Origin: a bacterium
GTDB lineage: Bacteria > Desulfobacterota > JAPLJL01
Length of the DNA: 64,000 nucleotides
Direction of reading: 5' to 3'
NCBI GenBank assembly: GCA_028713675.1
Contig: JAQTNV010000016.1
Coordinates: forward strand, 54-64,053
The position numbers and the translations under genes were made by a program. Below the pieces are notes generated by a model, which searched no databases, was not told the DNA's origin, and saw nothing but the letters and a program-made list of their open reading frames with translations. Below, in pieces: positions 1 through 64,000 of the stretch; position 1 is the first letter of the stretch, and each line of letters starts with the position of its first letter.

Positions 1-937
1 GATGGATGTTTCCCAGGACCCGGCTCTGCCAGAACTGGTCCGGCGTGATCCGGCCGTCCCAGTCCATCCCGGCGATCCCGATTCCGGAACGGTTGCCCGC
101 GTTCATTTTCAGCAGTGAATATATCATCTTGGCCCGGGCCGGATCGCGTTTTTTCACCTGGAGATACAGGTAGGGACCGTCGGCGTGGTTATCAACGGTG
201 AGAATTTCCGCTTTTCTCCCCTCCGAGAAAAGCACCCCGGAGAGCGAGATGATTGTGTCCATGGCCTGCCGGGTCTCCCAGGGAGTCAATGAGACCTCGA
301 GCAGATTGGTTCCCCGCCCGGTGCAGACCAGGTGATAGAAACAGGCCCGCACGATATTTTCCTTATCGATCAGATCAAAAACCGCCGGAATCTCGGTCAT
401 ATTCAGGCTGGTAATGGTAAACCTTAACCCGGTTTTTATCCCGGCGTCCTGGGCGTTGCGGATTCCATGCAGGGTTTTAAGATAAGCGCCGGAGACCCCG
501 CGGAAAAAATCGTTCCTTTCCCCCACCCCGTCCAGGCTTACGCCGGCATAGGCCAGGCCCGCCTTTTTCAATTCCCGCGCGGCGCTTTTAGTAATCATGG
601 TCCCGTTGGTGGACAGGACCGGCCGGAGCCCGAGGTCCCTGGCCTTGGCGACCAGCTCAAAAATACCGGGCCGGAGCAACGGCTCCCCCCCCGAAAAAAG
701 CACCACCGGGATTTTGGCGCCCGCGAGGTCCTCCAGAATCCGGAAGGCTTCTTCCTTCTTCACCTCCCCGGGATAAAAACGGTTTTTCGAGTCCGCATAG
801 CAGTGCCGGCATTTCAGATTGCAGCGGCGGGTGATATTCCAGACCACGATGGGCCTGGCTTGTTTCGGATCGCTCCGGTAACGGAGGCGGTCTCCCTCGC
901 TCTCATAATTAAACAAAAGCCGGCTTAGATTAATCAT
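1..937 (-). CDS. ahbC: Radical SAM heme-biosynthesis protein, AhbC/NirJ1-like (3' end outside window; absent from ORF track)
   Basis: Manual minus-strand translation from ATG at 937: MINLSRLLFNYESEGDRLRY...PIVVWNITRRCNLKCRHCYA (CxxxCxxC), FSGGEPLLR, LSTNGT, YHLVCTGRG, TVDNHADGPY. Lies directly downstream of cobA/hemD. Confidence 0.8.
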   Translation of the reverse strand, partial: MINLSRLLFNYESEGDRLRYRSDPKQARPIVVWNITRRCNLKCRHCYADSKNRFYPGEVKKEEAFRILEDLAGAKIPVVLFSGGEPLLRPGIFELVAKARDLGLRPVLSTNGTMITKSAARELKKAGLAYAGVSLDGVGERNDFFRGVSGAYLKTLHGIRNAQDAGIKTGLRFTITSLNMTEIPAVFDLIDKENIVRACFYHLVCTGRGTNLLEVSLTPWETRQAMDTIISLSGVLFSEGRKAEILTVDNHADGPYLYLQVKKRDPARAKMIYSLLKMNAGNRSGIGIAGMDWDGRITPDQFWQSRVLGNIH

Positions 938-944
938 ATTGAAG

Positions 945-976
945 TCTCTGGTTTCGAGTTTCTGGTTTCGGGTTAG
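945..976. repeat. Degenerate heptamer array (TTTCGAG/TTTCTGG family)
   Basis: tctctggtttcgagtttctggtttcgggttag. Confidence 0.8.
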
Positions 977-1000
977 AAATCAGCCCAAAACACTTTTTGA

Positions 1001-1119
1001 GGGCCGATCGGAGATCGGCCCCTACATTTATATATAAATAAAAAAAAATAATTGATAGCATTTGTAGGGTGCGTTCCCCGAACGCACCTCCTTCGGGCCG
1101 ATCGGAGATCGGCCCCTAC
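1001..1119. repeat. Cluster of three GTAG-type REP hairpins
   Basis: GTAGGGGCCGATCTCCGATCGGCCC on the minus strand at 1001-1025 and 1095-1119; GTAGGGTGCGTTCCCCGAACGCACC on the plus strand at 1064-1088. Confidence 0.85.
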
Positions 1120-1142
1120 ATTAATATTATTTATTAGATCAA

Positions 1143-2666
1143 TCATTTGCGTTTGTAATATCCAATTATCGCTTCCGCCAGATCGGGAATCGTCGGTTTC
1201 CGGGCCACGATCCCCGCCCTGATTTTATTTTCTTTCAGAGCCCGGGCGGTCACCTCCCCAATCGCGGCCACGAGCTTGCCTTTCAACAGGAGCCGGGCTT
1301 TGGCCTTCCCCATGATCCCCAGAAAATTTATCACCGTGGAGGAACTGGTAAAGGTGATCCCGTCGAAATCGCCCCGGGTCACCGCTTTCTTCACTTCCGG
1401 ATCCACCCGCTTCGCCCGCGCGGTCCGATAACAGATCACATCGGTAACCAGCCCCCCCGCGGCCCGGAGGACCCGGGGAAGATCCGGGTCCGCCTGCTCC
1501 GAACGGGCCAGCAGGATCCGTTTGCCCCGGATGTTTTTCCCGCCCATGGCCCGGGGCAGTTCGCTGGAATAATACTTCCCGGGCATCACCTCGGCCTTGA
1601 TCCCCCACCAGCCCAGCTCTTCCCTGGTCGCCGGGCCGATCACGGCGATCTTTACCCCTTTCAGGTCCCGCAGATCCCGGTCCAGGTCCAGCATCCTGCC
1701 GATCAGGCCTCTCACCCCGTTGGGACTGGTCAAAACCAGCCAGTCAAAATCAGAAATTTTCCCGATCGCCCGGTCCAGACCCGTGTTCCGCCGCGGCCCC
1801 AGGATTTCAATCGTGGGAAACTCGAGCGTCCAGGCCCCGGACGCCTGGAGCGTCTCTGCCAGGGCGGAAGCCTGTTCCCGGGCCCTGGTAATGACAATCT
1901 TTTTCCCGAACAGGGGTTTTTTCTCAAACCAATTCATTTCTTCCCGCAGGCGGACCACTTCACCCACAATAATCACCGCCGGCGGTTTGATCCCGGCTTT
2001 CCGGACCCGCCGGGAGATATCCCGTAAATCCCCGGTCACCGTTCTTTGAAACGGGTAGGTTCCATTCTCGACAATCCCGACCGGGGTCCGGGGAGAAAGA
2101 CCGGCCCGGGCCAGGCTCCCGGTAATTTTATCCAGGTTGGCCATCCCCATCAGGAAGACCAGGGTGCCCTTTCCCGAGGCCAGCGCCTTCCAATTAATCC
2201 CGGACTCGGTTTTGGCGGGATCTTCCTGCCCGGTGATCACGGAAAAACTCGAAGCGAAATCCCGGTGGGTCAGGGGAATTCCGGCATAGGTGGGAGCGGC
2301 AATCGCCGAGGTAACCCCCGGGACCAGTTCGATCCGCACCCCCTTCCGGACCAACGCCAGGGCTTCCTCCGCCCCGCGGCCCAGGACGAACGGGTCTCCC
2401 CCCTTGAGCCGGGCCACGATCCTGCCGGCCCGGGCCTTCCGGATCAGGAGTTCATTGATTTCCTTTTGCTTGGGTGAGGGCTTGCCGCCCCGTTTTCCGA
2501 CGGGGATAAGCTCCGCCCCGGTTCTGACCAGGGATAGAATGGATCGGTCCATCAAGGCGTCGTAAAGAACCACGTCCGCCCTGCCCAGGATTCTCTCCGC
2601 TTTCCTGGTCAGGAGCCCGGGATCCCCGGGGCCCGCGCCGATTAAATATACCTTTCCCGCCGCCAT
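1143..2666 (-). CDS. cobA: Bifunctional uroporphyrinogen-III C-methyltransferase / uroporphyrinogen-III synthase (CobA-HemD)
   Basis: KVYLIGAGPGDPGLLT, RLKGGDPFVLGRGAEE, VPGVTSA; C-terminal HEM4 part (LFGKKIVITRAREQA, FTSSSTV). Start moved to MAAGKV at 2666 because the longer ORF N-terminus is repeat-derived. Confidence 0.93.
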   Translation of the reverse strand: MAAGKVYLIGAGPGDPGLLTRKAERILGRADVVLYDALMDRSILSLVRTGAELIPVGKRGGKPSPKQKEINELLIRKARAGRIVARLKGGDPFVLGRGAEEALALVRKGVRIELVPGVTSAIAAPTYAGIPLTHRDFASSFSVITGQEDPAKTESGINWKALASGKGTLVFLMGMANLDKITGSLARAGLSPRTPVGIVENGTYPFQRTVTGDLRDISRRVRKAGIKPPAVIIVGEVVRLREEMNWFEKKPLFGKKIVITRAREQASALAETLQASGAWTLEFPTIEILGPRRNTGLDRAIGKISDFDWLVLTSPNGVRGLIGRMLDLDRDLRDLKGVKIAVIGPATREELGWWGIKAEVMPGKYYSSELPRAMGGKNIRGKRILLARSEQADPDLPRVLRAAGGLVTDVICYRTARAKRVDPEVKKAVTRGDFDGITFTSSSTVINFLGIMGKAKARLLLKGKLVAAIGEVTARALKENKIRAGIVARKPTIPDLAEAIIGYYKRK

Positions 2667-2694
2667 AACTTTCGAATTATAGCAATAAAAGTTG

Positions 2695-2946
2695 CCGGTG
2701 TCGGTGTCGGTGTCAGTTTTATCGCATAGAGCAGATGGTAAAGGGCAAAGCGCAGAAAGCAAATCGCATCAGGCAGGGAGCATAGGGTTTAACCCGAAAC
2801 TAGAAATCTGGATTCCGGCTTTCGCCGGAATGACGAACTTTTCCGTTTGATTGTTACTTTTATTTACCCTTAAAACCTTGAACCCCTTTTGCAAGGCTTC
2901 CCTCGGCCACAATACCTCGGGATCTAATCGTAAAGCCTTGCCCTAC
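2695..2946. repeat. Composite intergenic repeat block (hexamer GGTGTC array, GAGCATA heptamers, GGGTTTAACCC junction, CTGGATTCC...GGAATGAC hairpin, 56-bp composite REP)
   Basis: ggtgtcggtgtcggtgtcagt near 2697-2717; ctggattccggctttcgccggaatgac 2808-2834; gcaaggcttccctcgg...agccttgccctac 2891-2946. Confidence 0.85.
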
Positions 2947-2972
2947 TTTCCGTCTTTTTTGGCTTTTATTCG

Positions 2973-4091
2973 TCAATAGATTTCTTTGAGGATTTTTTCC
3001 AGGTCTTCCCGCCGGAGATCAACCGGGTTCAGAGCCGAGCTTTTTCCGAAGCCCCGCTCCGCCAGCCGGTAAAGGTCCTCCTCCTTCACGCCGATTTGCC
3101 GGAGGCAGATCGGGGCCTCGAGCTCCCGCATCAGGGTCTGGATTTTCCCTTCCAGGCTTTCCAGGTTTTCGAGGTTCAGGATCCGCAGGAGCCGGGCCAG
3201 GCGCTCCCCGATCGCCGGCCGGTTGATCCGTAAGAAAGACGGAATGAAAATGGCGCAGGCCAGGCCGTGCTCAAAGCCGAAGTCAAAAGTAAGCGGATAC
3301 GAAGCGGGATGAATGGCGGTGGTCCCCGTCTGGCTGATGGCCAATCCTCCCAGCATGCTGGCTTCCGACATCCCGGTCCGGGCGGCCGGATCGTCCCCGG
3401 TCCGGTAAGCCCGGACCAGGTGCTGAAAGATGAGTTCGATGGCGCGCTCGGCGAAAAGCGCCGCCAGGGGCTGGTGATTCTTCGACCAGAGGGATTCCAG
3501 GGCGTGGGCCAGGACGTCCAGTCCGGTGGCCGCGGTCTGCCGGGGGGGAAGCCCGACTGTTAAAAGCGGATCAATGATCGCGACCCGGGGATACAGAATC
3601 GGATTCCGCAGGGAAAATTTCAGGCGTTTTTCCGGAACGGTCAGGATCGAATAGGGGGTAACCTCGCTTCCGGAACCGGAAGTGGTGGGAATGGCGATCA
3701 AGGGCAGGCCCGGATGTTTCAGCGATTTTCCTTCCAGGTATTCCAGGACCCGGCCCGGGTTGCTGACCAGAACCGCCATCGCCTTGGCAGCGTCGAGAGG
3801 GCTTCCGCCCCCCAGGCCGATGATCAAACCGCATTTTTCCTTCCGGCAGACCTCGACGCCCCGGTCCACGGTCGCGGCGGACGGATTGGGCTCGACCTGG
3901 TCGAAGACCGCCACCCTTTCAGGGCCCAGTTCCGCAATGATTTTCCCGATCACCCCGGATTTCCGCATCGCGGTCTTCCCGGTCACCAGCAGGATCCGGC
4001 CCGGGCCGAAGCTGTCCGCCGCCTGGCGGAGATTTCCGAGGGCTCCCCAGCCGAAGATTATCCTGGTCGGATTTTGAAAATTAAAATCCAT
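2973..4091 (-). CDS. Iron-containing alcohol dehydrogenase family protein
   Basis: GLGGGSPLDAAK, IPTTSGSGSEVT, DVLAHALES, His ligands (IHPASY, FEHGLAC). Confidence 0.92.
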   Translation of the reverse strand: MDFNFQNPTRIIFGWGALGNLRQAADSFGPGRILLVTGKTAMRKSGVIGKIIAELGPERVAVFDQVEPNPSAATVDRGVEVCRKEKCGLIIGLGGGSPLDAAKAMAVLVSNPGRVLEYLEGKSLKHPGLPLIAIPTTSGSGSEVTPYSILTVPEKRLKFSLRNPILYPRVAIIDPLLTVGLPPRQTAATGLDVLAHALESLWSKNHQPLAALFAERAIELIFQHLVRAYRTGDDPAARTGMSEASMLGGLAISQTGTTAIHPASYPLTFDFGFEHGLACAIFIPSFLRINRPAIGERLARLLRILNLENLESLEGKIQTLMRELEAPICLRQIGVKEEDLYRLAERGFGKSSALNPVDLRREDLEKILKEIY

Positions 4092-4094
4092 TTT

Positions 4095-4216
4095 CGGTGT
4101 CGGTGTCTGTTTTATCGGGTCATAAGTGATAGGTCATAGGAAAACTTCCTGGATTCCGGCTTCCGCCGGAATGACAATCGTTTTTCCTTTGAACTTTGAC
4201 CTTTGATCTTTGAACT
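4095..4216. repeat. Intergenic hexamer/heptamer arrays plus CTGGATTCC...GGAATGAC hairpin
   Basis: ggtgtcggtgtc; gtcataagtgataggtcatag; ctggattccggcttccgccggaatgac; ctttgaactttgacctttgatctttgaact. Confidence 0.8.
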
Positions 4217-4219
4217 ATT

Positions 4220-5380
4220 TTATATGAATTGCTCCCGGATCTTGTTGATCGCCTCGTCCAGGTCCTCGGGGCTGTGGATGTTCAATCGTTCGAGGAGATC
4301 TTCGATGGCCTGGCGTTTATCGGAATCGTCAAGATCATCCAGATTGCGGAAAACCGAGCCCCCCACCGCCCCCAGTCTCCTTCCCACCCGGAAAACCAGT
4401 TTATCATCCGGGTCGAGCCCCAGGTAGCGCTCCAGGGCCGCGAGCATCCGGGGCTTTTCCTCCGGCAGTTTGCCCTCCACCTCCTCGAGCAGATTCATGA
4501 TGTGGTCGCTGGTCACCCGCGCATGGCATTCAAGCCTGGAAATAAAGGTATGAATCTCCCGGACTACGTCGTCCTCATCGAGCGTGCCGAATTCCCCGCT
4601 CTCCAGTTTTTCCCCCAACCGGGTGCCGGGCGAAACGACCAGGGACCTGATCCTGATAAAATGCGGATCTATTTCGTTCAGGACCGCGGCCGTCGCCTCG
4701 GCGTGCTCCCGGGACCATTTCTTCCCCCCCAGGCCCGGCATCACGTATTCCGAGAGCTCGATCCCGGACCCCCGGATCATCTTCCCACCCTTGATCTCAT
4801 CTTCCGCGGTGCATCCCTTGTCAATGTATTCGAGCAGCGGGTCATATCCGGTTTCGAGCCCGATGTGGATCCGGTCCAGGCCGGCGCTTTTCAATTCCCG
4901 GTATTCCTCCGGTTTTTTCCGGGCGGCGGTATGCGAGCGGGCGTAGCTCGTCACCCGCTTGAGATCGGGAAAGGTCTGGCGGAGGAATTTCAGGACCTCG
5001 ACCAGCTCCGGCGTTCTCATGATCAAAGTATTGGCATCCTGCAGAAAAGCTGATTCCCCCCCGAAATAAAGCCAGAGGGCCACCTGGCGGTAGGAATCGT
5101 TGGGCGCGTTCCGGTAGGCCAGGGCCGCGGCCTCCTGAGGACGGTCTCCGAGTCCCCCCTTCCAGGACATCGCCCGGATTTCGTCGGCGATTTCCCTGGC
5201 GGTCAGGATGTCTTTCTTTATCTCCTCCACGGTCCGGAGGCTGAATTTCTCACCCTTGTAGACCGGGCAGAAATGACAGCGGTTCCACGGGCAGTTTCGC
5301 GTGGCCCGGATCAGGAGGCTCTGGGCCTCGCTCGGCGGCCTGATCGGCCCGACTTCAAAATTCAGATCGGAACTTGGCAC
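4220..5380 (-). CDS. Radical SAM protein, function unknown
   Basis: GPIRPPSEAQSLLIRATRNCPWNRCHFC (CxxxCxxC), HIGLETG. Likely GTG start at 5380 behind TGGAGG. Confidence 0.88.
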   Translation of the reverse strand: MPSSDLNFEVGPIRPPSEAQSLLIRATRNCPWNRCHFCPVYKGEKFSLRTVEEIKKDILTAREIADEIRAMSWKGGLGDRPQEAAALAYRNAPNDSYRQVALWLYFGGESAFLQDANTLIMRTPELVEVLKFLRQTFPDLKRVTSYARSHTAARKKPEEYRELKSAGLDRIHIGLETGYDPLLEYIDKGCTAEDEIKGGKMIRGSGIELSEYVMPGLGGKKWSREHAEATAAVLNEIDPHFIRIRSLVVSPGTRLGEKLESGEFGTLDEDDVVREIHTFISRLECHARVTSDHIMNLLEEVEGKLPEEKPRMLAALERYLGLDPDDKLVFRVGRRLGAVGGSVFRNLDDLDDSDKRQAIEDLLERLNIHSPEDLDEAINKIREQFI

Positions 5381-5461
5381 TGGTATCCTCCAGGGTAATT
5401 CTACTACCCCGGCGGTTTTCTCCGCCATCCCACTCCCCGGCACTGACACTAACACCGACAC

Positions 5462-5490
5462 CCTGGCCGGCTTCGCCCGTCTCGGGCAGG
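5462..5490 (+). mobile_element. 29-bp CCTGGCCG...CTCGGGCAGG micro-element inserted in a GACACY hexamer array
   Basis: C[cctggccg gcttcgcccgt ctcgggcagg]C; the same ends recur at 41157, 60089 and 63684. Confidence 0.65.
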
Positions 5491-5547
5491 CTGACACTAT
5501 TTTCCCAACCCTTCCGATCCATACTTTTATCCTTTAAACTTATTTCA

Positions 5548-5838
5548 ATGAGGAAAAACAGACCCGATCTGAATTCCGTCCCGAGAATTACCCCCGGGAT
5601 CGCTTTCCGGATCATCGAGGGGGAAGCGGTGCTGGTTAACCCCGAAAACAAGATGATCTACGTTTTAAACCACACCGGGGCTTTTGCCTGGCAGAAAATT
5701 GACGGGAAAATCAACATTAAAAAAATCGCCCAGGCCCTTTCCCTGGAATACCAGGCAGACACCTCCAAAGCTGAAAATGATCTCCTGGAGCTTTTTGAAG
5801 GGCTGTCCGATCGCGGCCTGCTTTCCTGGAATAAATAA
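5548..5838 (+). CDS. PqqD-family peptide chaperone (RiPP recognition element)
   Basis: RIIEGEAVLVNPENKMIYVLNHTGAFAWQKIDG...DLLELFEGLSDRGLL, about 96 aa. Start at MRKNRP (5548). Confidence 0.88.
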   Translation: MRKNRPDLNSVPRITPGIAFRIIEGEAVLVNPENKMIYVLNHTGAFAWQKIDGKINIKKIAQALSLEYQADTSKAENDLLELFEGLSDRGLLSWNK

Positions 5839-5894
5839 TTTTTTCTTTTTCTTCCTTTCACCCTTGAGCTTTCAACTTTGACCTTTTTTTAATC

Positions 5895-6938
5895 ATGCCC
5901 GGTTACGAAAAAGTAATGAACCAGGCCGCGCGGCGGCTGACCCCAATTTCGGTATTAATTGAGCTGACGTACCGATGTAATCTTTCCTGCCGGCATTGCT
6001 ATATACCTCCCGGCCAACTCCATCCCAAATCCCCTTCCCAAAAATCCTCACTCACTCTAAAGGAATGGGCAAATATTTTTACCCAGCTGGCCGAATCCGG
6101 AACGCTGTTTCTGACTTTTACCGGGGGAGAAACCCTGCTCTATCCGAAATTCCCGGAACTGCTGAAAATCGCCCGGGAACAACGCTTCACCTTTCGTGTT
6201 TTTACCAACGGAACCCTGATTACGAGGGAAACCGTAAAAAAACTTTCCCGTCTGCACCCTTTCGAGGTTGAAATCAGTGTCTACGCCGCCGATCCCCGCC
6301 TTCACGACCTGGTCACCGGAAGGAAAGGCTCGTTCGAGCTCACCTGGAACGCTATCAGGATGCTCAAGAATGAGGGCATCAAGGTCAATTTAAAAACCCC
6401 GGTCATGACGCTTAATCAAAAAGAGGTCAAGCCACTGCGGGATTTGGCCCGCGACCTGGACCTTCCGATTCAATTTTCCTATGTCCTCTCCCCCCGTGAC
6501 GACGGTAACTCCGCTCCTTTGAAGCTTCAGCTCAAAACCCGGGAAATCCGGGCCTGTCTGTCGCGGGAATACGATTCCGAATCCTGCCCGGACCTGGCCC
6601 CCAATCCCGGACGCAAACCGGGTGACCCGATCTGCTCGGCCGGGAGAAATTCCCTGGCGATTTCCCCCGCAGGCAAGGTTTATCCCTGCGTTCAGATCCG
6701 CCGGGAAGCCGGCGATTTGAGAAAAGAGAAATTCGCGGCAATCTGGAAGAAATCCCCGGTGCTCCGGGAAATCAGGGGAATGACCATGGCGCAGGTTCCG
6801 GAATGCCTTTCCTGCCGTGACCTGGGATTCTGCTCTTTGTGTCCGGGAATGTCCCTGATTTTATCGGACGAAGTCGAGGAACCTTACTGGCCGTCATGCG
6901 AACTGGCCCGGGCGCGGGCAAAGGGAGGGAAAAAATAA
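5895..6938 (+). CDS. Radical SAM/SPASM domain maturase
   Basis: ELTYRCNLSCRHCY, FTGGE, FTNGT; SPASM cysteines CSAGRNSLAISPAGKVYPC...CLSCRDLGFCSLCPG...C. Confidence 0.9.
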   Translation: MPGYEKVMNQAARRLTPISVLIELTYRCNLSCRHCYIPPGQLHPKSPSQKSSLTLKEWANIFTQLAESGTLFLTFTGGETLLYPKFPELLKIAREQRFTFRVFTNGTLITRETVKKLSRLHPFEVEISVYAADPRLHDLVTGRKGSFELTWNAIRMLKNEGIKVNLKTPVMTLNQKEVKPLRDLARDLDLPIQFSYVLSPRDDGNSAPLKLQLKTREIRACLSREYDSESCPDLAPNPGRKPGDPICSAGRNSLAISPAGKVYPCVQIRREAGDLRKEKFAAIWKKSPVLREIRGMTMAQVPECLSCRDLGFCSLCPGMSLILSDEVEEPYWPSCELARARAKGGKK

Positions 6939-6939
6939 T

Positions 6940-6964
6940 GTAGGGCCTGATCCCCGATCAGGCC
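6940..6964 (+). repeat. GTAG-type REP hairpin
   Basis: GTAG GGCCTGATC CCC GATCAGGCC, 9-bp perfect stem. Confidence 0.8.
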
Positions 6965-7065
6965 GGAGAACGTTAGTCACCGTCCCCTTACCAGCCTGCC
7001 GCTTTTATAAACCCGAAAAATACGATTAAATTCATTTCTCCGTCATATGCAGGCGGCCTTTTTTT

Positions 7066-7163
7066 GTAGTTTGCCGATTCATTTATCCCGACAAAGGAGG
7101 GACGTGTCCCGTCAAGGGCGGGATCGGCGGTTTTCAAAAAAGCCCGATAGATCGGGCAACTAC
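7066..7163. repeat. Inverted REP pair (REPIN-like); first REP interrupted by a 35-bp insert
   Basis: gtagtttgccgattcatttATC[7088-7122]ATCggc, then gcccgatagatcgggcaactac at 7142-7163. Confidence 0.7.
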
Positions 7164-7247
7164 ATAATATCCGAAAATATTAACTGCATTTTTCGGGATA
7201 AAAGAAAGGAAAATTTAAGAAAGAATGGTTCGTTCGGGGAACGAACC

Positions 7248-8117
7248 CTACTTCTTCAGGAGGGGAAAGCCGCGGGCCTCGCGGCCCTGCAGATAAAGCT
7301 CGGCCGAGCGCCGGGCGAGATCGCGGACCCGGCCGATATAAGCGGCCCGCTCGGTGATGCTGATTACGCCGCGGGCGTTCAGGATATTGAAGACGTGAGA
7401 ACATTTCAAACAGTGGTCGTAGGCCGGAAGCGCCAGCCCCTTTTCCAACAAGGCCTTGCCCTCGGATTCGAAGATCTTGAAAAGCTCCTGCAGTTTCCCG
7501 CCGTCCGCCTCTTCGAAGTTATACTTGGAAAACTCCACCTCGTCCTGGTGATGCATTTCCCCGTAGGTCACCCCGTGGGCCCAGACAATATCGAAAATGC
7601 TGTTTACTCCCTGCAGATACATCGCGATTCTCTCAAGGCCGTAAGTCAGTTCCACCGGGATGGGATCCAGGTTGATCCCCCCGCTCTGCTGAAAATAGGT
7701 GAACTGCGTGACTTCCATCCCGTCGAGCCAGACTTCCCAGCCCACCCCCCAGGCCCCCAGCGTGGGAGATTCCCAGTCATCCTCGACAAACCGGAGATCG
7801 TGATCCTCCGGTTTAATCCCCAATGACCTCAGGCTGTTCAGGTAAAGATCCTGGACCTCGAGCGGTGAAGGCTTCAGAATGACCTGGAACTGGTAATAAT
7901 GCTGGAGGCGGTTGGGATTCTCTCCGTATCTGCCGTCGGTGGGGCGCCGGCAAGGTTCCACGAAGGCGACCTTCCAGGGCTCCGGGCCCAGGACCCGCAG
8001 AAAAGTCGAGGGATGGAAGGTCCCCGCCCCTTTTTCCAGGTCGTAGGGCTGGACGATCAGGCAGCCCTGGTCTTTCCAGAAATTCTGGAGATGAAGTATC
8101 AAGTCCTGAAAATTCAC
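7248..8117 (-). CDS. glyQ: Glycine--tRNA ligase alpha subunit
   Basis: [66 protein letters not shown]. Confidence 0.98.
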
Positions 8118-8244
8118 AAGTTCGAATCCTCTTCGATAATAAACATAAGCAAAAACGCAGTTTGAAAATTATAACTTTGCCTTGATAGTGTCAATTGCCC
8201 GATTCAAAACCGAGGAAGAAAGCCGATCCGTCACTGTTTCTGAT

Positions 8245-10146
8245 TTACCAGACAGGAAACCCTAGCGAAAAAACCACCAGGCAATATTCGTGAAGAACGG
8301 GGAGGACGAATTTGATTCTCTCCCCTTCCTCACTGTAGTTAAGCACACCCCCCGCCCCTCCCGGTTCCATCCACTCCAGTCCATACGAGCCGGACGGAGG
8401 CAGCCGGAGGGAAATGTTTATCCCTTCCTGCGGGACAAATCCAGACCCCTGGGAGTAGTTATAGTTGATCAGGTGGAGAAAGATTCGATCACTCGACCAG
8501 CCGGCTACGATCCCGATTTCCCGGGGAGCATCGGTCACGATCAAAGGATCGGAAACGGCGGCGGTAACCTGGTTCACGAACTCAGCTCGGGCGTCGGGAA
8601 ATTTGCTGTCCTTGCGATCCCGGAGCGACAGGTCCTTCATTTCCACAACCTTCCCGCCCTGGCTCCGGTAGTCGTTAATCACCCCGGTTTCCGCTTCGGA
8701 AAAGGAAAGGGGCGACGGCAAGATCACCGTCTTGAATTTTTCCAGCCCTAAAAGCGACAGGCCCCGTCCCGGGACGAAATCCTCATCCCCGACATAAACC
8801 ACCTCGAAAGGTATGTGCTCCTCTTCCAGGATCTCGGCGGCAGAAAGAAAAGCGAGATGAGAGGCTTCGGCGATCGACCAGGGGGTGGCATAGCCATAGT
8901 CGAAAAATTCATTCAAAACAGTGCGCTGATGATAGACCAGGCCGACTTCGGCGAGCAGTTCCGTCCCGAGGACCAGGTCCTGGTTTTCCTGAAAGAACTT
9001 GGTATAGGGCCTGATAATCTCCGGGGGAGCGGTCAGCCCGCCGGAAACCGTTTCCTGCCCTCCTCCGAAAACGTAGGCCTGATAAGGAATCAGCATTCCC
9101 TCCCCCGCGCTGGCGGCTTCCGCCATCCAATGCGTGAAGATATTCCAATCCATACTGTTTTCCTGGAAATCCAGCAGGACTCGGATATCCGGAAAGATAA
9201 AAGCCGGTTTTTTCGGATCCATCGCCCGGGCCAGGAGGTGCACCCCCAGGTGCTTCCCCAGGGGATTTAATTCGAGAGGATACTCATAGACCAGGAAATC
9301 CAGGTCAGGGATAAAAACCTGGCGGTGAGCGCTTAAAAGCACGGTATTAGCGGTGAAAGGAACCTGGCGTCCGGCATAATTGTTGGCGTGGCCGACAAGT
9401 CCTTTCAGCTGCTTTTGGCGGGCTTTTAACTGGAATCGGACAAATTCCCGGCGAAGATCAGGATTGGGGTCATCTTCCAGTTTCGACGCCCCCTTATCCT
9501 GGAGATAACTTTTATAATTAAATTCATCAAGCTGACCGATCCCCAGGCGAAAATTGATTTCAGGCGGCGAAAAATTGTCTTTCAGATACTGCCGGAAACC
9601 ATCCATACAGCTCGGGCAAAACCCGGCCAGGTAAAGATGCCCCGCGATCCCCTCCACTTCGTCGATGTCAATCGCGTCAGCTTCCCCGTGGAGATGTTCT
9701 TCCACCCGCGCGTTGAGAAAATCATTCCATTTGGAATTGTTATTGCAGGGAAGATAGGGGGAATCGGGAAAAATCCACAAAGCATAGGCCTTGGACCCGG
9801 CAAAAGTCTCGCAGGCGGTTTCGCTCAGCAGCTCGGGGTCATCGATAACACCGGGACTCCCCTGCATGGTGGCGAAGTTCGAGGCCACGATGATTCCCTT
9901 CCGATGGAGTTCCCGGACATATTGATGTTCTTCCGCGTTGAATCCCCCGTGATAGACCGACCAGGCCAGCCCAGTGCCTCCCACTGCTTCGATATATTCC
10001 AATGGCGGACGGCCGTAAATGAAAAAATTCATCCCGTTCAGCCAATCCCGGCCGGGATGGTATGATTTTCCGCCCGGGCAGGAATAAAACAGGAGAGAAG
10101 AACCGGCAATTAAGCAGCCTGCAATCAATTTATTCAGATTTTCCAC
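8245..10146 (-). CDS. Putative lipoprotein with a glycoside-hydrolase-like barrel and a class-I GATase-like trimerisation domain
   Basis: N-terminal hydrophobic stretch ending in LLFYSC; DAIDIDE, FCPSCMDGFRQYL, HIPFEVVY...FKTVILP, IFLHLINYNY resemble GH42-like architecture. Confidence 0.55.
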   Translation of the reverse strand: MENLNKLIAGCLIAGSSLLFYSCPGGKSYHPGRDWLNGMNFFIYGRPPLEYIEAVGGTGLAWSVYHGGFNAEEHQYVRELHRKGIIVASNFATMQGSPGVIDDPELLSETACETFAGSKAYALWIFPDSPYLPCNNNSKWNDFLNARVEEHLHGEADAIDIDEVEGIAGHLYLAGFCPSCMDGFRQYLKDNFSPPEINFRLGIGQLDEFNYKSYLQDKGASKLEDDPNPDLRREFVRFQLKARQKQLKGLVGHANNYAGRQVPFTANTVLLSAHRQVFIPDLDFLVYEYPLELNPLGKHLGVHLLARAMDPKKPAFIFPDIRVLLDFQENSMDWNIFTHWMAEAASAGEGMLIPYQAYVFGGGQETVSGGLTAPPEIIRPYTKFFQENQDLVLGTELLAEVGLVYHQRTVLNEFFDYGYATPWSIAEASHLAFLSAAEILEEEHIPFEVVYVGDEDFVPGRGLSLLGLEKFKTVILPSPLSFSEAETGVINDYRSQGGKVVEMKDLSLRDRKDSKFPDARAEFVNQVTAAVSDPLIVTDAPREIGIVAGWSSDRIFLHLINYNYSQGSGFVPQEGINISLRLPPSGSYGLEWMEPGGAGGVLNYSEEGERIKFVLPVLHEYCLVVFSLGFPVW

Positions 10147-10245
10147 AGGATATATCTCTTCTGCCCCAAATGATGCTTTTATTTATTGAAAAGGCATTAT
10201 AATTATAAAGATTTGTAAATTAATTTAATATCAAGGAGAGAAACC

Positions 10246-10800
10246 ATGAAGATCCATTTCTTCCAGCAATTTCCGGGAATCGAGCCGGACAAACTCAATG
10301 AAATCTGGTCGGACCCGGAAGTAATCGTCCGGATCGTCAAGGCCCTCCCCAATATCCAGGAGAGGGAGATCCTCGAGGAAAAACAGGACGAGAAGTTTCT
10401 CCGCCGGAAAGTCCGTTACCTGGCCAAGGGCCCGATTCCGGCCTTTGCCGAAAAAGTCCTGAGACCCGACATGTTATCCTGGGTCGAGGAAACTGTTTTT
10501 GACAAGAAAAACATGGTCTATCAGGTAAAATGCGTTCCGCATTTTTTCGCCGACCGGGTTGAAAACGAACTTACCATCCGGCTTCTTCCCGATGGAAAAG
10601 GCGGAACCCTGAGGGTTATCGAAGGCGTACTCAATTTGAAAGTCCCCTTCGTGGTCCGGGGCATGGCGGAGCATCTGGTCAACCGGTACCTGCAGGACAA
10701 TACCGAAAAGGAATATCAGGTCCTGAAATTCGAGGTGGAAAATTACCTGAGCAAGAAAGCCTCGGCCCGGAAAAAAACCAAGGAAAGCCGGAAAGCCTGA
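10246..10800 (+). CDS. DUF2505-like (START/SRPBCC-fold) protein
   Basis: AGGAG RBS; IPAFAEKVLRPDMLSWVEETVFD...G.TLRVIEG.L.LKVPFV pattern. Confidence 0.7.
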   Translation: MKIHFFQQFPGIEPDKLNEIWSDPEVIVRIVKALPNIQEREILEEKQDEKFLRRKVRYLAKGPIPAFAEKVLRPDMLSWVEETVFDKKNMVYQVKCVPHFFADRVENELTIRLLPDGKGGTLRVIEGVLNLKVPFVVRGMAEHLVNRYLQDNTEKEYQVLKFEVENYLSKKASARKKTKESRKA

Positions 10801-10844
10801 AGACCTCCTTCAATTGACAGAACACAATTGCTAGTGGAAAAACA

Positions 10845-11912
10845 TTGATAAAAACAGCACGCATAATTATTCTTTCCGCTTTTTTATTCCTGCCTTTTAT
10901 CTTCTCTTCGGCATATTCCGCGGAGATCCCGGCTTCCCCCGCCGTTTACTGGGCCCAGACCCAGGATGGCTGGGAGCTGGCGATTCACCGGTATCAACCA
11001 GAACCCCCGCGGGAAAACAGCGTACCGGTGGTCATGTTTAACGGCCTGGGGGCCAATCGGTACAACTTCGAAAGCGATGACCGGCACAGCATGGCCCGCT
11101 TTCTGGCCCGCCACGGGCTGGATGTCTGGATCGGTGAATGCCGCGGGATGGGCTTGTCCCGCCGTTCCGACGGGAAAAACCCCGATTATCTCTGGTCTTT
11201 CGAAGATTTCATCCTCACCGATATTCCCGCGATCCTGGAAAAGGTGAAGACTGAAACCCATGCCCGGCAGCTGGATTGGGTCGGCCACAGCATGGGGGGA
11301 ATGGAACTTTACGCCTACCTGGAGAGAGGCGACGCCAGCTTGATCCGCCGGGGAGTGGCAATCGCTTCCCCGGTATCGTTTCGCGTTCCCAATGACATCC
11401 TGGCTTCACAGGGAAAATTGTCCTTCTTTTTGAAAATTATCGACCGGATCCCGGTCAAGCAGCTAATCAAGGTTTTTCTTCTCTTCCATATGGAGTTCGG
11501 CTCCACCTTCAGTATCATCCAGTTCAACCAGGACAACATGGACCGTGATTTTATCCGTCAGCTCGCCCCTAAAGCTGTCGAAAACCTGCCTGCCAGGCTC
11601 CTCCTGCAGTTTTCCGACGCCATCAAGGAGGATAACTTTTCCGCTCACACCGATAAATACGATTACTCCGCTAATTTATCCCGGATAAAAAATCCGGTCC
11701 TGCTCGTGGCGGGGTCGCTCGACAACCTGGTCTCGCCCGCCGGAGTTCTGGAAGTCTATAACGGGATTTCTTCTCCGCGGAAGGAAATGGTGGTGGCGGG
11801 ACGGGGCAACGGCTTTCACCGGGATTACGGGCACATCGATCTTCTGCTCGGGGAAAACGCGCGCGAGGAAATCTTTCCCCTGGTCCTGGATTGGCTAGTA
11901 AAGCAGCCCTGA
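10845..11912 (+). CDS. Secreted alpha/beta hydrolase (lipase/PHA-synthase-like)
   Basis: Signal peptide; GHSMGG nucleophile elbow; GSLD acid; YGHIDLL His. TTG start. Confidence 0.88.
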   Translation: MIKTARIIILSAFLFLPFIFSSAYSAEIPASPAVYWAQTQDGWELAIHRYQPEPPRENSVPVVMFNGLGANRYNFESDDRHSMARFLARHGLDVWIGECRGMGLSRRSDGKNPDYLWSFEDFILTDIPAILEKVKTETHARQLDWVGHSMGGMELYAYLERGDASLIRRGVAIASPVSFRVPNDILASQGKLSFFLKIIDRIPVKQLIKVFLLFHMEFGSTFSIIQFNQDNMDRDFIRQLAPKAVENLPARLLLQFSDAIKEDNFSAHTDKYDYSANLSRIKNPVLLVAGSLDNLVSPAGVLEVYNGISSPRKEMVVAGRGNGFHRDYGHIDLLLGENAREEIFPLVLDWLVKQP

Positions 11913-12109
11913 CTTCGCCCGGCAAAGCAGGCGGATTGCTCCGCCTTGTTAAGGGCTACGTCGGGCTCGCAGAGCTCGTAAGCAGTAGCCGGAAACCGGA
12001 TACCGGTTAATTCAAACAAAATAAAAAGCTAAGTTCTTGATTTTTCTTCTTCTGACCGGTTACCTGCCCGTTTTTTGACTTTCACTCGTCAATCGTCAAT
12101 CTAAAATCG

Positions 12110-13264
12110 TCAATCTTTGAGTACATCCCTCGCGATGATCATCCGCTGGATCTCGCTGGTCCCTTCCACGATCCGGAACATCCGGGCATCCCGGTAAAGG
12201 TGCTCGATCGGCGCCTCTTTTATGTATCCGGTCCCGCCGTGGATCTGCAGAGACCGGTCGGTAACCCGGCAGAGCATCTCGCTGGCGAAAACCTTGGTCA
12301 TCGAGCACAGGGCATCCACCTTCTGGCCGGCGTCAAAACACGAGGCGGCGTCGATAAGCATGCACTTCGATGCGTAGATATCGGTGGCGCTGTCGGCCAG
12401 CATCCACTGAATCGCCTGGTTCTCGGCGATCGGCTTCCCGAACTGGACGCGGATCTTGGCGTAATCCCGCGCCAGCTTGAGTGCCCGCTCGGCAAACCCG
12501 ATCATCGAGGCCGAAAGGGTGAGCCGTCCCTCATTCAGGCATTTCATCGCCGTCCGGAAACCCTGCCCCACCATCTTGGGCCCCCCGATGATATTTCCTT
12601 CCGGTACCCGGCAATTTTCGAAGATAACCTCGGCCGGCTTGCTTCCGACGTTTCCCATCGCCTTGAATATCTTCCCGATGGTCAGGCCGGGGGTGCCCTT
12701 TTCCACGATAAAAGCCGTGATCCCTCCCCGGGCACGCTTCTCCTTATCGGTTAAGGCCAGGACGGTGAAAACCGAGGCCCGGGGGGCGTTGGTGATGAAA
12801 TACTTGGTCCCGTTGATCACCCAGTCATTCCCATTTTTCACCGCGGTGGTGGAAATGGCCGCGGCATCGCTTCCGGCCCCCGGCTCGGTCAGGGCGAAAC
12901 TGGCCATTTTTTCACCCGAGGCCAGGGAAGGAAGGTATTTTTTCTTCTGCTCCTCGGTTCCATCAAAAAGGATACCCTTGCAGCCGATCCCGTTATTGGT
13001 CGTGATCTGGGCGCGGACCGCGGCGTTGGTTTTGGAGAGTTCCATCAGGATCAGGCAGTAATCCAGGATTGAAAGGCCAAGGCCTCCGTATTCGGTCGGG
13101 GTGGTAACCCCGAAAAGCCCCAGCTGGCAAAGGCCTTTATAAATGTTTTCAGGGATCTCGCCTTTTTCCTCGATCTCCATTTCGACCGGGTAACATTCCT
13201 TTTCAACGAACTTGCGGACGGTTTCCAGAAACTGTTTCAGCTCGGCAGATGGCTCAAAAAACAT
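12110..13264 (-). CDS. Acyl-CoA dehydrogenase
   Basis: ASFALTEPGAGSDA, INGTKYFITNA, RVQFGKPIAENQAIQ, QIHGGTGY, RIVEGTSEIQR. Confidence 0.96.
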   Translation of the reverse strand: MFFEPSAELKQFLETVRKFVEKECYPVEMEIEEKGEIPENIYKGLCQLGLFGVTTPTEYGGLGLSILDYCLILMELSKTNAAVRAQITTNNGIGCKGILFDGTEEQKKKYLPSLASGEKMASFALTEPGAGSDAAAISTTAVKNGNDWVINGTKYFITNAPRASVFTVLALTDKEKRARGGITAFIVEKGTPGLTIGKIFKAMGNVGSKPAEVIFENCRVPEGNIIGGPKMVGQGFRTAMKCLNEGRLTLSASMIGFAERALKLARDYAKIRVQFGKPIAENQAIQWMLADSATDIYASKCMLIDAASCFDAGQKVDALCSMTKVFASEMLCRVTDRSLQIHGGTGYIKEAPIEHLYRDARMFRIVEGTSEIQRMIIARDVLKD

Positions 13265-13285
13265 GATTCCCCCCTTTTAAAATTT

Positions 13286-13446
13286 CGATTCTAGTTTCGA
13301 GTTTCTAGTTTGACGTTAAACCATTTTTTTCCGATTATTTCAACTAGAAACCAGAAAACCCAAACTCAAAACTTATTATATTTTCTGTTCTCTGGTCACT
13401 GGTTTTGATTTTTAACTCGAAACTAGAGACTGAAAACTCGAAACTG
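13286..13446. repeat. Inverted heptamer arrays (TTTCGAG... followed by ...AAACTAG/AAACTCG)
   Basis: ctagtttcgagtttctagttt, then aactagaaaccagaaaacccaaactcaaaact, then taactcgaaactagagactgaaaactcgaaact. Confidence 0.85.
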
Positions 13447-13448
13447 TT

Positions 13449-14072
13449 TTAAAACCCCATTTCCTTCCCGATCACGATTACCTCGATCTGGGACCGCATG
13501 GGAGCCCTGGTCAGGATCACCAGGGCCCGGCAGATCCGGGTAGGAAGGTCGCAATCCTTGCAGACCCCGGCCTTCACGCAGGGATTGGGCAGATTCAAGC
13601 TCTTGGCCCGCAGGGGCCCGGCCACCTCCCGGATCCGGCGGATCGCCGCTTTCCGGTCGGCCACGATTTTATTGATTCCGACCACCACCATGACTTTTTG
13701 CGGGCCAAAGATCAAAGCCGCCACCCGGTTGCCAACCCCGTCCATATTCACGATTTCACCCTCGCGGGTGATCGCATTGGCGCTGGTGAGAAACAGGTCG
13801 CAGGTCAGCTGGGCCTTCCGGATAACCTGGTCCTCCGCCGGGCTCAGCCCCTCCTGCCAGTGATCGTAAAGTTTTCCGGCTTTTTTCCGGATTTCCGGGA
13901 TCACGCCGAGATCACGAATGGTCTGGGAACCACCCACCCCGACCCCGCTCCCCGGCTCAACCCGGGAAAGCAGGTAGGAACCGGCCTCTTCGGGGGTGGG
14001 GAAAAAAACGGCCTGGTAGCCATTTTTCCGTAGGATTTTCAGAAAGGATTCGATTTCCGAAGGCAAAGCCAT
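13449..14072 (-). CDS. LUD-domain (LutC/YkgG-like) lactate utilisation protein
   Basis: GVGGSQTI, CDLFLTSANAITREGEIVNMDGVGNRVAALIFGP, VGINKIV. Confidence 0.88.
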   Translation of the reverse strand: MALPSEIESFLKILRKNGYQAVFFPTPEEAGSYLLSRVEPGSGVGVGGSQTIRDLGVIPEIRKKAGKLYDHWQEGLSPAEDQVIRKAQLTCDLFLTSANAITREGEIVNMDGVGNRVAALIFGPQKVMVVVGINKIVADRKAAIRRIREVAGPLRAKSLNLPNPCVKAGVCKDCDLPTRICRALVILTRAPMRSQIEVIVIGKEMGF

Positions 14073-14138
14073 AGTATGTTTGCCTGAATCCGTAAAGGAT
14101 GAGGGAGAATTTCTCTTTTGATCCGTGGGACTAGGGGA

Positions 14139-14627
14139 TTAATGAAAAATATTATTCAGCTTCTTTTCAATGGTGTCTTCTTCGGACTTGGTGGCGATGG
14201 AGAGTTCCCGGATGAGGAGGGAGCGCGCCGTGCCCAGCATCCGCTTTTCCCCAAAAGAAAGGTCCTTCTTGCGGCGCAGATGCTCGAGATCGCGGAGAAC
14301 CTCGGCGATTTCAAAGGCGGAACCGGTCTTCAGTTTTTCGTTATATTCCTTCTGACGGCGATTCCAGGAAAGATCCAGGCGGATATTGACTTTGCGGTCC
14401 TTTAAAATCTGGAAAATGCGGGAAGCCTCGTTCTGGTTGACCACCTCCCGGAGACCGATCTGCACCGCCGAGTCAGTCGGGACGAGCAAAACCATCCCGT
14501 TATCAAGAATCCGGAGGACATAAAACGTGCTCTCGTTGCTGGTCGAGATCCGTCTGGTTTCGATGGCTTCGATAACCCCCACGCCGTGATAAGGATACAC
14601 CGCCAAATCACCGATCTTAAAATTCAT
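14139..14627 (-). CDS. carD: CarD family transcriptional regulator
   Basis: FKIGDLAVYPYHGVGVIE, WNRRQKEYNEKLKTGSAFEIAEVLRDL, LSFGEKRML. Confidence 0.93.
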   Translation of the reverse strand: MNFKIGDLAVYPYHGVGVIEAIETRRISTSNESTFYVLRILDNGMVLLVPTDSAVQIGLREVVNQNEASRIFQILKDRKVNIRLDLSWNRRQKEYNEKLKTGSAFEIAEVLRDLEHLRRKKDLSFGEKRMLGTARSLLIRELSIATKSEEDTIEKKLNNIFH

Positions 14628-15074
14628 TGGGAGCCCTCCATTTACTAAAGTTAATGATATTCTACTATAGTAATTGTGTTTCTGTCAATTATTCTCCACG
14701 GAAAATATATAAAAGTTAGTGTCAACTATCCTTAAATCAATCTTATAAAATCAATTGTTTGGGAAGAAGTAAAAGGAAAAACATCCCCTTTATCCCCGGG
14801 ATAATCCCTTGGGTCAAGGGATGAAAACCGTTCAGCCTTTCCAGGTTGGTCTGTTTCCCCTCTCCCGGAAAGACCGGTTTTAGCAATAAATCTGTCACCT
14901 TCTAAAGCTGCCTCAAAATGCTGTTTTGTATTATAACCTTATTTCTTGATTTCGTCTACCAACCCATTCTTGACCTTGGCCAAGGCCTTCATCCCCACGG
15001 GAAACAACTCCATGGCCGGCCCCTTTTTTTAAAAAATTAAATACGAAACGTGTTTATACTTATAACACAGCGTG

Positions 15075-16280
15075 TCATGAATTGCAAATAAAGAATTCGG
15101 CAAATTCCTTGACAATGTAATCTAAATCCCGTGTTTCCAGGCCCGCATATAAAGGCAGATTAACAGTGGTCTGGGAGCAGAGAAAAGCGTTCGGACAGGA
15201 ACCGGTTCTGTATTGCCGAAAGGCCGGAATTTCCGGGACGGAATATTCGATCAGCCAGCCGAGCTGGATCCCCTTCCGGTACATGGCCTCGATGGTTTCG
15301 ATCCGGTCCGGAACGCGGACCACGTAGTGGGAATACGTGGCTCCATCCATCAACGGCGGAAGAGCGACTTTATCCCTGATCGGCTGCAGATGCCGGTCGT
15401 AATACCCGGCCATTTCCTCTTTCCGCCTGAGAATTTCCGGGTATTTTTTCAGCTGTTCGATCCCGACCCTGGCCTCGAGATCCACCATCCGCTCGAGATA
15501 ATCCCCGGGCATGGTAATTTTGTTTTCATCATAATCAGAGGTGAAATAATCAAGCCAGGAGGTTTTTTCCTCCAGGAAATCCACCAGCCGGTAAAGCGGA
15601 TCGTTCAAGGTCATGAAGGCCAGGGATAAATATACCAATCTGGTCCATCTTTTCCGAAATCCCCCGGGGGAAAAGCGGGAGTCCCGGTACTCCTGAAGTG
15701 ATCGGTAAATGCCTTCGTCGTTGGTGGTTACCATCCCCCCAAGAATCGAGGTGATCATCTTGTTGATGCCCAGGCCGAAGATGGCCGCGGCCCCTTCGTT
15801 CGCGACCGGTTTTCCCCCGGAAGCTGCGCCAAAAGAATGGGCGCAGTCCTGGAAAACCAGGATTTCCCTTCCGGTCCGTTTGACCATTTCCGACAGGCGC
15901 CGCGTGTTGCCGGGGTAACCGAAAAGACTGGTGGAAATGATCACCCTGGTCTTATCGGTGATGGCGTTTTCCAGCAAATCCAGGTCCAGGTTATAGTCAG
16001 CCAGTGATATATCAACGAAGCGGGGAATATTGCCCGAGGACACCACCGCGTTGGGAACCACCACGCAGGTATAGGCGGGCATGATAACTTCCGCTCCCTC
16101 GATTGCCAGGGCTTTCAACAGGGCATACAGCCCGCTCCTCCCATAGGGGAAAGCCAGGGCGTGTTTGGCCTGCAGGGCGCGGGCGAATTTCAGTTCGAAT
16201 TCTTCGACCGCCGGGCGGCCCCAGGCCCAGGCGGCGCGGAACTCATCCCAGCCGAGATAAGGTCTAAAACGGGGGATCAT
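15075..16280 (-). CDS. DegT/DnrJ/EryC1/StrS family PLP-dependent aminotransferase
   Basis: VIMPAYTCVVVPNAV, QDCAHSFG, FGLGINKMITSILGG (PLP Lys), VNLPLY. Confidence 0.88.
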   Translation of the reverse strand: MIPRFRPYLGWDEFRAAWAWGRPAVEEFELKFARALQAKHALAFPYGRSGLYALLKALAIEGAEVIMPAYTCVVVPNAVVSSGNIPRFVDISLADYNLDLDLLENAITDKTRVIISTSLFGYPGNTRRLSEMVKRTGREILVFQDCAHSFGAASGGKPVANEGAAAIFGLGINKMITSILGGMVTTNDEGIYRSLQEYRDSRFSPGGFRKRWTRLVYLSLAFMTLNDPLYRLVDFLEEKTSWLDYFTSDYDENKITMPGDYLERMVDLEARVGIEQLKKYPEILRRKEEMAGYYDRHLQPIRDKVALPPLMDGATYSHYVVRVPDRIETIEAMYRKGIQLGWLIEYSVPEIPAFRQYRTGSCPNAFLCSQTTVNLPLYAGLETRDLDYIVKEFAEFFICNS

Positions 16281-16396
16281 TTTACTAACATTGACGATTG
16301 GGGAGCGCCGACTAACACCCTCGCTCCCAAAATAATTCTGACTATCACGAAAACTCGCAAAGCTAAATCAAAGAAATAATTTGAGGCGGGAGATTT

Positions 16397-17116
16397 TCAA
16401 GCCTTGGGAAAATGGCCTCTCAGCATCGAAATAATGAAGCGATCCAGGCTCAGATCGCTCTTAGTGGGGCTGTACGGGGTATAGTTGATAATCCGCACCA
16501 TCCCGTGATCCGGCATTCCCTCCCTGGGAATGTAAACAATCAGGTTGAGGGCGGCGGGATCCTGGTCAATCCGGGCCAGTCCTTCCATCTGCATCGGCAG
16601 GCCGAAAAGATCCGCCAGGATTACCCGGTTTACCCCGCCGTGCGCCGCCACCAGGACCGGGCCTTCCTTCCCCTCGGTGGACACCAGTCGCTTCCAGGCT
16701 TTCAGCACCCTTCCCTCGAACTCCGAAAGGCTCTCTCCCCCGGGGAATTTCCCCTGCAGGGAAAACTGGGCCCGGAAATCCGCGGGGGACTGAGCGTCCC
16801 GGGCCGCGGGAAAATACCGGTCGATCGCCTCGGAAACCGTGATCCCCTCGAGCTGTCCCACCGAAAACTCCCGGAGCTCGGGGTCGGTTTTGACCTTCAT
16901 CCCCCGGCCCTCGACCACGATTTCGGCGGTGTGGAGGGAACGCTGCAAATCGCTGGCATAAACCGCCGAGAATTCCGTGTCGCGGAAAAAATCCCGGAGG
17001 GCCTGGGCCTGCAGGATCCCTTTTTCGGTCAGATCAGCCCCGGTGTAATTGCGGATGATGCCTTCCTCATCCAGCGTCCGGGCTTGGCCATGACGGACCA
17101 GAAAAAATGATCGCAT
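16397..17116 (-). CDS. Histidine phosphatase family protein (CobC/PGM-like)
   Basis: LVRHG, YASDLQRS, LREFSVG, AHGGVNR. Confidence 0.9.
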   Translation of the reverse strand: MRSFFLVRHGQARTLDEEGIIRNYTGADLTEKGILQAQALRDFFRDTEFSAVYASDLQRSLHTAEIVVEGRGMKVKTDPELREFSVGQLEGITVSEAIDRYFPAARDAQSPADFRAQFSLQGKFPGGESLSEFEGRVLKAWKRLVSTEGKEGPVLVAAHGGVNRVILADLFGLPMQMEGLARIDQDPAALNLIVYIPREGMPDHGMVRIINYTPYSPTKSDLSLDRFIISMLRGHFPKA

Positions 17117-17125
17117 GATTCAAAA

Positions 17126-17240
17126 TTGTCAGTTATCAGTTTTTAGTTATTAACTGTCATCTATCAGCTTCCAACCAAATAACGGACTTTGAAGTTTGAA
17201 CTTTAAACCTTGAACCTTGAACTTTGAACGCTGAACTTTG
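17126..17240. repeat. Heptamer arrays (TTATCAG; CTTTGAA/CCTTGAA)
   Basis: gtcagttatcagtttttagttat; ctttgaagtttgaactttaaaccttgaaccttgaactttgaacgctgaactttg. Confidence 0.85.
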
Positions 17241-17243
17241 TTT

Positions 17244-18032
17244 TTATATGTTCCTGAAATCCGGGTCCCGTCTCTGCATGAAAGCCATCGCCCCCTCGGT
17301 GAATTCCCCGTTTCGCACCGCGTTAATCTGGGCCTTGGTCTCCATTTCCAGGACTTCCATCATGTTCCCGTTCAGGCCCCGGTAAATGGCCGCCTTGGTG
17401 GCCGCCATCGCCCGCCGTGGGCCCCGCTCCAGTTTCTTGGCCAGCTCGTTCACCACCCGGTCCAGGTCGGCCACCGGGACCACCCGGGTGGCCAGACCGA
17501 TCTCCTCGGCTTTTTTCCCTTCGACAAAATCGCCGGTGAAAACCAGCTCGAAAGCCTTGCGCAGGCCCACCAGTCGGGGCAGGATGAAGGCGCCTCCCCC
17601 ATCGGTAGCGAGCCCGACCTTGACGAAGATCTCACTGAAGCGGGCCCGCTCCGAAGCGATGACCAGGTCCCCGGCCAGGGCCAGGTTGCAGCCGAAACCC
17701 ACCGCCGGTCCGTCCACCTTGGTGATCACCGGTTTGGGCATAGTGACCATCCAGGTGATGATCCTCTGGGCCGCCCGCGTGGTCAGTTCCATCATCCTCT
17801 CCACCGGCTCATCACCTTCCATGCCCTCCTTCAGGTCGGCCCCGGCCGAGAATGACCCGGGAACTCCGCTGAGAATCACGACCCGGGCTTCCTCGTCCTC
17901 TGCCGCCATGCCCATCTCCCTGGCCAGCATAAGCAGGGTCTGATATCGGACGGCGTTCTTGCGCTCCGGCCGGTTGATGGTAATAGTCGTAATCCCTTCA
18001 TTCTTTTCCGCAAATACTTCCAGCTTTTCCAT
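17244..18032 (-). CDS. Enoyl-CoA hydratase/isomerase family protein
   Basis: FSAGADLKE, KPVITKVDGPAVGFGCNLALAGDLVIAS, GLATDGG. Confidence 0.93.
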   Translation of the reverse strand: MEKLEVFAEKNEGITTITINRPERKNAVRYQTLLMLAREMGMAAEDEEARVVILSGVPGSFSAGADLKEGMEGDEPVERMMELTTRAAQRIITWMVTMPKPVITKVDGPAVGFGCNLALAGDLVIASERARFSEIFVKVGLATDGGGAFILPRLVGLRKAFELVFTGDFVEGKKAEEIGLATRVVPVADLDRVVNELAKKLERGPRRAMAATKAAIYRGLNGNMMEVLEMETKAQINAVRNGEFTEGAMAFMQRRDPDFRNI

Positions 18033-18084
18033 GAGCTCCTCCTTGGATAGGTGACTATTAATTATTCAATTCCAGAATCTATTT

Positions 18085-18149
18085 GTAGTTGCCTCATTTA
18101 TGAGGCTTCCAAAGTTTTACTTTCTTAGCCCGATGAATCGGGCAACTAC
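18085..18149. repeat. Inverted GTAGTTGCC REP pair (REPIN-like)
   Basis: gtagttgcctcatttatgaggc at 18085-18106 and gcccgatgaatcgggcaactac at 18128-18149. Confidence 0.8.
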
Positions 18150-18197
18150 ATTAAATATTGAGCAACCTTGGAAAACCCCGCCCCTGCCTTATTATTC

Positions 18198-19691
18198 CTA
18201 GCCTATCAGCCCATGGGCAATATCAGAAGCGACGATTTCCGAGCACTCGATCCCGCTCTGGGTAGCGAGTTCGGTTCCGACTCCGCGTCCCCCGGCGCAG
18301 TCCCCGGCGAAATACAATCCCCGGATGGGGGTGCGGATGGAAGGCCGCTTTTTTCCAACCTGGTCGATGGTCTGGGCGGTGGAAATGGCGGGTCCGAACT
18401 CCTTCCCGATCCAGTTGGCGATGAACTTGGTGTCGAAACGGTCGACCCACATGATATGCTTTTTTAGTCCGGGAATCAGCTCATCCAAGGCCTCGACCAT
18501 CTCGTCCATCCATTTTTCCGCCGGTTCCTGGAGTTCCACGTCGGTGGTGGGGCCGGCGGTGCAGGCGGTAATCAACTGTTTCCCGGGAGGGGCAAGCGAA
18601 GGGTCAAAATTGCTGGGCACGGGACCGTAAATCATGGTCACCATCGGAATCTTGCCTTCCATGATTTCCTGGTATCCCTGCTTGACCTCTTCCATGGTGA
18701 CCTGGGTCGGATCAAAGTTCTTGTCCCGGATCCGGGCGCCGAAAATCGCCCCCGGCTCGAAAATTTTCTGGTCCAGGGCGATCTTCACCTGGAAAGCGAT
18801 GATGGATTTCTTCAGCTTGCGCACCTTTTCGCGGTAGGCCTCCGGAAAGTGTTCCTCCCCCACCAGGTGGAAAACGCTGTCCCGGAGCGAAGTGGTGCTG
18901 ACCACCGCCCGGGCGGGGAAAAACTGGCCGCCATCGACTTCCACACCCTGGACCTGCCCGTTTTCCACCCTGATCCTGGTCACCTTGCTCCCGGTCCGGA
19001 GATCCGCGCCCAGTCCTTCGGCCGCCTCGCAGAAAACGGAAGGGATCCGGTGCGCCCCGCCCCGCGGGTAAGAAAGCGTCCGCTCCCCGAACATCCGCTT
19101 GTAGCACCAGATCGCCTCTCCGGCCGAAGCGTCCCAGAAGGGGATCACGAAAAAGAGCCCCAGGAGACCGCCCAGGTAACCGAGCAGGCGCAGGTTTCCG
19201 CCTACATACTTGGCCACGAATTCGTCCACCGGCCGCTCGTTCCATTTTTCGATCTCGGAATCCGGCATCATGACCAGGTCATAGAAAAGTTTGGTCACCG
19301 AGTAAAAATCCTTGAGGGGGATCTTCAGCTCCCGGTAAAGCTCAAGGTAGAATGCGGGGTACCGATAGGCCTCCTTGGGGAGAGTTATGGTATACCCTCC
19401 CCCCGTCATGAGGGCCAGGTCGTGAGTCTGTTTGAACTGGATCCGATTCGGGATCCCCAGGCGCTTCTGGACCTCACCGAACGGGCCCCGGTTCCCGCGG
19501 GTGAACATGTGGGTGCCGATATCAATTTTGAAACCGTCTTTTTCGTAATAGGAGCACGACCCCCCGATCCTTTCATTTTTCTCAAGAATCAGCGTCCTGA
19601 GCCCGGCCTTGGCGAGGAGAGCCCCGCAGGCGCTGCCACCCATCCCGGTCCCGATTACCGCCACATCGTATCCGTTCTTTGGAATTTCCAT
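18198..19691 (-). CDS. Phytoene desaturase-like FAD-dependent oxidoreductase
   Basis: DVAVIGTGMGG, LEKNERIGGSC, YPRGG, TPIRGLYFAGD. Start MEIPK behind AAGGAGG. Confidence 0.85.
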   Translation of the reverse strand: MEIPKNGYDVAVIGTGMGGSACGALLAKAGLRTLILEKNERIGGSCSYYEKDGFKIDIGTHMFTRGNRGPFGEVQKRLGIPNRIQFKQTHDLALMTGGGYTITLPKEAYRYPAFYLELYRELKIPLKDFYSVTKLFYDLVMMPDSEIEKWNERPVDEFVAKYVGGNLRLLGYLGGLLGLFFVIPFWDASAGEAIWCYKRMFGERTLSYPRGGAHRIPSVFCEAAEGLGADLRTGSKVTRIRVENGQVQGVEVDGGQFFPARAVVSTTSLRDSVFHLVGEEHFPEAYREKVRKLKKSIIAFQVKIALDQKIFEPGAIFGARIRDKNFDPTQVTMEEVKQGYQEIMEGKIPMVTMIYGPVPSNFDPSLAPPGKQLITACTAGPTTDVELQEPAEKWMDEMVEALDELIPGLKKHIMWVDRFDTKFIANWIGKEFGPAISTAQTIDQVGKKRPSIRTPIRGLYFAGDCAGGRGVGTELATQSGIECSEIVASDIAHGLIG

Positions 19692-20013
19692 GATTACTGT
19701 CCCCTCCTTGATAAAAAACTTAATTTTAAATATCAAAATCTAAATATAGTATCAAAGTCAAATCATACCAACTCCCGGATACCGCATCCCCCGCCTTTTC
19801 CGGGCGGAGAGGAAGTCGGGGCCGAAATATTATAATGAAGCGCGGGTGTATTTTTCACCCCGGGGGTTATTTATGACCCAGATCCCCGGCCGGCCTTTTT
19901 TCCCCTCTCCGTCGGATATTCCCGATTACAACCTTGCTCATTTCCTGGCACGGGGCTTGCATTCCTCTAAAGCAGAGGCAAATGAAAGCGAAATGAAACG
20001 AAAGGAGAACATC

Positions 20014-20448
20014 ATGGATAAAAGAGAAAATATAACGAATCTGATCCTGCTGATCGGCTTTCTTCTGGCAGTTCTGATCTGGGCGCCGCAGTTCCTGCAT
20101 GCGGAAGTCTTAACGGTTAATTCCTCCGCCGCCACCGTAATCGAAGAAAACGAAAGCGGCGGAATCATCAGTCAGGAAGAAATAACCGGGGATACGGTGA
20201 TAATTGCTGACTTGATCGATGTGGAAGAGCCCGTCGAAAGCGATAATTCGGTCCTTCAGGACAGCATAAATGATCTTGCCGATCCAACCGTTCAAAAACA
20301 AGTGGAAGCAATCGCGGCCGACAATGCCAAATATCTTGATAATCTCCTGGCCCAAGAGGTCAAGACGGATAACTTCGAAACCGTAGCCCGGGCCAATAAT
20401 GAGCCCCTCCCCCAGGAGCTTTATTCCATGAATATGGATCCGCAATAA
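20014..20448 (+). CDS. Hypothetical exported acidic protein
   Basis: AGGAG RBS, ATG at 20014, signal peptide (LILLIGFLLAVLIWAPQFLHA), then D/E-rich sequence. Confidence 0.6.
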   Translation: MDKRENITNLILLIGFLLAVLIWAPQFLHAEVLTVNSSAATVIEENESGGIISQEEITGDTVIIADLIDVEEPVESDNSVLQDSINDLADPTVQKQVEAIAADNAKYLDNLLAQEVKTDNFETVARANNEPLPQELYSMNMDPQ

Positions 20449-20472
20449 ATTCCCTCCCCAATCCCGCAAGAT

Positions 20473-20499
20473 CGCCCCCCTGGGATTACCAGGGGGGCG
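20473..20499. terminator. GC-rich hairpin between convergent genes
   Basis: CGCCCCCCTGG GATTA CCAGGGGGGCG, 11-bp perfect stem; no long U-tract. Confidence 0.5.
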
Positions 20500-20575
20500 C
20501 CCCCACGGCCCGCAACACCAGCGGGCCGCTTCATTTTGAATAATTGAAAGGAATGGGTTGAAGGCCGTCGAAGGA

Positions 20576-21337
20576 TTAAAATCCCGGGAGGTGCTTCATC
20601 ATAAAGTCGGCCAGGAGATCCTCATCCGACTTGGCCGCGGCCTGGGCTTTCTTGGCCTCCTCCGGCTTGTCGGCCGCGGCGGCCGCATTCGCGGCGGCCA
20701 TAGCCGAGGCAGGCACCCCGATGAAACCGGACTCAATCTCGTAAACGACATCATTATAAATAGCCGAGTTATGGTAGGCATCCACGCCCATTTCCTTCAC
20801 TTCCTTCTCGGTCTTGACCTTGCCCACCAGGTCAAACTTATCTTCGCCCTCGGTCTCCTGCTTGAGAAAACGAAAAGCCGGGACCACTTCGTAAACCCGC
20901 TCCAGGCCGTCGGGGCCGGCGATCGCGATCCGATTTCCGTCAATCTTGATCTTGTCCTCGTCATTCAGGGAATCCAAAACCTTCTGAGTAAAAAACACCT
21001 TGTTGGATATGCCCTTGGACCCTTCCATCTTGGCTCCCGAGGTTTTGGTATTGACCAGATTGCTTCCGCTCAAGTCCGCGTGGGTCAGGTCCGCTTCCCT
21101 AAGATCGGCTTCCGAGAGATTGACCCCCAGCATCAGGGCGTGCCGGAGATTCGCGTCCCGGAGGTCGGCTTTGGAAAGGTCGGCGCCGCTCAGATTCGCG
21201 TACCTTAGCTGCGCTCCCTTGAGATTTGCACCGGGAAGTTCGGCTTTCTGGAGGTCGATTCCCCGGAGATCAAAACCCGACAGGTCCTCTCCCCGCTGAA
21301 CCTTGTCCAGAACTTCCTCACGACTTAGCTTCTTCAA
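20576..21337 (-). CDS. Pentapeptide-repeat protein fused to an uncharacterised C-terminal domain
   Basis: A(D/N)Lxx repeats (ANLSGADLSKADLRDANLRHA...); C-terminal DLVGKVKT and SDEDLLADF. TTG start. Confidence 0.85.
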   Translation of the reverse strand: MKKLSREEVLDKVQRGEDLSGFDLRGIDLQKAELPGANLKGAQLRYANLSGADLSKADLRDANLRHALMLGVNLSEADLREADLTHADLSGSNLVNTKTSGAKMEGSKGISNKVFFTQKVLDSLNDEDKIKIDGNRIAIAGPDGLERVYEVVPAFRFLKQETEGEDKFDLVGKVKTEKEVKEMGVDAYHNSAIYNDVVYEIESGFIGVPASAMAAANAAAAADKPEEAKKAQAAAKSDEDLLADFMMKHLPGF

Positions 21338-21377
21338 TTTTCAATCTTTATTCGCGGGTAACAGGGGGATCCCGGGA

Positions 21378-21749
21378 TCAAAAGGTTATTCCCTTCTGCT
21401 CGGCTTCATGGGCGATGAAATCCTCGATCCTTTTCTTTTCCCGATGATCCAGGTTGCGAAATTGGATTCCCATGCCCGGGATCAGGTTGCTCTTGGATTT
21501 TTTATCGTACTCGCTCACCCAAACCACCTCCCCCTCGATATTCAGGGGAACCTCGGCGTCCGGAAAGCCGACCTTCAGGGCGATCCGGGTTCCCAGGGGA
21601 AGCGGGTTGCGGGTGGAGATAAACAACCCGCCCTGGCTGATGTTCATCGAATAATCCGAGATGAAGCCTTCCAGGCTCTGGTAGCGGACATCCAACTGGA
21701 TCGGAAGTCTTTTTTCCAGACGTTTATCCGACTCCGGATCTTTCGCCAT
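21378..21749 (-). CDS. PilZ-domain protein (TIGR02266-like)
   Basis: RLEKRLP (RxxxR), NISQGGLFI (D/NxSxxG), GEVVW, GMGIQF. Confidence 0.9.
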   Translation of the reverse strand: MAKDPESDKRLEKRLPIQLDVRYQSLEGFISDYSMNISQGGLFISTRNPLPLGTRIALKVGFPDAEVPLNIEGEVVWVSEYDKKSKSNLIPGMGIQFRNLDHREKKRIEDFIAHEAEQKGITF

Positions 21750-21935
21750 TTACGTCCTCCTGGTTAGTTCTTATCGAAAGTCAATCTACCCCGGATACGA
21801 ACTCTTTGTCAATTTCTAATTCTTGACAAAAACATGGTTTTTCCCTTCGGAAAAACCATGTTTTCTGTCTGGATAAATCCGGGAAATGCGGTTATTAATC
21901 TGTCTAATATTTGATATTTTATGGAGTGCAATAGC

Positions 21936-21957
21936 CTTGTCCTCGAGCAAAGCGAAG
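21936..21957 (-). mobile_element. 22-bp CTTCG...GGACAAG micro-element (variant)
   Basis: Minus strand tc[cttcgctttgctcgaggacaag]gc, lying between the inverted arms gcaatagc/gctattgc. Confidence 0.5.
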
Positions 21958-21971
21958 GATTGCTATTGCAT

Positions 21972-22005
21972 TGCATCCCGCCCTGGCGGGATGCAGTTCC
22001 TCTAC
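21972..22005 (-). repeat. GTAG-type REP hairpin overlapping the C25 gene stop codon
   Basis: TGCATCCCGCC CT GGCGGGATGCA perfect 11-bp stem; the minus-strand GTAG contains the TAG stop. Confidence 0.7.
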
Positions 22006-25000
22006 TCAAGTCTGGCCGAAGGGTCTCCGAACAGATGATAGCTTCTGAGAATATCAGGCGACCCTCCACCCTGGACCTGGCTGATTTTCGCCTTCAGGAA
22101 ACTGGAGCCCAAAGTCTCGCCGTCAACCAGTGAGTGCAGGAAAACATTATTCAATTGAATCTGCTGTTCGGGATAAGTGAACCCGGAAGAGAACAGGCCG
22201 GCATAGGCCCCTCCGTTCGGAAGGCGGACCAGCTCCTCGCCCAGGGACTCAAGGTAAGGCACGTCAAAATATCCGCCCAGACAACTCAAGGCAACGGCCA
22301 GGAAGGTCTTCCCGTTCCCCGCGAGAGACGAGACATCAGCAACCCCGAAAATATCCTCCTGGGCATACTTATCGATGGCGGAATGGCCCGCATATTCAAA
22401 GATCCCCCGCCCTTCCAGGAGGGAGTTCAGAATCATCTGCCGGGTCGCCTCCAGGCCCAGGCTCCCCAGATAGGCCCGGGTGATATCGAAGCCCGGAGTC
22501 AGAATCGCCGCCGCCGCTTCCATTCCCTGCTCAAAAATCGGGTCATCGTTGTCCGCGGAAACCAGCACCTTTTCCCCGGCAAGTGTCCTGCCCTTCAGGG
22601 CCAGAATCTTCGCCACCATCGTCTGTACCTCGGCCGGGGTCCGGGCCGGCAGGCGGCCGATGGCCAGGTCGGGAATCTCGTCCGTTCCGTCCACGCAGGC
22701 ATACCAGTTGTCGGAAGGAGCGGTAAGTTCCAGGTAATCGTTGGTCACCTGCGGGGCCGGGATAAATCCGGTGTTCCCGGTGCCCATGTAATCCTTGAAA
22801 TCGTAGCTCGCGTCCCCGACCAGAAGCACATAAGCCGGGGCCGGGGAAACCCACTGATGATAGGTGAAGCCGATGAAATCCCTGATGGCCTGGGGATCGG
22901 CCTGGCCGTAATTAAACTCGTCGTAAATGTCCTGCACGTCCACCAAACTGACCCGCAGGCCCTCCTCAGCCCGGGCCGAAGCCAGGGGAGCCAGATCATT
23001 ACGGAAAGCGCTGGGACTGATGATAATCAAATCCGCCTCGTTACTCGGGTCCTTGAGCATGGAGGACTGGTCCCTCAAGAGGAAGGTCTGAGCGGTCAGC
23101 GCTCCTGCCGTCAGGACCATATATTCACCGGTCGCAGCCCGGAATTTCACCTGGTACCCGGATTCCTGCTGCGTAATGTTCAGGTCAATCACCCGGGCCT
23201 GGTCCGTCCTGGCCCCCAGCCGGTAAACCATAATATCGCCGCCGGGGAACCCGGGGATTTCCACGTTCGCGTCCGTAGGTACCTGGAACCTGACTTTCCC
23301 GGAACTTCCCGAAAGCGACCGCAGGTAGCTGACCTCGATGCTGTTCAGCAAAATCACGTTGTTGACCGCCCCGGTATCCCCGACCAGGGTCAGGGTCAGG
23401 GTATTTCCGGACGCGTTCATAACGCCGGCCGGGATGGAGAAGGATGCCGAAATCTCGCCCCGGCCTCCCCAGGAAATCTCCCCGATCACAACCCGGTTCA
23501 GGACCACCCGGAGGTGATTTTCATTCTCGATCGCGGGATCTTCCAGGAGACCGATCACGGACAGATTAATACTGCCTTCCGCGCCCGCTGCCGGATCGGG
23601 AATTTCCAAGGCGAAATCCTTGGGCTGATCGGAAACCAGGTAATCCCAATACCAATGATCGACCGGATCGCCGCCGGGCATGTTCGCGAAGTAATTCTTA
23701 TTCTGCTCCAGGAGCTGAACCTGGGTAACCTTGCTCAGGCCAGGCAGGCCCGATTCGGGAGAACCGGAAACCCTGGGCAGGGAGGAACCCATCCGGAGGT
23801 CGGGAACAATCCAATAAACCGAGGTCCGGGTGTATTTGCTGTCGGGTTTCCGCCCCACGAAACGCAGTTCGAGATTATTATCCTTGGCGCCCGCCAGCCA
23901 TTGCAGGAATCTTTTCTGCACATCCCGGGAATCGGACACACCTGCCCCGGCTACGGCCAATTCAACCGGGATCTCCTCGCCCTGGTAAAACACCCGGAGG
24001 CCCCTGGTCCGAAGTCCGAGGCTGCTCAGATTATTGAGAGGAACGCGGCAGATTCCGTCTTTGTCAATTCCCAACTTCACGGCCTGGCCGGAAAGGGTAA
24101 TCAATTTCCACTGTTCGTCCGCTTCCAGATACTTCAACCACTGCCCAAACGGGAGGGAATGCCTCGCGCCCAATCCCTGGGATAACCTTCCTAAACCTCT
24201 GAAGATGCCGCTTAAAAGGTCAGAATCCAGAAGCGGATCGGTTGCGCGGCATTCCCCGAGGTTCAGCTTGATTTCGATGGTTTCGGATACCTGGTATGTC
24301 CCAACTCCGGCACCGGGTTGGACCGGGTTAACCTTGAGGACCGCGATCCTCTGCCCCCGGAGGTAACCGGCTTCAGCGATTTGAACCAGCGGCGCGTTAA
24401 GCCGATTGGCACTGGTGGATGACATCCGGCTCAAGCCCAAGGGGTCCAGGTTTTTCTGGGCGTTGTTCCACTCGCGGTTCTGCTGCCGGAAAATTTGGCC
24501 CACGTCGGCGGATACCTGCCGGATATCGGTGGAACGAACCTGTCCCAGGCTCACGTTTTCGCAATCGGGAATCGCGACCACCCGTTCGAAAGGTATGGCC
24601 TGCCACTGGGATGGATTACCGGCCAGGCCGGGGAACTGGAGAAGAATCACGTTCCCGTTTTGAGTGTTCTTTCCTCCCCCGTTCGCCGGCGGCGGATTCA
24701 CCGGGTTAAGATTGCCGTTCGCGGGCGGATTGTGATCCTGATTACCGCCGGTGTCGGAATTCTGATTCTGGCTTCTGCCGCTGATATTTTCAGACAAATT
24801 CGGATTGTTATTGTCCGCCGGCAACAAATTTTCCGGAGAAGAAATTATTCCGGAAGCGGAAAGCGCAACGGCGGAAACCGGCCCGTGCGACTTGGTCTTC
24901 CCGTCAAACTCGACATCCTCAAGGAGGTAGTAATAGGTCGTTCCCGGCTCCACATCGTAATCGGTGTAATCGTAGTTCGACCCGAGGGCCGAAGTACCCA

Positions 25001-25919
25001 ACCCAGCGATCAGATATTTATTTATTTGAACATAGCCATCGTAGGGGCGGGGCTGGTCCCCGCCCGAACTGACGGTTGACCGGTAAAGGTTGAAGCCCAA
25101 ATTCCGGATCTCGGTTCCCGTGGCCCAGTTGAGCTTTATCCCTCCGACGGTCCCGGTAGCGTTGAATGAAATCAACTCGACGGCGGTAGGATTGGGTTTC
25201 ACGCCTTGGGAATTGCCGGAAAGAAAAGCGGTTGAATAGGTGGAAAAAGTATCCGTGTAAATTATTTTCAACGCGAAATAATAAATATCGGTATTGTTCG
25301 GCGTCGTAACAGTATAAGTAGTGCCGGTGATCAAACTCGCATTTGCCTTAGTCCAGGTATCGGCATCGGTGGGCAGATAACTTGTGCTCGTTGTCTGGTA
25401 GTAGTAAACGTCATACCCGGCAATCACATTGGTAGTCCCGGCATACTGCGCCGCAGCCCAGGATAAATCAACCTGACTGGATCTGACTGCAATTATCTGT
25501 GGAACTGGAATCGTTTGGAGCGTCGCCTCCGGGAAGAAGGTAATCCCTCCATCATCCCGGATCACGTCGCTGGTCACCGCATAATATCCGGTATGGGACG
25601 AACCTCCGCCACCTGACTGGTAATCTATCTTGGTTACGAATGTTTCTCCTAAAATATAAGTATCAATATTACCGGCGTCGGAATACCAAATATCAGAGGA
25701 AACATTACCGGAAAAAGGCAGGTCATCGTTATCATTGAATTTCCAGGTGGTAAAGGCAGTGCTTGAGCCTCCCGTGTTGGAAGCAACATGCCCGGACACC
25801 GCCCAGGAAGCTCCTGGCGGGGCCGCCTTTACAAATGAAGGGAACCCAGCAAGCAATAAAATCCCGCAAGATACACTGATAATATGCCTGAACTTATTCA
25901 TGATGTTAAATTTTAGCAT
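22002..25919 (-). CDS. Secreted C25 family (gingipain-like) cysteine peptidase with N-terminal FN3-like domains
   Basis: Signal peptide; PTAVELISF...GFNLYRS module; ADLIIISP, YVLLVGDASYD, SDNWY, LAIGRLP, YAGHS (His), LSCLGG (Cys), LFGDP. Confidence 0.9.
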   Translation of the reverse strand: MLKFNIMNKFRHIISVSCGILLLAGFPSFVKAAPPGASWAVSGHVASNTGGSSTAFTTWKFNDNDDLPFSGNVSSDIWYSDAGNIDTYILGETFVTKIDYQSGGGGSSHTGYYAVTSDVIRDDGGITFFPEATLQTIPVPQIIAVRSSQVDLSWAAAQYAGTTNVIAGYDVYYYQTTSTSYLPTDADTWTKANASLITGTTYTVTTPNNTDIYYFALKIIYTDTFSTYSTAFLSGNSQGVKPNPTAVELISFNATGTVGGIKLNWATGTEIRNLGFNLYRSTVSSGGDQPRPYDGYVQINKYLIAGLGTSALGSNYDYTDYDVEPGTTYYYLLEDVEFDGKTKSHGPVSAVALSASGIISSPENLLPADNNNPNLSENISGRSQNQNSDTGGNQDHNPPANGNLNPVNPPPANGGGKNTQNGNVILLQFPGLAGNPSQWQAIPFERVVAIPDCENVSLGQVRSTDIRQVSADVGQIFRQQNREWNNAQKNLDPLGLSRMSSTSANRLNAPLVQIAEAGYLRGQRIAVLKVNPVQPGAGVGTYQVSETIEIKLNLGECRATDPLLDSDLLSGIFRGLGRLSQGLGARHSLPFGQWLKYLEADEQWKLITLSGQAVKLGIDKDGICRVPLNNLSSLGLRTRGLRVFYQGEEIPVELAVAGAGVSDSRDVQKRFLQWLAGAKDNNLELRFVGRKPDSKYTRTSVYWIVPDLRMGSSLPRVSGSPESGLPGLSKVTQVQLLEQNKNYFANMPGGDPVDHWYWDYLVSDQPKDFALEIPDPAAGAEGSINLSVIGLLEDPAIENENHLRVVLNRVVIGEISWGGRGEISASFSIPAGVMNASGNTLTLTLVGDTGAVNNVILLNSIEVSYLRSLSGSSGKVRFQVPTDANVEIPGFPGGDIMVYRLGARTDQARVIDLNITQQESGYQVKFRAATGEYMVLTAGALTAQTFLLRDQSSMLKDPSNEADLIIISPSAFRNDLAPLASARAEEGLRVSLVDVQDIYDEFNYGQADPQAIRDFIGFTYHQWVSPAPAYVLLVGDASYDFKDYMGTGNTGFIPAPQVTNDYLELTAPSDNWYACVDGTDEIPDLAIGRLPARTPAEVQTMVAKILALKGRTLAGEKVLVSADNDDPIFEQGMEAAAAILTPGFDITRAYLGSLGLEATRQMILNSLLEGRGIFEYAGHSAIDKYAQEDIFGVADVSSLAGNGKTFLAVALSCLGGYFDVPYLESLGEELVRLPNGGAYAGLFSSGFTYPEQQIQLNNVFLHSLVDGETLGSSFLKAKISQVQGGGSPDILRSYHLFGDPSARLE
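25041..25065 (+). repeat. GTAG REP hairpin inside the C25 coding sequence
   Basis: GTAG GGGCGGGG CTGGT CCCCGCCC; read as GGDQPRPY on the minus strand. Confidence 0.7.
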
Positions 25920-25925
25920 AACCTT

Positions 25926-28900
25926 TTAATAATGAGTTGGCTGCCAGGTACTATTCCCGGTTATTCTAACGTAATAACCCATGCCCGGGGTTAAGGCGAA
26001 ATTTTCCCCGATCCAGAATGGCGTGAATGGAACTTTGGTCCCGCTGTGATAACAACCTCCGATGCCGCAATTCCCACCCGGATCCAAGTAACCGACGCTC
26101 GCGCAATTAGGTACGCTGGAGCATAAAGTCTTTGCGTCCGCATAATTGTGGTGGAAAGGCAAAGAGAAATAATTATTATTGGTTTTTCCGCTATAGAACG
26201 TCTTGGATATCATGGTGATTTGATTATGAGATCCTACTAAAACCATATTTGAGTTCGCGGTAATCCGAACATAATATCCTTGGCTCGGATCAATTGTGAA
26301 ATTCTCCCCTATCCAAAAAGGCGAGAATGGAACCTTGGTCCCGCTATGATAGCATCCTCCCACTCCGCAATTCCCGCCCGGATCCGAGTAACCGATGCTT
26401 GCGCAATTAGGAATATCCGCGCAGAGGCTTTTGGCATCAGTGTAATTATGGAAATATGGAATTGTCACCCAGTTATTGTCTGTTTTACCGGCATAATAAG
26501 TTAAAGCCCTGTTAAGCTTGAATCCCATATTGGAATCCATTGACTCCAGACCCCAGATATTCACCGAAGTGATCAAATAATAATAGTTTTTATTCGTATC
26601 CTGAATTACCCAGGGATCGATATATTCGGCACTGGGTGATGTTCCGATAAGATTGCTAAAGCCGACTTTGTCTGGAACGAAATTCGGGGTTTCGCCACGG
26701 TAAACTCGGTAATAATTAATAGTGGTAGGATCACCATCCACCGTTTGAGTTACCGCTGTCCAATAAAGACGCAGGTCAGTCCCAGATTTATTCGCTTTCA
26801 AATCCGAAATCGCCTTCGGGGGGCTGGAAGGATAGAAACTGATAATAGTGCTTCCCGAAGCGCTCCCGCCGTAGGCGATGTCGTCGGCGCTGATACTGGC
26901 AATACCGTCGATGATGGCGGACTGAACGACAAATGAAATCATTCCCCCGCTCGTGCTGGCTTGGATTCCAGGTGTTAATGCATCCATATCGGAGGAAATA
27001 ATTATTCCCCAGCTGGTTGCAATCGTGATGTAAGTACCATCCGGAACGGTATTGCCGTATGCGTCCTTAATCACATCGCTGGTGACCGTGCTGGTGCTGG
27101 CTCCGTCCGCGGGAATAGCGCCCGGATTGGGAAGAAGGGTTATCGTCCCGGCGGGCGGGCCCGGGGTTAAGGCTACCGTCGTGCTTCCCGAAGCTGTCCC
27201 TCCGTAAGCGCTGTTGTTGGCGCCGAGATGGGCGGTACCGGCTAATGTCCCGGCCCGGAGAACAAACGTAATAATCCCTCCTGAAGTAGCAACTTCCTGC
27301 GTCCCCGGCGTCGCCGGATCAGCATCAGCGGTGGTTATCGTCCCCAGGTCCGTCGAGACAGTTATATATTCCCCATTCAGGACCTGGTTGCCGTAAGCGT
27401 CGTGGATTATCCCGCTGGTAATGGTGCTGGTATCGCTCCCGTTGGCCGTGATCGTTGCTGGGACCGGGGTAAGAGTAATAGGCCCCGTCGGGATATTGGA
27501 AAGGACCTGAACCGCGTCGGAGACCGAACGAGTCTGATTGTTGGTTCCCCCATCGGTCAGATAAAGTGTCGGAAAATAGGAACCCAGGGTGAAGCTTCCG
27601 CTCACCGCCTGGGAGTTGAAAATCAGATGCTGCGTGGCGCCAGCCGGGATGGAAACCAAAGAGTTAAGATCGGCGGTGTAAGTCCTCGTTCCATCGGTGA
27701 AGGTGAAATAAGATCCGGTAGCCAGGCTTACCCCCTGCCCTCCCATATTTATCACGTCGAGCCCGAAGGAAACCGGGTCTCCCGCGCGGGCGGAGGTTGG
27801 CGACAGAGTGCTTCCAATATAAAGAAGGTTTGACCCCACGTAACCGGTGAAATAAAGGACCTGGGCAGCCGTGGCTCCCAAATAAGAAGCGGTAACAACG
27901 GATTGGGTATTCACGGAGGAAACCGGAGCGGTCAAGGTCACCCTGGCCACCCCGGAACCGTCGGTCACCGCCGTCCCGGAGGAAAGTGTGCCGGAGGTCG
28001 CGGTAAAGCTGACTGTCTGGCCGGAAAGCGGTGTTCCTCCGGAGGTCAACAGCGCGTCAACCGCATAAACGCTGGAACCATCCGCGGGAAGCGGTCCGGC
28101 CGGGATGTTGGAAAGCGAAACTTCATATAGAGTCACCAGGACTTTATCCGACGCCGTCCCCAGGTAATTATTACCCTGCCTGAATACCGCTTGGATAACA
28201 TATTCGGTGTTTTCCGGGCGGGCCGGGACTGCGGAGCAAACAACGCTGAAGGTCGCCGAGCCGCCAACCGGGAGGTTGGCTCCAGTTCCGCCCGCCGAGG
28301 CCGCGCGGAAAGTCAGGTTGTTTCCTTGGATGGTAAGGGCCCAGTTCCCCAGCGGGGCACCCGGACCGGTCGCACTGACAACAGTAAAACCGGTCGGGAC
28401 GATAAACCACATCCGGTCAACCGGGGTTGAACCGTTGTTAGCCACGGTTAAATTAAGCGTCCAATTCGGGGGAACGCTGCCTGACGCCACGGTGTCCGGG
28501 TTTAATATCAGGTAATACGGAACCAGCTGGCCGGACTGCGAAACGGCTGTATTAGTGGTAGTCGGCCCATTGGCCGTAGCATCACCCTGGAATTGGTAAG
28601 TATCCCCGCCAACGCCGTTTACTTGATAAATCCAGGTAAATGTTCCGGAACCTCCGGGAGGAAGACTGGCAATGGACTCCGGAGATGGACCTGACTGCAA
28701 TGTCTTGCTGGCAGTTCCAAGAAAGGTCAAAGCCGAAGGAACAATATTTCCAAGAGAAATTGTGCCGTTATTGGTCACGCGCATGGAAACAGTCACGTTA
28801 TAACCCGAACCGATGCTGACCGGGTCGAGAGCAAGTTCGGCGGTGAAATTCCCGATTACGATAGTATTGGATGAAGTTTGATTGGAGGAAACCATCCCGT

Positions 28901-30452
28901 TGGAAGCCAGATTGGAGAAAGTTACCGTCCCGACCGTTGCCGCCTGATAATTATAAATTGTCGACCCTGATATGCCTGAAGCCAAATTTAAAGTGCCTGG
29001 AACGGGTCCCGAAACCCAGTTTGCTAAACCGGTGTTGCCGGAACCCGGAGGAAACAACATGGTGCCCGGGGTGATCCCATTCTGCTGAACCGTCGAACGA
29101 TTGGTAATTAAAAAGTCGAGATTAATTCCACCGATGACCCCAAGTGATCCGGGGGCAGCGAAAATCTGCGGCTTCAGGCCTTTTCTCGGCCAGCCGGGAA
29201 GGCCCCCCTGCCGGGTCAGAGGGTTGGTCGTAAAATCCGATCCTCCCCAGGCTAAAGCATCTGCCATGGTATCGTTCTGGTCCGAGGCGGCGGCGGGAAT
29301 GGGATTCTCTCCGTTGGGCCGGCCGGTAATCTCGGCTTTAAAGATGAGCGAACCGCCGGGAGGAATGGCCTTGGCCGGGTCCGTGGTCCAATATTCGACG
29401 GGCGCGTTGTTCCCGACCACGTTGACATTCCAGCCCGGAGGAGCTGAGCTTCCCGAGCCCGACTCGTAAATGTTATTGCCGCCGCCGAAAAAGTTGGTCC
29501 GGATCGACATAATGGACCGACCGGGGCTTGAAGTGGTGTTCGTAACCAGGAAGTAAACAACCCCCGAACCGTCACCCATCGTCACTTCCGAGGAAACCGT
29601 GGTAATGGTGAATTGCGCTGAGCTGATAGCCACGGCATTGGAAGTAACCGCCGGAGAAGTAACCGTGCTGGCGCCGTTGCGCGCCGAGTCGGAAAAAGTC
29701 GTGGTTCCTTCGGCCGCAGCCTTGTAAGTGTACATAAAGTTGCCCGATGCCCCGGAGGCTAAATTCCGGCTCGTGGGTGTCGGCCCGGTGAGCAATGTCG
29801 CCGAGCCGGTTGGCGTCACGGTCATGGTATTAGGGACAATGTTATTCTGGGTACCAGTAGTGCGGTTGGTAACGGCGAAAGTCAGGGTAATCGTCCCGTC
29901 GATACCTACTGAACCTGGTGCAGCCGAAAGCTGGGCGGCAAGTCCGTTCCGGGTCCAGGCCGGTAGAACTCCCTGGCGGGCAAAGGCAGCGCCGGTATTA
30001 TCATAGGCTGCCGCCGCCGAAAGTGAATCAGTCACGTTTGCAGCGGCGCTGGGAATAACGGATGAACTGGGCCCGGTAAGGGTGATATTGAAAATTAAAT
30101 TCGCGCCCTTCGCTATTGGATTTGTGGTGGTCGTGCAATTAATAACGTTGGCGGCCGTGGTGCAACTCCACCCCGTCGGAGGAGTCTGGCTGGAACTGAC
30201 ATAATAGGTAGCGATGGGAAAGGTTAATTGAACCCGGTAAATCGATTGATTGCTGTTCCCAGTATTAGAATTGGCAATCTGGAGTGAAACCGTCCCGGAA
30301 GCATCACCCATAGTCACGCTGCTGGATGAGGTTGTGGGAGTAAAACGCATGGCCGCATGGACATTCCCGGAATAAAATAAAATCAGCAAACCAATAATGC
30401 AGGAGAAAACCTGGCTTGGGAAAAATAACTTTAAGGAAGAGATTTTCATCAT
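25926..30452 (-). CDS. 1508-aa secreted Ser/Thr/Gly-rich adhesin-like protein with Big_1/invasin-like and FN3 domains and internal repeats
   Basis: Signal peptide; two ~245-aa N-terminal repeats; ADGSS...PLSGQTVSF and DAYGN.V..G..IT Ig-like modules; two ~90-aa Cys-containing C-terminal repeats. Confidence 0.8.
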   Translation of the reverse strand: MMKISSLKLFFPSQVFSCIIGLLILFYSGNVHAAMRFTPTTSSSSVTMGDASGTVSLQIANSNTGNSNQSIYRVQLTFPIATYYVSSSQTPPTGWSCTTAANVINCTTTTNPIAKGANLIFNITLTGPSSSVIPSAAANVTDSLSAAAAYDNTGAAFARQGVLPAWTRNGLAAQLSAAPGSVGIDGTITLTFAVTNRTTGTQNNIVPNTMTVTPTGSATLLTGPTPTSRNLASGASGNFMYTYKAAAEGTTTFSDSARNGASTVTSPAVTSNAVAISSAQFTITTVSSEVTMGDGSGVVYFLVTNTTSSPGRSIMSIRTNFFGGGNNIYESGSGSSAPPGWNVNVVGNNAPVEYWTTDPAKAIPPGGSLIFKAEITGRPNGENPIPAAASDQNDTMADALAWGGSDFTTNPLTRQGGLPGWPRKGLKPQIFAAPGSLGVIGGINLDFLITNRSTVQQNGITPGTMLFPPGSGNTGLANWVSGPVPGTLNLASGISGSTIYNYQAATVGTVTFSNLASNGMVSSNQTSSNTIVIGNFTAELALDPVSIGSGYNVTVSMRVTNNGTISLGNIVPSALTFLGTASKTLQSGPSPESIASLPPGGSGTFTWIYQVNGVGGDTYQFQGDATANGPTTTNTAVSQSGQLVPYYLILNPDTVASGSVPPNWTLNLTVANNGSTPVDRMWFIVPTGFTVVSATGPGAPLGNWALTIQGNNLTFRAASAGGTGANLPVGGSATFSVVCSAVPARPENTEYVIQAVFRQGNNYLGTASDKVLVTLYEVSLSNIPAGPLPADGSSVYAVDALLTSGGTPLSGQTVSFTATSGTLSSGTAVTDGSGVARVTLTAPVSSVNTQSVVTASYLGATAAQVLYFTGYVGSNLLYIGSTLSPTSARAGDPVSFGLDVINMGGQGVSLATGSYFTFTDGTRTYTADLNSLVSIPAGATQHLIFNSQAVSGSFTLGSYFPTLYLTDGGTNNQTRSVSDAVQVLSNIPTGPITLTPVPATITANGSDTSTITSGIIHDAYGNQVLNGEYITVSTDLGTITTADADPATPGTQEVATSGGIITFVLRAGTLAGTAHLGANNSAYGGTASGSTTVALTPGPPAGTITLLPNPGAIPADGASTSTVTSDVIKDAYGNTVPDGTYITIATSWGIIISSDMDALTPGIQASTSGGMISFVVQSAIIDGIASISADDIAYGGSASGSTIISFYPSSPPKAISDLKANKSGTDLRLYWTAVTQTVDGDPTTINYYRVYRGETPNFVPDKVGFSNLIGTSPSAEYIDPWVIQDTNKNYYYLITSVNIWGLESMDSNMGFKLNRALTYYAGKTDNNWVTIPYFHNYTDAKSLCADIPNCASIGYSDPGGNCGVGGCYHSGTKVPFSPFWIGENFTIDPSQGYYVRITANSNMVLVGSHNQITMISKTFYSGKTNNNYFSLPFHHNYADAKTLCSSVPNCASVGYLDPGGNCGIGGCYHSGTKVPFTPFWIGENFALTPGMGYYVRITGNSTWQPTHY

Positions 30453-30814
30453 GCTTCTAATCGAACCCGGGTTTCGGCCATGACCCGGTAAATTTTTGAC
30501 AAAACGATGGCCTTCATACCTGCCGATATTTTAAATAAATCCTGATTTTTATCGGTGACCCTGGTCACCCGGTCGACTCGCCCGAAAACCCGCTCCTTTT
30601 CAACCGGCGGATCGAAATTCCGACAACGATCTCCCTTGGTTAGAAACATTCCATTCTTGGATCCATACAGGCGGTGGACAAACAGGCTGGAATTTCTCCA
30701 GAAAGCGATAACGTCACCCTTGCGTAATTCTTCGACCCCGCAGGCTCTGACCTCTACCTGGTCACCATGGTTAATGGTCGGAACCATGGATTTGCCTTTA
30801 ATTTCGATTTGCAT
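30449..30814 (-). CDS. S24/S26 family peptidase (signal-peptidase-like, no transmembrane anchor)
   Basis: GKSMVPTI (Ser), GDVIAF, FVHRL (His in the Lys position), LTKGD. The stop overlaps the ATG of the adhesin gene. Confidence 0.85.
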   Translation of the reverse strand: MQIEIKGKSMVPTINHGDQVEVRACGVEELRKGDVIAFWRNSSLFVHRLYGSKNGMFLTKGDRCRNFDPPVEKERVFGRVDRVTRVTDKNQDLFKISAGMKAIVLSKIYRVMAETRVRLEA

Positions 30815-31063
30815 TTTAAAATGGTCAAAATTTAGCTATTCAACATTGAGCACAAGCCAACCACTACCTTCCCTGGCGGAGCCGGGGCGCATATCCCTGC
30901 CCTTCCCTCAATTTTTTCCTCTAAAATAATCCTGGGTTTTTCATAAGGTTTCTTCTGAATATTTTTGACTTCTTTTTTGAGCTTTTTTTCAGACATATTT
31001 TCCCGCCTTTTCCTGTTGTGCCCGCGGTTAATTACATTTACTCAATTTTCCCGGTAAAAACTC

Positions 31064-31090
31064 GGCAAATGTTCAGGAACATTTGCCTAC
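31064..31090 (-). repeat. GTAG-type REP hairpin
   Basis: GGCAAATGTTC AG GAACATTTGCC followed by TAC; 11-bp perfect stem. Confidence 0.75.
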
Positions 31091-31180
31091 CAAGCCTTAA
31101 GTATATTGTATGGAGGTAATCTTATTAAGTCAATTATATATAGGCAACAATATTATATGGTTTCAGTGCCAGTGTTTTTG

Positions 31181-31545
31181 GTCTGTCTCGTCTGTCTAGT
31201 CTATCTAGTCTATCTGGTCTATGAATGGCATGGAGCATAAGGCATAAGGCATAGAGCAAAGAACAAAGAACATAGAGCAAAGCACAGTGAGCAAAGAGTC
31301 CATTGCGTCTATTGAGTTCATTGCATCCGTTGTGTCTGTTAATCGTTTCGTCTTTCTGGTCTGTTTGGTTTCTCTGGTTTCTCTGGTTTCTCTGGTTTCT
31401 CTCGTTTCTTTGGGTTTAACTCGAGACTAGAGATCCGAAACTCGAAACTTGTTTTCTTTGGCTTAACTCTAAACAAGAGACTGGAGACTAGAGATGACCT
31501 TTTACTATTCCGCAATCCACAATCTGCATTCCGCAATTATCAGTT
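31181..31545. repeat. Block of 7- and 9-bp arrays
   Basis: gtctatcta 9-mers, ggcataa/gagcaaa heptamers, tttctctgg 9-mers, aactcgagactagagatccgaaactcgaaact, tccgcaatccacaatctgcattccgcaa. Confidence 0.85.
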
Positions 31546-31554
31546 GATATTTTG

Positions 31555-31672
31555 TGGTTTATTCTGACCTACCGGGTCGATCCTGACCCCCTTTTTCAAA
31601 TCCCGGTTATTTCCATTCCTCGTCGGCAAACCATAAATACCTTCCCCGTAAAACCTTGGCACGGACCTTGCA
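31555..31672 (+). promoter_or_regulatory. Sigma-54 promoter with tandem enhancer sites
   Basis: TGGCACGGACCTTGCA at 31657-31672; GGGTC-GATCCT-GACCC at 31574-31589 and TGGTT-TATTCT-GACCT at 31555-31570. Confidence 0.8.
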
Positions 31673-31739
31673 ACTTAAAGATGACATGGGTGAAAAAATT
31701 CAGTTCAACCTGAACCAAAAAGGAAGAAGGAGAAATTTA

Positions 31740-32714
31740 ATGAACTCACTAAAAAACCAAAAAATGGGGAAGAATATCAGGCCTCTAATAATCGCTTTTG
31801 TTCTTCTGTTGGTTTCCCTTTATTCGGGACCGGTTCTTGCCGCCCCCCAAGGCGAATCCTGGCCTGCCGTTGGGAGCTTGCTTTCTGTAACCCCGTGTTC
31901 CGAATGCACTTACACAACCTGGAAAACAAGCAATACGGACAGAACCTTTATTAGTTCCACCCTTGACCCATCAAACTGGTGGTATTCCGATCTGGGAAAT
32001 ATTACCAATTGGAGTTGGGGGGACACCTTCATCACCAAGCTGGATTTCCTGTCGGAAAGTTCCGATGCCAACCACGCAGGATTCTATGCGGTAACGAGCA
32101 AGATTATTCAAGACGATGGAGGATATACTGTTTTCCCGGAGTCTACCCTTCGCCCCATCCCGATCCCTCAGGTTGTTGACACTAGAGAATCCGGAGAGGT
32201 TGATCTGTCCTGGTCCGCAGGGCAATCGGCGGGGGATGCAGATCTTATTACCGGATACCTGCTTTATTCATTTAAAACCACCGACGAAAATTATCAGCCC
32301 ACCGATAACGACACCTGGAATCAGGTCGATGAATTGATTACCGAAACCAGCCGTACCCTTACCGGTCTAGATTCTGAAAACACCTACTATTTCGCGCTTC
32401 GAATCGTTTATCCGGACGGTTTTTCCACCACCCATATTTCCGGGAATTCGGCGGCGGTGAGAGTAAATCCTCCCGCCCCTCTTATCCCCGATGTACCGGA
32501 GCTCAGTCTGTTTATTGAACCGATTAATGATCCCCCGGCGGATGAACCGTCCGCGAACGATCCTCAGCCATCCGATCCCTCGGTTGAAAGCCAGATAAAT
32601 CCGGATCTGGGCGGCGGAACTTTCCCCGGCCTGGGCGGCTGCGGCGCCGATGGCCACCTGGGGTTCGGGTTTCTTCCCCTCTTCGGAATATTCTTCCTGA
32701 AAAGAAAGAATTAA
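31740..32714 (+). CDS. Exported protein with an FN3-like domain, Pro/Asp linker and GC-CTERM-like sorting signal
   Basis: Start at 31740 behind GGAG and downstream of the sigma-54 promoter; signal peptide; C-terminus GLGGCGADGHLGFGFLPLFGIFFLKRKN. Confidence 0.8.
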   Translation: MNSLKNQKMGKNIRPLIIAFVLLLVSLYSGPVLAAPQGESWPAVGSLLSVTPCSECTYTTWKTSNTDRTFISSTLDPSNWWYSDLGNITNWSWGDTFITKLDFLSESSDANHAGFYAVTSKIIQDDGGYTVFPESTLRPIPIPQVVDTRESGEVDLSWSAGQSAGDADLITGYLLYSFKTTDENYQPTDNDTWNQVDELITETSRTLTGLDSENTYYFALRIVYPDGFSTTHISGNSAAVRVNPPAPLIPDVPELSLFIEPINDPPADEPSANDPQPSDPSVESQINPDLGGGTFPGLGGCGADGHLGFGFLPLFGIFFLKRKN

Positions 32715-32724
32715 GGAGGAAACC

Positions 32725-33255
32725 ATGTCAAAGAAAGATAAAATCTGCAAAATCTGTCTGATCTCATTCCTTACCCTGCTCGGGGTTGGCGGGATGACCA
32801 GCTTCGCCCTTTCGGAGGAGCCGGTCGCCATCCCGGCAACCGATCAGTCGCCGGAAAACATCAAAGCCGGCCCCGAGGGTTACCAGGCTCTGAACGAAAT
32901 CGGAGTTTATCTCGACCTTTTAAACAAAGTTGAGAACGAAAATCTTGCTCCGCTTGAGCAAACCGGTTCGGATCAGGAATCCCTGGACGTCAAATCATCC
33001 GAGTATCGTGGAGACGCCACCCTGGCCATCCTTAATGAACTCGCCTTCTATCTCGGATCGATAAAACGGATGGAAACCGCCGTCACGGGAGACACCAAAA
33101 GCTCGGGGGTAAAACCCGCGGCCGAACCGGAAAATACAACTCCAGAGGTTATCGAGATTTCCCGCGATCAGAATGGCGAACTGAATTATCTCAAGGTGGT
33201 CTGGGACAACCGGGACAACGAATCCGGCAATGAAAAAGATTCCTTTAATCAATAG
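32725..33255 (+). CDS. Hypothetical exported protein
   Basis: AGGAGG RBS, signal peptide, internal repeated ALNEIGVYL / ILNELAFYL helix. Confidence 0.7.
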   Translation: MSKKDKICKICLISFLTLLGVGGMTSFALSEEPVAIPATDQSPENIKAGPEGYQALNEIGVYLDLLNKVENENLAPLEQTGSDQESLDVKSSEYRGDATLAILNELAFYLGSIKRMETAVTGDTKSSGVKPAAEPENTTPEVIEISRDQNGELNYLKVVWDNRDNESGNEKDSFNQ

Positions 33256-33297
33256 GCGACCAAAACAAATCGAGCAGAAAATACAGGAGGGATAACC

Positions 33298-33930
33298 ATG
33301 AACCAGAATCTGCTAAATGTAATAATCGTAGATGATGACGAGCTGGTCGTAAAATCCCTCCAGCGTGTCCTCCAGAGTGAAAGCTATTACCTCTGGGCAA
33401 CCACTTCGGCGAAAAAAGCTCTTTCCTTGCTTGCTTCGCAGGAAACGGCAGTGATCGTTTCCGATCACCGCATGTCTGAAATGACCGGCATTGAACTTCT
33501 GGAGAAGGCGAAAAATATTTCCCCGGCCACCGTCCGAATCCTTTTGACCGGGTATGCCGACGTGGAGGTCGCCCAGGAATCGGTCAACCGCTGCGGGGTC
33601 TACAAATTATTGTTCAAACCGTGGAACGATCAGGAATTGAAAGGAACGATAATTTCCGCGATCGGTTTATTCAAACATTTAAAAGAAAAAAACCGGTTGG
33701 TCAACGAGTCTCAGTTACTGAACAAACGAAACCAGGAACTGACGGAATTAAATGTGTTTCTCCAGGATTCCGTGGATAAGGGAAAATTGCAGATTCAAAA
33801 GCTGACGGCGGAAAAACCGAGACCGGAAAATACCATGAATTTGAGGGCAACCCTGCCGCGGCCGGAAAGCATGCGCCATCAACCCGGTCCAAATTCCCAC
33901 GTTGACGATCGTCTTCTTTACTTGGGATAA
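33298..33930 (+). CDS. Response regulator (REC plus coiled coil)
   Basis: IIVDDDE, IVSDHRMSEMTG, LLTGYAD, KPW. Confidence 0.9.
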   Translation: MNQNLLNVIIVDDDELVVKSLQRVLQSESYYLWATTSAKKALSLLASQETAVIVSDHRMSEMTGIELLEKAKNISPATVRILLTGYADVEVAQESVNRCGVYKLLFKPWNDQELKGTIISAIGLFKHLKEKNRLVNESQLLNKRNQELTELNVFLQDSVDKGKLQIQKLTAEKPRPENTMNLRATLPRPESMRHQPGPNSHVDDRLLYLG

Positions 33931-34400
33931 AAAGAGCACAGCGCAAAAGGCATCCTCCTACGCAAAGAAGCTTCGGAGGACAGATCGAGCAAAGCACATG
34001 GGCAGTAGCTTTACCATTGACGATTGCAAATTGACGATCTCATAAAACACATTGACGATTTACGATTGACGATTGTAGATTAAGGGAAAGAATCATCTGA
34101 ATCATCTGAATCATCTGAATCATCTGAATCATCTGAATCATCTGCTATTCTTTATTCATAATTCATCGTTGTTATTATTCTTGGTTTTAATCCGTCAATC
34201 TACAATCTGCAATCGTCATTTCTTCTTTGGTTTTCACTCGTCAATCGTCAAGTTTTGCAAGGCTTCCCTCGGCCACAATGCCTCGGGATCTAATCGAAAA
34301 GACTTGCCAGACATTCCGTTTCTCTTGCTTTTCATTCGTCAATCCTTCGACTTCGCTCAGGACAGGTCGTAAATCGTCAATCGTCAATTCTTTTTCATTC
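33931..34400. repeat. Large intergenic repeat block with nested micro-elements
   Basis: TTGACGA arrays and inverted TCGTCAA arrays; AATCATCTG x6 at 34091-34144; inserts at 33954-33983 and 34345-34366; composite REP at 34257-34312. Confidence 0.9.
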
Positions 34401-35495
34401 TTTCATTTTTTCATAAATCTTCCGGAACTCATCTTTAATCTTACGGAAAGCAACTATCACCTGGGGATCAAAATGTTTGCCGGAACCATCCAACACCTGG
34501 GCGCAAGCCTGCTCGTGGTCCAGGGCCGACCGATAAGCCCGTCGCGAGCAGAGCGCGTCGTAAACATCCGCCACCGCCACGATCCGGGCAGGGAAAGGAA
34601 TTTTATTTCCCGAGAGCCCCTGGGGGTAGCCGGTGCCGTCCCATTTTTCATGATGCGAAAGCGCGATCTCCATTCCCATATTTAAAAACATGTTCCCCGG
34701 GTGCTTATCCATCACCGCTTTCAACGTGCCGGCCCCCAGGGTGGTGTGGACCTTCATTTCCTCGAACTCCTCCGGGGTCAACGGACCGGGGTTCAGAAGC
34801 ACTTGGTCGCGCACCCCCACTTTTCCGATATCATGCATGGCGCTGGCCTGGGAAATATATTCGGCGTACTCGGAATCCGCCCCGCCGTGGGAAAGGGAAG
34901 TCGCGCCTAAATGAGCCGCCAGAAGCCAGCTCAGCGCCGCCACTCTTTCGATGTGCCTGCCGGTGACGGGGTCGCGCGAATCGGCCAACTTGGCCAAGGC
35001 GAAAATGGTCGCCATCTGAGCATCGGTTATTTTCCGTACTTGCTCCCGGACCAGATCCTGAAGATGGTGGTTCTTGTATTCGAGTTCAACCTGAAGCTGC
35101 CGAATTTTAAGATGGGTTTCCACCCGCGCCCGGACTTCCTCAAGCTGAAACGGCTTGATGATGTAATCAACTCCCCCGGCCCGGAAACCCTCCACCTTGT
35201 CTTCAATCCCCCCCATTCCGCTCAGAAACAACACCGGAATATCTTTAAGCCGCTCGTCTTTTTTCATCTCCCGGCAAACCTCGTAACCGTTCATCCCGGG
35301 CATTTTGATATCGAGAATAACTAGGTCGGGGGGATCGCTCCGGGCCGATTCCAGAGCCAGCTCCCCTTCCGATATGGGGCGAACCCGGTGTCCCTGGGTT
35401 CTAAGTATCCGGGTGAGAACCTTCAGATTATCCAATTCATCATCAACAACAATGACGCTCCGGCCTAACGGTTTTGCTTCGGCAATTGTGTCCAT
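34395..35495 (-). CDS. REC + HD-GYP (RpfG-like) c-di-GMP phosphodiesterase
   Basis: VVDDE, ILDIKMP, HIERV, MHDIGK, HHEKWDGTGYP, VADVYDAL. Start MDTI behind AGGAGG. Confidence 0.93.
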   Translation of the reverse strand: MDTIAEAKPLGRSVIVVDDELDNLKVLTRILRTQGHRVRPISEGELALESARSDPPDLVILDIKMPGMNGYEVCREMKKDERLKDIPVLFLSGMGGIEDKVEGFRAGGVDYIIKPFQLEEVRARVETHLKIRQLQVELEYKNHHLQDLVREQVRKITDAQMATIFALAKLADSRDPVTGRHIERVAALSWLLAAHLGATSLSHGGADSEYAEYISQASAMHDIGKVGVRDQVLLNPGPLTPEEFEEMKVHTTLGAGTLKAVMDKHPGNMFLNMGMEIALSHHEKWDGTGYPQGLSGNKIPFPARIVAVADVYDALCSRRAYRSALDHEQACAQVLDGSGKHFDPQVIVAFRKIKDEFRKIYEKMKE

Positions 35496-35524
35496 CGTGT
35501 CCCTCCTAATCGCAAATTGCACAG

Positions 35525-35645
35525 AGTCCGTAGTATCCGTAGTGTCTGTTGTGTCTCTGGTCTCTGGTCATTGTTAGCAAAGGGCCTAGAGCATAGGGCA
35601 TAGGGTTTAACCCAAAACTAGAAACTAGAGACTCGAAACTCGGAA
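35525..35645. repeat. 9-mer and heptamer arrays with GGGTTTAACCC junction
   Basis: tccgtagtatccgtagtg; gggcctagagcatagggcatagggtttaacccaaaactagaaactagagactcgaaact. Confidence 0.85.
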
Positions 35646-35649
35646 CGTT

Positions 35650-37251
35650 TTATATTAACGATGCCGGATCGATCACGAACGCCGGTTGTCCACTGGCCAG
35701 GGTAATCACGCCGATCACCCCCGGCAATCGATTCAGGGGCGGGCCCAGCGGCCGGACCACGGCTTCCATAAAATTCCCGATCTGATTTATTCCCAGGGCT
35801 ATCATTTTCTCATCCCGGCCTTCCGTAACCAGCGCCGCCCTGAATCCATTCTCTTTTTCGCTCCACCCCAATACCTTCGCCAACGGGAAAACCGGAATCC
35901 AGGAGTCGCCGGGTTCGATCGCGCCTTCAAATTGGACCGCCTTCATGATTCTATTTACCGGAATGGCGCAAATCTCGTTCTCCAGCTTTACCGTAAGCAG
36001 TTTCAGGATCGCCGCCGAAACCGGGAGCTTGATCTCAAACCGGCTCCCCTTTCCCGGGATGGAACCGATATTCAGGCTTCCTCCCATTCTTTTAACGGTC
36101 TGGTAAACCAGGTCCATCCCCACTCCCCGGCCCGAAACCCCGGTCACCTTTTCCGCGGTGCTGAAGCCGGGAGAGGTAATTAGAAACAAGGCCTCGGCGT
36201 CCGAAAGACCGGCGGCCTTTTCCGCCGTCAGGAAACCTTTTTCCACCGCCCTTTCTTTCAGCCGGGCCGGATCCATTCCTTTCCCGTCATCTTCAATCCG
36301 GATGATGACCCAGTCCCGCTTGCGCTCCGCGGAGACCTGCAGTTTACCCGCCGGAGGTTTGCCCCGGGCGGTCCGGTCTTCCGCCGTTTCGATTCCATGA
36401 TCCACCGCGTTCCGGATGATATGGAAAAGAGGGTCCTGGATCGCCTCGACCAGGGACCGGTCCAGCTCCACGTCCTCTCCCCGGCAGGAAACCTCCACTT
36501 TTATCCCTTTCCCGCGGGAAAGATCCCGAACCAGGCCGGGAACCCGGGAAAGAACCAGGTCCAGAGGCAGGAGACGCAGGTTAAGAACCCCCTGGTATAA
36601 GCCGGACATGACCCGGTTGAATTTCCGAAATTCCGGCTCGTTTTCCTCGATCAAGCCATTTTCGCCCGTCCCGGCATGGAAACCGCCGCCTTCCTTTTTT
36701 ATGGCCCGGAGGCTTTCTTCCCACTTGTTTTTAATCAGAATGATTTCGCTCAAGGAACCGAGGACATAATCCAGGAAGGCCGGATCGATCCGGACCTGGG
36801 GGGTAAGCATGGCCGACGATTCCTGATAATCCTCGAAATTAACCCCGGTGCCCTCCGGACTTTTTATCGGGGTGGGAGACTCACCGATAATTTTTCTCTT
36901 GATTAATTGTTCCAACCCGGAGAGAGACTGGTAGAGAAAATCGACGATTTTGGACATCTTCCCCAAAATCTCGCCCGCGGCGCCGGCCGCAGCGGTCTTT
37001 TCGCCCTTTTGCAGCTCCGCCCGCAGGCTTTCCAGGCGGTCCTCCATCCGATGGGCCAGCTCGGCGACGTCGGAAAAACCCATCGTCCCGGACATCCCCT
37101 TTATAGAATGCGCGACGCGAAAAAGCCGGTGGATAATCTCGATATTACCCGGTTCTTTTTCCAGCTCGGGGACGAGCTTCCTCATCACCTCGAGCTTGAT
37201 CTCGGCTTCACTGAAAAAAAGCGTTCGAAATTTATTGAGATCGAGTTCCAT
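35650..37251 (-). CDS. cheA: Chemotaxis histidine kinase CheA
   Basis: Hpt LFRVAHSIKG; DPLFHIIRNAVDHGIE; EDDGKG; SGRGVGMD; C-terminal CheW-like domain. Confidence 0.93.
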   Translation of the reverse strand: MELDLNKFRTLFFSEAEIKLEVMRKLVPELEKEPGNIEIIHRLFRVAHSIKGMSGTMGFSDVAELAHRMEDRLESLRAELQKGEKTAAAGAAGEILGKMSKIVDFLYQSLSGLEQLIKRKIIGESPTPIKSPEGTGVNFEDYQESSAMLTPQVRIDPAFLDYVLGSLSEIILIKNKWEESLRAIKKEGGGFHAGTGENGLIEENEPEFRKFNRVMSGLYQGVLNLRLLPLDLVLSRVPGLVRDLSRGKGIKVEVSCRGEDVELDRSLVEAIQDPLFHIIRNAVDHGIETAEDRTARGKPPAGKLQVSAERKRDWVIIRIEDDGKGMDPARLKERAVEKGFLTAEKAAGLSDAEALFLITSPGFSTAEKVTGVSGRGVGMDLVYQTVKRMGGSLNIGSIPGKGSRFEIKLPVSAAILKLLTVKLENEICAIPVNRIMKAVQFEGAIEPGDSWIPVFPLAKVLGWSEKENGFRAALVTEGRDEKMIALGINQIGNFMEAVVRPLGPPLNRLPGVIGVITLASGQPAFVIDPASLI

Positions 37252-37326
37252 TCTTATCTCTGGTCTCTGGTCATTGTTAGCAAAGGGCAAAGGGCAGAGA
37301 GCATAGGGTTTAATTCGAAACCTTTT

Positions 37327-37452
37327 TGTCTCTTGTCTCTTGTCTCTTGTCTCTTGTCTCTTGTCTCTTGTCTCTTGTCTCTTGTCTCTTGTCTCTGGTC
37401 TCTGGTCTCTGGTCTCTGGTTAACTCGAAACTCGAAACCCGAAACCCGAAAC
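37327..37452. repeat. TGTCTCT x10 + GGTCTCT x3, followed by an AAACTCG array
   Basis: Direct count at 37327-37417, then taactcgaaactcgaaacccgaaacccgaaact overlapping the cheW 3' end. Confidence 0.92.
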
Positions 37453-37971
37453 TATCTTTCGCCTGAACTCGGCCAGATCTAAAAGATACGCCGCGATTGA
37501 TTCCCCCCGCGCATCTTTAAACCCAAGGCTTTTTTCAAAGATTGCGTTTTGATTTAAAACGCCGTCCGCGGCTTCCGAAACAGCTACTGCCTTTCCATCT
37601 TCCCTCCGAAACACCCCGCGAACCCGGTCGGCCCGCAAAGCGATTCTCATTGCCCCCCCAAAAACCGGCACCGGGTTTAAAAGGATTATCTTTTCTTCCA
37701 GTTCATATTTCCCGTCCGGTGATGGCGGCATCTTGGGTTTAGACCCAAATTGATTCTCCGCCGGGGATTGGATCCTGATTACCGTGAAAGCGTCCCCCCG
37801 GTATCCGATGATTCCCTCAGCCATTTCCGGATCGCCGGGGATTCGGATCAGTTGCAAAGGAAGGATCACCTCCAAAACCTGCTCCAGGGGAATTCCGAAA
37901 TTCTCATTTTCAACCTGGAAAAGCAGGAGAAAACCGTTTTCAACACCAGCCGAAGGATTTTTCATGATCAA
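37420..37971 (-). CDS. cheW: CheW-like adaptor
   Basis: LLFQVENENFGIPLEQVLEV, GIIGYRGDAFTVI, RIALRADRVRGV. Confidence 0.8.
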   Translation of the reverse strand: MIMKNPSAGVENGFLLLFQVENENFGIPLEQVLEVILPLQLIRIPGDPEMAEGIIGYRGDAFTVIRIQSPAENQFGSKPKMPPSPDGKYELEEKIILLNPVPVFGGAMRIALRADRVRGVFRREDGKAVAVSEAADGVLNQNAIFEKSLGFKDARGESIAAYLLDLAEFRRKIVSGFGFRVSS

Positions 37972-38055
37972 CTTACCAAAATTAATAGGGTCCCAGGAGT
38001 CGAGGGTTCCTGGGTTCGAGGGTTCAAGAGAAAATTAGAAATCAAAGATAATAAC

Positions 38056-38119
38056 GTCATTCCCGCGAACGCGGGAATCCAGAAAAACAGACTGGATTCC
38101 GGGTCAAGCCCGGAATGAC
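38056..38119. repeat. Inverted pair of GTCATTCC...GGAATCCAG hairpins (REPIN-like)
   Basis: gtcattcccgcgaacgcgggaatccag and ctggattccgggtcaagcccggaatgac. Confidence 0.85.
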
Positions 38120-38190
38120 AAGAATTTATTAACCCCCTGCTCCCTGCTTCTTGCCCCATGCTTTATGCTCTCTGCGCTTTGCCCTTTGCG

Positions 38191-39459
38191 CTATGCACCG
38201 GCGCTGACCCGGAATTTCTCCACCCCGGCTCTAAGCTCTTCAGCGATCCGGGCCAGTTTTTGGGCGTTCTCCGCCAGGTATCCCATCGAGGCGGTCTGCT
38301 CCTCCGTGGCGGTGGATATCTGTTCGGTCTCGACCGCGCTGTTCTGGGTGACCCGGGAAACCTCTTCCACCGCGCCCGCGACTATATCGGCCCGTTCTCC
38401 CTGGGCCTGGGTCAGCTCGGAGATCCTTAAAACTTCTCCCCGGCCTTCCTGCACCCGACTGGCCATCCCGTTCAGCGACACCCAGATATTATTCAATTCC
38501 TCCCGGGCCTCGCAGATTTCCTGCGCCGCCAAGCTTACCTTTCCCATCACCTGGCTGCTTTCCGAGCGGATCCGATCAACCGAAGCGGAAACCTGGGCGG
38601 CCGAAGACTCACTCGAATCGGCCAGCTTCCTCACCTCGTCCGCCACCACCGCGAAGCCCTTCCCGGCCTCTCCGGCCCGGGCCGCCTCAATCGTGGCGTT
38701 CAGGGCGAGCAGGTTGGTCTGCTGGGCGATCCGGGTGATCATGTCGGTCATCCGGTTGATTTCACCGATCCGGTTGCCGAACTCTTTCAGGATCGCCTCA
38801 AAACCTTCAACCGAAGAGAATGCCTTCATCATCCGTTCGATCGCTTTGCGTACGTTTTCCGTTTCTTCCCGGGCCGATTGGGCGGTATCTTCCGCCGCCT
38901 CCGCGTTTTTTATCGATTGCTCCACGACTTGTTTCACGAATCCCCGGAATTCGCGCATCTCCACAAAAACCTTCTCGGCCTGCTCGGCCTGTTTGGAAGC
39001 CCCCGTAGCGATGTTCCCGATCGAACGGGCCACCTCCCGGCTGGAGGTTGCCATCTCTTCCGCCGTCGTGGAAAGGTTCTGGGCGGATTCCGAAACCTGG
39101 AAAGCGGACTGCCGGAACCGGCAGACCAGATCCTTAAGGTTTTCCAGCATCCGGTTCAAAGCCCGGGCCAGTTCGTCGCTTTCATCCTCAAAAACGCGGG
39201 GCTTGATCTCAACCTTGCAATCCAGGTCTCCCCCGCTGATCTTCTCAGCCACTAAAACTAATTTTCGGAAATTCCTGGGCAGGTTGCGGGAGATGAACCA
39301 GCTGATGGAAAACCCGGCCAGGATCGCCGCGGATACCGAGCCCAGCTCTTTCCAGGTCCCTTCCACCCCCGCCCAATCGAACACGTAAGGAATGATCACC
39401 ACCACCCCAATCACGACCAGGAATCCCAGGATGAATTTATTTCCGATCTCTATCCGCAT
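38191..39459 (-). CDS. Methyl-accepting chemotaxis protein, two TM helices without a periplasmic sensor (DifA-like)
   Basis: Start MRIEIGNK behind GGAGGAG; HAMP domain; [37 protein letters not shown]. Confidence 0.93.
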
Positions 39460-39721
39460 CACTCCTCCATATGTAATAGAATTCGAGGATCCAAGGGTCC
39501 CAGGGTGTTTAATAATTTCGTTAAGAGCGTCCATTGCGGAATGCGGATTGCAGATTGCGGATTGGAGAGAATAAGAATGTTGCGAGAGTCTATTGTTTTC
39601 ATTGGGTTTATTTGGTCTATAAATGGCATTGGGCAAGGAGCACGAAGCATAGCGTTAGTAGCTTTCTTTGCTTTAGCTGATCTATTTGTTGGTTTTCATT
39701 CCACAATCCGCAATTTTCTGG

Positions 39722-41302
39722 TCACATCGCTTGTTCTTTCGCGTTTTCTTCCTCGAACTTTACCCCTGAGGACTTCATGATCCGGCGGAAATTGCTGCGG
39801 TCGAGCTCGGCCTTCCGGGCGGCCTCGGACATATTTCCGTCCGCCTGCGAAAGTAATCGGCCGAAATACACCTGGTGAAACCTGTCCAAGGCCTGGGACT
39901 TGGCTTCCTTGTAGCCCAGATTGACCAGTTCGCCCCACTCATCGTCTTTCCGCAGGGGCTTGAGCTCACGGCTCAGGATCGCGGGCGGAAGATCGGAGGG
40001 ATGAATCGTTTCCCCTTTTTGCACGATTACCGCGTGCTCAATCGCGCTCGCCAGCTCCCGAACGTTGCCGGGCCAGGGGTAATCCAGGATGATTTTCATC
40101 GCTTCGGGGGATATCTGCTTAAGTTCGGGACCGATTTTCCGGCAGGAGCGGGTTAAGAAATGACGGGTAAGAATGGGGATATCATCGACCCTTTCCCGGA
40201 GGGGGGGGAGATGAATGGTAACCACGCTCAACCGGTAGAAAAGGTCCTCCCGGAATTTCTTTTCCGCGACGGCCCGGGAAAGGTCCTTGTTACTGGCGGC
40301 GATAACCCGGACATCCACCTTGATGGATTCGTTCCCGCCAACCCGCCGGATTTCCCCTTCTTGGAGAGTCCGGAGCAGTTTGGCCTGGACCGTAAATGGT
40401 ATCTCGGCCACCTCATCCAGGAAAATCGTGCCCCCGTTAGCCGCCTCGAAAAATCCGGCCCGGCGGGTGTTGGCCCCGGTGAACGAGCCCTTTTCGTGGC
40501 CGAAAAGCTCGCTCTCGAAAAGGCTCTCAGTAATAGCGGAACAATTAAAGGGAATGAAGGGTTTGCTCTTTCTCGGGCTCAGGGAATGCAGGGCCTTGGC
40601 TACCAGCTCCTTACCCGTCCCGCTCTCACCCTGGATCAGAGCGGTGGTATCGGTGGCCGCCAGCCTCTCGGTCAACTGGTAGACCGGAAGCATTTTAGCG
40701 CTCTGCCCGATCAGGCCGGCGAATGATTCCGGCTTGCCCGCCTCCGCTTCGAGTTTCTGTGTTTTGAAGACCAGGGCGCGGTGCTCCAGGGCTTTTTCCA
40801 CCGAGATGTTCACTTTCTCGATCGGGTCGAAAGGCTTGGTCAGGAAATCGTAAGCCCCCAGGCGCACCGCCTCGACCGCCTGTTCCATTGTCCCGAAACC
40901 GGTCATCATGATCACCTCGATTTCGGGATACTGCAGTCGGACCCTCCGGAGCACCTCCATTCCCGAGGGTCCTGGCATTTTCAGATCAAGCAGGATCACG
41001 GAGACCCGGTCGGGATCGGCTTCCAAATATTTCAGGGCCTCGTCCCCCCTCCGGGCCAGTGTCACCTCGTGCCCGGATGAGGAAAGTACCAGGTTGATCA
41101 CCTTTAAAATGGCTTCCTCGTCGTCCACAACCAGAATGACAGGTTTCGAGTTTCGGCCTGCCCGAGCCGATGGCTCGTGTCGGCCAGGGGTTTCTGGTTT
41201 CGAGTTCAACTCGAGCACAGCCGAGAGGCTGGCCTTTTCCCTGTTGGTCTGTCCAACTGCTGATCTGTTGGACTGCTGGTCTTTAGTCATTTTTTCCATC
41301 AT
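39722..41302 (-). CDS. Sigma-54-dependent REC-AAA+-HTH activator (NtrC/AtoC family)
   Basis: GESGTGKELVA, ESELFGHEKGSFTGA, FLDEV, FREDLFYRL, WPGNVREL. Confidence 0.95.
   Translation of the reverse strand: MMEKMTKDQQSNRSAVGQTNREKASLSAVLELNSKPETPGRHEPSARAGRNSKPVILVVDDEEAILKVINLVLSSSGHEVTLARRGDEALKYLEADPDRVSVILLDLKMPGPSGMEVLRRVRLQYPEIEVIMMTGFGTMEQAVEAVRLGAYDFLTKPFDPIEKVNISVEKALEHRALVFKTQKLEAEAGKPESFAGLIGQSAKMLPVYQLTERLAATDTTALIQGESGTGKELVAKALHSLSPRKSKPFIPFNCSAITESLFESELFGHEKGSFTGANTRRAGFFEAANGGTIFLDEVAEIPFTVQAKLLRTLQEGEIRRVGGNESIKVDVRVIAASNKDLSRAVAEKKFREDLFYRLSVVTIHLPPLRERVDDIPILTRHFLTRSCRKIGPELKQISPEAMKIILDYPWPGNVRELASAIEHAVIVQKGETIHPSDLPPAILSRELKPLRKDDEWGELVNLGYKEAKSQALDRFHQVYFGRLLSQADGNMSEAARKAELDRSNFRRIMKSSGVKFEEENAKEQAM
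41157..41188 (-). mobile_element. 32-bp CCTGGCCG...CTCGGGCAGG micro-element inside the activator 5' coding region
   Basis: Minus strand aaacC[cctggccg acacgagccatcgg ctcgggcagg]Ccgaaac; 32+1 = 33 nt, which keeps the frame. Confidence 0.65.
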
Positions 41303-41465
41303 TCCCCCGTTTTCCTTAGTTTCGAGTCTCGGGTTTGTGGTTTCTAGTTAATAAACCTTGAACATCTTTTCCTTCTTGTTGCTAACCCAAAACTCGAAAC
41401 TTGTTTTCTTTGGTTCAACTCAAAACTTGGTTTTTCCCCTCTTTTATTTAACTCGAGACTCGAAA

Positions 41466-42170
41466 CTATTTTTTCTTGTCCAGTCCGCATGATTCTTGGA
41501 ACCCCCTGATCGCATCCCTCCCCCGAAGGCACGCGCTTTCAATCTCCTTGAGCTCTTCGACCGGGGCTCCCTCCTCCTTTTGATATAAAATCAGCTGGGT
41601 ATTGGCGAGAATGGCGCAGAGAATGTTGTTAAGTTCATGCACCATCTTGTCCGTCATTAGCCGGAGCCCGTCAGAGGCGTCGTCCGGTTTCGCGGGTTCT
41701 ATGGGTTTCAGGTTTTCTTCCTGGGAATTCGAAGGCAAGTCCCGCTTTTGGCCCGTCCGGTAAAATTCCAGTGCCTGCCAAATGATTTCCTTCAGGTCCT
41801 GGTCATTCCAAGGCTTGGTCATCAGTTTAAAAATCCTGCATTTATTGATGGAATCCTCGGCCACCCCAAAATCTGCGTAACCGGTGAGAAGAATACTTAT
41901 GGTTCGCGGGGACACTATCCGCGCCTTTTCCAAAAGTTCCGTCCCATACATCCCCGGCATCCGGTGGTCGGAAATGATCAGGGCGACTTCCTCTTTGAGC
42001 AGAATTTCCAGTGCCTCCATCCCTGACGACGCCGTGAGTAGGTTGAAATCCTCCTTTCGGAGCGAACGTTTGAGGGCGTTCATCACCAGCTCCTCGTCAT
42101 CAACGAGCATAACGTTAAGTTTCGAGTTTCGAGTTTCTGGCTTCGGGTTCATTTCGTTAGGAGCGTTCAT
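41466..42170 (-). CDS. REC domain plus HisKA-like helix pair, without an ATPase domain
   Basis: MLVDDEE, IISDHRMP, KPW; C-terminal KMVHELNNILCAILANTQL, then stop. Confidence 0.85.
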   Translation of the reverse strand: MNAPNEMNPKPETRNSKLNVMLVDDEELVMNALKRSLRKEDFNLLTASSGMEALEILLKEEVALIISDHRMPGMYGTELLEKARIVSPRTISILLTGYADFGVAEDSINKCRIFKLMTKPWNDQDLKEIIWQALEFYRTGQKRDLPSNSQEENLKPIEPAKPDDASDGLRLMTDKMVHELNNILCAILANTQLILYQKEEGAPVEELKEIESACLRGRDAIRGFQESCGLDKKK

Positions 42171-42329
42171 TTGGTCTATCTCGTCTGTCTGGTTTATTTG
42201 GTTTATTTGGTTTCTCTGGTTTATTTGGTTTAACCCGAAACTATTCGCAAGGCTGAAGCCTTGCCCTACTTTCTGGTTTCTCTAGTTTCTTTGGTTTTCA
42301 TTCCGCAATCCGCAATCCGAAATCCGCGA

Positions 42330-45300
42330 TTATTGGTCTCCTATTACTTGTTTAATGACTTCCGCCATTTCCTCAAAACGATAAGGCTTGGCGATAACCC
42401 CGCGGAAGCCGTATTTCCGTGGATCCGACATGATCGGGTCGTTGGAGTAGCCGCTGGAAACGATTACTTTCACCTGGGGATCAATCTCGATTAATTTCTG
42501 AACGGCGATTTTGCCTCCCATCCCTCCCGGAATGGTGAGGTCCATTATCACCGCGGCGAACGGATGGGACGATTCCCCGGCCTTTTGATAAATCTCGATG
42601 GCTTCCTGCCCGTCCTTGGCGAATTCCACCTCATAACCGATTTGTTTCAACATTCTCCCGGTGACTTTCTGCACCATCAGCTCATCATCCATCACCAAGA
42701 CCCGCTTGGTCCCGTTGGTCTTTTCGAGCATGGGTTTAGCCTCTTCCCGGCCGTTTTCCCGGCGGGCAGGAAGATAAACGGAAAAGGTCGCGCCCCGTCC
42801 CGGGGTCGAATCCACCGTAATATGCCCTTCATGCCGTTTGATGATCGAGTAAACCGCCGAAAGACCGAGGCCGCTCGATTCTGGCCGGGTGGTGAAAAAC
42901 GGGTCGAAGATCTTCGACAGGTTTTCCGGGGTGATTCCCTTCCCCGAGTCGCGGAAACTGATCTTCACGTATTCCCCTTCCGAAAGATTGTCTCCGAATT
43001 CCTTCCCGACTCTCACGTTTTTCGCCCGGACTCCTATTTTTCCGCCTTCCGGCATGGCTTGGACGGCGTTGATCACCAGGTTGCTGACCACCTGTCCTAA
43101 TTGACCCGCATCCACCTCCACCGGCCATAGGTTTTCCGGCAAAATATACTCGCATTCCACCCGGGAGCCGGAGAGGGCCATCTGGACGTCGACTTTAATT
43201 AATTGTCCGATCGCCATCTGCTTTTTGATCGGGGTTCCGCCCCGGGAAAAGGTAAGTAATTGTTGGACCAGGCCGCTGGCCCGGTGGGAAGCGGTCTCCA
43301 CGTCTTTTAACAGTTCATGCATCTCACTCTGGGAATCGGTGGTGTTTAAGGCCACGGAGACATTCCCCAGGATCGCGGCCAGGAGATTATTGAAATCGTG
43401 AGCGATCCCCCCGGACAATACCGCGAGGGACTGGAGCTTTTCGTTCTTCAGCAGTTCCTCTTCCATCTTCTTCTTTTCGGTAATATCCCGGGAAATCAGC
43501 AATATGTTAAAACCGTCGGGCTTTTCGATCAGGTCGGCGGTAGTTTCCAGTTGACGAATCTCTCCATACTTGTCGATAATCCGGTAGATTAACCGCTCGG
43601 GATTTTTCCCATGTTTCAGGCGGGCAAGCTCCTCGTCGGGGGAAAAGATGAACTTCATAATCGCCGGCAGGATTTTGTCCCGGTCTTCCGGATGAATAAA
43701 ATCAAGGGAATTGTTCCCGATAAGCTCATCGGGTTTAAAACCCAAACGCTTATAGGAACTGCTCGCGTAAGTAAATTCCCCCGTCTCGTTGATAATAGTG
43801 ATGAAATCGGAGGTGTTTTCCGAAATCAGACGTAAACGCTCCTCGCTCCGATGCAGAGCTTCTTCCGCCTTTTTGCGATCGGTAACATCACGAGAAACAA
43901 ACAAAATATTAAAATCCCCGGTTTCATTGTTTGGCACAATATTTGTAGTTGATTCCAGGTAATGAATATTCCCGGATTTATCATCAACCCCGTAAATATA
44001 ACGATCAGAATTTCCTTCTTTTAACATCCTATCCAAATCCTCTTTTTCCACTTGAATCAATAATTGCAATAACGAGTTGATTTTTTCCTTATCAACCGCG
44101 CTCACAAAATCCAATACCGGTTTTCCGACAATTTCTTTGAGATCGTAACCAAGCAGCTGGTGGGAAGGGCTGGCATAAAGCATTATCCCTTTCCGATTGA
44201 TTATGTTGATGAAGTCCGAGGCATTTTCCGTAATCAGGCGGAAGCTCTCCTCACTCCGGCGCAGGGCTTCTTCCGTATTTTTGCGCTCGGTTATATCCTG
44301 TCCCTGGGCAATGGTGGAAAGCAGTGTCTTGCCATCCTCGCCGTATACGTTCGCCGAATTCCAGAGTACCCAACGCACTTCCCCGGTCTTGCGTTGGATC
44401 GGGATCTCCACCGTCTCCCAGAACTTCCCCGTAGCCGTACGATCAATCTCCAATAGGGAAGACTCCTTGCTCTCCGCGGGGAAAAGCATCTCCAGGTCCC
44501 GGCCGATTACCTCCCCGACGGCATAACCGGTCATCCGCTCAAAAGCCCGGTTGAATCGAGTGATTTTCCTGGCCGGATCCCAGACAATTACCGGAGCGTT
44601 GGAATACGCCAACAGCTTTTCCAGATAATCCCGGGTCGTCCGCAGTTCCTCTTCCGCCTGTTTACGCTCGGTGTTGTCATGAAAAAATCCCATCAAATAT
44701 TTTTTCCCAGCACTTGTAACGATTGTAGAATTAATGTCGGCATATAAAACAGTGCCGTCTTTTCTCTTTACGGGTAAATCCCGAGCTGAAACTATTTCTC
44801 CTTTGGCCTGCTTCTCAAATTGAGCGATAACATAGGGAATATCTTTTTCCGGATGAATATCCATCACCCCTAAATTATGAATTTCTTCCGGGCTGTAGCC
44901 GAGCATCCGGCAAATCGCGTTATTACCCATAAGAAATGTCTTCTTCTCTATATCGGCTACCATTATTCCATCTCCGGCACTATCAAAAATATTTTCGAAC
45001 CTTTCCGCTGATTCCCTTACTCTCTCCTCCGCCTTCTTCCTCTCGGTAATATCCCGGACGATGGCCTGCAAAGCCTGCTTTCCTCCGATTTCGATCCGGC
45101 TGAGCAAAACCTCGGCTGGAAACACCGTCCCATCAATGCGTTGATGCAGCCATTCAAAGGATTGGCCGCCAGTCGTGAACGCCGCTTCAATGCGTTCCTG
45201 GGCAGCGGTCATTGAATCCTTGCCATCCGGCTGGATTGGTGGCGATAACTCGCTGGGATGTTTGAAAATGAATTGATCACGGGATGAGCAACCGAAAACA

Positions 45301-46265
45301 TTAAGAGTAGCCCGATTGCAATCCAGAAATCCCTGGCGGTCCAAGGTCATGATCGCGTCCCGGGACGATTCGAACATGGCGCGGAACTTGTCTTCGCTTT
45401 CCCGCAAGATGTTTTCCATCCGCTTGCGCTCGCTGACATCCCGGGCCAGGCTTAAAACCGACGCCACCCGGCCGTCTTCAAAAATCGGGACAGCGTTTAT
45501 CTCAATTTCAACGATTTTGCCCTGGGAGTTGCGGACCTTCAGATTCAGGCCATCAACCGAATGACCCTGGCGCAGTCCATCAGCGAGGCTAACCAACTCT
45601 TCCTGGTTGTCTCCGGCAAAGTAATCCAGGTAACTCTTCTTTTTAAGTTCCCCGAGTGAAACATCGAAAACCTTGAGTACAGCGGGATTCGCGTCCAGAA
45701 AAGCCCCATTCACATCGTTGATGTAAATATAATCCGGGCTGTTGTTGAAAACCGAGCTATATTTTTCCTCGCTTAGCCTCAGCCTTTCGGCGATGCGCTT
45801 GTTCTCGGTGATGTCCCGCATCACATGAACCGAACTGACGACCCGGCCGGAATCGTCAAGTATCGGGCTGGTGGAAACGAGAAAATCTTTTTTCAGACCG
45901 GGATGACTGATTTCTGCCGAATGCGCTTTGCCGTCCGCCATAGTTTGCTGATGAACGCAAGTTCTAATCGGACAGTCGGTCCCGTGGATTAATCGAAAAC
46001 ATTGTTTGCCGATAATTTCTTTGAATGGAAGTCCCAGCATTTTGCTGGTCGCCATATTTACTCGCGCAATTCGATGATCCAGGTTAATCAGCATTACCGA
46101 ATCTTCCATGGCATCAAACGTTGTTCTCCATTCATCCGAGGCATGCTTCAGTTTTCCAACCATTTCCTTCCGCCGGATGATATCGCGTTCGACAGCCGTC
46201 CCTTTTAACAAGCGTGGATTTTTATTTAATATTTTCCCGTCTTTTTTCTTTTTTCCCGGCATCAT
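42330..46265 (-). CDS. Cytoplasmic multi-PAS hybrid histidine kinase (about 7 PAS, HisKA, HATPase, REC)
   Basis: Repeated RD(I/V)(T/S)ERK PAS termini; GIAHDFNNLL; NLVINAVQAM; GLGLS; VMDDE...MDLTIPG. Confidence 0.95.
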   Translation of the reverse strand: MMPGKKKKDGKILNKNPRLLKGTAVERDIIRRKEMVGKLKHASDEWRTTFDAMEDSVMLINLDHRIARVNMATSKMLGLPFKEIIGKQCFRLIHGTDCPIRTCVHQQTMADGKAHSAEISHPGLKKDFLVSTSPILDDSGRVVSSVHVMRDITENKRIAERLRLSEEKYSSVFNNSPDYIYINDVNGAFLDANPAVLKVFDVSLGELKKKSYLDYFAGDNQEELVSLADGLRQGHSVDGLNLKVRNSQGKIVEIEINAVPIFEDGRVASVLSLARDVSERKRMENILRESEDKFRAMFESSRDAIMTLDRQGFLDCNRATLNVFGCSSRDQFIFKHPSELSPPIQPDGKDSMTAAQERIEAAFTTGGQSFEWLHQRIDGTVFPAEVLLSRIEIGGKQALQAIVRDITERKKAEERVRESAERFENIFDSAGDGIMVADIEKKTFLMGNNAICRMLGYSPEEIHNLGVMDIHPEKDIPYVIAQFEKQAKGEIVSARDLPVKRKDGTVLYADINSTIVTSAGKKYLMGFFHDNTERKQAEEELRTTRDYLEKLLAYSNAPVIVWDPARKITRFNRAFERMTGYAVGEVIGRDLEMLFPAESKESSLLEIDRTATGKFWETVEIPIQRKTGEVRWVLWNSANVYGEDGKTLLSTIAQGQDITERKNTEEALRRSEESFRLITENASDFINIINRKGIMLYASPSHQLLGYDLKEIVGKPVLDFVSAVDKEKINSLLQLLIQVEKEDLDRMLKEGNSDRYIYGVDDKSGNIHYLESTTNIVPNNETGDFNILFVSRDVTDRKKAEEALHRSEERLRLISENTSDFITIINETGEFTYASSSYKRLGFKPDELIGNNSLDFIHPEDRDKILPAIMKFIFSPDEELARLKHGKNPERLIYRIIDKYGEIRQLETTADLIEKPDGFNILLISRDITEKKKMEEELLKNEKLQSLAVLSGGIAHDFNNLLAAILGNVSVALNTTDSQSEMHELLKDVETASHRASGLVQQLLTFSRGGTPIKKQMAIGQLIKVDVQMALSGSRVECEYILPENLWPVEVDAGQLGQVVSNLVINAVQAMPEGGKIGVRAKNVRVGKEFGDNLSEGEYVKISFRDSGKGITPENLSKIFDPFFTTRPESSGLGLSAVYSIIKRHEGHITVDSTPGRGATFSVYLPARRENGREEAKPMLEKTNGTKRVLVMDDELMVQKVTGRMLKQIGYEVEFAKDGQEAIEIYQKAGESSHPFAAVIMDLTIPGGMGGKIAVQKLIEIDPQVKVIVSSGYSNDPIMSDPRKYGFRGVIAKPYRFEEMAEVIKQVIGDQ

Positions 46266-46304
46266 TTACTCCTTAATTTTCTCTGATATGTCTGGTCTTT
46301 TTTA

Positions 46305-46632
46305 GCAAGGAGCAGGGAGCATGGCGCATAGGGTTTACCCCAAAACCAGAAACCTGGATTCCTGCTTTCCTTCGATCATACTCAGGACAAGTCGCAGTAA
46401 TGACGTTATGATTTTTCATTCGTCTTTTATTGTTTGGTTTTCACTCCGCATATCTCAGCAAGGTTGAAGCCTTGCCCTACATTTCCCCTTGGACCCTCGA
46501 ACCCTATTTTCTTTCTTCGCAGCCTAAAGGCTGCGGCTACCTTGGACTCTATTTTTTCTCTGCTCTTACCCTTGAACCCTGGAACCCTGTTTTTTTTCCA
46601 TTCCGCAATCCGCATTCCGCAATCCGCAATTA
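46305..46632. repeat. Intergenic block: heptamer arrays, hairpin with 22-bp insert, GTAG REPs
   Basis: ctggattcctgcttTC[46370-46391]TCgcag; gcaaggttgaagccttgccctac at 46458-46480; gcagcctaaaggctgcggctac at 46519-46540; tccgcaa array. Confidence 0.85.
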
Positions 46633-46635
46633 CCG

Positions 46636-48531
46636 TTATTCTCCCGTTGGGAGAAAAACGGTAAATCTCGTTCCTTCCCCGACCTTGCTGTCCACCTCGA
46701 TCCGACCTTTATGCTTCTCGACAATCCCATAGGCCACCGAAAGACCGAGCCCGGTTCCCTCTCCGGGGGCCTTGGTGGTAAAGAACGGATCGAAAATCCG
46801 GGGAAGATTCTCTTCCGGAATCCCGGCGCCGGTGTCATTTATCTCCACTCCCACATTTCCGTCCTGGGCGAAGGTCCTGATCCTGATCTCGCCCCGCTTG
46901 GGAATCGCCTGGGCGGCGTTGACCAGGAGGTTTAAAAACACCTGGTTCAGTTCCCCGGGTATACCCATGACGCTGGGAATGTCGCCGAATTCCCGAATTA
47001 CTTCGGCTTTATACTTGAGCTCGTTATTGATTACCGTCAGGGTCTCTTCAAGCCGTTCGTTCAGGCTAACCGGCTCGGGCTTTCCCGAATCCGCCCGGGC
47101 AAAGGCCTTGAGGTTTTTCACGATCTTGGAAACCCTCTCTGTCCCCTGCCGGGTTTCGTCCACCAGCCTCCCAAGGTCCAAGACCAACCCGTCAAGATTC
47201 ATCTTCCGCCCGAGTTCGTCCAGCTCCCGGGCCAACCCGGCGATTTTCACCCGGTCGTTTTTTTTCCAGGCGGAGAGGAACTCCGTCTGCCGGGAAATCA
47301 ACCCGAGTAGATCCTGAAAATACTCATGGAGGGAATTCAGGTTCGACTGGATATATCCGATCGGGTTGTTGATCTCATGGGCCACCCCCGCGGCCAACTG
47401 GCCCAGGCCGGCCAGTTTTTCCGATTGGATCAACTGGGCCTGGGCGTGCTTCAACTGCGCGTTCGATTTTTCCACATCGCCTAATGCTCGGGAAAGTTCG
47501 CGGGTTCTTTCCTTCACCCGCGACTCGAGTTTTTCATGCGACTTTTTAAGGTCATCAGTGATCCGGGCATTTTCGATCGCCACCGCGATATGGGGGCCGA
47601 AGGAAAGCAGAAGCCCAAGGTCGGATTCCGAAAAAGCTCGGCCGTCTTTACGGTTGATCACCTCGATCACCCCCACCACCTTCCCCCGTACGAGAAGTGG
47701 GGCAGCCAAGAGCGAGCGGGTCTGAAAACCGGAGTTCCGGTCAAAGTTTTTATCGAAGCGGGAATCCCGGGAGGTATCGGGGACGAGGAGAGGCATCCTT
47801 TCCGCCGCCACCCACCCGGCGACTCCCTGACCAAGCTTGATGGTCTGGTGTTCAAGTTTTTCCGCCCTAGGTCCCAAAGCCACCGCGATCCTGAGTTCCT
47901 GACCGCTCTCGTCCAAAATCATTAATGAAGAAGCCTCGGCCTGGAGCAGGTTCTGGGTATGCTCCATTACCAGGTTTAAAAGGGGGTCGAGTTCCAGCGT
48001 GGAGGTAATCGTGGTGGAGATCCGCCCGATCAGCTCCAACTGGCGGACCTGGCCGACGAGTTCGCCCACCAAGCGGCGGTTTTCCGCCCGGAGATCGAAC
48101 TTTTCCCTCCCCCGGCGGACGGCGTTCGCCAAGTCTTCCGGCTGAATAGGCTTGACCACATAATCGTATGCCCCCGAATGAATGGCTTCGACCGCAGTGT
48201 CTAGGCTGGCATGGGCGGTGATGATAAGAACCGAGGTGTCCGGGCAGATCTCCAGGAACTGGGGCAGGATCTTGATCCCGTTTTCATCCCCGAGAAACAG
48301 ATCAAGGAGGACCACCCCGGCCGGATTTGCCCGGAAAGCCTCGATCGCTTCCGTGACTGTTCCGAAGGCGGAAACCCGGTAGCCGGCCTTGCGTAATATT
48401 TCGGAATATACCTCCCGCAAAAAAAGATCATCATCCAATATCAAAACATCAAAAGACAGTTTCGAGTTTCGAGTTTCGGGTTTCGGGTTGTCAGTTTCGA
48501 GTTTCTGGTTCATTTCGTTAGGAACGCTCAT
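46636..48531 (-). CDS. REC-GAF histidine kinase
   Basis: LILDDD, LLDLFL; GAF ([16 protein letters not shown]); GVAHEINNP; NLLVNAAQA; GTGLGL. Confidence 0.93.
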
Positions 48532-48633
48532 TTGGTTTCTTTGGTTTCTGGTTTCTGGTTTCTTGTTAAATACCTTGGGTATCTTTTTCTTTTTTTTCTA
48601 ACTCGAAACTCGAAACTACAAACTCGAAACTAT

Positions 48634-49137
48634 TTATATAAGGATGTTTCCCTTCTCGTCCTTCTCTACCATACCGATTCCCGGGTGCTCCAACTCCAGG
48701 TCTTTCAGGATCTGCTTTTGTTTATTAACCTCCGCGGACAGGGCCCGGTTTTCGCGCTGGATCTTGAGATGCTCCAGGGCCAGGCGGATCGTGATCCGCA
48801 GATCCTGGTCGTCCCAGGGCTTGGTCAGGAACCGGTAAACCCCCGCCGAATTGATGGCCTCAATCGCCGCCTCCATGTCGGCATGACCGGTCAGGATAAT
48901 CCGGATGGTATCCGGGTAATCGGCGGCGACCCGTTTCAGGAACTCGACGCCGTCGTGCACCGGCATCTTGTAATCGCTGATTATGAGGTCGATCGGGCTC
49001 GCATAAAGCTTGTTTAATCCCTCCATCGCGGAGCCGGCGATCAAAACCTCATATGACTCCTTCCGAAGCGACCGGGCCAGGGCATTCAAGACGTTCACCT
49101 CATCATCAACCAAGAGGACTTTATATGCCTTTTCCAT
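48634..49137 (-). CDS. Response regulator (REC)
   Basis: LLVDDE, IISDYKMP, ILTGHAD, KPW. Confidence 0.92.
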   Translation of the reverse strand: MEKAYKVLLVDDEVNVLNALARSLRKESYEVLIAGSAMEGLNKLYASPIDLIISDYKMPVHDGVEFLKRVAADYPDTIRIILTGHADMEAAIEAINSAGVYRFLTKPWDDQDLRITIRLALEHLKIQRENRALSAEVNKQKQILKDLELEHPGIGMVEKDEKGNILI

Positions 49138-49227
49138 TTCCCACCCCCAATCTGGTTTATCTGTTTTTTTTAGTTTCTTTAGTTTCTTTGGTTTTCATTC
49201 CGCAATCCGCATTCCGCAATTTATATG

Positions 49228-49343
49228 AGCAATGCTTGTGCCAGGTATAAATAGACTGGGTAAAAACTGTCACCGACGGTGATAATGTTTGATGGAGCCC
49301 TGACATCCGGGTCACAATTTACCCAGGGAGTCACAATCGACCC
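49228..49343 (-). promoter_or_regulatory. Sigma-54 promoter with tandem enhancer sites
   Basis: TGGCACAAGCATTGCT at 49243-49228; GGGTC-ACAATT-TACCC at 49309-49324 and GAGTC-ACAATC-GACCC at 49328-49343. Confidence 0.82.
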
Positions 49344-49349
49344 ATGCAA

Positions 49350-50165
49350 ACATCTGTTTCGGGTTTCTAGTTTCTGGTTTCGGATTGTCAGTTTCGAGTT
49401 TCTGGTTTCGAGTTTCGAGTTTTAAATCTAATTTATTAATCTGATTTTCTTGGTCTTTTTGGTTCATTTGAATCTTTTTGATTAACCGGAATCTAAAAAC
49501 AACTTTTTATTCCCTTGTTTTAACTAGAAAATAGAGACGAGAAACTCAAAACTTGGTTTTCCCTTCTTTTATTTCAACTCGAAACTGTCTTCATCGTTTT
49601 TATTCAGTACTTCTTTGTTGCCTTAAACCCGAAGCTGTTTTTATTGTCCGCTGAACAATCTCCACACCAGAACCGCCCCGATCGCCAAAGCAAAAAGGAC
49701 CGGATAAAGCACCTCCTTGCTGAAAATCTGCCTTTCCAACCTCCGGCGGCGGTGATGGCGCCTTCCGATTGCGGAATGCGGATTTCGGATTGCGGATTGG
49801 CTATTTGTTATTTCGGCCTGTCCGTTACCTTGATCAGTCAGGGATTGATCGTTCTCAATCGTTGAGGTGATTTCTTTGCTCTCCATCTGTTTTCTCCGGT
49901 TTTTTTAGTCTCTGATCTTGGGCCATTGTTAGCAAAGGGCATAGGGTTGAGAGCAAAGGGTTAAAGAACGAATCTGGATTCCCGCTCCCGCGGGAACGAC
50001 GTTATGATTTTTCATTCCGCATTCCGCAATCCGCAATTCCCTAGACCCCTCGAACCCTTTCTTCGCAAGGCTGAAGCCTTGCCCTACTTGAATTACGCAA
50101 CCTAAAGGTTGCGGCTACCAACTTTCTTCGTTTTTCATTCCGCAATCCGCATTCCGCAATCATCA
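49350..50165. repeat. About 0.8 kb repeat-rich intergenic region (TTTCGAG, AAACTCG and TCCGCAA arrays; REPs at 49974-50001, 50065-50087, 50097-50118)
   Basis: Direct reading of multiple arrays and hairpins. Confidence 0.85.
49641..49886 (-). CDS. Small putative membrane protein with repeat-derived segment
   Basis: GGAGA RBS; Arg-rich RRHHRRRR followed by one TM helix; SQSAIRNPHSA encoded by a TCCGCAA array. Confidence 0.45.
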   Translation of the reverse strand: MESKEITSTIENDQSLTDQGNGQAEITNSQSAIRNPHSAIGRRHHRRRRLERQIFSKEVLYPVLFALAIGAVLVWRLFSGQ

Positions 50166-52250
50166 ATTCTGTATGACTCTTTCGAGTGTTTCCTGCAGTT
50201 CCTTCACCGTATATGGCTTTACCATCACGCCGATAAATCCGTAATTTTTATAATTGGACATGAGGTCTTCGTCGGAATATCCGCTGGAAACGATCAATCT
50301 GGCCTTCGGATCAATTTCATTGATAATCCCGGCCGCTTCTTTTCCTCCCATTTTGCCCGGAACGGTCAGGTCCATGATCGCCGCGGCATAATTCTTTCCG
50401 CTTTCCTTCGCTTTTCGATACATTTCGATGGCCTCTTCCCCGCAGACGGCAAAATCAACCCGGTAATTCATGAAACCCAGCAGGCGGCCGAGGGTCTTCC
50501 TAATGCTCTCTTCGTCGTCCATCACCAGGACTTTGCCTTTCCCATTTTCAGTTTGGCCATCGCCCGGGCTGATCATTTCAACCCTGGCTTCTTCATCCGA
50601 AGCCAGGGCCGGCAGGTAAACCTCAAAGATGGTCCCTTCCCCCACTCTGGATCCAACATCTATATGCCCGCCGTGGTTCTTGATAATCGAGAAAGTGACC
50701 GCCAGCCCCAGCCCGCTCCCTTCTTTCTTGGTGGTGAAGTAAGGGTCGAATATCCTGGCCAGGTTTTGCTCGGGTATGCCCTCCCCCTCGTCCTTCACGG
50801 ATACCCTTACGTACCGGCCCGGTTTCAAATTCGGCGCCGATTCTTCGCCCGCGACAATATTCTCGCCCCGGATCTCGAGAATCCCTCCTTTATTCATGGC
50901 CTGCTTGGCGTTGATCACCAGGTTCTCGAAAACCTGGTAAATCTGCCCGGCATTGGCCTCGATGGGCCAGAGGTTGTCCGATATGACGAAACGAGGGGCG
51001 ACACTCGATCCGCTGAGAATAAAACCGGTCACCTCCCGCAGAAGGCCGGCCAGGGAGGTGAATTCCCGGGCCTGGTTCCCGCCCCGGGCGAAAAGCAGTA
51101 ACTGCCGGATCAGGTCCCGCGCCCGAAGCGAGGCCTGCTCGGCGTCCATGATCGGCTCCAGGGCTTCCTCTCCCGGCTTGATCATGTTCCGGGCAATGGA
51201 GATGTTGGCCATGATCCCGGTGAGGATGTTGTTGAAGTCATGCGCGATTCCCCCCGCCAACAGCGAAAGCGACTCGAGCTTGCTGGTTTTCAACAATTCC
51301 TTTTCCATCCGCCGATGGTCAGTAATATCAATAAAAGTCCCCTCAATTCCCCCCGACCGTTCGGGTACATCCTTTACCAGGTGGGCATTGGCCAGGGCCA
51401 CGAATTTTTCATTCGTGATTTTTTTAGCGTTTATCAGGTAGTTCTTGATCAATCCTTTGGCCTTGAATTCTTCCAAATATTGTTTCCGGTCATCCGGGTT
51501 TTGCCAGAAATCTGGCAGTTTTTCTCCCTTCAGATTTTTTTCAATATCGAAGCCGAGGATGCGATTGAACGCCTTGTTGTGCTCGAGCAAAACACCTTCC
51601 ATAGTGCAACGGTAATATGCTTCATCCATACGGGTAACGATTTCACGATACTTTTGTTCGCTATCCAGCAGTTCTTCCCCATGCTTTTTAATTTCGGTGA
51701 TATCGCGCTCGGTGGAGGCAATCGCGATTACTTTTCCCTCGTCGTCTACCAGTTTCGTTACCGTCAGCCAGACGTCTAACAAGCGCCCGTCTTTGGTCAA
51801 CCGCTGGGTCTCGAACGAGGAGACCTTTTCACCTGCAAAGATCCGGCGGGTAAATTCCTCTTGTTCTGCCACTTTAAGGGGTGAGGCGAGTTGCCATATT
51901 TTCATCTGTAGCGCCTCTTGTTCACTGTAACCAAACATCTGTTCGGCGCCGTGATTCCAGGCAAGGATCTTTCCTGCTGAATCTTGTATCGTAATCGCAT
52001 CATTCGAGTCACACACTACCGTAGCTAAGCGCCTTAGATCCCCACCTTTATTCAAGAATTCTAATGATTTATTAAGGTTTGCAATTCGGGCAAGATTCTC
52101 CAATTTAGTCAGACTCTTTCGCAAACCGGCTAATTCGTCTAGAAGCTCAGGCTTGGACATGTTTTTATCTTTGGGCATTGGGCAAAGATATTTCTTTCCC
52201 TTGGGTTTCAAGGATTTTTTCTTTGAGTGGGAGATTTTATTCTTTTTCAT
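50163..52250 (-). CDS. PAS-PAS hybrid histidine kinase with C-terminal REC
   Basis: GIAHDFNNILT, NLVINAKQAM, GSGLGL, VMDDE, MDLTVPG. Confidence 0.93.
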   Translation of the reverse strand: MKKNKISHSKKKSLKPKGKKYLCPMPKDKNMSKPELLDELAGLRKSLTKLENLARIANLNKSLEFLNKGGDLRRLATVVCDSNDAITIQDSAGKILAWNHGAEQMFGYSEQEALQMKIWQLASPLKVAEQEEFTRRIFAGEKVSSFETQRLTKDGRLLDVWLTVTKLVDDEGKVIAIASTERDITEIKKHGEELLDSEQKYREIVTRMDEAYYRCTMEGVLLEHNKAFNRILGFDIEKNLKGEKLPDFWQNPDDRKQYLEEFKAKGLIKNYLINAKKITNEKFVALANAHLVKDVPERSGGIEGTFIDITDHRRMEKELLKTSKLESLSLLAGGIAHDFNNILTGIMANISIARNMIKPGEEALEPIMDAEQASLRARDLIRQLLLFARGGNQAREFTSLAGLLREVTGFILSGSSVAPRFVISDNLWPIEANAGQIYQVFENLVINAKQAMNKGGILEIRGENIVAGEESAPNLKPGRYVRVSVKDEGEGIPEQNLARIFDPYFTTKKEGSGLGLAVTFSIIKNHGGHIDVGSRVGEGTIFEVYLPALASDEEARVEMISPGDGQTENGKGKVLVMDDEESIRKTLGRLLGFMNYRVDFAVCGEEAIEMYRKAKESGKNYAAAIMDLTVPGKMGGKEAAGIINEIDPKARLIVSSGYSDEDLMSNYKNYGFIGVMVKPYTVKELQETLERVIQN

Positions 52251-52306
52251 CCTGATAAAAATTTCTTTAATTACAGAGTATTTATTATATGTTTAAGGTA
52301 AATGCT

Positions 52307-52322
52307 TGCAAATATCATTCCA
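52307..52322 (-). promoter_or_regulatory. Possible sigma-54 promoter
   Basis: TGGAATGATATTTGCA, correct GG/GC spacing, 57 bp upstream of the kinase start; no enhancer motif seen. Confidence 0.4.
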
Positions 52323-52701
52323 TTCAGTATCGATTATATATAACATATTAATTTTTATAAATAAATTATATATATTTATTTATATTATAAATCATTTAAT
52401 TAATAAAAAAAAACAACAGAAATTCCTGAATAATTCCATATAATTATCAATGATTTCAATATGTTATATTTATATTGATGAAATTTTCAACAGGTATAGC
52501 AAAATCATATAGGATTAGATGTTAAATTCGGATTAGGGGCCGATTGAGGAGTGAAAAATAGGTAGCCGGCAGCCAATGACAAGTAGCCGGCAAACAAAGG
52601 AAATCAGGATAATGATTGGAACAGATCTGATTTTAGAGAGAATGGGGCTTATTATTTCTTTTCGTAGTGCGACTTTTTAGGGTAGATCCTTTGAACTCTA
52701 T

Positions 52702-54051
52702 TTATTCGAACTTGTATTTTTTCAATTTATAAACGAGCGTGGTGCGATGTATACCCAGGTTCTTCGCGGCTAGGGATTTGTTGTTTTTGCACATCTTAAG
52801 AACATTTTGAATGTGTGCCTTTTCCGAACCTTCTAAGGATAAATCGGCTTTCCCGGTGGAAATTTCCCGGCTACTTACTCTCTTTCTGACCTCTTCGGGT
52901 AGATGTCCGGCCTGGATAACCCCTTCCGAGCAAATCAAGACCGCCCGCTCGATAATATTTCGCAATTCCCTGATATTCCCCGGCCAGTAATAAGAATGCA
53001 ATAAAACTTCCGCCTCTTCGGAAATTCCCGAAACGTTATGTTTGAGGGACCGGTTGAATTCCTCCAGCATGATCCGGGCTAATGGCAGGATATCTTCCCG
53101 CCTCTCCCGGAGCGGCGGAAGCCGGAGCGGCATTACCTTCAAGCGATAATAAAGATCTTCGCGGAACTTCTTCTCCTTGACCATTTCATCTAAGTCGATG
53201 TTGGAGGCGGCCATGATCCTGACATCCGCGTTGATATTTACCACCCCCCCGAGCCGCCGGAAGGACTTTTCCTCGATTACCTTGAGAAGCTTGGCCTGGA
53301 CGGAAAGCGAAAGATCCCCGATCTCGTCCAGAAAAACGCTTCCCCCGGCGGCCACTTCCAGGAGGCCGCGCTTCTGGCTTCTGGCATCGGTGAAAGCCCC
53401 GGCTTCATGGCCGAAAAGCTCGGATTCCAGCAGGTTCTCACTCAGGCCCGCGCAGTTGAGGTCCACGAAGGCTCTTTCCCGCCGATCGCTTAAATCATGG
53501 ATAATCCGGGAAATCATTCCTTTCCCGGTTCCCGTTTCCCCCAGGATTAATACGTTCACGGAGGATTTTTCGGAAAGTAATTTGATGCCACGGTAAATCT
53601 CCTCGGGCTGGCGGAGTTTAGAATATGTTTCCTTGCCTTCCAGCTTGGAAAGCTTTTCCCGGAGATACTGAGCCTCTATGCGCCGGGCGTAATTTTCCAG
53701 GCAGTTATTCACAATCACCAGCAGGGAAGCCAGCTCGATCGGCTTGAGGACGAAATTGTCCGCTTTCAGCTTGATCGCTTCGACCGCGGTTCTCACGTCC
53801 CCGTAGGCGGTAATGATAATCACCGCCTGGCCCGGAGAAATAGCCTTGATCTGCGACAATACTTCGAGCCCGGACAGGTCAGGAAGCTTGAGATCCAGAA
53901 GGACGATGTCTACGTGCCGGCTCCGGCAAATCTCGATGCCGCTTTTCCCATCGGCGGCGGTTTCGACGTTGAACCCCTGGGAGACGAAATACGTCTTCAG
54001 GTTCCGGCGGATGGAATCTTCATCGTCAACGATCAGAATGGTGTTGATCAT
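52702..54051 (-). CDS. Sigma-54-dependent REC-AAA+-HTH activator (AtoC-like)
   Basis: GETGTGKG, ESELFGHEAGAFTDA, FLDEIG, FREDLYYRL, WPGNIREL, Fis-type HTH. Confidence 0.95.
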   Translation of the reverse strand: MINTILIVDDEDSIRRNLKTYFVSQGFNVETAADGKSGIEICRSRHVDIVLLDLKLPDLSGLEVLSQIKAISPGQAVIIITAYGDVRTAVEAIKLKADNFVLKPIELASLLVIVNNCLENYARRIEAQYLREKLSKLEGKETYSKLRQPEEIYRGIKLLSEKSSVNVLILGETGTGKGMISRIIHDLSDRRERAFVDLNCAGLSENLLESELFGHEAGAFTDARSQKRGLLEVAAGGSVFLDEIGDLSLSVQAKLLKVIEEKSFRRLGGVVNINADVRIMAASNIDLDEMVKEKKFREDLYYRLKVMPLRLPPLRERREDILPLARIMLEEFNRSLKHNVSGISEEAEVLLHSYYWPGNIRELRNIIERAVLICSEGVIQAGHLPEEVRKRVSSREISTGKADLSLEGSEKAHIQNVLKMCKNNKSLAAKNLGIHRTTLVYKLKKYKFE

Positions 54052-54255
54052 ATGAATGCTCGTTTCGAGTTTCGGGTTTCGAGTTTCGAGTTCAGATTAA
54101 ACCCAATAATATTCAAATAACAGAGGCCATGAGTTCGAAACATCGTTTGTAATTTATTAGTCATATGAATGCTCGTCTCGAGTTTCGAGTTTCGAGTTTC
54201 GAGTTCAGATTAAACCCAAAAATAATCAAAAAACAGAAGTTATGAGTACGAAACC
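54049..54255. repeat. 113-bp-period tandem duplication containing a heptamer array and the start-codon context
   Basis: catatgaatgctcg...gagttcagattaaaccca...gag..cgaaac occurs at 54049 and at 54162. Confidence 0.9.
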
Positions 54256-54645
54256 TCATTTGTACTTGTTACCTTTTATTTCAGATCTCCGCAAATAATT
54301 CATCAAGCCGCCAGCCAATTTCCCCACTTCAGTTACCTTAACAAATAGCTGGTTAAAAGAATCCTGATTCAGATAACCCTGATCAAGGGCAACATAGAGT
54401 TGGCTTTTAACTTCACCGCTAGAACCTTTCGAAACGGAGAGAAATTGGATGAATTCCTTGGTCCCACCTCTCTCGAAACCTTCGGCTATGTTTGAAGTAA
54501 TTGAAACACAAGCTTTTCTCAATTGCTCTCGCAAACCGATATCTCTGTTGAATTTGCCTATATTTGACAAGGCGTAAATTTCATTGGTAAGTTCCCGACC
54601 TTTCTGCCAGGCTTCAATATCTTCGAAACATTTAAAGGTCGCCAT
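54256..54645 (-). CDS. Four helix bundle protein (23S rRNA IVS-protein / Avd-like family)
   Basis: FEDIEAWQKGREL, LREQLRKACVSITSNIAEGFERGGTKEFIQFLSVSKGSSGEVKSQL. Confidence 0.93.
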   Translation of the reverse strand: MATFKCFEDIEAWQKGRELTNEIYALSNIGKFNRDIGLREQLRKACVSITSNIAEGFERGGTKEFIQFLSVSKGSSGEVKSQLYVALDQGYLNQDSFNQLFVKVTEVGKLAGGLMNYLRRSEIKGNKYK

Positions 54646-54669
54646 CTTCTTTCTCCCTTCTTCCTTATT

Positions 54670-54767
54670 AGTTTCGGGTTTGTAGTTTCTAGTTTCTGGT
54701 TAAAAACTTTAAAACATTTATCATCTCTTTTATTTAACTCGAAACTCGAAACCCGAAACTCGAAACT
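54670..54767. repeat. Inverted heptamer arrays upstream of the four-helix-bundle gene
   Basis: agtttcgggtttgtagtttctagtttctggtt, AT-rich spacer, aactcgaaactcgaaacccgaaactcgaaact. Confidence 0.9.
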
Positions 54768-57700
54768 ATTTTATCGGTAGCTCCACGATAAACTTCGCTC
54801 CTTTTCCCGGTTCTGACTCCACCCGGATGTCGCCGCCGTGATCCAGGATGATCCGCCGGGAGATCGCAAGGCCCATTCCGTAGCTCCCCTTTTTGGTGGT
54901 GAAGAAAATCTCGAATATCTTATCCTTCATCTCCTTCGGAATCCCCGGGCCCATGTCCTTCATCGAGACAATCAGCGTTTTTCTCTTTTCGTCGGCCCTG
55001 GCTTCGATCTCGATGACATCCCCCTTCCCGGAAACCTCGATGGCGTTCTGCAAAAGGTTGATAAACACCTGGATCATCTCGCCCTTTTCCACCATCACCG
55101 GAGGCAAGTCCGGCGGCATCTTCTTTTCGACCTTTATTCCATTGACCTTCATTAATCCCGAATTCAGGGAAGCAACCTCATCCACGACTTCCCGCATGTC
55201 TACGGGGGCGAAAGCAATCTCGTTCAGAGCGCGATGGCGGCCGTAATCCAGAAGCTGTCTGACCAGGTAATCCATCCGGATGGTTTCCCTCAAAATAATT
55301 TCCAGGGTTTCTTTCTGAGCGCCCCCCAGTTTCAGGTGGTCGTGCAGGATCTCAATCCCGCTGGAAATCGCGAAAAGCGGGTTTTTGATCTCGTGAGCGA
55401 TATTACCGGCGATTTCCCCGATGGCGGCCATTCTCTCGGATTCCTTCAACCGTTTTTGGAGCTTTTTCTCCTCAGTGATATCGCGGGTCACATGGATCAC
55501 CCCATAACACTTATTTGCCGCGTTGAACATCGGGGTAGTCGTAATCAGGTAATCTCTCTGCAATCTCTCCGAGCGGACCATGTAGTTGCAGGATTTTCCC
55601 TCGGAAATACACCGCGATTGTCGGCAATATTCCGGGGGCGCGTCGGTCTTATGAATAAGGCGAAAGCATTGCTGTCCGATGATCTCGGGAAAGGAAAGCC
55701 CCAAAAAATCCGCCAGGGCCTGGTTGGCGCGGAGGATCCGGTAATTCAGGTCCTGCACCATGATCATATCGGGAATAGAGTCGAAAGTGATTCTCCAGGC
55801 GGTGGAGGCGTTTTTGATCATTTCCTCGGCTTGGATCTGTTCGGTAACGTCATGCAGGATCATCCCCAGTCCATCTCCTACCTTGAAAATGTCTATACAA
55901 ACGTATCTAAATTCCCCCATTGATACAGATATTTTCTGCCTCGACCGGTGAAAAGGCTTTCCCGTTTTCAATACATCCAGGTATTTGTCGAGCATATCGG
56001 AATCCCGAATCGTGGGAGAAACTTCGGTTAATTTTTTCCCGATCGCTTCCCGGCGGGAAAAGCGTTCGGCCAGCTCCGGGGATAGTGCCCGGTTGAAATC
56101 GACCAGGTTCAAATCCTGATCGAAAATATAGAAAAGGTCCGTCGCGGCGCAGGAAAAACGGCTCCATCGTTCCGTGATCACCTTTTTTTCCTCCTGAAGC
56201 CTTTTTAGCTCGGTGATGTCGACCACCGCGCCTTCAATGTGTTCCGTCCCCGGTATCATCTTGACCGAATAATTGACCCAGATTGGCGAGCCGTCGGCCT
56301 TTACCCCCCTGGCCTCGTAACCCGTGATCTCGCCGCTTTCTTTCAGTTTCCTGAGCAATCGTCTCTGATCGTCCAGATCGTTAAAATGCCGGGCCACCGA
56401 ATAATCCCGCAGGCATTCTTCCCGGCTTTTATAGCCGAGCATTCCGGCGAACCGCTCGTTGCATTCGATCACCTGCCCGTCGGTAATCCGGGTCCGGTAC
56501 AAGCCCACCTGTGCGTTATGGAAAAAGTTTCGATACTTCTCTTCGCTCAACCTTAGCTTATCTTCCGCCTGCTTAAGATCGGTGATGTCCTGCATAGTGC
56601 CAACAATCCGGTATGGGTGGCTTGATTGGTTACGGTATGCGACTGCGTGCTGGTTAATATGCTTGATCGTACCATCCGGCAGAAGAAGCCGAAACTGGAT
56701 TTCGGCATGATCTTCTTTTTCTAAAAGCAGATTGATAAAAGAATTGTTTTTATTCCGATCATCTGGATGAATCAAAGCCACGATACCATCGAAGGTGAGT
56801 GGTATTTCCCGGCCTAACCCGAACATTTGATATACCGTCTCAGACCAAGTCAATTTGTTGCCTTCAACATCCCAATCCCAGTTCCCGAGTTTGGCGATAT
56901 CCTGGGCCTGGACCAATTTATTTTCGTTCTCCTTTAGTATTTCCTCCGCCCGCTTGCGCTCGGTGATGTCGCGGGAAAAAACAAAAAGTCGGCCGCCGCT
57001 GATATCCATGAAATTGACGCTGATTTCGAAATCTATAATTTTTCCGTCTTTATGGCGGAGTTTGGTTTCAAAACGATCCCCTCCCGTTGCGATGATTTTT
57101 CTGATGCGAGCGCCGGTTTCTTCCGGTTTTTCCTCAACCACGATATCCGAAATCTTCATTCTCAGAAGTTCGCTACGGCTGTAACCAAGCATGCGGGAGC
57201 AGGCGTCGTTCGCCTCTTGAATATTTCCCTGCAGATCGTCAATCCAAAATCCGTCTATCGAAGTGTCAAGAATGGCCTTATATATCTCCTCGCTTTGGCG
57301 GAGACTATTTTCGGCCCGTTTCCGCTCGCCGATATCCCGGGCCAGGCTCAAAACCGATACCACCCGGCCGTCTTCAAAAATCGGTACCGCGTTTATTTCC
57401 ATTTCAATGATTTTGCCCTGGGAGTTTCGGGTCTTCAGATTCAGGCCATAAATCGGATGGCCCTGGCGCAGTTCATCAGCGAGGCGAATCAACTCTTCCT
57501 GGTTGTCTCCGGCAAAGTAATCCAGGTAACTCTTCTTTTTGAGCTCCTCGAGCGACACACCCAGAATTTTGAGCACCGCGGGATTCGCATCCAGAAAATT
57601 CCCATTCACATCATTGATGCAAATGAAATCCGGGCTGTTGTTGAAAATAAAGCGATATCTTTCCTCGCTTAGCCTCAGTCTCTCGGCAATGTTCTTTTGC

Positions 57701-57840
57701 TCAGTGATGTTTAATTTTAGTGCGCTTAAATCCCGGGGGGGCTTCTTCATTTTTACGGCCGTTGACTTCACCAAACGCGGCTGCCTACGAGGCCTGCCTT
57801 TCTTTATTTTTTTTCTGTTTTTTTTCTTTTTTTCCGGCAT
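54766..57840 (-). CDS. Cytoplasmic multi-PAS histidine kinase
   Basis: About 6 PAS domains; NIAHEIKNPL; NLLQNAIE; GMGLAI. Start MPEKKKK at 57840. Confidence 0.93.
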   Translation of the reverse strand: MPEKKKKNRKKIKKGRPRRQPRLVKSTAVKMKKPPRDLSALKLNITEQKNIAERLRLSEERYRFIFNNSPDFICINDVNGNFLDANPAVLKILGVSLEELKKKSYLDYFAGDNQEELIRLADELRQGHPIYGLNLKTRNSQGKIIEMEINAVPIFEDGRVVSVLSLARDIGERKRAENSLRQSEEIYKAILDTSIDGFWIDDLQGNIQEANDACSRMLGYSRSELLRMKISDIVVEEKPEETGARIRKIIATGGDRFETKLRHKDGKIIDFEISVNFMDISGGRLFVFSRDITERKRAEEILKENENKLVQAQDIAKLGNWDWDVEGNKLTWSETVYQMFGLGREIPLTFDGIVALIHPDDRNKNNSFINLLLEKEDHAEIQFRLLLPDGTIKHINQHAVAYRNQSSHPYRIVGTMQDITDLKQAEDKLRLSEEKYRNFFHNAQVGLYRTRITDGQVIECNERFAGMLGYKSREECLRDYSVARHFNDLDDQRRLLRKLKESGEITGYEARGVKADGSPIWVNYSVKMIPGTEHIEGAVVDITELKRLQEEKKVITERWSRFSCAATDLFYIFDQDLNLVDFNRALSPELAERFSRREAIGKKLTEVSPTIRDSDMLDKYLDVLKTGKPFHRSRQKISVSMGEFRYVCIDIFKVGDGLGMILHDVTEQIQAEEMIKNASTAWRITFDSIPDMIMVQDLNYRILRANQALADFLGLSFPEIIGQQCFRLIHKTDAPPEYCRQSRCISEGKSCNYMVRSERLQRDYLITTTPMFNAANKCYGVIHVTRDITEEKKLQKRLKESERMAAIGEIAGNIAHEIKNPLFAISSGIEILHDHLKLGGAQKETLEIILRETIRMDYLVRQLLDYGRHRALNEIAFAPVDMREVVDEVASLNSGLMKVNGIKVEKKMPPDLPPVMVEKGEMIQVFINLLQNAIEVSGKGDVIEIEARADEKRKTLIVSMKDMGPGIPKEMKDKIFEIFFTTKKGSYGMGLAISRRIILDHGGDIRVESEPGKGAKFIVELPIK

Positions 57841-57859
57841 TGCTCTCTCTCTAAATTTC

Positions 57860-58190
57860 TCTGGTCTATGAATGGCATAGGGCAAAGGGCATGGCGCAAA
57901 GAGCAGGGAGCATGGCGCAGGGAGCATGGCGCATATGATTTAACCCCAAACCAGAAACCTGGATTCCTGCTTTCCTTCGACCATACTCATGACAAGTCGC
58001 AGGAATAACTTTATAATTTTTCATTCGTCAGATTTTTGGGGCTCACTCGTCATTCGTCAATCGTCACTTCTTCTTCGGTTTTCATTCGTCATTCGTCAAT
58101 TCTTTTTTGTTTTTCATTCCGCAATCTACAATCCGCAATCCGCAATTCTTTCTAACTCGAAACTCGAAACTAGAGACTCGAAACTAGTAT
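57860..58190. repeat. Intergenic repeat block, paralogous to 46305-46420
   Basis: gggagcatggcgca arrays, ctggattcctgcttTC[57975-57996]TCgcagg, tcgtcat/tcgtcaa, tccgcaa and aaactcg arrays. Confidence 0.85.
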
Positions 58191-58277
58191 TACCCTGCCG
58201 ATTTCATAAAACTGGCAGATATAGGTGCCACAGGGAATATTGTCGACGATGCTTATCCCGAATTTTCTCATTTTCAT
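58170..58277 (-). pseudogene. Truncated N-terminus of a MEDS sensory domain
   Basis: MKMRKFGISIVDNIPCGTYICQFYE resembles the MEDS start R.SGI..IG..PWGTHFCQFY, then runs into a heptamer array and stops. Confidence 0.6.
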
Positions 58278-58350
58278 TTTCCAGAACTGATTGTAGTTGA
58301 TTATTTTATTCATTGTATTCCGAATAGATAATTTATCAATTAAAAAAAAG

Positions 58351-58376
58351 GGGAGCCGGCTGGGCGGCTCCCCTAC
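58351..58376 (-). repeat. GTAG-type REP hairpin
   Basis: GGGAGCCG GCTGGG CGGCTCCC followed by CTAC. Confidence 0.75.
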
Positions 58377-58411
58377 GAAAGAAACATTCTTTCTAATAAC
58401 TGACCCTCGCA

Positions 58412-59713
58412 TTACCTCGGCTCGTCGGCGACCGTGATCTCGATCGATCCGGAATCGGCTCCGCCTTTGCCGTCGTTCACTACCACCTGAATGGTGTATA
58501 CTCCGGCGGCATCCGGGGCCTGCCATTCGATCACGCTCTCATCAGAAAGAGAAAGCATCCCGCCGTCGGTTTTCCAATAATAGGTCAGATAATCCTGATC
58601 CGGATCGGCGGCCTGAACCGCGACTTTCACGGTAGCTCCCAGGCCAACCTCGCTTTCGAAGGTGACGGAATCGATCACGGGAGGCATGTTATCAACCCGA
58701 AAATCGCCGACCTGGACCGTCGGTCCGTCGTTTTCGTCAACCGTGACGGTGATTGATTCCATCAGGTTACCGTTCTCGTCCACGAAAATACCCAGGGCCT
58801 GGCTGGCAAACCGCAGTTGGTATTCCCCCGGCAAAATGAAGGGGATCCGGAAGTTACCTTCGCGGTCAACGGTACCCGGCAGACCGGAAGTCTGGTTGGA
58901 GTTTTTCAGGAAAACCAGGGTCGGATGGGACTCGCCCAGAAGATTAACCCCGGAGAGCGGGGTTTCTCCGTCACGGAAGAAAATCCGGCCGGTCACAGTA
59001 TTGTAGGTATGATCCACCTGGGGAACCATCTGGACGGGATATTCGAGCGTCAGGGTCTGTCCGGTCTGAACCTCAAGCCCGGGAATCGTCACATCCTCAA
59101 AACCGGGGGCATATATCCGAAGCGTGACTTGGCCGGGAACCATTCCGAATACCGAGAAGTCCCCGTTTATATTAACGTAGCTGACCGGGGAGCGGAACCC
59201 GCATTCACTCTCGGCGTAGATTACGGCTTCTTGGAGCGGGGCGCCTGAAACAGCATTCGTCACCCGTCCCTGGATAGTGCCGTTAACATCAACCTTGCAC
59301 TCAATCTGATAATCAACCTGGTTCCATTTTCCTCCATCCCACTGAAAGCCGACCTTCAAGATTCCGATCATGGGGCCGTTGATCTCGTCATTGTAGACAA
59401 AAGCATAAATAATATTTCCGGCGGGGGGATCCACATCATAATCGGTTTCGGTTTTCATCTCACTGATCCAGAAAGTAATATTGGCGCCGGTATCAGTATT
59501 GACCATTGGATTGATCGAAGCTGATTGGGCTCCCAGGAGATTCTGTTCCGAACAGGTCCCAGCCTGGGCCGCACGGGCCAAAAGGCTCTGAATCTCGACA
59601 TTTTCCGGGGCCGCCAACTTTAAATCGGCCATATTCACACCGTTGTTTCCGCAGCCGACCGCGGTCAGGCCGAACAGTACCGCCGCCACGAAGAATTCTT
59701 TCAGGTTTTTCAT
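58412..59713 (-). CDS. Lipoprotein with carboxypeptidase-regulatory-like and Ig/PKD-like domains
   Basis: GAGGAG RBS; lipobox LTAVGC; GTIQGRVTNAVSGAPL; NMPPVIDSV...ADPDQDYLTYYW...YTIQVVVNDGKGG. Confidence 0.85.
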   Translation of the reverse strand: MKNLKEFFVAAVLFGLTAVGCGNNGVNMADLKLAAPENVEIQSLLARAAQAGTCSEQNLLGAQSASINPMVNTDTGANITFWISEMKTETDYDVDPPAGNIIYAFVYNDEINGPMIGILKVGFQWDGGKWNQVDYQIECKVDVNGTIQGRVTNAVSGAPLQEAVIYAESECGFRSPVSYVNINGDFSVFGMVPGQVTLRIYAPGFEDVTIPGLEVQTGQTLTLEYPVQMVPQVDHTYNTVTGRIFFRDGETPLSGVNLLGESHPTLVFLKNSNQTSGLPGTVDREGNFRIPFILPGEYQLRFASQALGIFVDENGNLMESITVTVDENDGPTVQVGDFRVDNMPPVIDSVTFESEVGLGATVKVAVQAADPDQDYLTYYWKTDGGMLSLSDESVIEWQAPDAAGVYTIQVVVNDGKGGADSGSIEITVADEPR

Positions 59714-59784
59714 CTTTGCTTCTCCTCTTTTTGTTTGATGTTTTTTCATCCTTTTAAACGCTTTCGCTGCCGCATTATTAGAAA

Positions 59785-59928
59785 TGCATGAACCGTGCCA
59801 CGGTTTGAAAATACCGCGATATCTTTGGTTTTACCGTCGGTGCGGATGCAATATTGGTACCCTGTTCAGGTCCAATCCCGCGGGTTGATTTTGTGGTTCT
59901 TTTTGACCCTGAGGGGTGGAACAAACCG
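59785..59928 (-). promoter_or_regulatory. Sigma-54 promoter with enhancer site
   Basis: TGGCACGGTTCATGCA at 59800-59785; TGGTT-CTTTTT-GACCC at 59894-59909, with a weaker site 19 bp further on. Confidence 0.72.
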
Positions 59929-60003
59929 GGGCCAATTAAATTGCGGATTTTTGATTGCGGATTGCGGATTGAAATTCAAAGCCATGGAACCGGGGGTCCG
60001 AGG
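59883..60003 (+). repeat. 121-bp direct repeat, copy 1
   Basis: Near-identical to 62623-62743. Confidence 0.92.
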
Positions 60004-60076
60004 GAAACCTGCGTGTTTCAGGTTTAAAGTTTCAAGTCAAAAGAAAAGGAGCGGCATTTGACGGCCGCCCGATAAA

Positions 60077-60132
60077 GGGAGCCCGCGGCCTGCCCGAGCC
60101 GGGCAAATCCGGCCAGGGAGGGGCTCCCCTAC
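60077..60132 (-). repeat. GTAG REP carrying a 29-bp CCTG...CAGG micro-element (60089-60117)
   Basis: Minus strand gtaggggagcccctC[cctggccg gatttgcccgg ctcgggcagg]Ccgcgggctccc. Confidence 0.75.
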
Positions 60133-60203
60133 TCCAGTCTCTGATTTTGATTTTGAACCCGAAACCCGAAACTAGAAACCCGAAACCATTGAAAGCAACG
60201 CTT

Positions 60204-61199
60204 TCAATGAACTGGTTTGGGAGCTGCCGCCGGCTTCCGACAAGTCGAGCAAACAAAATTGCCCCGCAGCTCGCGGTTCCCGTTTTCCCCCTTAACAGTC
60301 AGGTCCAGAACCATGGGTTTTCCGCAATCGGTGCATCGGTAACCCTGGTCGATACCCAGGGTCTGGGCCAAGCTGGGGGCATCGAGCACGGTTTCGATGA
60401 TTTCGATCCGGAAATGCCGCTCCGGGGTCTTCTTCAATAAGGTCTGGACCTTCGAAATCATCTCATCAAGGTTGGCTTTTCCCTTCACCAGGAAATCATT
60501 GGCCCCCATGAGCATGGCTTTTTTAACCTCTTCGGGCTGGTCATGAGCCGAAACCACGAGGATCGGGATCCTGGTGGTGAGTGAATCCGCCCTGATCTTC
60601 CAGATCGCCTCGTAGCCTTTCATCTTGGGAAGCATCAGATCCATGATGATGAGATCGGGTTTATGCTTTTTCAGGATTTCCATCCCTTCCTCCCCATCGG
60701 CGGCGATCCGGACGATAAAATTTCCCTGTTCCAGAACTTTCCGGTAGAGCTCCGAAAAAAAACTGTCGTCTTCGAAAACCAGGATTTCCGGGGTTTTCTT
60801 TTCTTCCGATTCCTCCACTCCCCGGCCCTGGTAGAGAAGCTCCTTGATCTTGGCGACCACTTCATTCAGCCTCGATTTCCCCTTCACCAGGTAGGCATCG
60901 GCTCCCATACCCTTTACTTTCTGGATGTCCTCAAACTGGTCCCGGGCCGAGAGAACCAGGATCGGCACCCGGGCGAACCGCGCGTCCGCCCGGATTCGAT
61001 GAATGGCTTCCACCCCGTTCATCCCGGGCATCATCAGATCCATGAGAATCAGGTCGGGCCGGGACGTTTCCAGGGACTGCAGACACTCTTCCCCTCCGGT
61101 AACCATCCGTACCTCTAATTTTTCCATATCAAATTTCCTCTGATAAATTTCGCGGGTATACTGGTTATCTTCCACCATCAGGATTCTCGCCATTTTCAT
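60204..61199 (-). CDS. Tandem REC-REC response regulator with C-terminal CxxC...CxxC zinc-ribbon-like motif
   Basis: LMDLMMP and IMDLMLP phosphoacceptors; CTDC...CSTC. Confidence 0.9.
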   Translation of the reverse strand: MKMARILMVEDNQYTREIYQRKFDMEKLEVRMVTGGEECLQSLETSRPDLILMDLMMPGMNGVEAIHRIRADARFARVPILVLSARDQFEDIQKVKGMGADAYLVKGKSRLNEVVAKIKELLYQGRGVEESEEKKTPEILVFEDDSFFSELYRKVLEQGNFIVRIAADGEEGMEILKKHKPDLIIMDLMLPKMKGYEAIWKIRADSLTTRIPILVVSAHDQPEEVKKAMLMGANDFLVKGKANLDEMISKVQTLLKKTPERHFRIEIIETVLDAPSLAQTLGIDQGYRCTDCGKPMVLDLTVKGENGNRELRGNFVCSTCRKPAAAPKPVH

Positions 61200-61205
61200 T
61201 CTCCT

Positions 61206-62489
61206 TTAGTTTAGGGGAGGAGCCGGGGAACGGGACGGGAGATCCCCGGTGTTTTCCGCCCGGTTTTCCGCGCTGGAAAAAATAAAATCCACCGGCAGTT
61301 CTACGGTAAACGTGCTGCCGGCCCCGGGCCGGCTCTCCACACTGATCCGTCCATTCAATAGCCGGACATAGTCTTTCACGATGGCCAGTCCCAGCCCCAA
61401 CCCTTTTTCCGCCTGTTCCGCCTGGTTATCAACCCGGTAAAATTTATTGAAAATTAACGGCAATTCCTTCTCCGCGATCCCGATCCCGGTATCGGAGACC
61501 GCGGCCACCACCCCGCTGGAATCCAGGCTGGGTGCGGCCAGTATCTCGATCCCGCCTTTGCGGGTGTATTTGACCGCGTTGGAGAGAAGATTGATTAATA
61601 TATATTTAACCCGGTTCGGATCGGTCGTAATCAAGGGGGTTTTCTCATTATATTTAATTTCGATCCCGAGCCCCTTCAGCTGCGCCAGGGGTTGGACCAG
61701 GGGGAGCACTTCCTGGATAAGGCTTTTCAGATTGATCTCGGCCAGGTCGCTCTTTTCGATCTTGCCTTGTTCCAGGCGGGAGGAATGTAAAAGGTAATCC
61801 AGCATTTCCCCGATTTCATTGGTATTGATATCCATTTTTCCCAGAACTTGGCCGACTTCCTCCGAGATTTCGCCGAACGCGTTTTCCCGGAGCAGGGAGA
61901 TGTACCCCGAGATGGCATTAACCGGGGTACGGACCTCGTGAGAAATGATGTTTAGAAGCTCCTTCTGAAACCCGACCGCGATCTCCAGTCTTTGATTGGC
62001 GAGCCTGAAGTCCAGGGTCCGTTCCTCCACCGATTCTTCCAGCCGGGCGTTGATTTCCTTCAGGGAGAGATTTTTTTCCTCAATCAGCCGCAAAAGTTCG
62101 CGGTTGTGGCTAACCAGTTCGTAATTTTTCCAGGCGCCCCTGACCGAACTTCTCAGATCCGCGTTTTCCCAGGGTTTGATGATAAATTTATCCACCCTGC
62201 CCCGGTTGACCGCCTGCTCGACAATCCCAAAATCCTGGTTGCCGCTCATGACCATCCGGACCGTATCGGGGGAAATGGCTTTGATTTTCTCGAGAAGCTC
62301 CACCCCGTTAGCCCCGTTCATGGTGTAGTCGGTGATAATCAGGAAAATCGGTGTCCCGTCGAACCGGGCGACCGCCTCGTCCGGGCCGGCGGCCGTGATA
62401 ATTTCATAGCCGTCGGCAGCCAGGGTCCGGCCCAGGACTTTCAGGATCTGCGGATCGTCGTCAACTATAAGAATGATCGGGTTACCCAT
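61206..62489 (-). CDS. REC-histidine kinase
   Basis: LIVDDD, ITDYTM, KPW; ISHEVRTP; NLLSNAVKY; GLGLGL. Confidence 0.93.
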   Translation of the reverse strand: MGNPIILIVDDDPQILKVLGRTLAADGYEIITAAGPDEAVARFDGTPIFLIITDYTMNGANGVELLEKIKAISPDTVRMVMSGNQDFGIVEQAVNRGRVDKFIIKPWENADLRSSVRGAWKNYELVSHNRELLRLIEEKNLSLKEINARLEESVEERTLDFRLANQRLEIAVGFQKELLNIISHEVRTPVNAISGYISLLRENAFGEISEEVGQVLGKMDINTNEIGEMLDYLLHSSRLEQGKIEKSDLAEINLKSLIQEVLPLVQPLAQLKGLGIEIKYNEKTPLITTDPNRVKYILINLLSNAVKYTRKGGIEILAAPSLDSSGVVAAVSDTGIGIAEKELPLIFNKFYRVDNQAEQAEKGLGLGLAIVKDYVRLLNGRISVESRPGAGSTFTVELPVDFIFSSAENRAENTGDLPSRSPAPPLN

Positions 62490-62524
62490 GATTCTCTCCT
62501 TTTTTTCTCCTCATTTATACAGGA

Positions 62525-62668
62525 AGCAAGAAGAGGGCCAAGGAGCGGAAATAACGCGGAATATTTGTATTCGCCGTCGGCGCTGCAGAAACATTGGTTC
62601 CTCATCCGGGTACGATTCTTCTGGTTGATTTTGTGGTTCTTTTTGACCCTGAGGGATGAAATATACCG
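62525..62668 (-). promoter_or_regulatory. Sigma-54 promoter with enhancer site
   Basis: TGGCCCTCTTCTTGCT at 62540-62525; TGGTT-CTTTTT-GACCC at 62634-62649, the same 94-bp spacing as at 59.8 kb. Confidence 0.72.
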
Positions 62669-62743
62669 GGGCTAATTAAATTGCGGATTTTTGATTGCGG
62701 ATTGCGGATTGAAAGTCAAAGCCATGGAACCGGGGGGCCGAGG
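62623..62743 (+). repeat. 121-bp direct repeat, copy 2
   Basis: Near-identical to 59883-60003. Confidence 0.92.
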
Positions 62744-62773
62744 TTAGCCTCAGGCTTAAGACTGCATAATCAA

Positions 62774-62829
62774 GTAGGGCAAGGCTTCTCGATCAGATCC
62801 CGAAGCATTGTGGCCGAGGGAAGCCTTGC
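62774..62829 (+). repeat. 56-bp composite GTAG REP
   Basis: gtagggcaaggcttctcgatcagatcccgaagcattgtggccgagggaagccttgc; reverse complement of the 2891-2946 family. Confidence 0.85.
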
Positions 62830-62927
62830 AAATCAACAAAAATGGTCGAAGGAAGGCTGCGGCCACCTTCGGACCCTAGGCCCCCTGGGACCCTTTTTAC
62901 TGGTCCAGGTATGCTATATTTGGGGCT

Positions 62928-63602
62928 ATGGAGCAGGTAATTCAGGACATCGCCTTGATGCTGGTGCCGATGCTGTTCGCGGTTTCCTTTCACGAAGCCG
63001 CCCACGGGTATGTCGCCGACCGTCTGGGCGACCCCACCGCCCGCCTGGCCGGACGCCTGACCCTGAACCCTTTCAAACACCTGGACCTGGTGGGAACCAT
63101 CGTATTTGTCGTAACCCGCATGATCGGCTGGGCCAAGCCCGTCCCGGTCAATCCTTTCAATTTGCGCGATCCCAAGCGGGACATGATGTGGGTTTCGCTG
63201 GCCGGCCCGGGATCCAACCTGGTCCTCGCCATTATCTCCGCCATGCTGCTCCGCCTGCTGGCCTGGTATGATCCCTCCCTCCCTCTCCAAACCCAGTTTC
63301 CCAAGTTCGCTTCCAGTTCGTCTTTTTTCCTGGTTCCCCTTTTCCTGATGATTCAAATCAGCGTCGTTATGAATATCGCCCTGGCGGTTTTTAACTGCCT
63401 GCCCATTCCCCCGCTCGACGGGAGCAAGATTCTCATGGGTCTCCTGCCCCTCGATAAAGCCCAGGCCTTCGCCCGGATCGAGCCTTACGGTTTTATCATC
63501 CTGCTCGGTCTTATTATATTTCCAGGTCTTCTAGGGATTCCTAGCATAGTAGATATTTTAATTAGCCCACTCATTAATTTAGTGATCAGATTGTTACTTT
63601 AG
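62928..63602 (+). CDS. Site-2 protease (M50 family)
   Basis: HEAAH, AGPGSN, FNCLPIPPLDG. Confidence 0.95.
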   Translation: MEQVIQDIALMLVPMLFAVSFHEAAHGYVADRLGDPTARLAGRLTLNPFKHLDLVGTIVFVVTRMIGWAKPVPVNPFNLRDPKRDMMWVSLAGPGSNLVLAIISAMLLRLLAWYDPSLPLQTQFPKFASSSSFFLVPLFLMIQISVVMNIALAVFNCLPIPPLDGSKILMGLLPLDKAQAFARIEPYGFIILLGLIIFPGLLGIPSIVDILISPLINLVIRLLL

Positions 63603-63606
63603 CGAC

Positions 63607-63723
63607 AGTTTCGAGTTTCTAGTTTCGGGTTTCGGGTTAAACCCTATGCTCTTTACGCTCTGCTCTGACACCGACACCGGCACCCTGGCCGGCACAAGTC
63701 GTCAGCTCGGGCAGGCTGACACT
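63607..63723. repeat. Heptamer/hexamer arrays with a 32-bp CCTG...CAGG micro-element (63684-63715)
   Basis: tttcgagtttctagtttcgggtttcGGGTTAAACCCtatgctc; gacaccgacaccggcaC[cctggccg gcacaagtcgtcag ctcgggcagg]Ctgacact. Confidence 0.8.
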
Positions 63724-63772
63724 AAAATAGGTTTCAAGTTCAAACCTTTTCGTTTATAATCTGCCGTTAATT

Positions 63773-64000
63773 ATGAATGATTCTAAAAAACCCCGGGTTC
63801 TTTCCGGGATGCGGCCGTCGGGAAAACTCCACCTGGGACACCTGGCCGGAGCCCTGAAAAACTGGGTTGATCTCCAGAAACAATACGAGTGTTTTTATTT
63901 CGTGGCCGACTGGCACGCCCTGACCACCGAGTACGCCGACCCGGCCAATATTTATAATGACGCCCGGGAAATGGTGGTGGATTGGCTGGCCTGCGGGATC
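63773..64000 (+). CDS. trpS: Tryptophan--tRNA ligase (5' part; truncated by window)
   Basis: RVLSGMRPSGKLHLGH (HIGH-like), FVADWHALT, WLACGI. Confidence 0.95.
   Translation, partial: MNDSKKPRVLSGMRPSGKLHLGHLAGALKNWVDLQKQYECFYFVADWHALTTEYADPANIYNDAREMVVDWLACGI

What the first reader, a model, noticed from the sequence alone, without database searches (positions are those of the whole stretch)
54049..54767. Lone Avd/IVS-type four-helix-bundle gene inserted in a signalling operon and wrapped in inverted heptamer arrays
Seen: the gene lies between a PAS kinase and a sigma-54 activator, with AAACTCG-family arrays on both sides. Known: this fold family includes proteins encoded in 23S rRNA intervening sequences (stems excised by RNase III) and the nucleic-acid-binding accessory protein Avd of diversity-generating retroelements. 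There is no rRNA or RT here. Inference: gene plus arrays may be the intact form of a mobile module, the many array-only junctions may be gene-less derivatives, and the protein may be the trans factor.
Basis: partly seen in the sequence, partly recalled or inferred. Interest (0 to 1): 0.72.

Follow-up and report, generated by a model that had tools for sequence, protein, structure and literature searches.

The report
Heptamer-armed four-helix-bundle gene cassette
A small, strongly conserved gene of the "rRNA intervening-sequence protein" family sits between a sensor kinase and its regulator, bracketed by mirror-image runs of five 7-base repeats; the same package recurs across many bacterial phyla and is swapped between near-identical strains, which ties an unexplained protein family to the unexplained 7-base repeats of bacterial genomes.

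Summary
Window 54256-54645 (-) encodes a 129-aa PF05635/TIGR02436 four-helix-bundle protein between a PAS kinase and a sigma-54 response regulator. Four 31-nt arrays surround it, each with five GTY-cored heptamers.

Inside this window the flanking is not special, because such arrays fill most gene junctions. Across genomes it is. In 80 relatives from more than 10 phyla, 59 have matching inverted arms, against 11 of 692 control genes.

New results:
- Arms have a sharp mode of five cores. Solved relatives are crystallised with five chains, and XCC0516 is described in print as a homopentamer.
- The core depends on the protein subfamily: GTY for the 129-aa type, GATT for a 117-aa type.
- At this same kinase/regulator junction, two strains with a 98.2%-identical regulator gene carry unrelated PF05635 genes with different arms. 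Homology breaks exactly at the stop and start codons.
- A more distant relative has overlapping kinase and regulator genes and no cassette.
- dN/dS of the gene is 0.03-0.08.

The mobile-module reading is supported. The "gene-less derivatives" and "trans factor" ideas have only indirect support. No RT, transposase-type family or rRNA was found in the window. The mechanism is inferred, not shown.

The parts
54766..57927 (-). PAS/HisKA/HATPase_c sensor histidine kinase. Its stop codon TAG (54766-54768) overlaps the first repeat unit. The true start is probably downstream of 57927, because the first ~29 codons run through repeat arrays.
54736..54766 (-). Outer 5' arm. On the sense strand it reads GTTTCGAGTTTCGGGTTTCGAGTTTCGAGTT: five GTY cores in 31 nt, starting in the kinase stop codon.
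   Evidence: pairs with 54062-54092 in the RNA fold
54702..54735 (-). A/T-rich loop of 34 nt between the outer arm and the inner complementary arm.
54671..54701 (-). Inner arm in the complementary (RAC) orientation on the sense strand, with five cores. Together with 54736-54766 it forms a gene-less junction hairpin of the type seen at other junctions. The sister contig L001 has a further 44 nt here, largely one more GTY array.
54646..54670 (-). Leader of the four-helix-bundle gene, with a Shine-Dalgarno GGGAG (54653-54657) 7 nt before the ATG.
   Evidence: read directly from the sequence
54256..54645 (-). Four-helix-bundle protein gene: 129 aa, PF05635/TIGR02436, pI 9.1, dN/dS 0.03-0.08.
54161..54264 (-). 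Tail unit, copy next to the gene. It holds the last codons of the ORF, a spacer with the GGGTTTAATCT motif (54207-54217), the five-core RAC arm (54175-54205), and GAGCATTCATATGA.
54048..54160 (-). Tail unit, duplicated copy next to the regulator (89% identical). It holds the five-core RAC arm 54062-54092 and the motif at 54094-54104. Copy number is 1 in L001/L083, 2 here and 3 in L084.
52702..54051 (-). Receiver / sigma-54 AAA+ / Fis-HTH response regulator. Its ATG lies 10 nt after the last arm.

Best explanation
SHOWN.
- The locus is one copy of a cross-phylum cassette class. Each copy is a PF05635 four-helix-bundle gene with its own ribosome-binding site, placed exactly between the stop codon of one gene and the start codon of the next, co-oriented gene. 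It is bracketed by inverted arrays of about 31-32 nt, each made of five heptamers.
- In the subfamily of this gene the heptamer has a fixed GTY core followed by four fast-changing positions. In a second subfamily of 117 aa the core is GATT.
- The whole stop-to-start content, arms included, is exchanged between near-identical strains. The ancestral kinase and regulator genes overlap.
- The protein is under strong purifying selection.
- The two outermost arms can close a 31-bp stem around the cassette in the operon transcript.

INFERRED (most likely mechanism).
- The protein assembles into a pentameric ring like its solved relatives XCC0516, BT_0352 and Avd.
- The ring reads one arm of five cores, one core per protomer. 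This resembles the TRAP ring, which reads spaced triplets.
- Binding would compete with arm-arm pairing. It could thereby control RNase III-type processing of the IVS-like stem and the coupling of kinase, cassette and regulator expression.
- The arms, and same-class arrays at other junctions, would also supply the homology or recognition sites by which cassettes are gained, swapped and lost.
- No dedicated enzyme was found in the window.
For: Family and fold.

Arms around relatives:
- Inverted-repeat score of 14 or more in 59/80 relatives against 11/692 control genes.
- Period-7 arrays within 150 nt in 46/80 (upstream) and 43/80 (downstream), against 0.078 arrays per kb elsewhere.
- Topology is GTY arm 5' and RAC arm 3': 69:2 upstream and 67:1 downstream.
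- Both neighbours are co-oriented in 62/73 loci. The first core starts a median 5 nt after the upstream stop codon.

Five cores:
- Mode of 5 in 36/80 upstream and 32/80 downstream arms.
- 13 arrays in the window are exactly 31 nt with five cores, including all four around the gene.
- The solved relatives 2GSC, 2RLD and 4DWL each show chains A-E. XCC0516 is described as a homopentamer in PMC4990558.

Subfamily-specific core:
- 129-aa type arms: 139/140 GTY and 0/140 GATT.
- 117-aa type arms: 21/33 GATT and 3/33 GTY.
- Variable positions change between 94-99% identical proteins while the core stays fixed.

Turnover at this junction:
- L084 (129-aa type) and L100 (117-aa type) have regulator genes 98.2% identical at the nucleotide level. 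Homology ends at the kinase stop codon and resumes 3 nt before the regulator ATG.
- L096 holds a third arm type.
- L103 has overlapping kinase and regulator genes.

Selection: dN/dS is 0.03-0.08.

Stem: a 31-bp outer stem, fold z-score -6.5.

Co-transcription: no promoter-like or terminator-like site at the cassette.

Precedent: the Coxiella 23S IVS has a 28-bp stem, tandem heptamers upstream of an S23p ORF, and is cut by RNase III (PMC4990558).
Against: - No binding, processing or movement has been observed. No RNA runs exist for this organism.
- Mismatches between arms show no excess of G:U over A:C (95 vs 80, p 0.29). Selection for pairing in the sense RNA is therefore not demonstrated, and complementarity may be kept at the DNA level.
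- The window holds 38 arrays (21 GTY, 12 GATT, 5 other) and only one PF05635 gene.
- 70% of other arrays near relatives' cassettes have a different unit.
- No ORF or spacer remnants of this cassette occur at other junctions.
- An earlier check in this scan (e1-2474491, not re-tested here) reported that armed genes are a small minority of the whole PF05635 family, and that copies in one genome do not share arms.
- My 80 loci are the closest relatives of an armed gene, which is a biased sample.
- The strain-to-strain swap could be ordinary homologous recombination through the flanking genes.
Confidence: 0.6

Rival explanations
1. Ordinary resident gene. The arrays are genome-wide junction filler made in situ by slippage and have nothing to do with the gene. 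Any small gene in this genome would be flanked the same way.
For: Arrays of the same family sit at about a third of the window's junctions, and arrays of some kind at most junctions. The gene is syntenic in sister species. Earlier follow-ups on this genome reached this view of the arrays.
Against: In relatives from array-poor genomes, arrays are concentrated about 50-fold next to the gene. The two sides are complementary in 74% of loci against 1.6% for control genes. The core is specific to the protein subfamily. The junction content is swapped as a block between near-identical strains.
Confidence: 0.07
2. A purely RNA-level IVS. The inverted arms exist to make an RNase III site that separates the kinase and regulator messages. 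The ORF is a dispensable passenger, as proposed for the Coxiella IVS.
For: A 31-bp stem is predicted to enclose the cassette. The rRNA IVS precedent has an RNase III-cut stem and a decaying ORF.
Against: The ORF is intact in all relatives examined. Its dN/dS is 0.03-0.08, lower than that of the neighbouring regulator (0.20). It has a good Shine-Dalgarno sequence. There is no G:U excess between the arms.
Confidence: 0.12
3. Passive cassette. The arms are only portable homology of about 31 nt, near the minimum for RecA. Host recombination shuffles whatever lies between same-class arrays, and the protein has an unrelated cellular role.
For: The exchanged block runs exactly from stop to start codon, arms included. 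Same-class arrays exist at many junctions. The 113-bp, 53-bp and ~120-bp higher-order tandem repeats show frequent array-mediated rearrangement. No transposase-type or RT family was found in the window.
Against: It does not explain why, of all genes, PF05635 genes sit between such arms across phyla. It does not explain why the core differs by protein subfamily while the spacer positions drift. It does not explain the sharp five-core length.
Confidence: 0.15
4. Remnant or satellite of a diversity-generating retroelement. The protein is an Avd that works with a reverse transcriptase encoded elsewhere.
For: The fold resembles Avd (4DWL, TM 0.70/0.83) and DGR RNP structures. There is a weak PF22296 hit.
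Against: PF22296 scores 22 bits against a cutoff of 40. Sequence identity to Avd is 11-15%. No reverse-transcriptase family was returned for the 41 window genes scanned. The gene tables of the fetched contigs list no RT next to the cassette, and the ten annotated plasmid loci list none. I did not screen the 80 loci for TR/VR repeats or RT genes.
Confidence: 0.03

Closest known systems
ORF-bearing intervening sequences of 23S rRNA (Coxiella burnetii, Leptospira; S23p ORF; PMC4990558)
   Same: The protein family is the same (PF05635). An ORF of about 120-130 aa lies inside a stem of about 28-31 bp made by terminal inverted repeats. Tandem heptamers of variable copy number lie next to the ORF. 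Both are inserted into a transcribed unit without destroying it.
   Different: The host here is a protein-coding operon junction, not an rRNA helix. The arms are regular five-unit heptamer arrays. The ORF is under strong purifying selection and has a good ribosome-binding site, whereas the Coxiella ORF is decaying and probably untranslated. RNase III cleavage is untested here.
XCC0516 of Xanthomonas campestris (PDB 2GSC) and BT_0352 (PDB 2RLD)
   Same: The sequence match is E 1.4e-16 with 36-37% identity. The model superposes at TM 0.82/0.92 and rmsd 1.4 A. Both entries have five chains, and XCC0516 is described as a homopentameric toroid (PMC4990558).
   Different: No function or nucleic-acid ligand is known for either protein. 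The oligomeric state of the window's protein is inferred, not shown.
Avd, accessory protein of diversity-generating retroelements (PDB 4DWL, 8UBE)
   Same: Four-helix-bundle fold and pentamer. Avd works on structured RNA together with an RT.
   Different: Identity is only 11-15% and the match is below Pfam's bAvd threshold. No RT was found in the window, and no template or variable repeats were looked for beyond it.
Intergenic heptamer arrays: GGGAATC (Xanthomonas) and GGGGAYT (Nostoc) (PMC4692102), TAACTGA (Beggiatoaceae, PMC4679880), 4-5 unit heptanucleotide sites of Geobacter metallireducens (PMC2700814), cyanobacterial STRR
   Same: The period is 7 with a preference for 4-5 units. They are placed within a few nt of stop and start codons between co-oriented genes, with the G/T-rich strand after the stop. 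GGGAATC and GGGGATT contain the GATT core, and TAACTGA contains a GTY core on the other strand (my reading of the published units).
   Different: Those papers treat the arrays alone, as G-quadruplexes or as sites for unknown regulators. In the searches I ran, none links them to PF05635 genes.
REP/REPIN sequences and their RAYT transposase
   Same: A gene bracketed by inverted copies of a short repeat that also occurs, gene-less, at many intergenic sites of the same genome. The repeat type co-varies with the protein lineage.
   Different: RAYT is a recognisable HUH enzyme. PF05635 has no known catalytic motif. No target duplication or transposition has been seen.
TRAP (trp RNA-binding attenuation protein) and its spaced-triplet RNA (from my own knowledge)
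   Same: An oligomeric ring whose protomer number equals the number of short conserved cores, which are separated by non-conserved spacers in a tandem array. Binding competes with an alternative RNA structure.
   Different: The fold is unrelated. TRAP has 11 protomers and reads triplets with 2-3 nt spacers. This is an analogy of mechanism only, and it is untested here.

Membership tests
PF05635 / TIGR02436 four-helix-bundle (23S rRNA IVS protein, S23p) family | Profile score above the curated cutoff over the full domain | tested here: met
   PF05635 scores 111.5 bits (cutoff 33.8) over residues 8-110. TIGR02436 scores 102.4 bits (cutoff 24).
PF05635 / TIGR02436 four-helix-bundle (23S rRNA IVS protein, S23p) family | Four-helix-bundle fold like the solved members | tested here: met
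   The model has pLDDT 92.8 and four long helices. It matches 2GSC at TM 0.82/0.92 and 2RLD at TM 0.75/0.86.
PF05635 / TIGR02436 four-helix-bundle (23S rRNA IVS protein, S23p) family | Homopentameric ring | not testable with these tools
   Inferred from relatives. 2GSC, 2RLD and 4DWL each have chains A-E.
23S rRNA intervening sequence (IVS) | Inserted in a helix of the 23S rRNA gene | tested here: not met
   Rfam finds no RNA family in the window. The flanks are a kinase gene and a regulator gene.
23S rRNA intervening sequence (IVS) | Terminal inverted repeats form a long stem around the ORF | tested here: met
   A 31-bp stem pairs 54736-54766 with 54062-54092 in the minimum-free-energy and centroid folds, z-score -6.5.
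23S rRNA intervening sequence (IVS) | Excised by RNase III | not testable with these tools
   No RNA runs hold this sequence.
Diversity-generating retroelement accessory protein (Avd) | Matches the bAvd profile at its threshold | tested here: not met
   PF22296 scores 22.2 bits against a cutoff of 40. Identity to 4DWL is 11-15%.
Diversity-generating retroelement accessory protein (Avd) | Adjacent reverse transcriptase and template/variable repeats | tested here: not met
   No reverse-transcriptase family was returned for the 41 window genes scanned. The rest of the genome could not be searched.
Heptamer-armed PF05635 cassette (class seen in this scan, not in print) | ORF bracketed by complementary period-7 arrays, filling a stop/start junction of co-oriented genes | tested here: met
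   for the window. for 80 relatives.
Heptamer-armed PF05635 cassette (class seen in this scan, not in print) | Presence, absence or replacement at orthologous sites | tested here: met
   L084 against L100 and L096 (replacement), and L103 (no cassette).
Autonomous mobile element (transposon-like) | Own recombinase or transposase, target-site duplication | tested here: not met
   No such family was returned for the window genes scanned. No duplication is visible at the L084/L100 boundaries.

The most novel reading that the evidence does not exclude
PF05635 pentamers are core-specific readers of five-unit heptamer arrays. The 129-aa type reads GTY, the 117-aa type reads GATT, and other subfamilies read other cores.

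The array-gene-array cassette would be the autonomous form of a very widespread bacterial element. Its gene-less five-core arrays would be the long-unexplained intergenic heptamer repeats: STRR, GGGAATC/GGGGATT, TAACTGA and the Geobacter sites. The 23S rRNA intervening sequences would be the copies that landed in rRNA.

The protein would act in trans on all same-core arrays of its genome. It would control RNA processing or translation at operon junctions and promote the spread of arrays.
Probability: 0.3. Interest if true: 0.9.

Novelty: new variant of a known kind. Interest (0 to 1): 0.72.

Why it matters
Two old puzzles would become one testable system. The first is what the IVS-type S23p / four-helix-bundle proteins do. 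They have been known since the 1990s and were solved by structural genomics, yet only Avd has a known role. The second is why bacteria from many phyla keep 4-5-unit heptamer arrays hard against stop and start codons.

The subfamily-specific cores, and the match between five cores and the five chains of solved relatives, give a concrete prediction. It can be checked on the bench with two proteins and a handful of oligonucleotides.

If the arms are processed like rRNA intervening sequences, these cassettes are also a widespread, unannotated layer of post-transcriptional punctuation inside operons. Two-component systems are one example. Defence operons are another: the plasmid relatives sit between DISARM/BREX-type genes, DUF1156/Swt1-HEPN genes and helicase/methylase genes.

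Tried and rejected
The requested genome-wide count of four-helix-bundle genes, the solo-RT search and any cross-genome co-occurrence census could not be done.
- The exact protein is not on record in the contig index.
- Viral-contig scans gave nothing for the 117-aa type and one distant hit for the 129-aa type.
- RNAduplex energies between flanks separated targets from controls only weakly in GC-rich genomes. I replaced them with an ungapped inverted-repeat score.
- My first strict array detector missed degenerate arrays.
- Laying metagenome contigs on the locus was dominated by repeats from other loci. It only hinted that a relative in run X3, about 88% identical, lacks the 129-aa gene.
- No RNA runs hold the sequence.
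- The G:U versus A:C test for RNA-level pairing selection was negative.
- BLAST of the cassette's ORF and spacers against the rest of the window found only the arrays. Direct descent of array-only junctions from this cassette is therefore not shown.
- The DGR/Avd reading was considered and set aside: below the family threshold and no RT in the window.
- A sigma-70 promoter or intrinsic terminator inside the cassette was looked for and not found.
Full report
WHAT IS THERE

On the minus strand the window reads as follows.
- A PAS/HisKA/HATPase_c kinase lies at 54766-57927.
- A 129-aa ORF lies at 54256-54645.
- A receiver/sigma-54/Fis-HTH regulator lies at 52702-54051.

The ORF is a clear PF05635 / TIGR02436 member (E 2.9e-32 and 1.5e-29). 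It matches XCC0516 (PDB 2GSC) at E 1.4e-16. A model built on 60 relatives (pLDDT 92.8) superposes on 2GSC (TM 0.82/0.92, rmsd 1.4 A) and on 2RLD. It superposes more distantly on Avd (4DWL) and on DGR ribonucleoprotein structures. It fails Pfam's bAvd threshold (22 bits against 40). It has a GGGAG Shine-Dalgarno sequence 7 nt before the ATG and a pI of 9.1.

Read along the sense strand, the surroundings are these.
- The kinase stop codon TAG runs straight into GTTTCGAGTTTCGGGTTTCGAGTTTCGAGTT (54766-54736).
- A 34-nt loop follows.
- Next comes a complementary array (54701-54671), then the leader and the ORF.
- After the ORF come about 50 nt of spacer and a complementary array (54205-54175).
- A 113-bp tandem duplicate of that tail follows, with a second array (54092-54062).
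- Ten nt later comes the regulator's ATG.

All four arrays are 31 nt long and hold exactly five in-phase GTY cores.

When the 751-nt stretch is folded as RNA, the first and last arrays pair into a 31-bp stem that encloses everything between the two host genes (z-score -6.5). No promoter-like or terminator-like site lies at the cassette. Rfam finds nothing in the window. Pfam scans of 41 predicted genes returned no reverse-transcriptase, transposase or integrase family. An HMM search finds no second four-helix-bundle gene in the window. The finding's coordinates and description are therefore correct.

IS IT MORE THAN CHANCE?

Not within this window. Tandem Repeats Finder and my own scans show heptamer arrays of several families at most gene junctions. 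I count 38 arrays: 21 with a GTY core, 12 with a GATT core and 5 others. The GTTTCGA family alone occupies about a third of the junctions. Earlier follow-ups on this genome had already said the arrays are genome-wide.

The test therefore had to be made elsewhere. A scan of one genome per species with the protein returned 80 loci at 50-66% identity. They come from Acidobacteriota, Verrucomicrobiota, Nitrospirota, Planctomycetota, Bacteroidota, Chloroflexota, Ignavibacteriota, Pseudomonadota, Thermodesulfobacteriota and others. By shared neighbours, these loci represent about 48 different gene junctions.

- In nearly every locus the ORF is bracketed by a heptamer array upstream and its reverse complement downstream.
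- An ungapped inverted-repeat score of 14 or more between the two 150-nt flanks occurs in 59/80 loci. It occurs in 11/692 other genes of the same loci.
- Period-7 arrays lie within 150 nt in 46/80 loci upstream and 43/80 downstream. The background is 0.078 per kb.
- The topology is fixed, with the GTY arm 5' and the RAC arm 3' (69:2 and 67:1).
- Both neighbours are co-oriented in 62/73 loci.
- The first core begins a median 5 nt after the upstream stop codon.

I reached this result before opening the scan's notebook. The notebook shows that other agents met the same architecture in other genomes.

NEW REGULARITIES

(a) Arm length. Arms have a median of 32 nt. The number of in-phase GTY cores has a sharp mode at five (36/80 upstream and 32/80 downstream; the next class is four, with 13 and 11). 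Control windows never exceed three. Array-only junctions in the window obey the same rule: 13 arrays are exactly 31 nt long.

(b) Unit anatomy. Positions 1-3 (G, T, Y) vary by 1-2% within arrays. Positions 4-7 vary by 8-20% and differ between loci. Proteins that are 94-99% identical have different spacer positions (L013/L015, L061/L068). Orthologous cassettes such as L053 and L060 differ by one base in every unit of both arms.

(c) The core depends on the protein subfamily. At the same kinase/regulator junction, relatives L096 and L100 carry a 117-aa PF05635 gene (E 1.1e-17). It has no BLASTP similarity to the 129-aa protein. Its arms are ATTGCGG/CCGCAAT in L096 and ATTGACG/CGTCAAT in L100. 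I fetched ten plasmid-borne relatives of that protein, from Planktothrix, Gloeocapsa, Nostoc, Chlorohelix and others.
- Arms of the 117-aa type contain GATT in 21/33 cases and GTY in 3/33.
- Arms of the 129-aa type contain GTY in 139/140 cases and GATT in 0/140.
- More distant family members have yet other cores, such as GTG, GTA and AATT.

(d) Other arrays in the same 20-kb loci match the cassette's unit (one mismatch or fewer) in 31/103 cases. Permuting loci gives 11.3 +/- 3.9.

TURNOVER AT THIS JUNCTION

Contigs of related organisms give the following states.
- L001/L083: the 129-aa gene (96% identical), one tail unit, and 44 extra nt upstream that are largely one more GTY array.
- The window: two tail units.
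- L084: the 129-aa gene (97.7% identical) and three tail units.
- The contigs that carry regulator homologue P0127: a 129-aa gene here, plus a 121-aa PF05635 gene after the regulator.
- L096 and L100: the 117-aa gene with two different arm types.

In a tree of the regulator proteins, L084 and L100 are sisters with 100/99 support.
- Their regulator genes are 98.2% identical over 1355 nt.
- Their kinase 3' ends are 93.3% identical.
- Homology stops at the kinase stop codon and resumes 3 nt before the regulator ATG.
- The 830-870 nt in between are unrelated.

L103 has a regulator 61% identical and a kinase core clearly related. There the two genes overlap by 29 nt with nothing between them. The cassette is therefore an insertion into a formerly coupled gene pair, and the unit that is exchanged includes the arms.

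I found no target duplication and no enzyme. The swap could have been carried out by ordinary recombination through the flanking genes.

SELECTION

- Between the window, L001 and L084, the gene has dN/dS of 0.03-0.08. The regulator next to it has 0.20.
- Its synonymous divergence (0.28) is half that of the regulator (0.56).
- This second point is compatible with more recent shared ancestry of the cassette, or with constraint on the RNA. I could not separate the two.

RNA OR DNA?

If the arms were kept complementary for pairing in the sense transcript, G:U mismatches should outnumber A:C mismatches. They do not (95 vs 80, p 0.29). Both arms hold their cores equally well. For an inverted repeat, the topology 'GTY arm 5'' holds on both strands, so it does not by itself identify the sense RNA as the active form. 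The level at which the arms act therefore stays open.

ARE ARRAY-ONLY JUNCTIONS DERIVATIVES?

Against direct descent: BLAST of the cassette's ORF and spacers against the window finds only the arrays.

For a common family:
- Array-only arrays keep the five-core format.
- GTY-class arrays, including both tail copies of this cassette, are followed by GGGTTTAAYCC (15 matches against 4.2 expected).
- GATT-class arrays are followed by TGAAAACCAAAGAAGAA (7 against 0.39 expected).
- The same arm-spacer-mini-hairpin composite stands upstream of the 117-aa gene in L100. It recurs without a gene after the regulator in L084, at 83% identity over 125 nt.

Arrays therefore travel together with short non-array sequence. 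That argues against pure in-situ slippage. It does not prove loss of a gene.

MECHANISM

Shown: the anatomy, the phyletic spread, the block exchange, the purifying selection, the subfamily-specific core and the five-core length.

Inferred:
- The protein forms a pentameric ring like XCC0516, BT_0352 and Avd.
- It binds an arm with one core per protomer, in the manner of TRAP on spaced triplets.
- Binding competes with arm-arm pairing, and so with RNase III-type cutting of an IVS-like stem.

The Coxiella IVS is the nearest published case. It has a 28-bp stem, GACAGAT heptamers of variable number before an S23p ORF, and RNase III excision (PMC4990558).

LITERATURE

My searches found PF05635 genes reported inside cas operons (PMC3936711). 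They also found heptamer arrays described on their own (PMC4692102, PMC4679880, PMC2700814). They found no paper linking the two.

VERDICT

Its two further inferences have only indirect support.
- In print this is a new variant of the IVS kind. Within this scan it is one more member of a class already met. It adds the same-junction swap, the core dichotomy and the five-core rule.

LIMITS

- There are no RNA data.
- The sample is biased toward the closest relatives of an armed gene.
- An earlier check in the scan reported that armed genes are a minority of the whole family. I did not re-test this.

Noticed in passing
window 54048-54264; L084:1414-1714; L001:5381-5476: The tail unit of about 113 bp (last codons of the ORF, spacer, five-core arm, CATATGA) is present once in L001/L083, twice in the window and three times in L084. 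L096 shows similar higher-order tandem repeats of 53 bp and ~120 bp around its own cassette.
   Followed up: partly
window 54256-54645 vs 52702-54051: Synonymous divergence of the four-helix-bundle gene between the window and L001 (dS 0.28) is half that of the adjacent regulator (dS 0.56). This may reflect more recent shared ancestry of the cassette, or constraint on its RNA.
   Followed up: partly
window 34220-34236, 42284-42300, 46427-46443, 49181-49197, 58068-58084, 58100-58116: The motif TGAAAACCAAAGAAGAA recurs next to GATT-class arrays (7 matches, 0.39 expected). It also sits in the composite upstream of the 117-aa gene of L100 and, gene-less, after the regulator in L084.
   Followed up: partly
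window 2785, 31412, 35603, 37306, 42226, 46331, 54094, 54207, 63634: The near-palindrome GGGTTTAAYCC adjoins GTY-class arrays (15 matches, 4.2 expected), including both tail copies of the cassette.
   Followed up: partly
L105-L108, L111 (plasmids of Planktothrix, Gloeocapsa, Chlorohelix, Pseudanabaena): 117-aa-type four-helix-bundle genes are wedged, co-oriented, between genes of defence operons. Examples are DrmD / PglX, DUF1156 / Swt1-HEPN (in a cyanobacterium and a Chloroflexota), helicase / N6-methylase, and a position next to cas1.
   Followed up: no
L104:450-1250 (IMG/VR contig): A 41%-identical four-helix-bundle gene with GTGNNNA/complement arms appears to sit inside a methyltransferase-like reading frame that continues on both sides.
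   Followed up: no
L014:12775-13460 and L014:9983-10387: Two PF05635 cassettes lie 2.5 kb apart in one Terriglobia genome with different arms (GTCAGAA/GTCGGAG versus GTTCAAA). Copies in one genome therefore need not share spacer positions, but both keep a GTY core.
   Followed up: partly
gene tables of the two contigs carrying regulator homologue P0127 (no DNA held): In a relative whose regulator is 81% identical, a second PF05635 gene of 121 aa follows the regulator, in addition to the 129-aa gene before it.
   Followed up: no
window 57840-57927: The first ~29 codons of the listed kinase ORF run through GCAGGGAGCATGGC-type repeat arrays. The real start is probably the Met at about 57840.
   Followed up: no
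L100:7353-9283 vs L084:3066-3112: L100 has about 1.9 kb more than L084 between the regulator and the conserved downstream sequence. The extra stretch includes an AAA_14/DUF4143 ATPase gene and is bounded by array-rich sequence.
   Followed up: no
window 980-1142, 6939-7247, 18033-18197, 46266-46635: GTAG/CTAC-tagged short hairpins (REP-like, for example GGCCGATCGGAGATCGGCCCCTAC) share intergenic gaps with the heptamer arrays.
   Followed up: no
window 37326-37417: An unusually long array, (TTGTCTC)x13 grading into GGTCTCT units, lies between two chemotaxis genes. It has 14 in-phase GTY cores instead of five.
   Followed up: no
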